Shown here: positions 1 through 36,050 of the stretch, in pieces
Layout: each line of letters begins with the position of its first letter
How positions within the stretch are numbered: position 1 is the first letter of the stretch
Virus record (IMG/VR): IMGVR_UViG_2558860290_000008
Span: 1-36,050 of that record
Length of the DNA stretch: 36,050 nt
Strand: one strand, 5' to 3'
Source of the DNA: a virus
Taxonomy: Duplodnaviria > Heunggongvirae > Uroviricota > Caudoviricetes
Made by a program: the position numbers and the translations under genes
Notes under the pieces: model-generated
Told to the model about the DNA's origin: nothing
Database searches by the model: none
What the model saw: only the letters and a program-made list of their open reading frames with translations

Positions 1-10055: not shown

Positions 10056-11276
10056 TTACCCTTTACGGTTTGCCCAGAATTCAGCGTTTTGTTTGTTCAG
10101 GGAAGCGATACTGGTCATGCCCATGTTTGGGCGCTGTGCATCGCCGGTGGTGGCGCGGGTGTTTCGCCCTTTGGCAATCTCAGACACGGCATTAAACGCC
10201 ATGTTGACCGATTGTTTCGGTAATTTGCGGATATCCGCATCACCGACTATCTGGCGAACCAGCGTTTTGTCAGCGGAAGCCAGAACCTCGCGTTTGAACG
10301 CGGTCGGTTTCATCTTACGGCTCAGATCGATACCCGGAACGATAACTTCGGCACGCCAGGCTGAGTCACCAGTAATCGTGGTTTCCTCTTCATCATCCTC
10401 GCCGTCACCGGTCGGATTATCGTCAGGCTTATTATCGTTATCGCCCGTGGCATTTCCTTCCAGCTTAGCCAGCAGGGCTTTCAGTAATGTTTTGAGGTCA
10501 TCATCACTGTCGACGGTTGGACCTCCACCCATCTCTGGTGCTTTGTCCGGTAGTGGTTGCTGCGGGGACAGGTTGATGTTGAGATTAACGCCCTGCGGCA
10601 AATCCCCCTCATCTCCTGTAACCGATGCGGGAGCCGACTCCACCAGTTCGTTCATGGTGTCGGCATCTCCTGTCTTGATGGCTGCACGCATGCGGTTCCA
10701 CCAGTTTTTCTTTTGATTTGCCATTGTGTCTCTGTCTCCAATTGCACAACGATTTCCGGCTCTGCCTTTGGGGACAAGAGCCACATGGTTTCCGGTAATA
10801 TCGACCTGCTCGGCTTTACCTGGCTCGGTCTGCTCGTACTCCGCGTCATAGCCGCACGACACTTCACGCAGGCCATCTTCGATAAGCTGAATGGCGTTTT
10901 CGTCTTTGACGATAAGGTCAGCCAGCATCAAATCAGACTGGTCACCAGTCCCGCGCCGCACATTCTGAAGATGCCCGACAGCAAGCTCTTTCCAGTTCTC
11001 GGGATTTACCAGCCGCACATTCCCGTTTTCATCTTCAGGATGCAGGATCGTGATGCTCATCCCTTCGAATGAGGCGAGCGTGGCCGGATTGAATACCTGC
11101 TCAGGAGAACGCGTTACGACTATCTCACCGAGCTTGTCGGGTTTGAGGTTTGGCAGATCGGCAGCGCCGTAGAGCTGCTTACCCGTTCGACCTATCGGCA
11201 CGTCTTTGCACAGCAGCGAGCCGTCAGCCAGCTGATAGCGGGTTTCCCCCAGCCGGGTATTGAAAAAATATTTCAT
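10056..11276 (-). CDS. Putative prohead protease or scaffolding protein
   Basis: 406-aa ORF between the MuF-like and capsid genes, with an acidic low-complexity central region (GDGEDDEEETT) typical of scaffolds. Confidence 0.4.
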   Translation of the reverse strand: MKYFFNTRLGETRYQLADGSLLCKDVPIGRTGKQLYGAADLPNLKPDKLGEIVVTRSPEQVFNPATLASFEGMSITILHPEDENGNVRLVNPENWKELAVGHLQNVRRGTGDQSDLMLADLIVKDENAIQLIEDGLREVSCGYDAEYEQTEPGKAEQVDITGNHVALVPKGRAGNRCAIGDRDTMANQKKNWWNRMRAAIKTGDADTMNELVESAPASVTGDEGDLPQGVNLNINLSPQQPLPDKAPEMGGGPTVDSDDDLKTLLKALLAKLEGNATGDNDNKPDDNPTGDGEDDEEETTITGDSAWRAEVIVPGIDLSRKMKPTAFKREVLASADKTLVRQIVGDADIRKLPKQSVNMAFNAVSEIAKGRNTRATTGDAQRPNMGMTSIASLNKQNAEFWANRKG

Positions 11277-11290
11277 GGTTTACCTGCGAT

Positions 11291-12064
11291 TCAGGCGAGA
11301 TAAGAATGAGGGTTGGGGAAGACGATTTCTTTGTAACAGCGGCAGTTCGGCAGCTCACCAGCGTGACCGGTCATACCGTCAAGCGTTGGAGGTCGGCCCC
11401 ATTCGACAAACTTGCCCTCCATCTCACGATGAGAGTGCCGGACATCGCCATCTTCGGCTGTACGCCAGATATAACCATTCGAACCAATTGACAGCGCACG
11501 CGCCTGATCGAGCGCGCCGGTTGCGCGTCCAAGTTCGGTACGGGCGATAAGGTTCGCTCGCGAGCGTGACACGTCACCTGACGCCGCTATCTCTTTCGCG
11601 AATGACTCAGCCCGCCCGCCAGTCACAACTGCCTCGATGGCTTTGTTCTGAATGTCATACACCCGATCGGCGGCCTCAAGAGGTAGCGATTTGATGTACT
11701 TAATCTGCTCGGCAACGATGGATTTCATCACCTGGCCTACCGGGGCGCAGTCAACCATGTTGCGCAGCTCTGCACTGATGTTCCGGCTGTGTTGACGCCA
11801 CTGCTTTTCATTCTGGCGCGCTATGTCTGCGGTAAAGTTCTCAGCTACCTTCGTCGCCCAGGGGGTGATGATTTCGCTGTAGCGCTCCAGCGCATCCATT
11901 ATTTCGGTTACGCTATCGTTTGAACCATCGTAGCGCCCATTTACGATATCCCCGACCGCCCGCGCTATCTGCCGTAGGCTCGTTCGATATCGGATCTCCG
12001 CCTGGCGACTCTGGCGGTTTGTCGCCAAGTTCGCCGATGCCTGGCGGCGCTTCGTCTTCGGCAT
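11291..12064 (-). CDS. Head morphogenesis protein, phage Mu F-like minor head protein
   Basis: C-terminal RTELGRA ... PNCRCYKE motifs typical of MuF/SPP1 gp7-like proteins; located after the portal gene. The annotated start overlaps the portal gene by about 150 nt, so the true start is uncertain. Confidence 0.6.
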   Translation of the reverse strand: MPKTKRRQASANLATNRQSRQAEIRYRTSLRQIARAVGDIVNGRYDGSNDSVTEIMDALERYSEIITPWATKVAENFTADIARQNEKQWRQHSRNISAELRNMVDCAPVGQVMKSIVAEQIKYIKSLPLEAADRVYDIQNKAIEAVVTGGRAESFAKEIAASGDVSRSRANLIARTELGRATGALDQARALSIGSNGYIWRTAEDGDVRHSHREMEGKFVEWGRPPTLDGMTGHAGELPNCRCYKEIVFPNPHSYLA

Positions 12065-13382
12065 TCTCTATGTCCTCGTCGGTAATGGATGCCCCGATGC
12101 CGGTTACGTCAGAATTTTCGCGCAAATCGGTCATAGCGGCTTTCAGTGTCATCAGACCATCACCCAGCGCCGTACTGATTGCGTTGGTAGTGTTTAACGC
12201 CACCGTTGAGCGATCGACATCAGACATTTGCCAGAGCGGGTTAAACTCAAACGTGAAATCGTCCGGCAGCGGCTTACCGAGTTCCGAGCGGTGCATAATG
12301 TCCAGTATCCGGCGCATCGGCATCCGTAAGCGGCGCTCCTGCAATGAGCTCACCCGGTCGTAATAGTTGGCAAGATCTGCATCACCGGTAGAAAATCCTT
12401 TCGGGGACTGTCCGAACAACCGCACCAGTGGAATACCAACAGCGCCACTAATCTGTTCTGCAAACTGCGATAGGATGTCATCCAGACCACTGAAGCTGTA
12501 CTGATGCGTTTCAAACTTATCCCGCGAGTCCATGAGCGTCATGCCTTCATTGCTCTGGAACTGGCGGATCAGGTCGATGTTCTTCAGCAACGCTTCGAAA
12601 GCTGGGCCACCAAGCGCGATAATCTCGCGCAGCTTCTCCACGCTGTAGGTGCGCAGATGCGCTTTGTAGACCAGCTGAGCCGCGCCGACAGTGGCGCTGT
12701 CGAACGCAGTAAGCCGATCCCAGATTCGCTCTACAACCGACATTCCCCATTCGTTCTCGGTCATCTTCTGCTGGAATGGCAGCGTGACGCCATCGAAGCG
12801 AATCAGGCGGCTGTGATGGATGCGCCAGGCCGGGATGCCCGTTGCAGTGGTCACCACGTCGTAAAACTCAGGTTTGCCGAGATCTGGCCCCATCTCTTTA
12901 ATGCGGCGGGTCAGGGCCGGGTTAATCATCCAGCGGTCGAGCGGGAGAATGCCCTTAAACTTGCCTTCTCCAATGGTTTCGAGCCGCAGCGGGGTCATTG
13001 GTGCCTGCCCCTCGATCATGATGAAGCCGACCGCGCCGCCGTAGAGGCGAGACCATTTCAGCACGTCGTTCAGCGCATCCCAGATTTGCAACTCATCCAG
13101 TTGTGATTCGAGAATGCCACGATCTTTTGCATCAATTTCCGAAGTGATGCGAATGCCTTTGCGGGTCATATCATCCGGGATAGCATCGACCGCTTCGCCG
13201 ATAATCCAGGACGATCGATAGGACCATTCCACCAGCATGCGGTTACGACTGGTGAAATTAGCCCGGTAGGTGGATGCTGAGTGCTGGTTAGGTGTCTGCA
13301 TCCCCACGCGGGCAACAAAGTTCTCATAGCCATCAGCGGTGGCCTGTGCCGTTCGCCGCGTGGCTTGTTTGTTTCGTGCCAT
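11913..13382 (-). CDS. Portal protein
   Basis: 489-aa ORF immediately downstream of the large terminase gene, with a 1-nt TGATG stop/start overlap. Confidence 0.7.
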   Translation of the reverse strand: MARNKQATRRTAQATADGYENFVARVGMQTPNQHSASTYRANFTSRNRMLVEWSYRSSWIIGEAVDAIPDDMTRKGIRITSEIDAKDRGILESQLDELQIWDALNDVLKWSRLYGGAVGFIMIEGQAPMTPLRLETIGEGKFKGILPLDRWMINPALTRRIKEMGPDLGKPEFYDVVTTATGIPAWRIHHSRLIRFDGVTLPFQQKMTENEWGMSVVERIWDRLTAFDSATVGAAQLVYKAHLRTYSVEKLREIIALGGPAFEALLKNIDLIRQFQSNEGMTLMDSRDKFETHQYSFSGLDDILSQFAEQISGAVGIPLVRLFGQSPKGFSTGDADLANYYDRVSSLQERRLRMPMRRILDIMHRSELGKPLPDDFTFEFNPLWQMSDVDRSTVALNTTNAISTALGDGLMTLKAAMTDLRENSDVTGIGASITDEDIENAEDEAPPGIGELGDKPPESPGGDPISNEPTADSAGGRGYRKWALRWFKR

Positions 13383-15004
13383 CAGGCCTGTCTCCCTAGC
13401 AGCTCCCAGATGTTCAGGGCTGAATTCATTGGCGCGTAGCTGATCATCACCGAGTCGGCAAGGTTTGGCGACCGGGTTCCATCAGGCTGTTTATCAATAA
13501 CGATTTTTCCCACACCATTAATGGAATAGGTCGGCTGCGAAAGCTCGATGATGAGTTTATCTTTGAGTGCCATGCTACTGCTGATTGAGATGATTTCGTC
13601 CGGGTTGTAAGCCATACCTTCAACCACGGCGCGCCAGGTATTCTGAAAAAGTTTACGTAACCGCCACCAGCTCTGGGCTTTGGCGTTAGCGAAGAAGTCC
13701 TTGTTCAGGCGGGCGGCCTGTCCGTTGTCACCGCGCACCGCTTCATCATCCGGATCAAATACCGCGCCACTACCTCGAAACGGTGTTGCGAGTATTGACG
13801 GTCGGCGCGCAGCGTTACGCAGTTCGTTGATAGCGCGTGCATCGCCGCGAACGCCAGCGCCCAGCCCGTCCTCATCAAAGCGAAACTCTTCGAGGTTGTC
13901 CTGTTCGCAAAAACCGAAGACCTTCTCGACGGACTGATAAATGTCGCTGCCCACACCGGACCATTCCCGCACATTTTCCAGGAGGAAGCCATGACGGGTG
14001 GAAAAGGCATTTTTGTCCCTGCCTTCATCAGCGACATCCATCGCGCCAAGTCGTTTGCCTGTTGGCTGGATACCCAGTTTGATATGCGCATCAACGGCAG
14101 CCTGTACCCATTCGGATGGAATCAGGACGCCTTCCGCTGATGCGCTGTAGTTCAGATCAAGTTCCTGTGCCACCACCACCGGATTATCGATTTTCTCGCA
14201 TTCCCTGCGATACCACTCTTCATCCTTGCGAGGATCATCCCGCCAGTGGAATGTGAATACCGGTATCTTCCCGCCGTGACGCTTCTGCGCGAACGGGTTC
14301 GCCATGCCGTTAACCGAACTCAGGTCGATACGGCAACGCGTCGTTTGTGACAACGCCGCATCAATCAGCAGAGGACGCTGAAGGAATGCAGCCTCATCAA
14401 CCAGATAAAGCGTGGTACGGTCACCACGACCAATATTATCGCCAGCCTCGCCTTTGATAACGGCACCAGTTTCAGGAAACTCAACACGCATATATGGCGC
14501 GTGCTTCTTCTCGCTCCACGAACCGCGAAACTCTACAGGTAGTGTTTCCACGAACTTGCGCGCCTTCCAGAACAATGCTTTCGGGTCACCGGTGCTGTCG
14601 ACGTATTCCTCTTTACGGGAGCCGAAACCGATAACCATTTCTTTGTTGAAGAGACAAAGCGAGCAGGCCAGTCCGATCGCGGTCCAACTGAGCCCCATTT
14701 CACGGGATTTTTCGGTAATACCATTCTCCCGATTACCCCAGCGTTCCATAATCCAGTGGATCCACTCCTCCTGCTTAGGGAAGAGTAAAAACGGAATGGT
14801 CACCGGCAGGCCATAATCAATATTACGCGGGTCCGTTGTCATGCCCCAGTCGATGATGAACTGAGCCGGGTTGGTCCGGTAAAACTGTTTTAGTGCTGGC
14901 AATATTTCAGGGTTCTGGCGAATGCGCTGTAAGCGTTCCATCCGCCATTCAAAAACCATCTGGTAATCAGGATGTTTAAAATCGAAGGGGAATGGTAACG
15001 GCAT
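13382..15004 (-). CDS. Terminase large subunit
   Basis: 540-aa ORF following the small terminase subunit, with an N-terminal ATPase-like region and a C-terminal nuclease-sized region; upstream of the portal gene. Confidence 0.8.
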
Positions 15005-15006
15005 AC

Positions 15007-15558
15007 TTAGCCCATCATTTTTCTATACGCCTCTGCAGCCTGCTCCGGCGTTAAGTTGGTAATTTCTGTTCTGACTGGTCCTCCGTCAGCACCAGTCACT
15101 TCATTTTTGACATTGTCTTTAAACGCCTGAACAGAAACATGACGCCCGAGCAACTCAAGGTTTTTAACCTTATCAGGCCATTTGATTTTCTTCAGGAGAG
15201 CAGCACTATCTGCTGATGCCATCTCGACGACATCCATTCCTGATAGCGTTGTACGCCACACCTTAGGCCAGTCTTTAATGGGCTTCAGTTCGCCATTGGC
15301 AAGCAGAATGTCAAGCACGTCCATCTGATCGATTTCAATAAGGCGATTAAGTACATATTCTGCATTAATACCAACAAGATCATTGCGTTGCGCTTTCAGT
15401 TCGGCGATTCTTAACTTGATGTCAGGTTTTGACAGGTTTTCGGATGCGGTACGGTTAGCTGTCTTTGCGCTGTACCCCGCCCGAATAGCCGCTTGCGTGG
15501 CGTTTAAATCGATGAGGTACTCGCGACAGAACATTTCTTGCTTGTCGGTGAGTGCCAT
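15007..15558 (-). CDS. Terminase small subunit
   Basis: 183-aa ORF with the N-terminus [30 protein letters not shown] (helix-turn-helix typical of small terminase subunits), directly upstream of the large subunit. Confidence 0.7.
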
Positions 15559-15582
15559 AGTTTTCTCTAGAGGATTTCTTTA

Positions 15583-15819
15583 ATGAACTCAAAGCAAATT
15601 TTTTACCGAAATACAGGTCATGATAATGAAACTTATATATTCCTGGACAAATTGGACAATGGCTCCTACCAAGTCAGGGCTGGTCATTCGTCACCTGTGA
15701 GCCATTTTGAATGGAAGGGTGATGAAACCATTCAGACAGTGGAAGAGTTTCTAGGTTCTAACCCATCATATACTGAACGTGTTCATCAACTAATTTCTGA
15801 GTTTGAAGCAGAATCGTAA
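15583..15819 (+). CDS. Hypothetical small protein (78 aa) on the opposite strand
   Basis: Plus-strand ORF with a GAGGA ribosome-binding site, AT-rich relative to its flanks. Its start codon is 24 bp from the small terminase start, oriented divergently. Confidence 0.5.
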   Translation: MNSKQIFYRNTGHDNETYIFLDKLDNGSYQVRAGHSSPVSHFEWKGDETIQTVEEFLGSNPSYTERVHQLISEFEAES

Positions 15820-16113
15820 TCACCACCCAAGCGACTCAACTGATATCTAGTTCATCATTACTAGGACTAAAAGTAGATTCCTGACATTGAGAACCTCTTT
15901 ATCCGCTTGTGGGGATATCAGTTAAGTTATCCCGTGTAGGGTATAAGCCATTGTCGAGACCACTCATTGAATGGCCTCTGCAATAACCGATGTCTTTCCA
16001 TCAGTCCGCCACCACAAAGAATCTTTTTTGCCATAAGGCAGGAGGTTCATCTTTCAGTGGCTGCCAGTGTTATTTCCCCACTTACTGGCTTGGGTTGTTT
16101 CGCTGTACTGCCG

Positions 16114-16656
16114 TTAATTGGTGAGTCCGGGTATTACGGTTTGCCCGTGCTGTTCAAGGCGTTCAATTCTAGCCAGCAGCTGTGGCTTCTTAATTTTTCC
16201 CCAGCGATTAAGCAAGCGGCCTGACATGCTGGCAACATCCTTCTCTTTCATGTACTCCAGCATTACGGCATTTCTCTCTTCTTCAAATTGACGATGACCA
16301 ACCTGAAGCATGGCGTACATCCAGTTGAATGCGTTGATGTAAGCAATTTTGATACGCATTGCTTCTTTTTTGGTGTAGGACATAACCAAAAGCATCAACC
16401 CATCCTTACGTAGCCGATAGAATTTTTGTGGCTTACCATTCTGTAACTCATTGTTTTTATAGCAAACCTCAAAATTGAGTTTTGTATCAAACTCTTCAGG
16501 ACAAGCAGCGATAGTTCTTTCTACATCACGCACAACGTTGTCATGTCGCTTACGAAATGCTTTCGCCACCATAAATGAATCGGTGACAGGGTCATTGTTG
16601 GTAATAAAAACCAGTTCTTTGAAATCAATGCCGTCAACGATAGTTGGATAATTCAT
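16114..16656 (-). CDS. rha: Rha-family phage regulatory protein
   Basis: N-terminal motifs (VTDSFMVAKAFRKRHDNVVRD ... KIAYINAFN) resemble the Rha family; located between the lysis and terminase genes as in P22-like phages. Confidence 0.6.
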   Translation of the reverse strand: MNYPTIVDGIDFKELVFITNNDPVTDSFMVAKAFRKRHDNVVRDVERTIAACPEEFDTKLNFEVCYKNNELQNGKPQKFYRLRKDGLMLLVMSYTKKEAMRIKIAYINAFNWMYAMLQVGHRQFEEERNAVMLEYMKEKDVASMSGRLLNRWGKIKKPQLLARIERLEQHGQTVIPGLTN

Positions 16657-16804
16657 CGGTAATTACCTTTTAGTGATGAACCTTGTCACACAGGATTCCG
16701 GCCCACAGAAAGGCACCGATAACCAAACCGGCATCCTCAAGGGTCATCCTGAAAGGCTCTGTGTTCATAAGTCGCGCGTGTGAAGCGCATTTACTGAGGA
16801 CATA

Positions 16805-16828
16805 AAAAAGCCCCGCTTCTGCGAGGCA
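16805..16828 (-). terminator. Intrinsic terminator downstream of the lysis cassette
   Basis: Minus-strand GCCTCGC-AGAA-GCGGGGC hairpin followed by TTTTTT. Confidence 0.7.
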
Positions 16829-16869
16829 TTTTCCTGAAAGTCACTTGTTAAATTTCAGTGAAGTTAAAA

Positions 16870-17364
16870 TTATTTTAAGCACTGAGTCCTGATGTACTCC
16901 TGCAGGTAGTTAACCTGCGCGGTTATCCTGTCGATTCCACTTCGGAGACGGTAATAATTGAGTTCAGCATCTGCTGTAAGTCCTGGGCTTTCTCCATCGC
17001 CCATGCTGCTGGCTCCGGTCGTTGACTTTGCACAGGTGGCGGCGACTTGCAGGCGCTTACGACCAGCAGAAACATCAGCACGGAGACTTTCGATAGTCGC
17101 GTTAGCATCAGCAAGCTCCTTTGTATATCTGGCATCGAGTTCTGCTACGTCACGTTGACGCCTCTGCATATCAGAGATCGTCGCCATAGCCGAATCTAAT
17201 GCCATAGCGTTTTCGTCGCGCTGTTTTTTGTATTCAATGGCTTTATTGTGGTAATGATTAGCTGACCAGACGAGAGAACCGAATAAAGTCAGGAGGAAAG
17301 CAGAAATAACCAGCTTATAGCGAAGTTTCATTAACCACCCCGCCAGCTTCTTTGAATTTGGCAA
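16870..17364 (-). CDS. Rz: Rz-like i-spanin
   Basis: N-terminal transmembrane segment followed by a coiled-coil-like periplasmic domain, directly after the endolysin gene. True start may be the ATG at 17331. Confidence 0.7.
   Translation of the reverse strand: MPNSKKLAGWLMKLRYKLVISAFLLTLFGSLVWSANHYHNKAIEYKKQRDENAMALDSAMATISDMQRRQRDVAELDARYTKELADANATIESLRADVSAGRKRLQVAATCAKSTTGASSMGDGESPGLTADAELNYYRLRSGIDRITAQVNYLQEYIRTQCLK
16923..17108 (-). CDS. Rz1: Rz1-like o-spanin, embedded in the +1 frame of Rz
   Basis: MLTRLSKVSVLMFLLVVSAC lipoprotein signal with lipobox, followed by a proline-rich segment (KSPPPVQSQRPEP); entirely inside the Rz gene. Confidence 0.6.
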   Translation of the reverse strand: MLTRLSKVSVLMFLLVVSACKSPPPVQSQRPEPAAWAMEKAQDLQQMLNSIITVSEVESTG

Positions 17365-17791
17365 TCAGACTATCGATCTTGTGTTCATACTGACCGTAGC
17401 CAGCACCGGGCAATGAAGCCCAAATATTGCTGCAACGATCGATAGCCTGACGGATATCACCGCGATCAATCATCGGTAAAGCGCCACGTTCTTTAATCTG
17501 TTGCAGTGCCACAGCGTCCTGGCTTTTCGGAGAGAAGTCTTTCAGGCCAAGCTGCTTACGATAGGCATCCCACCAACGGGAAAGAAGCTGGTAGCGTCCG
17601 GCGGCTGTTGATTTGAGTTTGGGGTTTAGCGTGACAAGTTTGCGAGGGTGATCTGAGTAATCAGTGAATAGCTCTCCGCCTACAATGACGTCATAACCAT
17701 GATTTCTGGTTTTCTGACGTCCGTTATCAGTCCCCTCTGACCACGCCAGCATATCGAGGAACGCCTTACGTTGATTATTGATTTCCACCAT
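17315..17791 (-). CDS. R: Endolysin, lambda R-type lytic transglycosylase
   Basis: 158-aa protein beginning [39 protein letters not shown], which matches my recollection of lambda R almost exactly; C-terminus diverges. Confidence 0.9.
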
Positions 17792-18098
17792 CTTCTACTC
17801 CGGCTTTTTTAGCAGCGAAGCGTTTGATAAGCGAACCAATCGAGTCAGTACCGATGTAGCCGATGAACACGCTCGTTATATAAGCGAGATTGCTACTTAG
17901 TCCGGCGAAGTCGAGAAGGTCACGAATGAACCAGGCGATAATGGCGCACATCGTTGCGTCGATTACTGTTTTTGTAAACGCACCGCCATTATATCTGCCG
18001 CGAAGGTACGCCATTGCAAACGCAAGGATTGCCCCGATGCCTTGTTCCTTTGCCGCGAGAATGGCGGCTAACAGGTCATGTTTTTCTGGCATCTTCAT
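17775..18098 (-). CDS. S: Holin/antiholin, lambda S-type with dual start
   Basis: 107-aa protein beginning [39 protein letters not shown], with the Met1-Lys2-Met3 dual-start motif; matches my recollection of lambda S. Confidence 0.9.
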
Positions 18099-18339
18099 GT
18101 CTTACCCCCAATAAGGGGATTTGCTCTATTTAATTAGGAATATGGTCGGTTACTGATAGAACAAATCCAGGCTACTGTGTTTAGTAATCAGATTTGTTCG
18201 TGACCGATATGCACGGGCAAAACGGCAGGAGGTTGTTAGCGCGACCTCCTGCCACCCGCTTTCACGAGGTCATGTGTAGAAGGCCGCAGCGTAACTATCA
18301 CTGATGAATTCAGGATAGCCAGTGGCTACGGCTCAGTTA

Positions 18340-18415
18340 TGGTGCTGGTTAACGGACTTGAACCGCTACCCATTCGCTTACAAGGCGACCGCTCTACCAT
18401 TGGAGCTAAACCAGC
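18340..18415 (-). tRNA. tRNA-Thr (anticodon UGU), 76 nt
   Basis: Hand-folded cloverleaf: 7-bp acceptor stem (GCUGGUU/AACCAGC), D arm GCUC/GAGC with a GG loop, anticodon loop CUUGUAA, T arm with TTCAAGT loop, discriminator A and encoded CCA. Confidence 0.7.
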
Positions 18416-18420
18416 ATATT

Positions 18421-18495
18421 TGGCGGGACAGCGTGGACTCGAACCACGATAAGAAGGTTAACAGCCTTCCGTAATGACCTTTATACGACTGACCC
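18421..18495 (-). tRNA. tRNA-Asn-like (anticodon GUU), 75 nt, with one acceptor-stem mismatch
   Basis: Hand-folded: anticodon stem GAAGG/CCUUC, loop CUGUUAA, T arm CGUGG-TTCGAGT-CCACG, encoded CCA. Acceptor stem has a U-U mismatch at 4:68 and the D stem is only 3 bp. Confidence 0.5.
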
Positions 18496-18496
18496 A

Positions 18497-18540
18497 AATA
18501 AAAAAGCCACCGTTGCAACTTAAGAGTCACTAACGGCAGC
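18497..18540 (-). terminator. Intrinsic terminator immediately downstream of the putative late promoter (tR'-like)
   Basis: Minus-strand GCUGCCGUU ... AACGGUGGC 9-bp stem followed by UUUUUUAUU, ending 1 nt before the first tRNA. Confidence 0.65.
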
Positions 18541-18550
18541 TTACCTTCTA

Positions 18551-18580
18551 ATTATGGCTAAATGGATAATTGCATGTCAA
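18551..18580 (-). promoter_or_regulatory. Putative late promoter (pR'-like) and likely site of Q action
   Basis: Minus-strand TTGACA, 18-nt spacer, CATAAT; overlaps the Q stop codon, with the terminator hairpin starting within a few nucleotides of the predicted start site. Confidence 0.55.
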
Positions 18581-19076
18581 GGCTTTTAACAGCAACATGC
18601 TTAACTTTCTCAACACGTTTACGCATTTTGAAAGCATTTTGCATTGGCTGATATAAAACAAATAATGACGCTTTCAGGATGTCGTCAATTTCGTTTCTAC
18701 AGGTTGCCAGTGAAGGTTTTCTCCATCCCTCGCCACCACGTCCACACATCTTGCGTGGCTTTGCAGTCGCGTGATAGTAGGATGCAATTGCTCGCTTAGA
18801 TGAACCATGAGCGTAGTAGCTGAGGAGGATGCCAAAGGCTTTCTTGTCAATGTACATGACGGAATCGACGACCTGAGAAATCAACATTCCATCATCATCA
18901 TTGCACATTGGCCTTGTCATAACTCTTCCCGGCTCTACGCTCTCCATGAACTTCGCTATTACGCTGCTCATGCGCTTTTCCAGGCGGCCTGAGTAAACCC
19001 ATGCACCCCACAGTTCAAGCCAGCCATTCAGCCAATCGTGCTGTTCTTTGGTGAGGTTTAGTTCTCTTATGCTCAT
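18558..19076 (-). CDS. Q: Late-gene antiterminator Q (phage 21 / 933W-type family)
   Basis: 172-aa protein with WLELWGAWVYSG ... RPMCNDDDGMLISQVVDSVMYIDKKAFGILLSYYAHG, resembling the WGAW ... CCDDD pattern I recall for 21/933W-type Q. Located between the nin genes and the late promoter. Confidence 0.7.
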   Translation of the reverse strand: MSIRELNLTKEQHDWLNGWLELWGAWVYSGRLEKRMSSVIAKFMESVEPGRVMTRPMCNDDDGMLISQVVDSVMYIDKKAFGILLSYYAHGSSKRAIASYYHATAKPRKMCGRGGEGWRKPSLATCRNEIDDILKASLFVLYQPMQNAFKMRKRVEKVKHVAVKSLDMQLSI

Positions 19077-19261
19077 GGTCTACCCCTCTTGCCCTGTTTG
19101 ACCATCAGGACGCCGTTAACTATTACGTGACGCTCACCTTTGCTGTCTCGGTTGTACTTGAGCACTGTTCCTCTTGCACAGGAAAGCATCCTCGCCACTT
19201 CGGTCTGATTACCTCGTGTCTGGATAAGAAGCTCTGGTATCGTTTGAATTGTGGCGTTCAT
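19073..19261 (-). CDS. ninH: NinH-like protein
   Basis: 62-aa protein MNATIQTIPELLIQTRGNQTEVARMLSCARGTVLKY, resembling lambda NinH; ATGA overlap with rusA. Confidence 0.7.
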   Translation of the reverse strand: MNATIQTIPELLIQTRGNQTEVARMLSCARGTVLKYNRDSKGERHVIVNGVLMVKQGKRGRP

Positions 19262-19620
19262 GCGTTCTCCAGTTCGGTGATTTTTATTCCAAGCCTTCCG
19301 CCTGGTACTTTCACGCCACGAATTACGCGAATGTCATCGAATTGCTCGTCGTCTTCCGCAAATCCGGCGTGGATAAGGGAGTCGAGTAAACCTTTCAGGA
19401 TGTTGTCGAGGTCGCGGCGGCGGGAGTCTGGAACGTCTGCGATGACTTTGATACGGAGTCGTTATTTGGTGAAAATGTCTAACTTAAGTTGGCGGATGAT
19501 TTGCTGAACGTCTTTTCGGTATTTCTGGCCTTTATCGCTGATGTAGTATTGGCTTCCCCGTCTTCGCCAGTAGGTATTCACCGACGGCGGGTATGGAAGC
19601 ACAAACTGATATTCGTTCAT
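19258..19620 (-). pseudogene. rusA: rusA Holliday-junction resolvase homolog interrupted by an in-frame TAA at 19464..19462
   Basis: Minus-strand translation MNEYQFVLPYPPSVNTYWRRRGSQYYISDKGQKYRKDVQQIIRQLKLDIFTK-stop-RLRIKVIADVPDSRRRDLDNILKGLLDSLIHAGFAEDDEQFDDIRVIRGVKVPGGRLGIKITELENA. Both halves are in one frame and align with RusA, including the RRRDLDN active-site motif. Confidence 0.75.
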
Positions 19621-19907
19621 GACTTAATCTTCCCCTCCTTCAGCAGTATCGCCTGCGTCCTGATCACGCCTTCGAGGTGGTAAAGTCTGGCGTCTTTGTT
19701 GTCGAGATTATGGGTGCGTCGGTCGATTTCATCGTGACACGCGCTACAAGCCCATGCGCCGATCAGGTCGTCAGGCTTCATTCCAGTTCCGCAAATTCCA
19801 GCCATCCGGTAATGTGCCAGAACTGTAGTTTCAGGATTGCCATTGCATACGCCGTAAATACGTACCTGGCATTCTCTGCCGCGCGCTTCTTTGCGTAGGT
19901 TAGCCAT
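19617..19907 (-). CDS. YbcO-like protein (DUF1364-type, putative nuclease)
   Basis: 96-aa protein with RECQVRIYGVCNGNPETTVLAH ... CSACHDEIDRR, resembling the DLP12 prophage ybcO product as I recall it; ATGA overlap with rusA. Confidence 0.5.
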   Translation of the reverse strand: MANLRKEARGRECQVRIYGVCNGNPETTVLAHYRMAGICGTGMKPDDLIGAWACSACHDEIDRRTHNLDNKDARLYHLEGVIRTQAILLKEGKIKS

Positions 19908-20176
19908 TATGGTTCACTCCAGTAATTCTCAATTGCAACAGCCATTCTCTGCATCCACTCAGCCAGCTTTAACGCGGCTTCTCTTTCAGAACCACATTTA
20001 GGGAAATCCTTCATTTCCATGCTGGCCTTATATGTTCTGAATGCCAGGTCTCCGGTAATAACCAACTCCTGATCAAGCACCGAGCGTTTATTCCGGTGCT
20101 GAACGTAATAGACAGATTCAGTCCGCATTTCTTCTCTGTCTTTTTTGAAGGAAATAAGCTCAGAGAAATCACTCAT
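19907..20176 (-). CDS. Hypothetical protein (89 aa)
   Basis: ORF translationally coupled on both sides (ATGA overlaps with ninF and the YbcO-like gene); no family recognised. Confidence 0.5.
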   Translation of the reverse strand: MSDFSELISFKKDREEMRTESVYYVQHRNKRSVLDQELVITGDLAFRTYKASMEMKDFPKCGSEREAALKLAEWMQRMAVAIENYWSEP

Positions 20177-20339
20177 CGTCTTCTTCCTCGTACATTGAGC
20201 TATTCGGATCGCTCATCAGTTCTGCGCAGCAGTGCTCACACACGTGAACTTCCAGCACATGCAGCTTCTGACCGCAGTTAGCGCACGTTAAAGCTCGCTC
20301 GACACTTCCTTGTTCGTAACTTCGATTTGGGTCAATCAC
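20169..20339 (-). CDS. ninF: NinF-like protein (GTG start)
   Basis: Hand translation [56 protein letters not shown] (56 aa), resembling lambda NinF; below the ORF-track size cutoff. Confidence 0.65.
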
Positions 20340-20518
20340 CTTGTTTTCCTCGCACGTTCTCTAAGCCACCGGATATCCCACAGGTGAGCCGTGTAATTGA
20401 AGGTTTTTACGTCAGATTCTTTTGGGATTGGTTTGCGTTTATTTCTGGAGCGTTTCGTTGGAAGGTATTTGCAGTTTTCGCAGATGATGTCGGTGATACT
20501 TCGTCGCTGTCGTCTCAT
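20336..20518 (-). CDS. ninE: NinE-like protein
   Basis: [60 protein letters not shown] (60 aa), resembling lambda NinE; start at the internal Met of ORF 20336..20608. Confidence 0.75.
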
Positions 20519-21042
20519 GCTGCCCTCCTGACGCCCTGCCCGATCGCCATCAATGCCGCTTTGGATACGGTAGTAAACATCCGTCGAGGACTGATGAACG
20601 GTCGCCAAATCAGCAGCATGGAGCCTTTGCTGTTTCCCTTCTTCTCCAGCCCTGTCGATGGTTCGATAAAATTAATCCGTCCATCAGTGATAATGCGAAC
20701 TTCGTCGACACTCTCCAGAGCCTTGCTGAACCATCCGACTGACATATCCTCTGGCACAAGCATAACTACCGTCTGTCGCTGTTGTATGCACTGCTCAGCG
20801 GCTTTTTCCACCCACGGCCTGATATTGCTGTACGGTGGGTTATTCCAGATTGCACCGTGGCTTATCCACTCAGAATTTAGCGCGTCGTCGGCCTCAGTTA
20901 ACCAGTGAGCGCACAGAGCATTTTTGTCGCTCGCTGCCGAATCCAGCCAGAATCCAAACTCAATATCCAGTGCATCAAAAAGCCAAAGCGGCGTTTGCCA
21001 GCAGTCCTTGTCGTGTGCTGGCGTATTTGATTTGATAGTCAT
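20515..21042 (-). CDS. DNA N6-adenine methyltransferase (phage Dam-like)
   Basis: NNPPYS catalytic motif; start taken at [26 protein letters not shown] (ATG 21042) with an ATGA overlap to ninB. Confidence 0.7.
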
Positions 21043-21479
21043 GCAGCCCGATCTCCCCATCGCGCTTTCCATTCGAGAGCTAGTCGCGCTTCGTCTGACC
21101 ACTTAACGCCACGCTCTGTACCGAATGCCTGTATAAGCTCTAATAGCTCCGCAAATTCGCTTACACGCATCCTGCTGGTTGACTGGCCTATTACCACAAA
21201 GCCATTCCCGGCAAGGTTAGGAACAACGTCCTGCTGCTTTAATGCTGCTGTAAAAACGCACTTCCAGCTTTCTGCATCCAGCCAGCGACCATGCCATTCA
21301 ACCTGACGAGAGACGTCACCAAGGCAAGCCCAAAGCTTCCGATTTTGGTCTAAGCTGCGGTTGCGTTCCTGAATGGTTACTACGATTGGTTTGGTTGGGT
21401 CTGGAATGATTTGCTGTACTGCGTGAATAGCGTTCTGCTGATGGATGTGGCTTCTTAGTTCAAACGTTAGTTTCCTCAT
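21039..21479 (-). CDS. ninB: NinB recombination protein
   Basis: 146-aa protein MRKLTFELRSHIHQQNAIHAVQQIIPDPTKPIVVTIQERNRSLDQNRKLWACLGDV, near-identical to lambda NinB as I recall it. Confidence 0.9.
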   Translation of the reverse strand: MRKLTFELRSHIHQQNAIHAVQQIIPDPTKPIVVTIQERNRSLDQNRKLWACLGDVSRQVEWHGRWLDAESWKCVFTAALKQQDVVPNLAGNGFVVIGQSTSRMRVSEFAELLELIQAFGTERGVKWSDEARLALEWKARWGDRAA

Positions 21480-21696
21480 GGGATGAACTCCAGTTTGCGA
21501 TGTTAAATTCCCATTTAATTACCTTTGCATACCCAATTTTGAACCCATCAATACCTATCCACCGATTGCCACTCCAATAAGCTGTACCACTTTGCTTGAA
21601 ATGATGTGGATGCCTAGATTGAGTGGTCACAGTTACAGGTAAATATGGCTTCGGGTATTCCCCATTCCCTGGATAACCAGATTTAATTTTGCTCAT
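21460..21696 (-). CDS. Hypothetical protein (78 aa, Trp-rich)
   Basis: ORF between the replication and nin genes; no family recognised. Confidence 0.45.
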   Translation of the reverse strand: MSKIKSGYPGNGEYPKPYLPVTVTTQSRHPHHFKQSGTAYWSGNRWIGIDGFKIGYAKVIKWEFNIANWSSSHEETNV

Positions 21697-22019
21697 TGAT
21701 ACCCTCTCTCACTTAATCGCGCCCACGCTTCGTTAAACTCTTCTCGGGTTGCGCCGGATTTTCTTTCTTCAAACATCATGCATTCGCTGATGTCTCCCCA
21801 TGACTTTGGTCGCTTTTCAGCGAACAGATCATCCCATTCGAATACCCAGCGTCCTGATTTTCGGTAGTGGTAAATGGTCAGCCATGTTGTGCTGTTCGCT
21901 GGATACCCATAGAGAACTTCGACTTTTTGATCACGGTCTTTATGCTTTTTCAGCAGGATAAAGCCAGCAACCAGCGAAGCTCCGGCAAGAATGATGATTG
22001 GTATTTGCCAGTCAGCCAC
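21693..22019 (-). CDS. Hypothetical membrane-anchored protein (108 aa)
   Basis: N-terminal transmembrane helix (IPIIILAGASLVAGFILL) then a soluble domain; 4-nt overlap with the downstream gene. Confidence 0.5.
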   Translation of the reverse strand: MADWQIPIIILAGASLVAGFILLKKHKDRDQKVEVLYGYPANSTTWLTIYHYRKSGRWVFEWDDLFAEKRPKSWGDISECMMFEERKSGATREEFNEAWARLSERGYQ

Positions 22020-22031
22020 GCTTACCTCCGC

Positions 22032-22238
22032 TTAACTCACAAAACGCCACGCCATTTTTGCTACGACAACAGGCATAACACCGATAATCCCCCACAGGAA
22101 AATGCTACCTAAAAGCATATTCCCCAGGTCTTTACCTTCGCCTACCAACCGGACAAAACAGCCAGCAACCACAATGAACGTCGCCACCATCCACAGAGCA
22201 CCGAGAAGCCTCAATGCAGAGAAAATCAACTCAACCAC
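22032..22238 (-). CDS. Hypothetical small membrane protein (68 aa, GTG start)
   Basis: Two predicted transmembrane helices; GGAGAG ribosome-binding site; first gene after the tR2-like terminator. Confidence 0.45.
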   Translation of the reverse strand: MVELIFSALRLLGALWMVATFIVVAGCFVRLVGEGKDLGNMLLGSIFLWGIIGVMPVVVAKMAWRFVS

Positions 22239-22253
22239 GATTTACTCTCCCCC

Positions 22254-22284
22254 AAATAAAAAGGCCTGCGATTACCAGCAGGCC
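22254..22284 (-). terminator. Intrinsic terminator after the helicase gene (tR2-like position)
   Basis: Minus-strand GGCCTGC-UGGUAAUC-GCAGGCC hairpin followed by UUUUUAUUU. Confidence 0.65.
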
Positions 22285-22310
22285 TGTTATTAGCTCAGTG
22301 ACGTAGATGG

Positions 22311-23687
22311 TCATACGTCAGCCCCTTGTGCATATCGTCTGCCACGCGCAGCAGGTGCATTTGATGCTGTGCAAATCTGTCTGGCTTCATCCTGGTCACA
22401 TGCAACAAAGTGTCCGTTACAGAACCGCTGGTAAACCGTACCAAGCGAGCCAAAACGGTTTTTCGTCACAATGATTTCAGCAAATGGCGCGGCGCTACTG
22501 TTCTCGTCATATACAGCTTCCCGATAGAGCATGATGATTGAGTCTGCGTCCTGTTCAATGCTTCCTGAATCACGCAAATCTGCGTTTGTCGGGCGTTTGT
22601 TTGGTCGCTTCTCAACATCGCGTGAAAGCTGACTCAGGGAGATAACAGGCGTTTTCAGGTCTTTCGCCATCGCCTTCAGGCTTCCGGAGATGTGAGCAAT
22701 TGCGAGATCGTTGCGATCTGCTTTCGGCTTCTCAATCAGGCCAAGATAATCCGCCATGATGAGTGACAGGTTTGGATTTTCCTGTTTGTGCCGTTCTGCG
22801 ATTGAGCGTATTTCTTCGACCGATAACCGCGAGGCATCGACTACCCATACATCCAAATCCGCAAGCTGACTCATGCCGTTAGCAACACGCGCCCAGCCTT
22901 CGTCATCCATCGATGCAGGATTTCGCAGTACGCTAACCGACATCCTCCCGGCGTTGGCAATGCTTCGCTCTGCAATCTGCAATGCGCTCATTTCCATTGA
23001 GAAAATCAATACCCCGCGCCGGACGTCAGAACCAGGAATAACACGGCTTGCAACGCCTTCGGCAATCTTCAGCGCCAGTTCGGTTTTCCCCATACCAGGA
23101 CGAGCAGCGATTATCACCAGGTCTTCCGCGTTCATCCCTCCGGTGATGGCATCAAGTTCTTCGATTCCGGTCTTCAGGGTATCGGACTCTTCTCCGTTCC
23201 TCAGACGCCTGTCAAGCGTGTCAGTGTAGTCAGTAATGATTTCCCCTAACCGTACAGGTTTAACCTCGTCACGGGGCTTTCTGATGGCTGAAAGACGCTT
23301 TACAAGCTCATCCATCGCCTGACTCGATGCGTCGATGGTTCCGCTCTGAATTGGTTCACGCATTTCATCCATGATTTCCAGCACCAGACGGCGGTGATAG
23401 TTATCCGCGACCATTCCTGCATATCCCTTCAGGTTTGCGGCACTCGGGCAGTTTTTGCTGGTCATCAGGATTGACGTGAAATGCTCCTCTCCGCACGCCT
23501 CGGCAACCATCAGCGCGTCGATTAGGTTTCTGTTTCGCGCCTGCTTGCGGATAACCTCGAAGGCTTTCCGGTAGAGCGGAATTGAAAACGCTTCCGGCTC
23601 CAGCGTTGCCAGAACGTCGCTGGCGGTTGGTGTTAATCCACCAATCAGCAGGCCACCGATAACGCTCGCTTCGATATCCTGTTTCAT
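22311..23687 (-). CDS. Replicative DNA helicase (DnaB-like, P22 gene 12-type)
   Basis: 458-aa protein with a Walker A motif ([15 protein letters not shown]) and DnaB-like C-terminal domain features; follows the O-like initiator. Confidence 0.85.
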
Positions 23688-24505
23688 GCAATCCCCCTGT
23701 CTGCAAACTTCCCTTCCCGAACTCCCGTTAACGAATCTTCCCTCAGCAGGTAATCAAAATCGGCCGTCCAGCCAGTGTCGTTGTCTCCGAAGTAAAACGG
23801 CTTGGCCTGATGTACAAACGCCCTGACATACGCTCTGAAACCGTCCACGTTTGGCGTTTTCAGTTGCGGGATGATTTTCTTCAGGCGGCGTTTGCGTTTC
23901 TCGTTGACCGCAACAGCGTGTGGCAGTCTGTCACCGACTTCGGTGTTGTAGGCGTTCAGGAAGGATTCGTAGTCGATTCGTTCTGCCTTGCGACGTTCAG
24001 GTTTAACCTGCCCATCGCCGCCCCCGTTAGGGGGTAAGGGGGTATTTGTATTTATTGTCTTTTGTATATTGTCTTTTGTGTTTAGCTGACTTGGCTTATA
24101 CCCATTAGCCGACTTGGCTAATGTTTTATTAGCTGTTTTAGCTAATGTTAAGCTATCCTGGCTAATCCACTGCGAAACCACCTTGTTCACTCCGATTTTC
24201 ACGCCATCAGCAATGAGGAATTTACGCTCAATAAGCTGGCGCTTGGCAGCGCAAACATGAGTGTGATGAATACCTGTCATGGCTGCTATCTGCGTGTTTG
24301 TGAGTCGATCCATCGGCTTATTGAATCCGTATGTCTTGCGCATGATAGCGAGCATCACCTTCAACTGCCGGACGGTTAAATCAGCCATCAGCAGACTGTC
24401 GGTAATCTCGTTAGCAACGCGCATGAAACCATCTTCGGTATCTGCCACGCGATGCTCCACGACCTCCAGTTGAGGCCTGTAATCAGCTAACTTAACGACG
24501 CCCAT
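23684..24505 (-). CDS. Replication initiation protein (lambda O / P22 gene 18-like)
   Basis: 273-aa protein with an N-terminal helix-turn-helix region; the gene contains origin iterons and an AT-rich stretch, as lambda O does. Confidence 0.75.
24040..24166. repeat. Replication origin: four iterons of about 19 bp plus an adjacent AT-rich region with direct repeats
   Basis: TTAGCTGACTTGGCTTATA (24082), TTAGCCGACTTGGCTAATG (24106), TTAGCTGTTTTAGCTAATG (24129), TTAAGCTATCCTGGCTAAT (24148); upstream ATTGTCTTTTGT x2 and a CCCCCGTTAGGGGGTAAGGGGG tract. Confidence 0.7.
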
Positions 24506-24651
24506 GTTTCACTCCTGCTTTGGCTAGTCTGTAAACACCAACAAGGCGCTCTGCGAACGCCCTGTTATTTGCTGCGGCTACCACTAATCCCTCAGGTGAA
24601 TCAGGGTGTCGAATCTCTTCTTTTTCCTGGTATTTCTTACGACGTTTTGTC
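24493..24651 (-). CDS. Possible small ORF between cII and the replication gene (52 aa)
   Basis: Hand translation [53 protein letters not shown]; overlaps the O-like start by 13 nt; below the ORF-track cutoff. Confidence 0.3.
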
Positions 24652-24687
24652 ATAATTACTCCTGTGGATTGATCCAGTCTTTCTACA

Positions 24688-24966
24688 TCAGGCCTCGAAG
24701 AATTCGCCGTTCTTCGGGGCTTTTTCTTTTGTCAGCATTCTTGCTACTTGCTTAGCCAGTTCCGCCAACTCCTCGTCTTCAACACCCCATTCCAGCACAG
24801 CCAGAAGCATGGCCATCTTTGGGATAAAGCTGTCTTTCCATCGCGAAATTTGCGATTCATTAATCCCTAACGCGTCGGCAACCTTTCGCTGACCACGTAC
24901 AGCAATTCGATTCAGGATGTTGCTTGTAATTGCATTCGCTTTCTTGCGAGTACTTGTAAGTTGCAT
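24688..24966 (-). CDS. cII: cII-like transcriptional activator
   Basis: MQLTSTRKK ... ESQISRWKDSFIPKMAMLLAVLEWGVEDEE, homologous to lambda CII but not identical; upstream RBS and start context (AAGGAAATACTTACATATG) match lambda. The ORF-track N-terminal extension was rejected. Confidence 0.8.
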   Translation of the reverse strand: MQLTSTRKKANAITSNILNRIAVRGQRKVADALGINESQISRWKDSFIPKMAMLLAVLEWGVEDEELAELAKQVARMLTKEKAPKNGEFFEA

Positions 24967-25045
24967 ATGTAAGTATTTCCTTAGATAACAATTGATTGAA
25001 TGTATGCAAATAAATGCATACACCATAGGTGTGGTTTAATTTGAT

Positions 25046-25078
25046 GCCCTTTTTCAGGGCTGGAATGTGTAAGAGCGG
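25046..25078 (-). promoter_or_regulatory. nutR (boxA CGCTCTTA and boxB GCCCTGAAAAAGGGC)
   Basis: Exact lambda nutR boxB hairpin sequence on the minus strand between cro and cII. Confidence 0.8.
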
Positions 25079-25084
25079 GGTTAT

Positions 25085-25294
<210 letters not shown>

Positions 25295-25310
25295 TTAGTA
25301 CATGCAACCA

Positions 25311-25375
25311 TTATCACCGCCAGAGGTAAAATAGTCAACACGCACGGTGTTAGATATTTATCCCTTGCGGTGATA
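25311..25375. promoter_or_regulatory. Right operator OR1-OR2-OR3 with divergent pR and pRM
   Basis: TATCACCGCCAGAGGTA (OR1), CAACACGCACGGTGTTA (OR2), TATCCCTTGCGGTGATA (OR3), lambda-type 17-bp operators between cro and cI. Confidence 0.9.
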
Positions 25376-25382
25376 GATTTAA

Positions 25383-26099
<717 letters not shown>

Positions 26100-26211
26100 T
26101 CGGCAAGGTGTTCTGGTCGGCGCATAGCTGATAACAATTGAGCAAGAATCTTCATCGAATTAGGGGAATTTTCACTCCCCTCAGAACATAACATAGTAAA
26201 TGGATTGAATT

Positions 26212-27051
26212 ATGAAGAATGGTTTTTATGCGACTTACCGCAGCAAAAATAAAGGGAAAGATAAGCGCTCAATAAACCTGTCTGTTTTCCTTAATTCTCT
26301 GCTGGCTGATAATCATCACCTGCAGGTTGGCTCCAATTATTTGTATATTCATAAAATCGATGGAAAAACTTTTCTCTTTACCAAAACAAATGACAAGAGT
26401 CTGGTTCAGAAGATAAATCGCTCTAAAGCTTCAGTTGAAGATATTAAGAACAGCCTCGCGGATGACGAATCATTGGGATTCCCATCTTTTTTGTTTGTTG
26501 AAGGCGACACCATTGGTTTTGCCAGAACTGTTTTCGGGCCGACCACATCCGATCTGACAGATTTTTTAATCGGGAAAGGAATGTCATTAAGCAGTGGAGA
26601 GCGCGTTCAGATAGAGCCACTGATGAGGGGAACCACCAAAGACGATGTTATGCATATGCATTTCATCGGCCGAACAACGGTGAAGGTAGAAGCCAAGCTA
26701 CCTGTATTTGGCGATATATTAAAGGTCTTAGGGGCAACAGATATTGAAGGGGAGCTTTTTGACTCATTGGATATAGTCATTAAGCCAAAATTTAAAAGGG
26801 ATATAAAAAAGGTTGCCAAGGATATTATTTTTAACCCGTCACCTCAATTTTCAGACATTAGCCTGCGGGCAAAAGATGAGGCCGGAGATATTTTAACAGA
26901 ACATTATCTATCAGAAAAAGGCCATCTCTCAGCGCCTCTGAACAAGGTCACCAATGCTGAGATAGCTGAAGAGATGGCATATTGCTACGCAAGAATGAAA
27001 AGTGATATACTGGAATGTTTTAAAAGGCAGGTGGGCAAAGTTAAGGATTAA
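26212..27051 (+). CDS. rexA: RexA (Rex exclusion system)
   Basis: 279-aa protein MKNGFYATYRSKNKGKDKRSINLSVFLNSLLADNHHLQVGSNYLYIHKIDGK, matching my recollection of lambda RexA; AT-rich. Confidence 0.9.
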   Translation: MKNGFYATYRSKNKGKDKRSINLSVFLNSLLADNHHLQVGSNYLYIHKIDGKTFLFTKTNDKSLVQKINRSKASVEDIKNSLADDESLGFPSFLFVEGDTIGFARTVFGPTTSDLTDFLIGKGMSLSSGERVQIEPLMRGTTKDDVMHMHFIGRTTVKVEAKLPVFGDILKVLGATDIEGELFDSLDIVIKPKFKRDIKKVAKDIIFNPSPQFSDISLRAKDEAGDILTEHYLSEKGHLSAPLNKVTNAEIAEEMAYCYARMKSDILECFKRQVGKVKD

Positions 27052-27066
27052 TTATCAGGAGTAATT

Positions 27067-27501
27067 ATGCGGAACAGAATCATGCCTGGTGTTTACATAG
27101 TAATAATTCCTTACGTTATCGTAAGCATTTGCTATCTCCTTTTCCGCCACTACATTCCTGGTGTTTCTTTTTCAGCTCATAGAGATGGTCTTGGGGCGAC
27201 ATTGTCATCATATGCAGGAACCATGATTGCAATCCTGATTGCTGCCTTGACGTTTCTAATCGGAAGCAGAACGCGCCGACTGGCCAAGATTAGAGAGTAT
27301 GGGTATATGACATCGGTAGTTATTGTCTATGCCCTTAGTTTTGTTGAGCTTGGAGCTTTGTTTTTCTGCGGGTTATTGCTTCTTTCCAGCATAAGCGGCT
27401 ACATGATACCCACTATCGCCATCGGCATTGCCTCTGCATCGTTCATTCATATATGCATCCTTGTTTTCCAACTATATAATTTGACCAGAGAACAAGAATA
27501 A
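27067..27501 (+). CDS. rexB: RexB (membrane component of Rex exclusion)
   Basis: 144-aa polytopic membrane protein MRNRIMPGVYIVIIPYVIVSICYLLF, matching my recollection of lambda RexB. Confidence 0.9.
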   Translation: MRNRIMPGVYIVIIPYVIVSICYLLFRHYIPGVSFSAHRDGLGATLSSYAGTMIAILIAALTFLIGSRTRRLAKIREYGYMTSVVIVYALSFVELGALFFCGLLLLSSISGYMIPTIAIGIASASFIHICILVFQLYNLTREQE

Positions 27502-27527
27502 CCCGGCCTCAGCGCCGGGTTTTCTTT
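27502..27527 (+). terminator. Intrinsic terminator after rexB (tImm-like)
   Basis: CCCGGC-CTCAGC-GCCGGG hairpin followed by TTTTCTTT. Confidence 0.7.
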
Positions 27528-27675
27528 GCCTCACGATCGCCCCCAAAACACATAACCAATTGTATTTATTGAAAAATAAATAGATACAACTCACTAAACA
27601 TAGCAATTCAGATCTCTCACCTACCAAACAATGCCCCCCTGCAAAAAATAAATTCATATAAAAAACATACAGATA

Positions 27676-27737
27676 ACCATCTGCGGTGATAAATTATCTC
27701 TGGCGGTGTTGACATAAATACCACTGGCGGTGATACT
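27676..27737 (+). promoter_or_regulatory. Left operator OL1-OL3 and pL promoter
   Basis: TTGACA (27709-27714) and GATACT (27732-27737) with three lambda-type operator repeats (TATCACCGCCAGTGGTA type); matches the lambda pL sequence as I recall it. Confidence 0.9.
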
Positions 27738-27776
27738 GAGCACATCAGCAGGACGCACTGACCACCATGAAGGTGA

Positions 27777-27807
27777 CGCTCTTAAAAATTAAGCCCTGAA
27801 GAAGGGC
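27777..27807 (+). promoter_or_regulatory. nutL (boxA CGCTCTTAA, boxB GCCCTGAAGAAGGGC)
   Basis: Exact lambda nutL boxA and boxB in the pL leader. Confidence 0.85.
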
Positions 27808-28005
27808 AGCATTCAAAGCAGAAGGCTTTGGGATTGGATGAATGAGCAGGCTGATGCTCGACCAATGTATAAACAGCGCTCATGGCAAGCAGTAACCAAT
27901 CTGCGCCTCAAGACAGCGTCACTGGTAGTGCGGGCGCTCTAACCAGTAAGCCGGGGTTCAGCGCCGGCCATCCAATCACCAAAGCTAACTGACAGGAGAA
28001 TCCAG

Positions 28006-28332
28006 ATGGATGCACAAACACGCCGCCGCGAACGTCGCGCAGAGAAACAGGCTCAATGGAAAGCAGCAAATCCCCTGTTGGTTGGGGTAAGCGCAAAACC
28101 AGTTAACCGCCCTATTCTCTCGCTGAATCGCAAACCGAAATCACGAGTAGAAAGCGCACTGAATCCGATAGACCTTACAGTGCTGGCTGAATACCACGAA
28201 CAGATTGAAAGCAACCTGCAACGTATTGAGCGCAAGAATCAGCGCACATGGTACAGCAAGCCACGCAGTGAAATGGGTGTGACTTGTGTTGGTCGCCAGA
28301 AAATGAAATTAGGCAGCAAACCACTTATTTGA
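28006..28332 (+). CDS. N: Antitermination protein N
   Basis: MDAQTRRRERRAEKQAQWKAANPLLVGVSAKPVNRPILSLNRKPKSRVESALNPIDLTVLAEYHEQIESNLQRIERKNQRTWYSKP, matching lambda N with a divergent C-terminus. Confidence 0.95.
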   Translation: MDAQTRRRERRAEKQAQWKAANPLLVGVSAKPVNRPILSLNRKPKSRVESALNPIDLTVLAEYHEQIESNLQRIERKNQRTWYSKPRSEMGVTCVGRQKMKLGSKPLI

Positions 28333-28340
28333 GGTGAGAT

Positions 28341-28427
28341 ATGGAAGAAGAATTTGAAGAGTTCGAAGAGCATCCTCAGGATGTGATGGAACAATACCAG
28401 GACTATCCGTATGACTACGACTATTGA
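28341..28427 (+). CDS. Small acidic ORF (28 aa), lambda orf28-like
   Basis: GAGG ribosome-binding site, then MEEEFEEFEEHPQDVMEQYQDYPYDYDY; overlaps the ral start. Recalled as the lambda orf28 position. Confidence 0.4.
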   Translation: MEEEFEEFEEHPQDVMEQYQDYPYDYDY

Positions 28428-28611
28428 TAAAAATCAATGGTGTGGACAATTCAAGCGATGCAATGGATGCAAGCTGCAATCGGAATGCATGGTTAAGCCT
28501 GAAGAAATGTTTCCTGTAATGGAAGATGGGAAATATGTCGATAAATGGGCAATACGAACGACGGCAATGATTGCCAGAGAACTTGGTAAACAGAACAACA
28601 AGGCTGCCTGA
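28411..28611 (+). CDS. ral: Ral restriction-alleviation protein
   Basis: 66-aa protein MTTTIDKNQWCGQFKRCNGCKLQSECMVKPEEMFPVMEDGKYVDKWAIRTTAMIARELGKQNNKAA, matching my recollection of lambda Ral. Confidence 0.85.
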   Translation: MTTTIDKNQWCGQFKRCNGCKLQSECMVKPEEMFPVMEDGKYVDKWAIRTTAMIARELGKQNNKAA

Positions 28612-28638
28612 TGGTGGCCTTTATTTTTAAGGTGCTAT

Positions 28639-28881
28639 ATGAAAATTAAAACCATGGGCGCAAGCCCATTAAGCGGTCGTATTTTTCAAGGAACATTAAA
28701 CACTGAAAAAGGAATGTGGGTGGGAAAGAAAGAAGATGTAACCGAACAGGCAGTTAAGGCAGTAGCTGAACACATGATGATAAAAGACCAGAAATACGCA
28801 TACGAAACGAAGGATGGCAAATGGCTGATAATAAGCCATCAACTGGTTGATAAATTACCAGAAGAGTTTATTGCTGGTTAA
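28639..28881 (+). CDS. Hypothetical protein (80 aa)
   Basis: AT-rich ORF directly downstream of ral in the pL operon; no family recognised. Confidence 0.5.
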   Translation: MKIKTMGASPLSGRIFQGTLNTEKGMWVGKKEDVTEQAVKAVAEHMMIKDQKYAYETKDGKWLIISHQLVDKLPEEFIAG

Positions 28882-28919
28882 ATTCACCTTGGAACAAACA
28901 ACAGAATAAACACTGCACT

Positions 28920-28947
28920 GTGTATTCATTCCAACGAGTGAATACAC
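28920..28947 (+). repeat. Perfect 9-bp inverted repeat (GTGTATTCA, 10-nt spacer, TGAATACAC)
   Basis: Seen directly in the intergenic region between the two unknown early-left genes; could be an RNA stem-loop or a protein-binding site. Confidence 0.5.
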
Positions 28948-29009
28948 GGAGCAATGTCGCTCGTAACTAAACAGGAGCCGACTTGTTCTGATTATTTGAA
29001 ATCTTCTTT

Positions 29010-29036
29010 GCCCTCCTAAGTGAGGGCAATTTTTTG
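29010..29036 (+). terminator. Intrinsic terminator-like hairpin within the pL operon
   Basis: GCCCTC-CTAAGT-GAGGGC followed by AATTTTTT, 11 nt upstream of the next gene's GGAGG ribosome-binding site. Confidence 0.6.
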
Positions 29037-29047
29037 ACGGAGGAATT

Positions 29048-29464
29048 ATGGAAATTACAGATATTCTGGTTAATCCAGATAATTACGACCAATTCAATAT
29101 CTCTACTCAATCAGTTGATTTGGGGTGTGCAACTGTCAGCGCATGGCTACTTAATGGTAAACAGTTGGATAAATGCCTTGATGCACATATGACGGTTAAC
29201 AGCTTCCTTGCAGAAAAGACACACTGGCAAGATGCTGGAGGGAAATATGCTGGATGGCTTGAAAGCATGGGATTTGAATATCAATCTGATGAAGGTTGGT
29301 GGAGCCTTATAGCTGTAACGCCTGAGACAATAGAATGCTTCGTTAAATACTCAAACGACGATGACTATAAACACCAGGTAGATTCTGCGATAGAAAGATA
29401 CAAAAGAAAATCGTTCAACCACGAAATATCATCAGTTCTTGATTTCATAGAAGTCTTCAAATAA
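29048..29464 (+). CDS. Hypothetical acidic protein (138 aa)
   Basis: AT-rich ORF with a strong GGAGG ribosome-binding site, between ral and cIII; no family recognised. Confidence 0.55.
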   Translation: MEITDILVNPDNYDQFNISTQSVDLGCATVSAWLLNGKQLDKCLDAHMTVNSFLAEKTHWQDAGGKYAGWLESMGFEYQSDEGWWSLIAVTPETIECFVKYSNDDDYKHQVDSAIERYKRKSFNHEISSVLDFIEVFK

Positions 29465-29547
29465 GCCGCCAAGCGCGGCTTTACCGCATACCAATAACGC
29501 TTCACTTGAGGCGTTTTCGTTATGCAATCAAATATAAGGAGTTACCC

Positions 29548-29679
29548 ATGATGCACTTTCAGCTCGCGGGTAGCGGCGTCATGTCCGCTTTCTACCCGCA
29601 CGAATCTGAATTATCACGCCGAGTTAAACAATTAATCAGAGCAGCAAAGAAACAACTGGAGGCGTTATGCGCAATGAAA
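29548..29679 (+). CDS. cIII: cIII-like protein (FtsH inhibitor family)
   Basis: Hand translation MMHFQLAGSGVMSAFYPHESELSRRVKQLIRAAKKQLEALCAMK, resembling the lambda CIII core (AIAGWPVAGCPSESLLERITRKLRDGWKRL); AAGGAG ribosome-binding site. Confidence 0.6.
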
Positions 29680-29819
29680 TAGCCATTAATCACCAGATGC
29701 TTCGTGCTGCACAGAACAAAGCAGTAATAGCCAGATTTATTGGTGATTCAAAAATGTGGCTTGAAGCAAATAAAGCGATGAAATCAGCTATCAACCTTCC
29801 GTGGTATCGCAGGAAATGA
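29667..29819 (+). CDS. kil: Kil-like small protein
   Basis: Hand translation MRNEIAINHQMLRAAQNKAVIARFIGDSKMWLEANKAMKSAINLPWYRRK; the FIGD motif and position after cIII resemble lambda/P22 Kil. Confidence 0.5.
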   Translation: MRNEIAINHQMLRAAQNKAVIARFIGDSKMWLEANKAMKSAINLPWYRRK

Positions 29820-29971
29820 GTTTTACAGATAACTGGTCAGACGAAGAATTCATTCGTCAGATGAAAGATTTAATCGGTAACGAAGGAGATATTCATGTCA
29901 CTTGCAACCACAGTGAAGGAGAGCAAGTTACAGAGACGCATGTACACGCAGAAAGCTCTCTGGTATCGCCA
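29816..29971 (+). CDS. Small acidic protein (51 aa), possibly Arf-like
   Basis: Hand translation MSFTDNWSDEEFIRQMKDLIGNEGDIHVTCNHSEGEQVTETHVHAESSLVSP; ATGA-coupled to kil, upstream of erf as in the P22 gene order. Confidence 0.4.
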
Positions 29972-30075
29972 TAATGGCGACCGCGAAGGAATGCGGGTAT
30001 GCCTTAATTTGTCCCGAGTCGAAGTATTAAATCAGCGTTATTTCCTTGGGCCGTGTCCATTCTGAGAACAATCAT

Positions 30076-30681
30076 ATGAGCAAAGAATTTTACGCAAGAC
30101 TGGCAGCTATTCAGGAGAATCTGAACGCGCCAAAGAATCAGTACAACTCATTCGGTAAATATAAATACAGAAGCTGCGAAGACATTCTTGAAGGCGTTAA
30201 GCCGCTACTGAATGGCCTGTTTTTATCAATCAGCGATGAAGTTGTGTTGATTGGTGATCGGTATTACGTGAAAGCCACGGCAACTATTACCGATGGCGAA
30301 AACAGTCATACAGCAACCGCTCTTGCACGAGAGGAAGAAAGCAAGAAAGGAATGGATTCTGCACAAGTTACGGGAGCTACAAGCTCTTATGCACGCAAGT
30401 ATTGCCTCAATGGTTTATTCGGCATTGATGATGCGAAAGATGCAGATACAGACGAGCATAAACATCAGCAGAACGCAGCAGCAAAGCAATCAAAGCCATC
30501 ACCTACACCTGAACAGGTTTTAAAGGCATTCACTGACGCAGCAATGCAGAAAAACACCGTAGAAGAGCTTAAACAGGCGTTCGCCAAAGCGTGGAAGATG
30601 CTCGAAGGCACACCGGAGCAGCACAAAGCGCAGGACGTTTACAACATCAGACGAGATGAATTAGAAGGAGCGGCTGCTTAA
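30076..30681 (+). CDS. erf: Erf-type single-strand annealing recombinase
   Basis: MSKEFYARLAAIQENLNAPKNQYNSFGKYKYRSCEDILEGVKPLL, closely resembling P22 Erf as I recall it; start at the internal Met of ORF 30046..30681. Confidence 0.7.
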   Translation: MSKEFYARLAAIQENLNAPKNQYNSFGKYKYRSCEDILEGVKPLLNGLFLSISDEVVLIGDRYYVKATATITDGENSHTATALAREEESKKGMDSAQVTGATSSYARKYCLNGLFGIDDAKDADTDEHKHQQNAAAKQSKPSPTPEQVLKAFTDAAMQKNTVEELKQAFAKAWKMLEGTPEQHKAQDVYNIRRDELEGAAA

Positions 30682-31064
30682 TGGCACATTCGATTACTGT
30701 AAGACTAAACAAGCCAGCAAGAGAGTTTCAGGCCGGGGAAAATATCGGATTCAACATCCGTGCTGGCGTTCAGTATTACGATCGCCAGACAAAAAAGAAA
30801 GAATGGACAAACTACAGCGCCGTTGTATTTGCCAAGCCGGGAGCGCAAGCGGATTACTACCGTAGTGTTCTTGTTGAAGGTGGCATTGTAGAAATTACCG
30901 GAGAAAACACCAGGGTTGATGTTTATCAGGGGCAAAATGGTCAATCAATCACTCTTGAATTACTGAATGCAAAGATTGGATTTGCAACTTCAGGAAACAG
31001 CCAACAGCAGCAAAGTAGCAATCATCAAAATCATCCTGAATACGACGATTCAATCCCCTTCTAG
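30681..31064 (+). CDS. ssb: Short single-stranded DNA-binding protein
   Basis: 127-aa protein with an OB-fold-like core and an Asn/Gln-rich linker, ending in the SSB-signature acidic tail EYDDSIPF. Confidence 0.6.
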   Translation: MAHSITVRLNKPAREFQAGENIGFNIRAGVQYYDRQTKKKEWTNYSAVVFAKPGAQADYYRSVLVEGGIVEITGENTRVDVYQGQNGQSITLELLNAKIGFATSGNSQQQQSSNHQNHPEYDDSIPF

Positions 31065-31087
31065 ATTAGCAAAATAAGGATTCCATT

Positions 31088-31384
31088 ATGCCAGCGCCTC
31101 TGTATGGTGCGGATGACCCGCGCCGCTGTTCCGGCAATTCCGTATCGGAGGTGCTGGAAAATATCAAGAATAATCTCGACGCGTTTCTTGCTCTGCCACC
31201 AGAAACAAAAGCAGAACGGAAGTACCGACGCGATATACAACTCGCAGAAAAACAGGAAAAAGACCGAATAAACGAAACATCAATCCGACCATTCCGCAAA
31301 GCCACATATACCCACTTCCCTGAATATATCGACCCGCGCCTGCGTAATTACCGCTCACGCTATGGCGCTATCAGTAATGACTGA
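31088..31384 (+). CDS. Hypothetical protein (98 aa)
   Basis: ORF in the early-left accessory region; no family recognised. Confidence 0.5.
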
Positions 31385-31394
31385 GGAATTTACC

Positions 31395-31559
31395 ATGAGA
31401 GGACTTGCATACAATCCCGGCATTCTTCCGGCAGAAATGATTATTCGCCAACGCGTAAAGCCAATGCCATCGAGAGAAGAATTGCTTAAGCGGAATAGTT
31501 TCGGTTCTGTTAATGACAACAAATATCTGAATGCGATGTTGCGGAGTGGGAAGAAATGA
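31395..31559 (+). CDS. Hypothetical small protein (54 aa)
   Basis: GAGGAA ribosome-binding site 5 nt before ATG 31395 ([21 protein letters not shown]...); ATGA-type overlap with the next gene. Confidence 0.45.
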
Positions 31560-32116
31560 AACAAATGTCACTAATTGAGATGGATGGTTTTCTGAAAGGT
31601 AAATGCATCCCACGAGATTTAAAGGTTAACGAAACAAACGCTGAATATCTGGTGCGTAAATTTGCTGAAGCGGAGGCCAAGATTTCGGCTCTGTCCGAAG
31701 ACCACCAGAAAGCGATTGAGTCAATTAAGCAGGCTGATGCGGCTGTTAAGTTGGCACACGAGAAGTTTTCGGCGCTGGCGGCGGAGAATGCGGGGCTGAA
31801 GTCTGGCGCTATGGACGAAATCAAGGTTATCAACCGTGGAGGGCAGGCATATTGCGTAAAAGATGGAGTGCAAGTTAATCCCATGTATGCAAGAGGGTGG
31901 AATGACTATCGCGCAAAGTCTCTGCAATCAGACACCCCAGCCACCGATGCTTTTCTGGCTGAAGTGCGGGCGCAGGCGTTTAATGACCTTTGCTCGGCGT
32001 TCGTTAAACACGCGAATCTCGCGGGTATGGATGATGGTGAGCTAGTGAGGCTTAAATATGCGACGGACGCCCTGCTGCATTGTGCAGACCAACTTCGCAA
32101 GGGATTGCAGTCATGA
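31556..32116 (+). CDS. Hypothetical protein (186 aa, predicted coiled coil)
   Basis: ORF in the accessory region upstream of the lar-like gene; no family recognised. Confidence 0.5.
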
Positions 32117-32355
32117 GCAACCTACTACCATGTCCATTCTGTGGCGGCGCAGCGCACGTTGCCAGTGAAGCAGATCACCCTGAATATGGCTCTGGCGGTC
32201 GATTCTATTTCGTTCGATGCGGTACGTGTCGCGCTCAATCTGGTAGCAAATATGCAGCGCCTGGAAATGACTGCGCGATTTTTTATTCAGAGGTTAGAGC
32301 AGAGTGGAATCAGCGAGCAAAGGAGGCAACCAGTGAGCGGAAAAAGAATGACTAA
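32113..32355 (+). CDS. lar: Lar-family restriction-alleviation protein (zinc-ribbon)
   Basis: [44 protein letters not shown], with the CPFCG ... RCGTC motif pair typical of Lar; ATGA overlap with the upstream gene. Confidence 0.65.
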   Translation: MSNLLPCPFCGGAAHVASEADHPEYGSGGRFYFVRCGTCRAQSGSKYAAPGNDCAIFYSEVRAEWNQRAKEATSERKKND

Positions 32356-32557
32356 CAGAGAGCTTGTTGATGCCGCGATTAAGCTTGCTGGTGATTTTTA
32401 TTCAATGATGGGGTACACGCATCGCCCAGGCTTCAAATATTGGGAGTCTCCGCACCCGCAAGAGCAACTGGTATTTCAAATGGCCTGCCGTGCTTTTGAG
32501 GTTATTCGCGGTTCTGATGTGATGGACGCCGTTGCCGACTTGGAGGATGAAGAGTGA
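32348..32557 (+). CDS. Hypothetical small protein (69 aa)
   Basis: Start at the internal Met (MTNRELVDAAIKLAG...) overlapping the lar stop; the ORF-track N-terminal extension overlaps lar and was not used. Confidence 0.45.
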   Translation: MTNRELVDAAIKLAGDFYSMMGYTHRPGFKYWESPHPQEQLVFQMACRAFEVIRGSDVMDAVADLEDEE

Positions 32558-33336
32558 TCAAGATTGACTATCAGGCACTGCGTAAAGCGGCGCAACTGGC
32601 AACACAGGGTGAATGGGTCGCATTTATTTCGTCTGGTACTGGTACATATGCGGTGCATACACCTGGTGATAAACGATGTGAAGACGTTATCAAATGGACC
32701 GGCTTTGATGGACAGAACAACGCAGAGAACAACGCTCGTTATATCGCAGCTTTCAACCCTGAAGTAGTGCAGGCGTTGCTTGACGAGCTGGAAGGCAAAG
32801 ACAAGCTGATTTCAGAGCTTAGAAAACAATGCGCTGAATGGGAGCGAAAGGCATTAAGCAACTTTGAAGAGTGTGCTGCGATGGCTGAACGTATCGAAGA
32901 GATGCAGACAAAATCTGCACCAGATTCGTTTGGCATCATCGGTGAAAATATTCGAACACAGGATAATCGAATAACGTCAGATCCTATGTTTTGTGTGTAT
33001 CAAAAGCGCGAAATCGTTGTTGATGCTGATTATGACTATGACCGGATTGTCTGGGTTGATGAAGATGGCAATGAAGCCAATAAACTCCAAAGTCGTCGTC
33101 TCGAACTACTTCATGAAAACTTTCGGGAGCCACCAGAAAAATGGAGGCGCGTTGCTGTGAAAGATATTGATGAATTCGTTACCTGCTGTTTCACCGAACA
33201 GGGTTGTAAAGACTACCTGGCAGCCAATGGTCACAATCTTCGCTTGCCATTTATATATGTAAAAAGCGGTTTCAGGAACGCTGAATATATCGGCATAAGA
33301 AACTGGCTTGCTGGCATTCGCTTCAAAGGAGAGTGA
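32554..33336 (+). CDS. Ead/Ea22-like protein
   Basis: 260-aa protein whose N-terminus (MIKIDYQALRKAAQLATQGEWV) and central coiled coil resemble Ea22-like proteins found between recombination genes and int in lambdoid phages. Confidence 0.5.
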   Translation: MIKIDYQALRKAAQLATQGEWVAFISSGTGTYAVHTPGDKRCEDVIKWTGFDGQNNAENNARYIAAFNPEVVQALLDELEGKDKLISELRKQCAEWERKALSNFEECAAMAERIEEMQTKSAPDSFGIIGENIRTQDNRITSDPMFCVYQKREIVVDADYDYDRIVWVDEDGNEANKLQSRRLELLHENFREPPEKWRRVAVKDIDEFVTCCFTEQGCKDYLAANGHNLRLPFIYVKSGFRNAEYIGIRNWLAGIRFKGE

Positions 33337-33337
33337 G

Positions 33338-34105
33338 ATGAGCAATATCACTAAAGAACGTATCGAATTATTCATTAAAAATCCGCTTGATAACGGACTT
33401 ACTCGTGGCGAACAAATGGAACTGGCACGAATTGCACTGGCATCGCTGGAAGCAGAACCGGTTGCAGTAAACGACGACATGGCTTACGCATTCCATCACG
33501 CATTGTCAGATTCATCGCTAGGCGCTGATGAAGTAGAGGAAATTAAGGCCGGTTTGCGTGCTGCCTTTGCCAACGTCACTATCCAACCAGTGCCGGTAGT
33601 GCCGGATGAAATCGAGCCAGACGATAGCAATACGTTTGATTATGTTGATGGCTGGAACGCCTGCCGCGCCACCATGCTTCATGGTGCCAAACCTGTAAGC
33701 CAGACTTACAACTTGCCAGAATTAATCGAAGGCATGGAAGTTTCCATTGATGTAAGCACTTGTGATGCTGATTTAGGTAATCGCTATTTCGGCACCGTCA
33801 CCGAGGCGTTAGAACTTGATACAGCCAAGAATGGTTACATCCTCCTGGTTCAGGACGCAGAGCCAAACTTCGATGTAAATGGCAACTCTCCGGTAACTCC
33901 GGATGGTTGGATAAGCTGTAGTGATCGAATGCCGGAAGACACCAAAATGTTACTGGCATTTAGTCAAGGTAAAATCGTGGCCGCATATTGGAACTGGGTT
34001 GTAAATCCAATTGATTACAAAAAATATAGAGCTTTCACGTATTTATCAGGATATATCTTGGATGACGTAACTCACTGGATGCCGCTACCAGAGCCTCCAC
34101 TTTGA
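33338..34105 (+). CDS. DUF551-like protein
   Basis: C-terminal ...DDVTHWMPLPEPPL, typical of the DUF551 C-terminus common in enterobacterial prophages; start at the internal Met MSNITKER. Confidence 0.5.
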   Translation: MSNITKERIELFIKNPLDNGLTRGEQMELARIALASLEAEPVAVNDDMAYAFHHALSDSSLGADEVEEIKAGLRAAFANVTIQPVPVVPDEIEPDDSNTFDYVDGWNACRATMLHGAKPVSQTYNLPELIEGMEVSIDVSTCDADLGNRYFGTVTEALELDTAKNGYILLVQDAEPNFDVNGNSPVTPDGWISCSDRMPEDTKMLLAFSQGKIVAAYWNWVVNPIDYKKYRAFTYLSGYILDDVTHWMPLPEPPL

Positions 34106-34201
34106 AAGCGAAGCTTATACATATCTTTTACATCAGCAATCTATTGTTAATCTCCAATCAATGTTACGTTGTCATCTCACTCATGCTTTGGAGGTAGTGA
34201 T

Positions 34202-34381
34202 ATGTCTTGTCCAAAATGCGGTTCTGGAAATATTGCAAAAGAAAAAACAATGCGTGGATGGTCTGGTGATTATGTGTGCTGCGATTGCGGATACAACGAC
34301 TCTAAAGACGCATTTGGAGAGCGTGGTAAAAACGAGTTTGTCAAAATTAATAAAGAACGCGAAGGCAACGAAAAAAGCTAA
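34202..34381 (+). CDS. Small zinc-ribbon protein (59 aa)
   Basis: MSCPKCGSGNIAKEKTMRGWSGDYVCCDCGYNDSKD with CxxC ... CxxC; GGAGG ribosome-binding site. Confidence 0.5.
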   Translation: MSCPKCGSGNIAKEKTMRGWSGDYVCCDCGYNDSKDAFGERGKNEFVKINKEREGNEKS

Positions 34382-34445
34382 TTTATTTATTCATATATGA
34401 AAACAATGTAACCAATATTCGAATTGAAGAACTGAAAGAACACCA

Positions 34446-34470
34446 AACCGCCTGATGGCGGTTTTTTATT
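34446..34470 (+). terminator. Intrinsic terminator upstream of xis
   Basis: AACCGCC-TGAT-GGCGGTT hairpin followed by TTTTTATT. Confidence 0.7.
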
Positions 34471-34485
34471 GCCTGGAGAATTAAG

Positions 34486-34677
34486 ATGACCGATACCAGC
34501 CTGATTCCTGAGAAAGAAGTGATGAACAAGCTCGGTGTTTCATCACGTCAGACAATCTGGAACTATACCAAACGACACGGATTTCCGAAGCCAGTCAGAA
34601 CCCACCCCAAATCATACCTTCGTGAAGCTGTTGAAGGGTGGATTCTTAACGGTGGCGTTAATCAGAAATGCTCCTGA
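34486..34677 (+). CDS. xis: Excisionase / AlpA-family DNA-binding protein
   Basis: 63-aa protein with a helix-turn-helix (LGVSSRQTIWNYTKRHGFPKP) typical of AlpA/Xis; converges on int, with the two 3' ends overlapping by 20 nt. Confidence 0.7.
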   Translation: MTDTSLIPEKEVMNKLGVSSRQTIWNYTKRHGFPKPVRTHPKSYLREAVEGWILNGGVNQKCS

Positions 34678-35836
34678 TGTGCCAGAACAATTTATCAGCG
34701 TGAAGCTCATACGCTTTGCGCTGAGCCTCTATCCAGTCGTGTTTATTGTATACGGACATTATCCCGCCAAGTTCATGACCGAGCATTCGCTCAGTAACAT
34801 GAGGCTCGACATTCATCTCGGACAGACGTGTAACAAGCGTTCTTCTGAAATCATGTGTTCGCCAGTAACCCAGATCCATCCCTCCCCTTATTCTATTTAC
34901 GAATCGGTTGGCTGCAGCGATGCTGATCGGTTTGTTTATGTCTTCTCCAGGGAAAAGAACATCATTGTACGTTGTCATGGCCTTTTCGAGAAAAGGCTTA
35001 ATTTGTTCGAAGATTGGACGGCGGATAACATTACCCATCTTGCTATGCTCTTTCGGTACGGTCCATACGTTGTCCAGCAGGTCAAATTCTGTCTTTGTTG
35101 CCAGCCTAAGCTCTGAGAGCCTCGCCCCCCACAGCATAAGCATCTGATGAAGGAGCTTATTTGACGTAGACGCACGGCTTCTTTCAATAGCAAGCCAAAT
35201 CTTAGCCAGTTCGTGATACGACAGTACCCGATCCCCTACCTCAGCGCGGGAGCCGAAGTCCCTTGGTTGGATGCTCATAATTGCGCAACTATCTATCAAC
35301 TGACGCCGCATGCACCAACTTATTGCTGATCTTAGTTGACTTAGCACCTGCCTTGCTCGGCGTGGATTATCTCTTTCTTCTTCGGTAAGCAGGTCAACCC
35401 ATTGCTTAACCGTGATAGAAGATGCCGGACGATTAGGAAAGGCGTCATGCATGCGCTTCATAACCGTTGATCGGTAAAGTGCCTGGGTCTTTTCTCTGAG
35501 AGTTGTAGAGACGTAGTTGTCGAACCAGTAGTCGAGACACTGAGCGACCGTCATGGAGTTCTCCACCTTCTCTTCAAAATAGGTGCGTGGATCCGTTCCT
35601 GAGAAATAGAGCTTTCGCAAGTCAGCAGTGATCTGTCTGGCATCCTTCAAAGACAGGGATGGGTATCGACCAAGCCCAAGTCGATTAGGCTTGCCATGCC
35701 AGCGATAGCGGTACTGGAACTGGATGACCCCCTTCGGTGAAATTCGTACGCTGAGGCCATCGGCATCAGCCACTTCTTGTGGGCCCGAATATGGTTTACC
35801 ATAAATAGTACGCAGTTTTGTGTCGCTTATAGCCAT
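34658..35836 (-). CDS. int: Tyrosine integrase (P4-type family)
   Basis: 392-aa protein with an N-terminal arm-binding-type domain and C-terminal catalytic-region motifs (WRTHDFRRT, HELGG ... VYNKH-type R/H/Y); sits at the prophage end. Confidence 0.9.
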   Translation of the reverse strand: MAISDTKLRTIYGKPYSGPQEVADADGLSVRISPKGVIQFQYRYRWHGKPNRLGLGRYPSLSLKDARQITADLRKLYFSGTDPRTYFEEKVENSMTVAQCLDYWFDNYVSTTLREKTQALYRSTVMKRMHDAFPNRPASSITVKQWVDLLTEEERDNPRRARQVLSQLRSAISWCMRRQLIDSCAIMSIQPRDFGSRAEVGDRVLSYHELAKIWLAIERSRASTSNKLLHQMLMLWGARLSELRLATKTEFDLLDNVWTVPKEHSKMGNVIRRPIFEQIKPFLEKAMTTYNDVLFPGEDINKPISIAAANRFVNRIRGGMDLGYWRTHDFRRTLVTRLSEMNVEPHVTERMLGHELGGIMSVYNKHDWIEAQRKAYELHADKLFWHIRSISD

Positions 35837-35845
35837 AAATAATAT

Positions 35846-36031
35846 TTGGTACGCTCAGAAATAATGGTTTGGTACACATCTGGTACACAATATCACATGG
35901 ACAACAGCGCACAGTAAACAACTATATTTGACGTTCGTAGACATACTCAGGTGAAAAAAGGGTTGTTTTTCGAGTTATAACAGACAGTTAATTAACTACA
36001 GTGGACAATGCTAGACAATGACAGACACAGA
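35846..36031. repeat. Clustered short direct repeats beyond int (candidate attP arm-type sites)
   Basis: TGGTACGC at 35848, TGGTACAC at 35870 and 35881; GGACAA / GACAATG at 35898, 36003, 36014; CAGACA at 35981 and 36023. Confidence 0.4.
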
Positions 36032-36050
36032 TAAGCAACCTACCTTCCTC

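Follow-up and report, generated by a model that had tools for sequence, protein, structure and literature searches.

A divergent small gene beside the small terminase gene of a lambdoid prophage is one allele of a hypervariable cargo slot

Results

A small gene runs against the late operon between terS and rha

The window (the whole stretch of DNA that we analysed, 36,050 nt, positions 1 to 36,050 of IMG/VR virus record IMGVR_UViG_2558860290_000008) is a lambdoid prophage whose late operon lies on the minus strand, in the order Q, tRNA-Asn and tRNA-Thr, holin, lysozyme, Rz, rha, terS, terL and portal. The two tRNA genes, tRNA-Thr(TGT) and tRNA-Asn(GTT), occupy 18340-18495 on the late strand between the Q antiterminator and holin genes, as they do in related E. 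coli prophages. Between rha and terS lies an opposite-strand gene of 78 codons, here called ORF78, with the following surroundings:

15007-15558, minus strand: terS, small terminase gene, 183 aa, Terminase_2 (PF03592, E 1.4e-39); left border of the slot described below
15559-15582, either strand: 24-bp divergent spacer, with the ribosome-binding sites of both ORF78 and terS inside it
15583-15819, plus strand: ORF78, the cargo gene, 78 aa, ATG at 15583, stop codon at 15817-15819
15559-15872, plus strand: cassette-specific DNA (spacer, ORF78 and a 53-bp tail), 38.2% GC
16114-16656, minus strand: rha, 180 aa, Phage_pRha and ORF11CD3 (PF09669, PF10549; TIGR02681)

The homologues of terS in near-identical E. 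coli prophages carry the annotation terminase small subunit. The start codon of terS occupies 15556-15558 on the minus strand, and exactly 24 bp (15559-15582) separate it from that of ORF78, which has a Shine-Dalgarno sequence (GAGGA, 15570-15574) 8 nt 5' of its ATG and converges on rha across 294 bp (15820-16113) that hold no convincing ORF. These coordinates agree with the geometry given in a preliminary description of the locus (opposite strand, 24 bp from the terS start, converging on rha). The same description called the gene and the following 295 bp AT-rich, which holds for ORF78 and about 100 bp beyond but not for the remainder: the 555-bp span 15559-16113 has 42.0% GC compared to 49.3% for the window (lowest 8.5% of 555-nt windows), and the cassette-specific DNA, which deviates from the surrounding phage genes, falls in the lowest 1% of 314-nt windows, but low GC is limited to 15559-15927 and the right-hand 186 bp (15928-16113) are average, with 48.4%.

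ORF78 occupies a slot whose cargo is exchanged between conserved flanks

Scanning IMG/VR with terS yielded 65 loci having a recognisable terS start, and at 64 of them a divergent ORF begins 12-30 nt from the terS start codon. The slot ORFs of this census fall into 18-19 unrelated families: one is a DUF2158 family, others have weak matches to HEPN/HepS, DUF2441 or CxxCxxCC, several encode small membrane proteins, and most have no match. E. coli prophages with terS and rha-side flanks that are 94-99% identical to those of the window carry other genes (72, 90, 108 and 143 aa) at the same place and in the same orientation. In other cassette types, homology to the window breaks off at 15558-15578 on the left and resumes at 15873-15949 on the right; each has its own 12-30-nt spacer with both ribosome-binding sites, and cross-cassette homology ends at the terS start codon or within about 20 nt of it. 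We conclude that ORF78 is one allele of a hypervariable moron slot, divergent from the Terminase_2-type terS of lambdoid Enterobacteriaceae prophages. The general concept of the moron is reportedly due to Hendrix and colleagues. The preliminary description had read the layout as a moron in a cargo hotspot and had proposed related prophages as the comparison; both points were borne out, with some 20 cargo families at one slot, at the same position as pid of phage P22, and the segment replaced by other cargo between near-identical flanks.

Cassettes would most likely be exchanged through homologous recombination, with a conserved arm on either side: the near-invariant first ~90 nt of terS on the left and the linker block downstream of rha on the right. 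The slot is a concrete case of overlapping coding and regulatory constraints shaping the mosaic boundaries of phages, and it supplies a defined set of small prophage genes for screens for anti-phage or host-modulating activities.

The slot is shared with pid of P22 and BTP1

In a megablast search against phages, P22-like phages matched the window in two pieces that flank ORF78. On the left, ~15308-15558, antisense to terS codons 1-83, is 75% identical over 250 nt to P22 (L002:735-981, NC_002371.2 ~40744-40990), in a stretch that contains the pid promoter and 5'UTR; on the right, identity to P22 and BTP1 is ~92% over 15928-16285, which takes in the 3' end of rha and the adjoining 186 bp. The gene that both phages have between the two pieces is pid, on the same strand as ORF78 and thus opposite to the late operon. 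Judged by their flanks, the ORF78 locus and the pid moron of P22 and BTP1 are positional homologues: both genes are bordered on one side by the block after rha and on the other by the 5' sequence of a Terminase_2 terS, in one orientation, with homologous flanks that include the mapped promoter region. The two products are small acidic proteins of ~80 aa (pI 4.7-4.8) with unrelated sequences, Pid and ORF78 giving no BLASTP alignment at E <= 100 and only Pid matching phrog_16546 (1.8e-50).

The pid locus is well studied. Its transcription start site was mapped 174 nt upstream of the gene, at nt 40880 of NC_002371.2 (L002:845), to a weak constitutive promoter with -35 TTGCTT and -10 AATCCT, and a 'long 5'UTR' and a Rho-independent terminator were described (Wolput 2022; PMC8835761); pid exceeds 100 TPM in BTP1 lysogens (PMC7067206), and the effect of Pid requires its reading frame (PMC3573128). 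In our alignment, a frameshifted relic of a Terminase_2 terS runs antisense to the mapped promoter and to the greater part of the 174-nt 5'UTR in P22 and BTP1; in P22 it reads in frame for 25 residues before the frame is lost. The terS beside ORF78 is intact and functional, whereas in P22 the relic is followed by orf80, orf59c and the real gene 3; pid has a canonical Rho-independent terminator and ORF78 has none. The same relic is auto-annotated as a short 'terminase small subunit' in phages P6 and vB_ST415_1NRH, and among seven loci none has a Pid homologue adjoining an intact Terminase_2 terS, relics being present in all. The promoter of pid and its unusually long 5'UTR can be explained as a relic of a small terminase gene.

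Terminase goes unmentioned in both pid papers (PMC3573128; PMC8835761), the earlier of which noted that related phages have no insert or another insert at the pid site (Cenens 2013; PMC3573128). What the present comparison adds is the recognition of the slot, of the promoter region embedded in its border, and of the terminase origin of the pid promoter and 5'UTR, which makes the pid locus of P22 a single allele among about 20 interchangeable cargo genes at a widespread slot.

The ORF78 promoter probably lies antisense within terS

Two stretches come into question as promoter of ORF78:

15383-15418, plus strand: candidate promoter antisense within terS codons 47-59, by homology to the mapped pid promoter of P22; -35 TTGCGT at 15383-15388, 17-nt spacer, -10 GATTCT at 15406-15411, predicted start at ~15418
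15553-15561, plus strand: alternative candidate from our own scan, an extended -10 (TGcCATAGT) over the terS start codon, leader of ~15 nt

The 24-bp spacer between the start codons is too short to hold a promoter, except for the last bases of a possible -10, so the promoter has to be inside terS or overlap the terS start codon. A position inside terS is most likely, judging from the alignment with P22, in which the -35, -10 and start-site columns match those of the pid promoter without a gap; the predicted 5'UTR would be ~165 nt. The candidate agrees with the consensus at 6 of 12 positions, as does the mapped pid promoter, and a consensus scan for sigma-70 promoters found none on the plus strand of 15000-16700. 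Such scans carry no information at this locus, since even the promoter mapped in P22 scores just 6/12 and is not the top candidate in its own region. The hexamers TTGCG[T/C] and [G/A]AT[T/C]CT are present in all 47 unique terS 5' sequences, a conservation that constraint on the terS protein could explain. A role for the extended -10 at 15553-15561 is speculative; its last three bases are cassette-derived, and the equivalents read CATAAT in one ORF78 homologue locus (L012) and CATAAC in L011, and in P22 the 244 bp preceding pid showed no promoter activity (PMC8835761). The preliminary description's placement of the promoter inside the terminase coding sequence is therefore upheld by the short spacer and by homology to the pid promoter, not by a consensus match.

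Transcription of ORF78 is thus most likely independent of the late operon and directed against it. It would probably start at a weak sigma-70 promoter antisense in terS (~15383-15418), with a 5'UTR of ~165 nt, and the gene would be expressed during silence of the late operon, either in lysogens or in carrier-state cells that contain many copies of the phage. Where the prophage is intact, as here, the promoter of the cargo gene would then probably lie antisense inside an essential packaging gene.

The DNA between ORF78 and rha is composite

The preliminary description treated the ~295 bp after ORF78 as a single AT-rich, non-coding stretch. It does lack a convincing ORF, but it is not one unit, since its right-hand 186 bp are a linker that belongs to the rha or KilA-N side. 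The 294 bp (15820-16113) are composed of a cassette tail, a shared segment and a conserved lambdoid linker, with the following features:

15820-15872, plus strand: cassette-specific tail, 53 bp
15834-15847 and 15914-15927, plus strand: arms of a 14-nt inverted repeat, ACTCAACTGATATC / GATATCAGTTAAGT, enclosing 66 nt, no T-tract
15873-15927, either strand: segment common to three other cassette types (L004, L005, L008) and absent from P22
15928-16113, minus strand: lambdoid linker, seen in 183 phage records, that follows rha or KilA-N genes and belongs to the late transcript
15956-15978 and 15985-16006, minus strand: linker hairpins (z -4.8 and -3.7)
16024-16055, plus strand: terminator-like hairpin with T-rich tail in the linker, the only such plus-strand site

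No canonical intrinsic terminator was found after ORF78. What lies 3' of the gene is the hairpin without a T-tract at 15834-15927, which spans cassette tail and shared segment, has a fold z of only -1.1 and might form at the 3' end of the ORF78 transcript, and the weak terminator-like site at 16024-16055. More distant homologues of ORF78 have differing hairpins directly after the stop codon. A further inverted repeat of 16 nt (15655-15670 / 15940-15955, 88% complementary) connects the interior of ORF78 with the start of the linker block and may be due to chance.

The linker is conserved at 90-99% identity in the 183 phage records, which include HK97, Sf6, P22, CUS-3 and mEp235, while the head genes beside it are unrelated. 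Three phages, Sf6, Huey and mEpX1, have an insert of ~400 bp that interrupts the linker near the equivalent of 15984-15989 and includes, on the same strand, a gene for 126 aa (gp66 in Sf6; its label in Huey is 'anti-CRISPR protein'). P22 'orf25' and the small ORFs in 15927-16124 are probable annotation artefacts, as their frames are not kept between P22 and the window and the block is conserved as nucleotides.

This conservation raises the question of whether the stretch holds a structured RNA on the minus strand, which would belong to the late-mRNA leader separating rha from terS and not be a small RNA of its own. The linker folds more stably in the sense of the late mRNA than on the plus strand (z -5.5 versus -2.2; none of 100 shuffles was as stable), forms the two compact hairpins listed above, and has one stem pair varying among G-U, A-U and G-C, which suits the minus-strand RNA only, all within a block that stays constant amid unrelated head genes. 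On the other hand, no family in Rfam 15 matched either strand of 15300-16300 at E <= 1 in a covariance-model scan of the kind proposed in the preliminary description; the 19 unique linker sequences have few variable positions and too little variation for an assessment of covariation; the conservation could equally stem from a role as recombination linker; and Sf6, Huey and mEpX1, whose blocks are split by the insert, are all viable phages. We therefore regard a structured leader as unlikely, and retain the reading of the linker as the right arm for cassette exchange.

The 5' end of terS is constrained beyond its protein and survives as relics beside cargo genes

The left border of the slot is formed by one conserved block:

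15469-15558, either strand: first 30 codons of terS, near-invariant in nucleotides; left homology arm and 3' part of the presumed cargo 5'UTR

Among 59 unique terS genes, synonymous diversity was 0.04-0.08 at codons 11-30 compared to 0.16-0.47 elsewhere, and at codons 121-130, where the protein is equally conserved, it was 0.35. Codons 1-30 are thus under a constraint beyond the protein, be it as recombination arm, cargo 5'UTR or promoter, pac site or translation signals. Where a terS of another type has been swapped in, a relic of the old 5' end remains joined to the cargo gene, with a length of ~250 nt in P22 and BTP1, 43 nt before a 109-aa gene (L011) and 96 nt before an ORF78 homologue (L110), the functional terS of another type lying ~1 kb from the homologue in the last case. 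ORF78 homologues that were found independently of terS all lie 24-28 nt from this terS start or its relic, a count that leaves out a truncated copy (L108), a spurious one (L097) and two whose contigs end too early for the distance to be measured (L010, L013). The pattern of relics and linkage fits the terS block being the left recombination arm, a part of the cargo transcript, or both. Stacked cargo genes, with relics of two terS 5'-end types between them, are seen in L011:3186-4352 and L110:1497-3243 and suggest that repeated replacement of the head module leaves the old terS start and the adjoining cargo behind.

A bolder version, which we consider doubtful, is that the first ~90 nt of Terminase_2 terS are a dual-use 'launch pad', serving as promoter/5'UTR, recombination arm or both, and that the antisense cargo transcript damps terS in lysogens and carrier cells. 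If true, this would be an integron-like platform embedded in an essential packaging gene of lambdoid phages, and P22 pid, with its weak promoter and long 5'UTR, would preserve a fossil of it.

Alternatively, the antisense RNA might matter more than the protein, silencing leaky terS expression and packaging in lysogens or hindering late transcription, with the ORF as a passenger. The presumed 5'UTR overlaps ~140 nt of the terS 5' end, and both the suppressed synonymous variation at codons 11-30 and the persistence of the relic beside the cargo after terS replacement would agree with such a role. Yet ORF78 has its own ribosome-binding site and is under strong selection at the protein level (see below), the relic in P22 faces no functional terS although pid is expressed and its effect needs the Pid frame (PMC3573128), and relics of 43, 96 and ~250 nt would confine a common RNA element to the last 43 nt, so that we find an RNA-based function improbable.

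Headful phages often have their pac site in or near terS. An example in a P22-like E. coli prophage is cited in PMC9928086. The region could accordingly be a part of the pac site, a possibility raised in the preliminary description, with the terS 5' end conserved through terminase binding and ORF78 acting as a packaging accessory. The near-invariance of the first ~90 nt of terS and the strict linkage of the ORF78 family to this sequence would both be expected on this account, which is nevertheless to our mind improbable too: with at least 18 unrelated genes at this place, no specific cargo can be required for packaging, disrupted ORF78 alleles occur, and the conserved block persists as a relic in P22, in which pac is elsewhere. 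The pac site of P22 lies in its own gene 3. We keep to the reading of the terS 5' end as a recombination arm, a part of the cargo transcript, or both.

ORF78 is a real gene whose acidic product probably binds a partner

Comparison with homologues on other contigs gave dN values of 0.09-0.26 with saturated synonymous sites, and a dN/dS of 0.044 for the window against L012, the single pair for which dS could be estimated. Homologues at 63-79% identity keep the full length. A word-indexed protein search with ORF78 returned 12 clusters at 65-98% identity, and a full HMMER scan of 1.84 billion representatives returned ~10 small relatives of 64-111 aa with a common motif pattern; ~10 clusters, with identities as low as 31%, keep the length and the motifs. 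The remaining HMMER matches, P0018 among them, are repeat artefacts, and the sole match in species-representative genomes is a false positive within a 570-aa membrane protein. ORF78 is therefore a real gene under strong purifying selection.

The gene is rare. Its cassette is present in 12 of 5426 complete E. coli genomes, tblastn detected no ORF78 in 50,697 phage records, and the protein has no match in Pfam (E <= 0.1), PHROGs, NCBIfam or PADLOC and no PDB sequence match at E <= 1. Natural E. coli alleles that are frameshifted after residue 32 or 51, or truncated, exist (P0010, P0011, P0012 and H72 in NZ_AP045773.1), which indicates that the gene is dispensable for prophage upkeep, as expected of an accessory gene. 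While this rarity and the frameshifted alleles might have pointed to a chance ORF or a functionless, decaying remnant, that reading is effectively refuted by the selection analysis, and the conservation of length and motifs, the good ribosome-binding site and the confident predicted fold leave it extremely improbable.

The product of ORF78 has a mass of 9 kDa, is acidic (pI 4.8) and carries a net charge of -7. An AlphaFold2 model (pLDDT 81, pTM 0.71) predicts four strands and a C-terminal helical part:

residues 2-10, 16-23, 29-36 and 49-52: predicted strands
residues 53-59 and 61-77: predicted helices

In the model, this four-strand, one-helix fold may resemble PC4/PUR. The single-stranded nucleic acid-binding folds PC4, PUR and Whirly (5a4n, 3k44, 2gia; PC4-like protein of phage T5, 4bg7) share with it the four-strand sheet followed by a C-terminal helix; they show no sequence or profile similarity to ORF78 (Pfam, PDB sequences), and unlike them the ORF78 model has its charge of -7 concentrated in the C-terminal helix. 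Foldseek returned nothing significant for ORF78 among predicted viral structures, and neither ORF78 nor nine other slot cargo proteins matched a defence model in PADLOC-DB 2.0.

The protein would most likely bind and neutralise one macromolecular partner. By analogy with Tab (see below), this may tentatively be sought in a competing phage, which would make ORF78 a factor in superinfection exclusion or defence; a host regulator, in the way that Pid acts on the dgo operon, is a more doubtful candidate, and single-stranded nucleic acid, to which the model would point, an unlikely one. Taking the locus as a whole, we consider it probable that ORF78 is an independently transcribed cargo gene of the pid slot, with an antisense promoter in terS, an acidic product that binds a partner, and exchange through conserved arms; in this picture we infer the position of the promoter, expression in lysogens and the activity of the protein, whereas the comparisons above show that the gene is real and establish the slot with its limits, the diversity of its cargo and the homology of its flanks to the pid locus.

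Known accessory loci resemble the ORF78 slot in part

The closest parallel in layout is Tab of Pseudomonas phage JBD26, an 83-aa protein encoded on the opposite strand next to the small terminase gene, with its own promoter and expressed from the prophage in defence (PMC10884400). Like ORF78, tab is a small gene without a known family, on the strand opposite to the late operon and beside the small terminase gene; the defence activity of Tab has been demonstrated, whereas ORF78 is likened to it by size and position. Between ORF78 and terS there is no co-oriented late-operon gene that could be a partner of the anti-Tab type. The lipoprotein gene bor of lambda has an established promoter of its own and established expression in lysogens. 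Like ORF78, it is an opposite-strand accessory gene that has the lysis cassette on one side and head genes on the other, deviates in base composition and is patchy in relatives, but the ORF78 promoter is a predicted one and apparently lies inside an essential gene. The antiviral hotspots of P2-like phages and P4-like satellites have conserved flanks around variable cargo (Rousset 2022; PMC9122126). The terS slot likewise has conserved flanks and cargo exchanged between otherwise similar elements; it differs from these hotspots in that its cargo consists mostly of single small genes (60-190 aa), with no PADLOC match in the 10 examined, and in that its left arm lies within coding sequence.

Two of the larger cargo proteins from the same slot have sequence features of their own. 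A 182-aa protein (IMG/VR locus L029) has a spacing of R, S/T and E motifs (YRGE, TTD, ENEF) reminiscent of ADP-ribosyltransferases, and a 190-aa protein (L074/L062) weakly matches HEPN in Pfam (E 0.009) and structure 9oij of HepS (E 0.049), making both candidates for toxin or abortive-infection functions.

Follow-up and report, generated by a model that had tools for sequence, protein, structure and literature searches.

What lies between the antiterminator gene Q and the first late gene of this prophage, and why should two tRNA genes be placed there? The window, that is, the whole stretch of DNA that was analyzed (36,050 nucleotides of IMG/VR virus record IMGVR_UViG_2558860290_000008), carries every feature of the late-switch module on its minus strand. 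In the direction of transcription the order is Q, a promoter, a hairpin with a U-run, tRNA-Asn(GUU), tRNA-Thr(UGU), a leader of the lambda type, and the holin gene S. This feature is very probably the late-gene switch of a lambdoid prophage of the Q21 family. The arrangement has already been described and is common in phages of E. coli, Shigella and Salmonella; it is no new variant because the phage 21 region carries exactly this Asn/Thr pair. In 1991 Guo, Kainz and Roberts reportedly characterized the late region of phage 21, and the arrangement has since been described in Sf6, SfI, ST64T, L and BTP1 too. The elements of the module are as follows.

18558 to 19076, minus strand: Q antiterminator gene, 172 aa (Pfam PF06530 Phage_antitermQ, E 1.3e-25)
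18575 to 18580, minus strand: pR' -35 hexamer TTGACA (aligned with the annotated -35 of phage 21 pR')
18556 to 18571, minus strand: putative Q-binding element (QBE), two direct 8-bp repeats (same alignment columns as phage 21 QBEu/QBEd)
18551 to 18556, minus strand: pR' -10 hexamer CATAAT (same columns as the annotated phage 21 -10)
18544, minus strand: predicted late transcription start, +1 (column homologous to the annotated phage 21 start)
18538 to 18543, minus strand: sigma-dependent pause element (SDPE) TAAGCT, +2 to +7 (identical to the annotated phage 21 SDPE)
18496 to 18542, minus strand: intrinsic terminator tR', a bulged 17-bp hairpin followed by UUUUUUAUUU (folding and phage 21 homology)
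18421 to 18495, minus strand: tRNA-Asn(GUU) (ARAGORN; Rfam RF00005, 55.3 bits, E 1.1e-10)
18340 to 18415, minus strand: tRNA-Thr(UGU) (ARAGORN; Rfam RF00005, 61.2 bits, E 2.6e-12)
18099 to 18339, minus strand: distal late leader of the lambda type, about 245 nt (95% mean column identity in a three-way alignment with lambda and Sf6)
17775 to 18098, minus strand: holin S, lambda type, first late gene (Pfam PF05106, E 2.4e-30)

Anatomy and operation of the late-gene switch

The phage 21 elements used for reference are those annotated in its complete record, OL657228, which marks the -35 hexamer, QBEu and QBEd, the -10 hexamer, the start site, the SDPE, the terminator, tRNA-Asn and tRNA-Thr. In a five-way alignment, the -35, QBE repeats, -10, start, SDPE, terminator and tRNAs of the window align with phage 21 column for column. 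The order and spacing of the elements are the same, and the two sequences are near-identical from TAAGCT to the last base of tRNA-Thr, terminator included. The alignments establish the anatomy, homology and conservation of the module.

Over residues 1-162 the Q protein matches the Q21 chains 6jnx and 6p18 in the PDB (E 2e-91); the structures of Q21 date from 2019 (Yin et al. 2019). Residues 1-102 are about 97% identical to Q21, whereas residues 103-162, the C-terminal DNA-contacting part, have diverged, and the C-terminus is 10 residues longer than that of Q21. The Q of phage L likewise differs from Q21 mainly in the C-terminal part that contacts DNA (Zaworski et al., PMC8022706). By these sequence comparisons Q belongs to the Q21 family and is assigned to the Sf6/phage L specificity subtype rather than to Q21 itself.

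The preliminary description had placed a consensus-like promoter (TTGACA, 18 nt, CATAAT) over the Q stop codon. That placement holds: the hexamers and their 18-nt spacer give 11 of 12 sigma-70 matches in a promoter scan and are homologous to the annotated phage 21 promoter, pR'21, and the Q stop codon, TAG (18560-18558), falls inside the spacer. In phage 21 the corresponding -10 is AACACT and the spacer is 17 nt. The site is the sole match of at least 11/12 within the 36-kb window. The hexamers by themselves are nevertheless weak evidence, because about 0.66 such matches are expected per window by chance (about 0.004 in the gap of roughly 460 nt between Q and S on that strand), and the promoter call is made on position and homology, not on the hexamers.

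Two direct repeats, AATTATCC (18571-18564) and ATTTAGCC (18563-18556), occupy the promoter spacer and contain the Q stop codon. Their phage 21 counterparts, QBEu and QBEd, are ATTGAGCA and AATGAGCA, while the QBE predicted for phage L (PMC8022706) has the same repeat string as the window. The repeats are thus the putative binding site of this Q subtype, as their sequence and position suggest. This specificity subtype has already been published. Among viral contigs with the tRNA-Asn, QBE type and Q C-terminus co-occur in 42/42 and 35/35 cases, the former count being that of the QBE type of this window together with its Q C-terminus. This pairing, which had been proposed for phage L, is consistent with co-adaptation; it is no proof of it, because the two elements are tightly linked and linkage alone could explain the pattern.

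Late transcription would start near 18544, 7 nt past the -10, if the phage 21 start is taken as the guide, or about 3 nt further downstream, near 18541, by the reasoning applied to phage L (PMC8022706). The motif TAAGCT that follows is invariant in all five aligned phages, and the SDPE of phage 21 is annotated as TAAGCTG. At six IMG/VR loci, which retain a terminator of the phage 21 type, the pR'/QBE sequence upstream of TAAGCT has been replaced. There, an ORF of 170 aa stops 54 nt short of tRNA-Asn, and by eye its C-terminus resembles AP2/HNH. The replaced late promoter of these loci may reflect an insertion of the homing-endonuclease type.

A strong terminator had also been described directly behind the promoter, and the folding bears this out. 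The hairpin (18542-18504, with UUUUUUAUUU continuing to 18496) has a predicted energy of -20.2 kcal/mol and z = -4.4, a value equalled by 0 of 200 shuffles. It begins 2 nt after the predicted start and 8 nt after the -10 hexamer, so the earlier distance of "about 5 nt" was slightly short. The sequence is identical to the phage 21 terminator, annotated in OL657228 with reference to PMID 1704887, except for one T in the run. A simple terminator scan of the window did not call this hairpin, because its stem is bulged and long. Folding and homology together settle tR' as the terminator, in so far as sequence can. The 5' arm of the hairpin includes the pause element, and the U-run abuts position +1 of tRNA-Asn.

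One could suppose that the promoter- and terminator-like sites are chance matches and that late transcription begins elsewhere. A match of at least 11/12 would be expected in a 36-kb window about half the time, and the terminator scanner passed over the hairpin, both of which would fit such a reading. The site, however, lies exactly at the Q stop codon and is homologous to the mapped pR', SDPE and tR' of phage 21, and the hairpin is far more stable than its shuffled counterparts; a coincidence of this kind is extremely improbable.

Given a functional switch of the Q21 type, its operation can be modeled on the solved system, in which the SDPE makes polymerase pause, two QBE-bound Q protomers load onto the paused enzyme, and the Q21 torus or "nozzle" placed on the RNA-exit channel blocks hairpin formation, leading to terminator read-through (Yin et al.). 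In the window, host RNA polymerase without Q would start at pR' (about 18544), pause at the -10-like TAAGCT (+2 to +7) and stop at the hairpin and U-run (approximately +3 to +49), giving a leader of about 45 nt. Once Q has accumulated, two protomers would bind the 8-bp spacer repeats and load onto the paused polymerase, and the nozzle on the RNA-exit channel would prevent the hairpin as in Q21. Since the pause element is part of the 5' arm, Q would have to load before the 3' arm is made. The Q-loaded polymerase would then pass the terminator and transcribe both tRNA genes, the leader of the lambda type, and the genes for lysis and the virion. In this sense it is from phage 21 that pausing, loading of Q and read-through are inferred.

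In a lysogen, by the same analogy, constitutive activity of pR' should yield an RNA of about 45 nt made of the hairpin and its U-tail (18544-18496). An Rfam search returned no family for this short leader RNA. The equivalent terminated transcript of Stx phages is an Hfq-binding regulatory sRNA, StxS.

Downstream of the tRNA genes, the preliminary description had recognized a lambda-like S upstream region, and late-leader sequence of lambda does extend from tRNA-Thr up to S. The leader contains a second strong hairpin, GGCAGGAGGTCGCGCTAACAACCTCCTGCC (18253-18224, minus strand; -20.4 kcal/mol), with GUUUUG to 18218, between tRNA-Thr and S. Its sequence equals that of lambda 45031-45060, downstream of the lambda 6S terminator (approximately 44771-44781), and it may be one of the tandem late terminators of lambda; in Sf6 the stem has two substitutions and the U-tract is weaker. 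A decayed tRNA-Thr remnant in the lambda late leader was also considered, an idea prompted by lambda AACAGCACAACCCAAACTGAGCC where the window has AACCAGCACCATAACTGAGCC. It was rejected, as a sensitive blastn search found nothing beyond the junction (best E 3.7).

The two tRNA genes

Exactly two tRNA genes are called by ARAGORN in the window, and both also score well above the Rfam RF00005 gathering threshold of 29 bits. The two genes proposed between Q and the holin, Thr-UGU and an Asn-GUU-like one, are therefore recognized as tRNAs by both tools. Each encodes its CCA end. The tRNA-Thr has G1-C72, C2-G71, G35 and U36. Asparaginyl-tRNA synthetase recognizes the anticodon and G73, and the tRNA-Asn has anticodon GUU and G73 with intact anticodon and T-loops; both sets of features we take to fit the identity rules.

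The tRNA-Thr differs from its phage 21 counterpart at a single position (G26 in the window, A26 in phage 21), and the 5-nt spacer between the two genes is essentially identical to that of phage 21. Among its copies tRNA-Thr varies more than tRNA-Asn does, and its stem changes preserve pairing. Five pairs are changed on both sides, a number that none of 500 shuffles attains (their value is 0.6) and that compares with 0-1 in slid controls; examples are G5-C68 to U5-A68 in five contigs and A49-U65 to G-C in one. The tRNA-Asn is too invariant for a test of compensatory change: of 126 copies, taken from the window, five reference phages and 120 IMG/VR contigs, 112 are identical, and the sequence is 100% identical in phage 21, SfI, Sf6 and JLK-2012 despite their differing flanks.

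The acceptor-stem U-U mismatch that had been pointed out in the Asn-like tRNA is real. It is U4·U69 in the Rfam alignment, and a second mismatch, U13·U22, is present in the D stem. These mismatches could mark tRNA-Asn as a decayed or non-decoding element, for instance an RNase P processing signal or one that defines the 5' end of the late mRNA, and the absence of an Asn codon bias from the late genes here, together with the lack of any reported for SfI, would agree with that. Against this reading, the sequence is essentially frozen while its flanks differ among phages; the score is 55 bits against a threshold of 29; anticodon loop, G73, T-loop and CCA are intact; and U4·U69 itself is kept in 123 of the 126 copies, with two of the three variants restoring a wobble pair (two G·U or U·G, one U·C). 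Loss of decoding function is accordingly very unlikely. The mismatch gives no sign of decay, and the suggestion that the Asn-like tRNA may be non-functional is not supported by sequence, because the mismatch is conserved and the gene passes both ARAGORN and Rfam.

A promoter scan between the terminator and the tRNA genes found no promoter-like site, so that the tRNAs would be made only by read-through or by leakage of the terminator. Since the scan detected no promoter of their own and the U-run directly adjoins tRNA-Asn +1, they are likely to be excised from the late transcript. RNase P and 3' processing would release them to serve as working tRNAs in lytic growth; processing from the late transcript and charging are, judged from their sequences, the most likely fate. 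Literature searches yielded no data on the expression or charging of these prophage tRNAs.

Relatives of the module and mobility of the tRNA cassette

A 521-bp query over the region matches 180 phage records, among them Shigella phage Sf6 at 97.5%, and the module matches 841 of 5,426 complete E. coli genomes, with query coverage of at least 80% in 182. PGAP annotates both tRNAs in E. coli genomes that have the module.

Sf6 (97.5-99% DNA identity with the window) shares the Q subtype, QBE type, terminator and tRNA-Asn. In its annotation (Casjens 2004), gene 59 (Q-like) is followed by a late promoter "nearly identical to phage 21", qut and tR', and then by tRNA-Asn and tRNA-Thr, "similar to phage 21". 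Phages L, BTP1 and ST64T share with the window the same four elements (Zaworski 2020), although in L and ST64T the second tRNA is reported with anticodon UAA, whereas that of the window is Thr(UGU). In phage 21 itself, the pinholin gene S21 follows the tRNAs where the window has the lambda leader and lambda S.

The resemblance to Stx phages noted at first is a fair analogy, with differing tRNA identities and no toxin genes as originally stated, but the real counterpart is the late regulatory region of phage 21. Like the window, phages of the 933W type have tRNA genes between the late terminator and the first late genes, and their short terminated pR' transcript is constitutive in lysogens, as proposed here. 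They have a different Q family, a 258-nt leader and a separate tRNA promoter (PMC7547250), and they carry stx, whereas in the window holin S lies directly downstream. Comparison with their ileZ/argN/argO cluster gave no correspondence, the Ile/Arg/Arg identities being replaced by Asn(GUU) and Thr(UGU).

The remainder of the window places the switch in unusual company. Upstream of Q, a Pfam search identified NinH, YbcO and Dam genes, and in the ORFs downstream holin S is followed by R and Rz. A gene for a Rha-family regulator with an ORF11CD3 domain (16114-16656, minus strand) is located inside the late operon, with the lysis cassette on one side and the small terminase gene on the other. The virion module is nearest to those of contractile-tailed lambdoid phages such as vB_EcoM-606R2 and SEN34, and Erf recombinase and integrase genes are also present. 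A lambda-like immunity region at 25386-27501 and 28006-28332 (both plus strand) contains cI (S24 peptidase and HTH), the abortive-infection pair RexA and RexB, and the N antiterminator. The window is a mosaic lambdoid prophage, since it joins lambda-type immunity genes and a contractile-tail virion module to the context of a Q21-family switch. This mosaic is unusually broad; Sf6, L, BTP1 and ST64T, in contrast, are P22-like podoviruses.

The Asn/Thr cassette of about 156 bp behaves like a mosaic unit of its own, occurring behind at least four different Q/terminator modules: the phage 21 type, the L/Sf6 type, a third QBE variant, and a Q of the lambda type with the tR' of lambda itself. On the left the cassette invariably joins at the terminator U-run TTTTTTATTT (window 18496-18508; loci L006-L125), and on the right it joins at ACCATAACTGAGCC (window 18335-18345), at the start of lambda homology near lambda 44,940. 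HK75 and HK629 have the same Q/pR'/tR' without tRNAs.

The second tRNA of the cassette takes several forms in other phages. In ST64T (L126) and two to three IMG/VR loci it keeps the 5' acceptor strand of the Thr type (GCTGGTT) and has a different body. The anticodon reported for the second tRNA of phages L and ST64T is UAA (Leu) (phage L: PMC8022706), which together with a short variable loop is odd for an enterobacterial Leu tRNA. In JLK-2012 (L004, 2160-2313) and eight to nine IMG/VR loci the second tRNA looks recombinant, the 5' third of the phage 21 tRNA-Thr being joined to a different 3' two-thirds; it is uncalled by ARAGORN in 8 of 9 copies, and an extra tRNA-Gly(tcc) follows.

Codon supply and counter-defence as reasons for the tRNA pair

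The simplest rationale for the pair, supplementation of the codons used by late genes, is weakened by the codon counts. An enrichment of ACA and AAC/AAU in the late genes had been put forward as a check. Of the Thr codons, 17% are ACA in late genes (10.5 per thousand) and 34% in early genes; for AAC the shares are 57% (late) and 53% (early), so that neither is enriched in the late genes. Use of ACA exceeds the host figure given in the SfI paper by a modest margin only; that paper describes an ACA bias and no Asn bias, and the phage L paper notes AAC use in the capsid gene. Codon supply to the late genes is a weak explanation here because those genes are unenriched in ACA or AAC.

A different rationale is suggested by the PARIS defense system, whose AriB cleaves the host tRNAs Lys(UUU), Thr(UGU) and Asn(GUU) between positions 40 and 41, the Lys tRNA being the primary target; cleavage needs U36-A-A-U39-C40 and is abolished by a change of U39 to A, and T5 variants of tRNA-Lys, tRNA-Thr and tRNA-Asn rescue infection (Burman 2024; Belukhina 2025). 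The tRNAs of the window read U36AAC39C40U41 (Asn) and U36AAG39C40G41 (Thr). Their anticodons match two of the AriB targets, UGU and GUU being shared with two of the three rescuing tRNAs of T5, and U39 is replaced by C or G. Like the T5 tRNAs they are substituted at AriB-motif positions 39 and 41, although no sequence relationship to the T5 tRNAs was detected and the phage is temperate.

The pair might thus be mainly counter-defense cargo. The requirement of AriB for U39, the rescue by T5 variants of the same tRNAs, the lack of U39 in both window tRNAs, the weakness of the codon-supply explanation, and the movement of the cassette as a unit behind at least four Q/terminator modules, which is accessory-gene behavior, all point that way. 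The match is weakly discriminating, however, since by chance U39 would be missing from about three quarters of anticodon stems; a tRNA-Lys(UUU), the primary target, is absent; and the PARIS papers make no mention of lambdoid-phage tRNAs (Burman 2024; Belukhina 2025). On balance this role is unlikely. The more specific proposal, that the Asn/Thr cassette behind lambdoid late terminators is a Q-timed counter-defense against Toprim anticodon-stem tRNases and not an aid to codon usage, is to be regarded as more doubtful still. If it were true, cleavage-resistant copies of two non-lysine targets of PARIS AriB or its relatives would be supplied during late protein synthesis.

The main use of these results is in annotating the window, which offers a clean example of a textbook regulatory module. 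For the Sf6/L subtype of Q21 it provides a further genomic context, that of lambda immunity combined with a myovirus virion. The DNA-contact region of Q and the 8-bp repeats, having changed together, form a natural specificity-swap pair for the solved Q21 system. Codon usage here leaves the tRNA pair unaccounted for, and its coincidence with the targets of PARIS AriB is an alternative that is directly testable.

Follow-up and report, generated by a model that had tools for sequence, protein, structure and literature searches.

The rusA gene in the nin region of a mosaic lambdoid prophage of Escherichia coli was found to be interrupted by a single in-frame ochre codon. This is best explained as a real and recent spontaneous loss-of-function nonsense mutation, which changed Ser53 to a stop (TCA>TAA) in a small, non-essential DNA-repair gene, and we assign this reading a probability of roughly 0.86. 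The window, by which we mean the whole stretch of 36,050 nucleotides that was analysed, is the entire contig AHHL01000262.1 of the E. coli draft assembly GCA_000498195.1. Its rusA is an ordinary pseudogenised copy of a well-known gene in the canonical slot, and nothing about it is new in kind.

The rusA frame starts with the ATG at 19620..19618 and runs through 52 open codons to the TAA, past which the same frame stays open for 67 codons further, to the TGA at 19260..19258 (Table 1). Its translation reads MNEYQFVLPYPPSVNTYWRRRGSQYYISDKGQKYRKDVQQIIRQLKLDIFTK*RLRIKVIADVPDSRRRDLDN...ELENA*, and the RRRDLDN motif corresponds to codons 67-73 (19422..19402), on the 3' side of the stop. The initial annotation had described a RusA-like frame of 120 codons interrupted by this TAA only, with a match to RusA on both sides of the stop, both halves in one frame, and intact, translationally coupled neighbours. 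All of this was borne out: by the sequence and its translation, by Pfam searches with each half alone, by a gap-free DNA alignment with four intact homologues, and by the end-to-end Pfam matches of ybcO and ninH, which are joined to rusA through ATGA overlaps at both junctions. In the source assembly the 52-residue fragment is annotated as a RusA protein, probably EST77630.1 according to the accession list for the 52-aa sequence.

Table 1. Features of the rusA locus and of the surrounding prophage. Positions are those of the window.
Feature	Position	Strand	Remarks
rusA pseudogene	19620..19258	-	Frame of 120 codons for a RusA-family Holliday-junction resolvase, interrupted by one stop
Premature ochre TAA, codon 53	19464..19462	-	Ancestral codon TCA (Ser)
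N-terminal rusA ORF of 52 codons, translatable	19465..19620 (19462..19620 with stop)	-	From the ORF list
C-terminal 67 codons of rusA, untranslated	19261..19461	-	R69, D70, D72, N73, K76 and D90/D91 encoded
rusA catalytic codons	D70 19413..19411; D72 19407..19405; D90/D91 19353..19348	-	
ybcO (DUF1364, putative nuclease), upstream	19617..19907	-	Intact; PF07102, 150 bits, profile positions 2-91 of 92
ninH, downstream	19073..19261	-	Intact; PF06322, 85.7 bits, profile positions 1-60 of 60
Late-gene antiterminator Q	18558..19076	-	Intact; PF06530, 90 bits
nin region			Order: ninB, dam, ninE, ninF, 89-aa ORF, ybcO, rusA, ninH
Genes beyond Q			Two tRNA genes, then holin, lysozyme and Rz genes, the Rha-like gene, terminase and head genes
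tRNA-Asn(GTT)	18421-18495	-	Between Q and the holin gene
tRNA-Thr(TGT)	18340-18415	-	Between Q and the holin gene
Rha/ORF11CD3 regulatory-type gene	16114-16656	-	Flanked by lysis cassette and terminase genes
Head and contractile-tail module	315-15558	-	Like vB_EcoM-606R2 and SEN34
Lambda-like immunity operon cI-rexA-rexB	25386..27501	+	cI-type HTH + S24 peptidase; RexA and RexB full-length
O/DnaB-type replication genes			In the window prophage
Integrase	34658..35836		

Each half of the frame was recognised by itself as belonging to the RusA family. Against the Pfam RusA profile (PF05866), for which the gathering cut-off is 22.8 bits, the N-terminal half alone scored 24.6 bits over profile positions 1-41 and the C-terminal half alone 35.5 bits over positions 77-123. 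An intact 120-aa homologue, which equals the repaired window protein except at residue 120 (V for A), scored 62 bits. This homologue was aligned without gaps to the structure of E. coli K-12 RusA (1Q8R_A; 1-119 on 1-119, E=3.1e-26), and the repaired protein was also collinear with PDB 2H8C. In length (120 codons) and collinearity, the window frame therefore agrees with its closest known counterparts, the RusA proteins of lambdoid phages and prophages as represented by rusA/ybcP of the K-12 prophage DLP12 (1Q8R, 2H8C), HK97 gp67, HK620 rus and mEpX1 RusA. With the lambdoid relatives it shares the slot ybcO-rusA-ninH-Q with its ATGA overlaps, as well as the codons for R69, D70, D72, N73, K76 and D90/D91, all encoded at the aligned positions in the DNA but absent from the product. 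It differs from them in having TAA instead of TCA at codon 53, which leaves residues 1-52 only. The K-12 gene is intact but transcriptionally silent, whereas the window copy is transcribable but not translatable at full length. The locus is thus RusA by sequence and lacks the uninterrupted reading frame of about 120 aa; because of the TAA at codon 53, it is a rusA pseudogene and not a functional member of the family.

The ancestral codon, which the initial annotation had proposed to identify by alignment with intact homologues, proved to be TCA (Ser), as all four sequences in the alignment (two E. coli prophage copies and phages mEpX1 and HK620) carry TCA at codon 53. The stop arose by a single C>A transversion at nt 158 of the coding strand, where base 19463 on the plus strand of the window is T and that of the relatives is G, and this is the only disruptive difference in the alignment. 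The closest intact allele differs at 2 of 363 nt, namely the codon-53 base and one other, and intact relatives with TCA at codon 53 are 98-99.4% identical. On a wider scale, annotated RusA genes in 960 or more complete E. coli genome records show 95-99.4% identity to the 363 nt of the window gene. Of 53 records from the phage collection, 47 lie within 95-99% identity, among them HK97-like phages, CUS-3, HK620 and mEpX1, the last two with nucleotide identities of 97.8-98.6%. A TCA codon can become a stop by either of two single-base changes, which holds for few codons.

Downstream of the stop, no amino-acid change, frameshift or further stop was found in the window rusA. The downstream half is likewise free of further amino-acid changes in every stop-bearing allele, save for the common A120V polymorphism. 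Since no further decay has accumulated 3' of the stop, the lesion is young, and the locus has the make-up of a young nonsense pseudogene, with a stop one base away from intact orthologues and nothing else decayed. The intact downstream half fits a recent event and has no power to argue for continued translation. A recent inactivating mutation, the first of three options left by the initial annotation, is therefore well supported by the single C>A change relative to TCA, by the lack of downstream decay, and by the location of the catalytic residues beyond the stop. Creation of a promoter or terminator by the mutation was also considered and rejected, as a single weak promoter-like match was obtained where chance alone would give 0.8, and a terminator was absent.

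The genes surrounding rusA are tightly packed. The TGA of ybcO overlaps the rusA ATG as ATGA, the ninH ATG overlaps the normal rusA TGA in the same manner and is preceded by its own GGAG 6-9 nt upstream, and the last 4 nt of ninH are shared with Q. All of the 10 other contig genes tested matched Pfam families. Since the neighbours ybcO, ninH and Q did so over essentially their full length, the contig consensus looks sound, and the prophage shows no general decay.

These matches bear on the possibility that the strain truly carries TCA and that the A in the draft consensus is a sequencing or assembly artefact. The source is a fragmented draft, of which our contig is number 262. The exact TAA haplotype of the window was present in this one contig only and in no other sample of the public collection, and its nearest intact allele is separated from it by the stop base and one other base only, all of which would be compatible with an error. 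However, a substitution outside a homopolymer is presumably the rarest type of consensus error, and the essentially end-to-end matches of the three nearest neighbours speak against a generally poor consensus. Moreover, the same TAA, and also TGA, was found at codon 53 in independent assemblies from other runs, which indicates that such alleles are biologically real. The independent stops and the type of substitution make the sequencing error envisaged by the initial annotation less likely; a small chance is left to it, and we regard it as improbable.

The distribution of the stop was determined in 5,426 complete E. coli genomes by megablast with 55-nt queries centred on the SNP, in which every 28-nt seed word spans the SNP. 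The TAA and TGA versions gave 0 matches each, whereas the TCA version, used as the positive control, was found at 642 places. Exact patterns with TAA or TGA were absent from IMG/VR and from the GTDB species representatives (0 in each), and the TCA pattern gave at least 120 matches in IMG/VR. A stop that is a conserved feature of the family was thereby excluded, as 0 stops stood against 642 places with TCA in complete genomes and against at least 120 TCA copies in IMG/VR. The codon-53 stop is a rare variant. As for related prophages sharing it, none was found in the 5,426 complete genomes or in IMG/VR; the few carriers were other assemblies with other haplotypes.

Those carriers were retrieved by an exact look-up of the 52-aa product, which returned 28 blocks of the public collection. 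TAA at codon 53 was present on two further haplotypes, one differing from the window at 12 sites (L007/L009) and the other at 6 sites, all of them 3' of nt 167 (L008). TGA at codon 53 (TCA>TGA, C>G) was present on a fourth haplotype, at L006:3001-3363 and L010:1277-1639 (sources Logan SRR6111484 and ENA ERZ13616753). This fourth haplotype lies in a different prophage context, in which the replication gene is of lambda-P type, Q has 162 aa, and a 44-aa ORF replaces ninH. The occurrence of TAA on three haplotypes and of TGA on another first suggested a hotspot, and codon-53 stops on at least four haplotypes could, taken alone, hint at something beyond random decay. Real stops were found at other codons as well. 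K46* (AAG>TAG, nt 136) occurs in three DEC1 genomes (L135-L137) and in the IMG/VR locus L015, G86* (GGA>TGA, nt 256) on three haplotypes, and E92* (GAG>TAG, nt 274) on two; at all the loci that demonstrate these stops (L135-L137, L015, L161-L164, L169-L170), the gene is otherwise intact. Exact look-ups of truncated products yielded 12 contigs for 85 aa, 12 for 91 aa and 14 for 107 aa, similar to the 13 for 52 aa. These controls, which are not a formal rate test, argue against a special cause at codon 53. Because K46*, G86* and E92* follow the same pattern, codon 53 was rejected as a mutational or selective hotspot.

Exact-length look-ups of products mix true stops with contig ends. The 46-aa and 53-aa prefixes (10 and 17 contigs, respectively) came from contig ends only, and four of the loci retrieved (L011-L014) are contig-end partials without the stop. 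An insertion or a polymorphic branch, which the ends of these four at nt 156-158 might have suggested, was rejected, as the 46-aa and 53-aa prefixes are contig ends likewise. Ends near nt 157 carry no meaning, because assemblies break often in this multi-copy region and an exact-length look-up selects the position. Short-read assemblies often end inside rusA, at about nt 134-140, 156-160, 255 and 273, and such contig ends (L011-L014, L138-L160, L165-L168, L171-L176) yield 'partial RusA' proteins that mimic truncations.

Like the window allele, K46*, G86*, E92* and the TGA form of S53* are one-base stops in an otherwise intact rusA in nin-region context, and they differ from it in the codon or in the stop triplet. 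The DEC1 prophages with K46* are visibly degraded or truncated, with lpxR directly after ninH in place of Q and the lysis genes, whereas the window prophage looks complete. Nonsense alleles that are rare and clean, and that in some cases occur on several haplotypes, are typical of rusA in general. They are expected for a dispensable gene when very many genomes are sampled and lambdoid recombination shuffles the gene.

The same alleles could be read as the result of selection, if the lysogen or the phage gained from losing RusA, so that nonsense alleles were repeatedly favoured and not merely tolerated. Public data contain at least five different nonsense changes, which affect four codons and in several cases occur on more than one haplotype; all are clean one-base knock-outs of otherwise intact genes. 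Nevertheless, the alleles are rare, at about 1% in IMG/VR (107 of 108 full-length copies were intact and 1 carried K46*) and with none at codon 53 in the 5,426 complete genomes. This rarity is in line with mutation and drift, given that the gene is dispensable and that very many genomes were sampled, and lambdoid recombination can spread one mutation to several haplotypes. We therefore consider selected inactivation very improbable. Only slight credence is also given to the idea that RusA is a recurrent loss target in E. coli prophages, whether because an active phage resolvase is selected against in lysogens or because rare readthrough controls its dose, and not through neutral decay.

The last of the options, a functional in-frame stop at which readthrough or a suppressor tRNA of host or phage would supply full-length RusA at a low level and so limit the dose of a potentially harmful nuclease, is considered extremely improbable. 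It would be in keeping with the perfect preservation of the downstream half in all stop-bearing alleles, with TAA or TGA at codon 53 on four haplotypes, and with the alignment of Ser53, which is not a conserved residue, to Met53 of K-12 RusA, implying that the position tolerates substitution; but preservation downstream is equally expected of a young lesion, and stops on several haplotypes at codons 86 and 92 are not predicted by a site-specific mechanism. UAA is recognised by both release factors, and of the stop codons in E. coli it shows the least leakage. A phage-encoded suppressor tRNA was excluded, as ARAGORN detected only tRNA-Thr(TGT) and tRNA-Asn(GTT) in the window. Programmed readthrough sites are conserved, whereas this stop is absent from the 642 genome places and from at least 120 IMG/VR copies, so that the site needing suppression proposed in the initial annotation found no support.

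We then considered what a recent nonsense mutation, the reading we prefer, would mean for the protein. Ribosomes are expected to terminate at codon 53 after 52 residues, and no active Holliday-junction resolvase would be made. RusA serves as a prophage-borne backup for Ruv, and its residues D70, D72, K76 and D90/D91 are critical, while R69 functions in DNA binding and N73 has a minor catalytic role (PMC1636454). All residues needed for Mg2+ binding, catalysis and the main DNA contact map 3' of codon 53, and the 52-aa fragment comprises the first strand, the flexible loop and the first helix only. From its sequence, the 52-aa product is predicted to be inactive as a resolvase, because the catalytic residues are encoded 3' of the stop and there is no restart before codon 103. 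The catalytic half would not be made separately either, since the earliest in-frame ATG, GTG or TTG after the stop is the GTG of codon 103; the ORF list of the window contains no ORF of at least 30 aa in the rusA frame 3' of the stop. Translational coupling from rusA to ninH through the ATGA overlap is probably lost or reduced, because ribosomes would now halt about 200 nt upstream. The functions of the nin region are non-essential, and the host has RuvABC. For these reasons the loss of RusA is likely to be tolerated by both phage and lysogen, and the allele may persist as a young pseudogene.

The locus should accordingly be annotated as a rusA pseudogene and not as a 52-aa 'RusA family' protein, and the window prophage should not be counted as a source of a backup Holliday-junction resolvase. 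Across E. coli prophages, rusA nonsense knock-outs recur at low frequency, in keeping with the nin region being known to be dispensable.

Several other features of the prophage were observed. Its head and contractile-tail module shares about 95% identity with that of Escherichia phage vB_EcoM-606R2 and 83% with that of Salmonella phage SEN34, and the early, nin and lysis regions (15912-25000) are about 96% identical to those of HK97/HK620/CUS-3-type lambdoid phages. RexA and RexB, encoded 3' of the cI-type repressor gene, are abortive-infection genes. The presence of tRNA genes between Q and the holin gene is shared with some other lambdoid prophages. The place of the antirepressor-like Rha gene, with the lysis cassette on one side and the terminase genes on the other, is unusual for a gene of this type. 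At 19907-20176, the window carries an 89-aa ORF with no Pfam match, followed by ybcO. In many relatives (L008, L014, L140, L145, L147-L148 and L155), ninF is instead followed by one or two HNH/NUMOD4 endonuclease genes and then by a 91-aa variant of the gene that precedes rusA.

Follow-up and report, generated by a model that had tools for sequence, protein, structure and literature searches.

What are the three small genes that lie behind a tR2-like terminator, between the replication genes and ninB, in a 36,050-nucleotide stretch of caudoviral DNA (here the window, by which we mean the whole stretch that was analysed), and do they act together? A sequence-only reading had placed them at the position of lambda ren, recognised none of them and suggested that two small membrane proteins and a Trp-rich soluble protein form a cassette with a role in exclusion, abortive infection or toxicity. 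We find instead that this part of the window, from tR2 to ninB, is probably the variable slot of an HK97-like early-right operon in a lambda-like prophage, occupied by separate and exchangeable accessory genes and not by one system. The slot holds four tightly packed open reading frames: a NinA-like gene and three genes that are called here g68, g108 and g78 after the lengths of their products.

Gene content of the slot between tR2 and ninB

The features of the region are as follows, in the order in which they are read.

24505..23684, minus strand: O-like replication gene
22311..23687, minus strand: DnaB-type replicative helicase gene (HK97 P-like), from the ORF list, with HK97 P as its aligned counterpart
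22231..22314, minus strand: NinA-like hydrophobic ORF of 27 aa, from its translation, with Sf6 gene 45 as counterpart
22252..22285, minus strand: tR2-like intrinsic terminator, from a terminator scan and the annotation of the homologous site in Sf6
22032..22238, minus strand: g68, a two-helix membrane protein of 68 aa (PHROG 1165)
21693..22019, minus strand: g108, a protein of 108 aa with an N-terminal membrane anchor (PHROG 5903)
21460..21696, minus strand: g78, a basic, Trp-rich soluble protein of 78 aa (PHROG 29435)
21039..21479, minus strand: ninB, an orf-family recombination mediator (Pfam NinB, E = 3.6e-54; PHROG 72)

Collinearity of the window with HK97 extends from O/P to Q and on through the lysis genes. 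The helicase gene, whose homologous loci gave Pfam matches of the DnaB/DnaC_C type, is the final gene of the replication module, while the conserved ninB anchors the slot on its right and is followed by a Pfam-supported Dam-type methylase gene. The order helicase, tR2-like terminator, g68, g108, g78, ninB, Dam thus puts the three genes where nin-region accessory genes are found, that is, downstream of tR2 in the early-right operon, after the replication genes and before the Q antiterminator. In HK97, which has the closest early-right operon, the same slot holds only gp56 (NinA-like) and gp60. The packing is of the ATGA type: the helicase and NinA genes overlap as ATGA, NinA and g68 as GTGGTTGA, g108 and g78 again as ATGA, and g78 and ninB by 20 nt, with a spacer of 12 nt between g68 and g108 and a Shine-Dalgarno sequence ahead of each of g68, g108 and g78. 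Much of the sequence-only reading is borne out at this level, since the ORF list confirms its coordinates for all three genes on the minus strand, together with their sizes, tight packing and site after tR2 and before ninB. Its topology classes also hold, as Kyte-Doolittle profiles give two hydrophobic stretches in g68, one in g108 and none in g78.

A NinA-like gene runs through the terminator

That reading had overlooked the fourth ORF (22314..22231), which bridges the helicase gene and g68. Its ATG overlaps the TGA stop of the helicase gene, it reads through the tR2 hairpin, and its own TGA overlaps the GTG start of g68. The hairpin consists of AGGCCTGC, a loop and GCAGGCCT, followed by the T-run TTTTTATTT; the terminator scan puts hairpin and T-run at 22285..22262 of the minus strand. 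In Sf6 the homologous site is annotated as 'terminator, homology to phage lambda tR2', and gene 45, annotated as 'similar to phage 21 NinA', overlaps both tR2 and the bsq6 mosaic boundary sequence.

The unit that leads from NinA through tR2 into g68 is rigidly conserved, which is mildly interesting in itself. A comparison of 79 g68 loci from IMG/VR showed the overlap of NinA stop and g68 start in 76, the ATGA start of NinA in 71 and a conserved tR2-like hairpin in 72. The unit could be a translation-coupled device, in which ribosomes that cross the hairpin via NinA would modulate termination at tR2 and feed g68. We regard it as unlikely that either this holds or that the soluble domain of g108 is a widespread host-takeover or counter-defence module, a second reading which is taken up with g108 below and for which we make one joint estimate with the first.

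The three proteins belong to catalogued phage families

All three sequences are already known and catalogued as hypothetical proteins. The exact proteins occur on 216 (g68), 197 (g108) and 335 (g78) public contigs, where they are named hypothetical throughout, and the sequence-only reading, which recognised none of them, missed matches to HK022 gp58 (about 90% identity), Sf6 gene 46 (99%) and PHROG 29435. It was right that no function could be assigned. Searches of the three proteins against Pfam, NCBIfam and PADLOC, a PDB sequence search and a fold search gave nothing significant, and the PHROGs that were matched are all of unknown function. When every member of both protein alignments was compared with Pfam at E ≤ 10, scattered weak matches appeared, some of them to single-span membrane-anchor families. 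The remote-homology and structure predictions that had been proposed as a check have yielded full-length PHROG matches and confident AlphaFold2 models of g108 and g78, but no profile or fold that gives a function. In the literature, our searches turned up no work on the function of HK022 gp58, Sf6 gp46 or the g78 family.

g68 matches PHROG 1165 over its full length (residues 1-68 to positions 1-68, E = 2e-33). It starts with GTG behind the Shine-Dalgarno sequence GGGGGAGAG and has hydrophobic stretches at about residues 4-30 and 41-62 (Kyte-Doolittle), so that hydropathy and the positive-inside rule predict an inner-membrane hairpin of N-in/C-in orientation. HK022 gp58 resembles it in its 68 aa, its sequence, its GTG that overlaps the NinA stop and its place directly behind tR2; the following gene differs, being gp59 (PF26207 family) in HK022 and g108 in the window, and otherwise nothing material separates the two. 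A gene of PHROG 1165 is the first after tR2 in many lambda-like phages, for instance HK022, HK75, HK630, mEp235, mEpX1 and Stx phages. In all 80 IMG/VR loci surveyed, g68 follows NinA/tR2 directly and is intact with a GTG start (50 distinct DNA sequences), while the median dN/dS of 0.54 shows that the constraint is weak. The gene is present in 530 of 5426 complete E. coli genomes (~10%). Its identity as a class II (two-helix) holin or pinholin was considered and rejected: g68 has no Pfam match at E ≤ 1 and hence no match to a holin family profile, and it does not lie in the lysis cassette, where collinearity with HK97 puts the holin, endolysin and spanin genes near 17.3-18.1 kb.

g108 matches PHROG 5903 with residues 1-108 of 108 (E = 8.9e-76). 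It also starts with GTG, behind the Shine-Dalgarno sequence GGAGG, and has a single hydrophobic helix at about residues 5-25 (Kyte-Doolittle), followed by KKHKDRDQK. The AlphaFold2 model (mean pLDDT 84) shows a helix at 5-27, four strands and a C-terminal helix. The protein is predicted, from hydropathy and the positive-inside rule, to lie N-out/C-in, with a domain of ~80 aa in the cytoplasm. This is a conserved alpha/beta domain with the motif YGYP..TWLTIYH.R..W.FEWDDLF..GRP, and in an alignment with relatives down to 34% identity 17 residues are invariant (YGYP..WLT.YH.R..FE.DDLF..R). The gene is intact in 79 of 80 loci and starts with GTG in all 80, its median dN/dS is 0.18, and it is found in 108 of 5426 complete E. 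coli genomes (2%). Sf6 gene 46 is its closest named counterpart (99% protein and 97% DNA identity, 108 aa, in the nin-region slot after NinA/tR2). In Sf6 it follows NinA directly, without g68, and precedes gene 47, whereas in the window g108 has g68 before it and g78 after it.

The soluble domain of g108 (residues ~31-105) extends well beyond lambda-like phages. A tblastn search finds it in many T1-like phages (such as IME207, seszw and C1), in Goslar and in the T5-like phage KookSpook, and a viral structure library yields matches of g108 in the jumbo phage Goslar (E = 6e-8) and in phage IME207, to proteins that are likewise uncharacterised. Temperate lambda-like phages share the domain with virulent phages of enterobacteria, among them T1-like, T5-like and jumbo phages, and some relatives are without the membrane anchor. 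The g108 profile had no match among sequences of solved structures. The domain could be conceived as a host-takeover or counter-defence module that is tethered to the inner membrane in some lineages only, at the low joint estimate given above.

g78 matches PHROG 29435 with residues 1-78 of 78 (E = 1.3e-57). Its ATG overlaps the g108 stop, and the protein contains four Trp (5%), is free of hydrophobic segments and has a pI of 9.5; in the AlphaFold2 model (mean pLDDT 85) a small all-beta domain carries a disordered tail, and g78 is thus predicted to be a small basic cytosolic beta protein. The family core of ~60 aa reads GYPGNGEYP..AYWSGxRW..KVIKW, and relatives down to ~40% identity in unrelated phage backgrounds keep an invariant YP..P..A.WSG..W. 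The gene is intact in 22 of 23 loci, has its ATG start in 23 of 23, a median dN/dS of 0.33, and is carried by 25 of the 5426 complete E. coli genomes (0.5%). The family is tiny, since an exhaustive profile search of 1.84 billion representative proteins yielded 12 true relatives; two long proteins matched by the profile (P0194 and P0195) were discarded as repeat artefacts, and among sequences of solved structures the profile gave one chance match (E = 0.93). A likeness of g78 to a DUF551-like small barrel was considered and dropped for want of Pfam support. The tail ..HEETNV stems from the 20 nt that g78 shares with ninB, and HK022 gp60 and Sf6 gp49 end in the same C-terminus, so this tail from a common ninB overlap marks a recombination joint. 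The protein S13c_00065 of Klebsiella phage VLCpiS13c shares the core motif of ~60 aa (56% identity) and is likewise small, basic and all-beta, but it is without the 15-aa ninB-overlap tail and sits outside any nin region, with a methyltransferase in a small cassette flanked by tail genes. Further g78 relatives are found in other contigs that are not lambda-like.

Taken singly, g68, g108 and g78 are real genes under purifying selection, as indicated by their intact ORFs, conserved starts and dN/dS values of 0.18-0.54, and by the confident AlphaFold2 folds of g108 and g78.

Linkage and mosaicism

If the three genes formed one system, they should be inherited together. We therefore compiled neighbour statistics for 80 g108 loci, 80 g68 loci and 34 g78 loci from IMG/VR, together with 20 places on contigs. 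Of the 80 g108 loci, 23 have g78 as the next gene, 45 an Sf6-gp47-like gene and 10 ninB; g68 precedes g108 in six of them, and none has the full trio. Seen from the 80 g68 loci, the next gene is of the HK022-gp59/Sf6-gp48 type, ninB or g108, the last in only 2/80. Seven of ten places on contigs with the exact g68 have the order g68-g108-gp47-like-PF26207-ninB, behind four different upstream replication modules. On contigs with the exact g78 the order is always NinA-g108-g78-ninB and g68 is never present; indeed, no surveyed locus besides the window has g78 together with g68. The whole trio is absent from all 5426 complete E. coli genomes, and junction-pattern scans for it in species-representative genomes and IMG/VR gave no second copy, although these scans need exact anchors and near-identical variants could escape them.

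The pattern is that of mosaic, independently exchangeable modules, and the conserved co-occurrence that marks a multi-gene system such as a toxin-antitoxin or abortive-infection operon was not seen. The cassette of the sequence-only reading consequently falls apart into its members. Closely related copies of g78 do adjoin g108 in 33 of 33 loci, and this constant adjacency could reflect a functional pair instead of recent common descent. Distant g78 relatives sit among varied early genes without g108. A conserved g108-g78 pair in T1-like phages was considered and rejected, since the gene before the g78 relative of VLCpiS13c is unrelated to g108 and the gene after the g108 relative of IME207 is unrelated to g78.

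The window itself seems to record one such exchange. Over the 3' two-thirds its g108 allele belongs to the g78-linked type, and at position 18 it has the base typical of g68-linked alleles, which one g78-linked allele (L140) shares. Judged by this single site, the window combination looks like a recombinant of a 'g68-g108' and a 'g108-g78' lineage with the crossover inside g108. Since each protein belongs to a known phage family that shuffles independently, the slot is an ordinary piece of mosaic DNA and not a defence or toxin cassette. Lambda-like nin regions are typically mosaic, non-essential and ATGA-packed (PMC8022706; PMC2629481).

Comparison with ren and the nin genes of lambda and P22

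Lambda Ren and the nin genes of lambda and P22 resemble the trio in their delayed-early pR operon, their neighbourhood, their non-essential status and their ATGA packing (PMC8022706). Ren differs in its position, being part of the replication module right after the P-type gene and upstream of tR2, whereas g68, g108 and g78 all lie downstream of tR2. No sequence relationship of the three proteins to Ren was seen. Moreover, Ren-type genes coexist with g68: in mEpX1 the gene for a Ren-like exclusion protein adjoins the g68 homologue, and in two further loci (L131 and L132) a gene of 96 aa precedes tR2, which is then followed by g68. The three genes are thus not in the position of ren, as had been supposed.

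Expression and the case for a defence function

A consensus scan found no sigma-70-like promoter on either strand of 20900-22500, though a weak or non-canonical lysogen promoter could escape such a scan. The three genes lie, furthermore, directly behind an intrinsic terminator in the pR operon. From these two facts we infer that the products appear only after induction or infection, via N antitermination through tR2. Lytic growth or induction would be the only state in which the genes are transcribed, as part of the delayed-early pR transcript that N antiterminates. The overlaps between stop and start codons suggest coupled translation from the helicase gene onward, in a chain that would lead from the helicase stop/NinA start over the NinA stop/g68 start, the Shine-Dalgarno-led g108 and the ATGA of g108/g78 to the overlap of g78 and ninB. 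Of the products, g68 would sit in the inner membrane as a hairpin, g108 would display its conserved acidic, aromatic alpha/beta domain at the cytoplasmic face of the membrane, and g78 would be cytosolic.

This layout bears on the proposal that the genes are a prophage-encoded defence, that is, a superinfection exclusion system, an abortive infection system or a membrane toxin which blocks phage DNA or depolarises the membrane in lysogens. The slot is hypervariable, as defence hotspots are, and T4 Imm, P22 SieA and HK97 gp15 are small inner-membrane proteins that act in superinfection exclusion. The resemblance of g68 and g108 to these phage proteins is one of size and topology only, without similarity in sequence or profile, and SieA and gp15 have an independent expression signal, whereas none was found for g68 and g108. 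Prophage-expressed exclusion genes and morons are in general marked by a promoter of their own, yet the consensus scan gave none here, and the genes stand behind an intrinsic terminator inside an operon that is repressed in the prophage. No PADLOC family matches g68, g108 or g78 even at E ≤ 1, so none of them could be assigned to a known defence system. The three genes are also unlinked, and g108 is frequently shortened in prophages. Finally, g108 and g78 have relatives in virulent phages, which have no lysogens needing protection, and this argues for a role in lytic growth and not in the protection of lysogens. The three genes hence do not appear to be prophage-expressed defences, and we consider this explanation very unlikely.

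Replication factors or spurious reading frames

Another explanation is that the proteins are accessory replication or recombination factors which tether or modulate the phage machinery at the membrane. In lambda-like phages the genes are always found between the replication module and ninB, the g108-like gene of the T1-like phage IME207 and a g78-like gene (L112) each stand one ORF upstream of a large helicase gene, and the g78 relative of VLCpiS13c shares its small cassette with a DNA methyltransferase. Against this, g68 and g108 are paired with at least four different replication modules (a 458-aa DnaB, a 478-aa DnaB, lambda P and an IstB/DnaC-like protein), which indicates that they are not matched to one replisome, and in our judgement a replication role has little probability.

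That one or more of the ORFs are not functional genes, with g78 and g68 as the candidates (g68 being open by chance or because of neighbouring signals), is extremely improbable: PGAP leaves g78 uncalled in three RefSeq E. coli genomes where it is present at 100% identity, the annotated g68 of HK630 and HK75 is a shorter version of 52 aa and the dN/dS of g68 is the highest of the three, but g68 is open from its GTG in every one of 80 loci with 50 distinct DNA sequences, all three genes have Shine-Dalgarno sequences, and g78 keeps its invariant motif down to ~40% identity in unrelated phage backgrounds and is modelled with a mean pLDDT of 85.

What the genes may do

As delayed-early accessory proteins, the products of the three genes are best read as probably non-essential. 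Sf6 gene 46 lies inside a region where laboratory deletions proved viable, shortened g108 alleles of 80 aa persist in E. coli prophages, several of them beside the exact g78, and the literature on nin regions agrees with this reading. Because the analysis revealed a biochemical function for none of the three, we infer only a functional class. With low confidence, we think that they are most likely dispensable proteins that modulate the host or the competition between phages in lytic development, each by binding a host or phage partner of its own.

For the biology of lambda-like phages, the analysis removes a false lead, as the three genes do not make up a defence or toxin cassette, and it corrects the comparison with ren. 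It has little weight as a discovery, since catalogued ORFans are seen here in the normal mosaic pattern of lambda-like nin regions, but it puts on record three common uncharacterised families as real, expressed-looking genes. The most sensible of the three to characterise is the g108 domain, which virulent phages share and which is without a match among solved structures.

The NinA-like ORF and the terminator

A small hydrophobic ORF resembling NinA lies between the DnaB-type helicase gene and the 68-aa gene (g68), and reads through the tR2 hairpin:

22231-22314, minus strand: NinA-like hydrophobic ORF, 27 aa, across tR2

An ATGA overlap couples its start with the stop of the helicase gene, and coupling to the start of g68 is through GTGGTTGA. 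This arrangement of helicase stop, NinA-like ORF, tR2 and g68 start is kept in 71-76 of the 79 related loci, and translation of the ORF through the hairpin could influence termination at tR2. In loci lacking g68, gene callers join the NinA ORF in frame to the 108-aa gene (g108), and the database entries of 133-134 aa (P0002, P0007 and similar proteins) are such fusions. The 133-aa NinA-g108 product, which extends across the terminator, is possibly an artefact of annotation.

Gene calls for g108, g78 and Dam

The 78-aa gene (g78) is left uncalled by NCBI PGAP in RefSeq E. coli genomes that have it at 100% DNA identity, and g108 is shortened to 80 aa or altered (105 aa) in several E. coli contigs with the exact g78 protein (coordinates within each locus):

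L004, 1980-2194; L006 and L007, 2520-2734: uncalled g78 ORF in RefSeq E. coli genomes
L133 and L137, 2679-2921; L134, 2604-2921: truncated or altered g108 calls in contigs with the exact g78 protein

The uncalled g78 ORF is conserved at the protein level and has a confident AlphaFold2 fold, and its missing calls look like a systematic annotation gap. The short or altered calls suggest that g108 is decaying in some prophages. A further start position concerns the methylase gene:

20515-21102, minus strand: Dam methylase, longest ORF 195 aa with a GTG start, overlapping ninB by 64 nt

The product in related loci has 175 aa and begins at the ninB stop; hence the real start is probably this downstream one, not the GTG.

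Mosaic boundaries and possible alternative occupants

Unrelated genes preceding ninB (g78 in the window, HK022 gp60 and Sf6 gp49) share the C-terminus ..(S)HEETNV, because the final codons of each fall in one and the same 20-nt stretch, where the gene overlaps the start of ninB (21460-21479 in the window). This overlap is a visible mosaic boundary sequence. Two selfish elements are also present in related loci: g78 and ninB are split apart in L135 by an inserted HNH endonuclease gene (3218-3805), and the 797-aa DnaB helicase of L142 (212-2605) possibly carries an intein, its LAGLIDADG match being only faint.

Judged by its matches, the prophage itself has a hybrid make-up: the early-right and lysis regions (15900-25000) are ~96% identical to HK97, HK022 and CUS-3-type phages, while its virion genes (1-17800) match the myovirus-type phages vB_EcoM-606R2 and Salmonella SEN34, in which a tail sheath is present. 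Among T1-like phages, a g108-like gene in IME207 (L223, 2462-4646) and a g78-like gene in L112 (3986-6062) are each separated by a single small ORF from a large helicase gene downstream; in IME207 the annotation of that gene is 'DNA helicase'. The g108-like and g78-like genes may be alternatives to each other in a shared accessory slot.

Follow-up and report, generated by a model that had tools for sequence, protein, structure and literature searches.

Five adjacent genes of a probable lambda/P22 hybrid prophage are known P22-type early-left accessory genes

Five adjacent plus-strand genes at positions 31088-32557 of a tailed-phage sequence (IMG/VR record IMGVR_UViG_2558860290_000008; the whole stretch of 36,050 nucleotides that was analysed is called the window here) are routine, already known accessory genes of the P22 early-left type, and not a new anti-defence unit. 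Very probably the segment comprises middle and distal portions of an early-left (pL) operon, under N antitermination, in an Escherichia coli prophage that is a lambda/P22 hybrid; it corresponds to the abc2-to-'ea' region of P22 and consists of five exchangeable cassettes. The best explanation of its overlapping stop and start codons, held with the same high confidence, is compact polycistronic packing and not a common mechanism. A preliminary description of this DNA, made from the sequence alone, had listed three unrecognised proteins followed by a Lar-like protein and a small unknown one. The five ORFs exist with the sizes it gave, and each of them has many homologues; however, 'unrecognised' is wrong for the first protein, which is Abc2, and overstated for the second and third, which belong to the DUF2737/orf56 and EaE families.

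The operon context of the segment is apparent on both of its sides. All five genes lie within a stretch of about 6.7 kb that runs from a pL-like promoter (27709..27737, plus strand; TTGACA-17 nt-GATACT) to a hairpin that resembles an intrinsic terminator in both directions and closes the plus-strand operon (34445..34464); promoter and hairpin were called by consensus scans only. A consensus scan of the plus strand between 29850 and 34445 gave no promoter-like or terminator-like site. Because the five genes sit within this stretch with no internal sites of either kind, they are not a self-contained unit. The pL-like promoter is placed 3′ of the cI, RexA and RexB genes and 5′ of N, and it is likely the start of the transcript that covers the five genes. 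The window contains cI, RexA, RexB, Kil and, upstream of abc2, Ral (28411-28611), and among the gene calls of the source record itself there are also Pfam matches to N and CIII. Directly before the segment are erf (30046..30681, plus strand), encoding an Erf-type single-strand annealing recombinase (Pfam ERF, E 2.4e-44; 75% identity to P22 Erf), and a gene for an SSB-like protein (30681..31064, plus strand; phrog_44 single-strand DNA binding protein, E 3e-27) whose homologue in HF4s is annotated ssb. The next operon gene after the segment encodes a 260-aa Ead/Ea22-like protein (32554..33336, plus strand; PF13935 at residues 3-117, E 5.8e-24). It is followed on the same strand by a gene for an EaA-like mosaic protein with a C-terminal DUF551 domain (33338..34105; PF04448, E 9.2e-21) and by the last gene of the operon, which encodes a small zinc ribbon homologous to EaG (34169..34381; 95% identity to P22 EaG, and 22.7 bits on the Lar Pfam model, under its gathering score of 28.6).

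From ral to eaG, the gene order is collinear with that of Salmonella phage P22 (NC_002371), in which abc2-orf56-eaE-...-eaD-eaA-eaG are arranged and oriented in the same way with respect to ral, kil and erf. Both termini of the EaA-like protein are shared with P22 EaA: the N-terminal 42 aa are 83% identical, and the C-terminal region is 43% identical. Against this common background, individual genes differ. The SSB-like gene fills the slot that abc1 holds in P22, and the Lar-family gene and the 69-aa gene stand in the place of orf45 and eaF. Also unlike P22, the window has a lambda-type immunity region (cI, RexAB, N) and a P4-type integrase, whose gene is on the other strand and is accompanied by that of an AlpA-like partner.

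By sequence, the first gene of the segment (31088-31384, 98 aa) encodes Abc2, anti-RecBCD protein 2. The protein matches PF11043 over positions 1-97 of 97 (E 1e-43; 147.9 bits against a cut-off of 25), belongs to phrog_656, abc2 (E 6.9e-50), and aligns end to end with PDB 8b1t_A/8b1u (residues 1-98 against 1-97, E 7.7e-40). Its identity to P22 Abc2 is 70%. The N-terminal 23 residues are the same as those of P22 Abc2 in the Abc2-RecBCD structures (PDB 8B1T/8B1U), and helix 2 and the C-terminal third account for most of the approximately 30% of residues that differ; both abc2 genes are linked to erf. Arg67-Pro68 of Abc2, within a 10-aa stretch of the 8b1t_A alignment, are kept. The neighbourhood is that expected of abc2, with erf two genes 5′ and the SSB-like gene between them. 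The earlier reading of this ORF as an unknown is refuted on the preliminary description's own terms, by confident homology to a known protein of other function. Abc2 binds RecC and its Pro68 engages PpiB (Wilkinson et al. 2022, PMC9836394), and we infer that the 98-aa variant would bind RecC as well. In modifying RecBCD and not blocking it, Abc2 would let the phage's own Erf recombinase act.

The second gene (31395-31559, 54 aa) is a homologue of P22 orf56 (75% identity) and matches PF10930, or DUF2737, over positions 1-53 of 53 (E 4.9e-31; 106.8 bits, cut-off 25). Our search of the literature on DUF2737 returned one incidental mention and no functional data. The third gene (31556-32116, 186 aa) encodes an EaE-family protein and occupies the EaE slot, directly after orf56. 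Its best PHROG, phrog_614 (E 2.2e-61), is also the best PHROG of P22 EaE (4.6e-55), and the two proteins have 29% pairwise identity over residues 70-186. Homologues are numerous, amounting to at least about 8,000 90%-identity clusters at E <= 0.001. Searches with the 186-aa protein gave no Pfam match at E <= 0.01, and sequence and profile searches of the PDB returned nothing meaningful, with no match to the solved C-terminal domain of Ea22. In the AlphaFold2 model (mean pLDDT 63.8, pTM 0.28), residues 26-82 form one long helix, with block-mean pLDDT up to 92, and the homologues vary by a 28-residue (four-heptad) indel in this helical region; the coiled coil that had been predicted from the sequence is therefore plausible. 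We propose from the model a layout of a conserved N-terminal part, the coiled coil, a small beta unit and a variable C-terminal helical hairpin. An assignment of the protein as Ead/Ea22-like (PF13935) was rejected: the profile does not match it, and the Ead_Ea22 match belongs to the gene at 32554-33336, a true family member just downstream. With lambda Ea22/Ead_Ea22 of the exo-xis region, the 186-aa gene shares its non-essential early-left position. The layout is comparable to the N-terminal domain, coiled coil and C-terminal domain of lambda Ea22, as is the mosaic evolution, and with Ead_Ea22-type proteins only PHROG-level modules (phrog_368) are held in common.

The fourth gene (32113-32355, 80 aa) encodes a Lar-like zinc-ribbon protein, and on this point the preliminary description was correct. 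The protein scores 38.4 bits on PF14354, above the gathering score of 28.6, and carries the complete four-cysteine Lar signature PCPFCGG...C..C...WN.R; its 29.6 bits on the subfamily model TIGR03655 are under the cut-off of 39.6. When 60 sequences including K-12 RalR were aligned, P6, C7, P8, F9, C10, G11, G12, C36, C39, W65, N66 and R68 were invariant or nearly so (59-60 of 60). Activities suggested for genes 2 to 5 are predictions, and for this gene the most likely one, drawn by analogy only from the founding member of the family, is that, at an early stage of infection, it would modulate a restriction-modification enzyme of type I or some other activity directed at DNA. What RalR itself does is contested, since it is described either as alleviating restriction or as a DNase toxin (PMC4041452, citing King and Murray 1995; Guo et al. 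2014).

The product of the fifth gene is a small three-helix protein with an acidic tail, translated either from an ATG (32348-32557, 69 aa) or from a GTG (32333-32557, 74 aa) that lies 6 nt 3′ of the sequence AAGGAGG at 32320-32326. Its family includes 87 90%-identity clusters from the Enterobacterales and 416 50%-identity clusters at E <= 1e-3. The domain comprises three helices, a conserved G-Y...G-F-K-F/Y...H-P-x-E loop and the acidic tail, and it occurs alone, in tandem, or C-terminal on otherwise unrelated proteins. The N-terminal parts of 20 longer members contained no Pfam domain except for one sub-threshold match to AbiEi_4, and the 69-aa protein itself matched nothing in Pfam, the PDB or PADLOC. 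Structure prediction, which together with fold searches had been proposed as a check, gave a weak model for the 186-aa protein and a confident one for the 69-aa protein (three helices, pLDDT 91, pTM 0.78). A fold search with the 69-aa model gave no PDB match at E < 1. In the BFVD, its only convincing match came from Acinetobacter phage Presley, a 179-aa protein that is itself uncharacterised (TM 0.86, E 0.012). The idea that the 69-aa protein is a fragment of the larger phrog_4132 (179 positions) was discarded: because positions 32-93 of that profile match an out-of-frame translation of lar, this part of it is an over-called ORF. This artefact of annotation, in which lar translated out of frame is joined to the 69-aa gene, appears in the source record and in the PHROG profile.

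The genes around homologues of the fifth gene in Kluyvera, Proteus, Izhakiella and Xenorhabdus are unrelated to those seen here. Most likely, the small helical product of this gene would bind some host or phage protein. We describe it as a candidate for a widespread, previously undescribed phage domain that could be a new host-protein-binding or anti-defence module, perhaps with a combined anti-restriction phenotype beside Lar, but we rate this reading as quite unlikely.

The junctions between the genes are of several kinds. All of them had been said to be ATGA-type overlaps, and this is true of the 54-aa/186-aa and 186-aa/Lar junctions. It is not true of the abc2/orf56 junction, where the genes do not overlap but are separated by 10 nt that include a separate GAGG, nor of the Lar/69-aa junction, where 8 nt overlap (ATGACTAA), the overlap growing to 23 nt with the GTG start. 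A GTGA overlap joins the 69-aa gene to the gene at 32554-33336; with this exit into the next gene included, ATGA/GTGA overlaps are found at three junctions only. Because the same overlaps run on into the next genes, there is no unit boundary at 32557. What had been described as one co-translated unit is a longer operon, in which Lar and the 69-aa gene are independent cassettes. On the minus strand of the segment, 0 of 5 ORFs tested had a PHROG match, and a search for repeats within 31000-33400 found only short, chance-level matches.

Comparison with several hundred related loci establishes which of these genes travel together. Identities of adjacent genes alternate when the segment is aligned with single relatives, at 74/98/69/97% for HF4s and 74/93/49/100/100/39% for NZ_OZ039045. 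In IMG/VR, orf56 immediately follows abc2 in 69 of the 77 abc2-anchored loci, and an EaE-family gene follows orf56 in 70 of 79; these locus sets are the best 80 matches per query, and the co-occurrence fractions are descriptive and biased to close relatives. Among the best 80 matches for each, Lar was found in none of the loci with the fifth gene (0/80), and the fifth gene in none of the loci with Lar (0/80). Of 5,426 complete E. coli genomes, only 4 have the two genes side by side. The conserved co-occurrence or adjacency of an obligate pair is thus absent from these 160 IMG/VR loci and from the E. coli genomes. Homology restricted to the fifth gene begins at approximately 32317, just 5′ of its Shine-Dalgarno sequence, and Lar homology in other phages ends at residue 76. 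We conclude that abc2-orf56-eaE is a conserved backbone and that Lar and the 69-aa gene are separate cassettes; the linkage within the backbone could reflect a common function. The five genes are cassettes that are exchanged independently of one another, and we attribute their joining at gene boundaries to lambdoid mosaic recombination.

These observations bear on other explanations of the segment. The five genes might be one co-translated anti-defence module built around Lar, the unknowns being its partners or further inhibitors of defence. A Lar-family protein is indeed present, three ATGA/GTGA overlaps (two internal, one exit) and one 8-nt overlap link the genes, and the abc1/abc2 neighbourhood is treated as a phage accessory region with counter-defence genes (Silas et al.). 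However, the first gene is Abc2, with another known target, and the junction that follows it has no overlap; the overlaps that would define the module continue beyond it, and in other loci Lar hardly ever lies next to the 69-aa gene. In addition, none of the five proteins matches a PADLOC model, whereas RexA and RexB elsewhere in the window do, and we therefore place none of the five in a known defence system. We consider such a module very unlikely: the notion of an anti-defence zone holds for the known genes Abc2, Ral and Lar, but not as one new unit. Still less probable, to the point of being hardly credible, is a RalR/RalA-type toxin-antitoxin locus formed by the Lar-like gene and the overlapping 69-aa ORF. 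The model for it is the K-12 Rac prophage, in which ralR (lar) also comes after recombination genes and near int, encodes the zinc-ribbon signature PCPFCG...C..C...WN.R common to the 80-aa protein, and overlaps by the same 8 nt with a 69-aa ORF downstream of it (ydaC/rcbA). An antisense sRNA is located within that ORF; according to PMC4041452, RalR is reported to act as a DNase toxin, with the antitoxin RalA antisense to ydaC. The likeness in geometry is close, but identity between the Lar-like protein and RalR is only 26% over 42 aa, the rarity of the Lar/69-aa pair again applies, and the 69-aa protein has no similarity to YdaC. Moreover, the 69-aa ORF clearly encodes a protein, given its confident model and its many clusters, whereas ydaC is reported to be non-coding (PMC4041452). 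A RalA-like antisense element was not found here: there was no Rfam match, no inverted repeat of at least 12 nt between 32113-32355 and 32356-32557, and no minus-strand promoter-like site there in a consensus scan. The analogy of the Lar/69-aa pair to RalR/RalA or RcbA is largely refuted by the low identity to RalR and the missing YdaC, Rfam and inverted-repeat matches.

An alternative of a different kind is that the orf56, EaE-like and 69-aa genes serve phage development, for example through control of the lysis-lysogeny balance or of replication and recombination, and not anti-defence. Lysogeny is favoured by lambda Ea22, which is built of three parts, a short domain at the N-terminus, a coiled coil and a C-terminal domain (PMC10834534; PMC7093339), and the EaE-like protein has a comparable three-part layout. 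The tight linkage of orf56 and EaE to abc2 points in the same direction, as does one genome in which a homologue of the fifth gene is flanked by genes for a putative replication initiator and a DnaB-like helicase, two neighbours that were read from ORF translations and not family-tested. Against this, neither sequence nor profile comparison relates the 186-aa protein to Ea22 or Pfam Ead_Ea22, and the contexts of the 69-aa gene are heterogeneous. A developmental role for these three genes is unlikely on balance, if worth some weight. The reading that we prefer is that of known P22-type accessory genes, packed compactly in an early-left operon.

For the biology of these phages, the 69-aa family is noteworthy as a confidently folded family of 416 clusters that has no Pfam model. 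For the segment as a whole, the finding matters mainly as one of correct annotation, in that a known anti-RecBCD gene and P22 'ea' genes are no longer flagged as a new cluster. More generally, where stop and start codons overlap in a lambdoid early operon, the genes concerned need not form a functional unit.

The five small plus-strand ORFs between 31088 and 32557 belong to the usual run from abc2 to the 'ea' genes in an early-left operon of P22 type, carried by a prophage with lambda-type immunity. The window carries a lambdoid prophage and corresponds to the complete E. coli contig AHHL01000262.1 (36,050 bp; assembly GCA_000498195.1). From ~0.3 to 24.5 kb most large ORFs lie on the minus strand and, read from gene order, are putative structural, lysis, late-control and replication genes; adjacent tRNA-Thr(TGT) and tRNA-Asn(GTT) genes (18340-18495, minus strand) also lie inside the prophage. 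The immunity region starts at ~25.4 kb on the plus strand, with a cI-like S24/HTH repressor (25386-26099) and the exclusion genes RexA (26212-27051; PADLOC E 9e-110) and RexB (27067-27501). A promoter scan then places a pL-like promoter (TTGACA-17-GATACT) at 27709-27737, followed on the same strand by an N-like ORF (28006-28332; 100% identity to a RefSeq protein annotated antitermination protein N, with an N36 Pfam match in the source record), Ral (28411-28611; PF11058, E 1.6e-48), CIII and Kil, Erf (30046-30681) and an SSB-like protein (30681-31064). Downstream of the five ORFs come an Ead/Ea22-like gene, an EaA-like DUF551 gene and an EaG homologue, and a bidirectional intrinsic-terminator-like hairpin (34445-34464) closes the series. 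Because the promoter-like and terminator sites lie outside, and a scan of the plus strand from 29850 to 34445 gave no promoter-like or terminator-like site, the five ORFs form an interior segment of a single long early-left operon.

Two features differ from P22. Where P22 has abc1, the window has the SSB-like protein, ending ...DDSIPF; thus Erf and Abc2 are paired here with the prophage's own SSB, and Abc1 is replaced. In addition, int is co-directional with pL in lambda and P22, whereas here it opposes the pL direction: the element ends with a plus-strand AlpA-like gene and a minus-strand P4-type integrase with an Arm-DNA-bind_3 domain (integrase region 34486-35836), which share a 20-nt overlap, the integrase converging on the early-left operon.

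ORF reading upheld the five genes at their proposed sizes, and junctions were taken straight from the nucleotide sequence. The preliminary description had all of them overlapping in ATGA fashion; this holds for gene 2 (31395-31559, 54 aa) with gene 3 (31556-32116, 186 aa) and for gene 3 with gene 4 (32113-32355, 80 aa), but gene 1 (31088-31384, 98 aa) is separated from gene 2 by a 10-nt spacer containing GAGG, without overlap, and gene 4 overlaps gene 5 (32348-32557, 69 aa) by 8 nt (ATGACTAA). That overlap becomes 23 nt if gene 5 starts at an alternative GTG (32333), 6 nt past a strong AAGGAGG; the majority of database homologues are called as 74 aa, whereas conservation in the alignment starts from the internal Met. 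Gene 5 in turn overlaps the next gene by GTGA. Five minus-strand ORFs tested in the stretch gave no PHROG match (0/5). In place of lar and the 69-aa gene, the source record calls a single 123-aa ORF (32141-32557; also 4131-4502 in the related locus L173). Positions 32-93 of phrog_4132 match the out-of-frame lar translation (E 6e-23), and therefore this over-called ORF has been incorporated into a public profile.

Gene 1 encodes Abc2. It matches Pfam Anti-RecBCD_p2 over its full length (147.9 bits, E 1e-43), PHROG abc2, and PDB 8b1t chain A ('Anti-RecBCD protein 2') end to end (E 7.7e-40); it is 70% identical to P22 Abc2, with all 23 N-terminal residues identical and the Arg67-Pro68 site kept. 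In P22, Abc2 has an extended helical structure and binds RecC at its Chi-recognition (inactivated helicase) domains, leaving helicase activity unblocked; PpiB co-purifies, its active site occupied by Pro68, and Abc2 is proposed to redirect RecBCD products to the phage recombinase (Wilkinson et al., PMC9836394). Because Erf lies two genes upstream, the homologous protein in the window would redirect RecBCD products in the same way.

Genes 2 and 3 occupy the corresponding P22 positions. Gene 2 matches Pfam DUF2737 over its full length (106.8 bits) and is 75% identical to P22 orf56, to which we assign it; a literature search on DUF2737 gave no functional data. The best PHROG of gene 3, phrog_614 (E 2.2e-61), is also that of P22 EaE (4.6e-55), which shares its slot and 29% identity across the C-terminal two-thirds, and we classify gene 3 as an EaE-family protein. 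It matched neither Pfam Ead_Ea22 nor PDB chains. The AlphaFold2 model is weak overall (pLDDT 63.8); it has one confident long helix (26-82) together with a small beta unit and a helical hairpin. The family is very large, with at least ~8,000 90%-identity clusters at E <= 0.001, every one unnamed or misnamed 'HNH endonuclease'. Residues ~1-140 are conserved and include a 14-residue motif; in the family alignment (A1), the long helix differs between members by an exact 28-residue (four-heptad) indel, and C-terminal helical modules are freely swapped, all ending A-x-Q-L-R-K-G.

Gene 4 is assigned to the Lar-family zinc ribbons. It scores 38.4 against the Pfam Lar model (gathering score 28.6) and 29.6 against the narrower TIGR03655, under its cut-off of 39.6. 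In an alignment of 60 sequences, K-12 RalR among them, P6, C7, P8, F9, C10, G11, G12, C36, C39, W65, N66 and R68 are each kept in 59-60, and gene 4 has all twelve; with RalR itself it shares just 26% identity (42 residues). The EaG homologue (34169-34381; 95% identity to P22 EaG) is a second small zinc-ribbon gene, at 22.7 bits under the Lar gathering score of 28.6. The activity of the founding member is contested: its name refers to an activity that alleviates restriction (King and Murray 1995, as cited in PMC4041452), and Guo et al. (PMC4041452) describe RalR as a toxin with non-specific DNase activity, which the antisense sRNA RalA controls. Ral and the Lar-family gene are encoded in the same operon; because the phage also encodes Ral, we infer that a purely redundant anti-EcoKI role for gene 4 is not obvious.

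The Rac prophage offers a tempting parallel for genes 4 and 5, as its ralR is likewise a zinc-ribbon gene followed by a 69-aa ORF (ydaC/rcbA) that also overlaps it by 8 nt. The ralR/RalA analogy fails on several counts. Gene 5 has no similarity to YdaC, and the lar-gene 5 region gave no Rfam match, no inverted repeat of 12 nt or more between lar and the downstream ORF, and no antisense promoter-like site in our scan. Moreover, gene 5 clearly encodes a protein; ydaC, by contrast, is reported not to (PMC4041452).

Gene 5 belongs instead to a family for which Pfam has no model. Its predicted fold is three helices and an acidic tail, with confidence (pLDDT 91, pTM 0.78); searches by sequence, profile and fold gave no match in Pfam, PADLOC or PDB, and only one structural neighbour, an Acinetobacter phage protein that is uncharacterised, is convincing. 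When 1.84 billion representatives were searched with a profile, 416 50%-identity clusters passed E <= 1e-3. The domain occurs stand-alone, in tandem, or at the C-terminus of 100-300-aa proteins (relatives P0208, P0258, P0219, P0237, P0265 and others) whose varied N-termini contain no Pfam domain. Judged from ORF translations, it follows a putative DnaC-like gene in Kluyvera, and in Proteus and Xenorhabdus it adjoins genes that look like DNA methyltransferases. At another locus (L006, 3100-5640) a 90% identical copy overlaps a putative replication-initiator gene on one side and a DnaB-like helicase gene on the other; the assembly is labelled Chryseobacterium sp. 18061, which may reflect contamination, since the surrounding sequence looks enterobacterial-phage-like.

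The five genes had been proposed to form one co-translated unit, and this is not what we find. The overlaps run on past 32557 and so delimit no unit. When window proteins were mapped onto fetched related loci, identities of adjacent genes alternated sharply: phage HF4s gave 74/98/69/97% and one E. coli prophage 74/93/49/100/100/39%. Such alternation is the signature of lambdoid mosaicism. Among IMG/VR best matches, the gene directly after abc2 is orf56 in 69 of 77 loci, and the one after orf56 is of the EaE family in 70 of 79; abc2-orf56-EaE is a conserved backbone, likewise in P22, ST104 and HK620. Lar and gene 5 are separable: Lar was absent from all 80 best-matching IMG/VR loci with gene 5, gene 5 from all 80 with Lar, and of 5,426 complete E. 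coli genomes only 4 had contiguous Lar and gene-5 DNA. In other E. coli genomes homology begins at ~32317, shortly 5′ of the gene 5 Shine-Dalgarno, and Lar homology in other loci stops at residue 76; the Lar/gene 5 overlap is therefore a recombination joint.

The zone does have host-takeover functions, as had been suggested, but those found are already catalogued, and a discrete or novel system is not supported. As for the proteins first listed as unrecognised, gene 1 is recognisable as Abc2, and genes 2 and 3 fall in known families. The missing functions of the orf56/DUF2737, EaE and gene-5 families are not specific to this locus; they represent a general gap across thousands of prophages.
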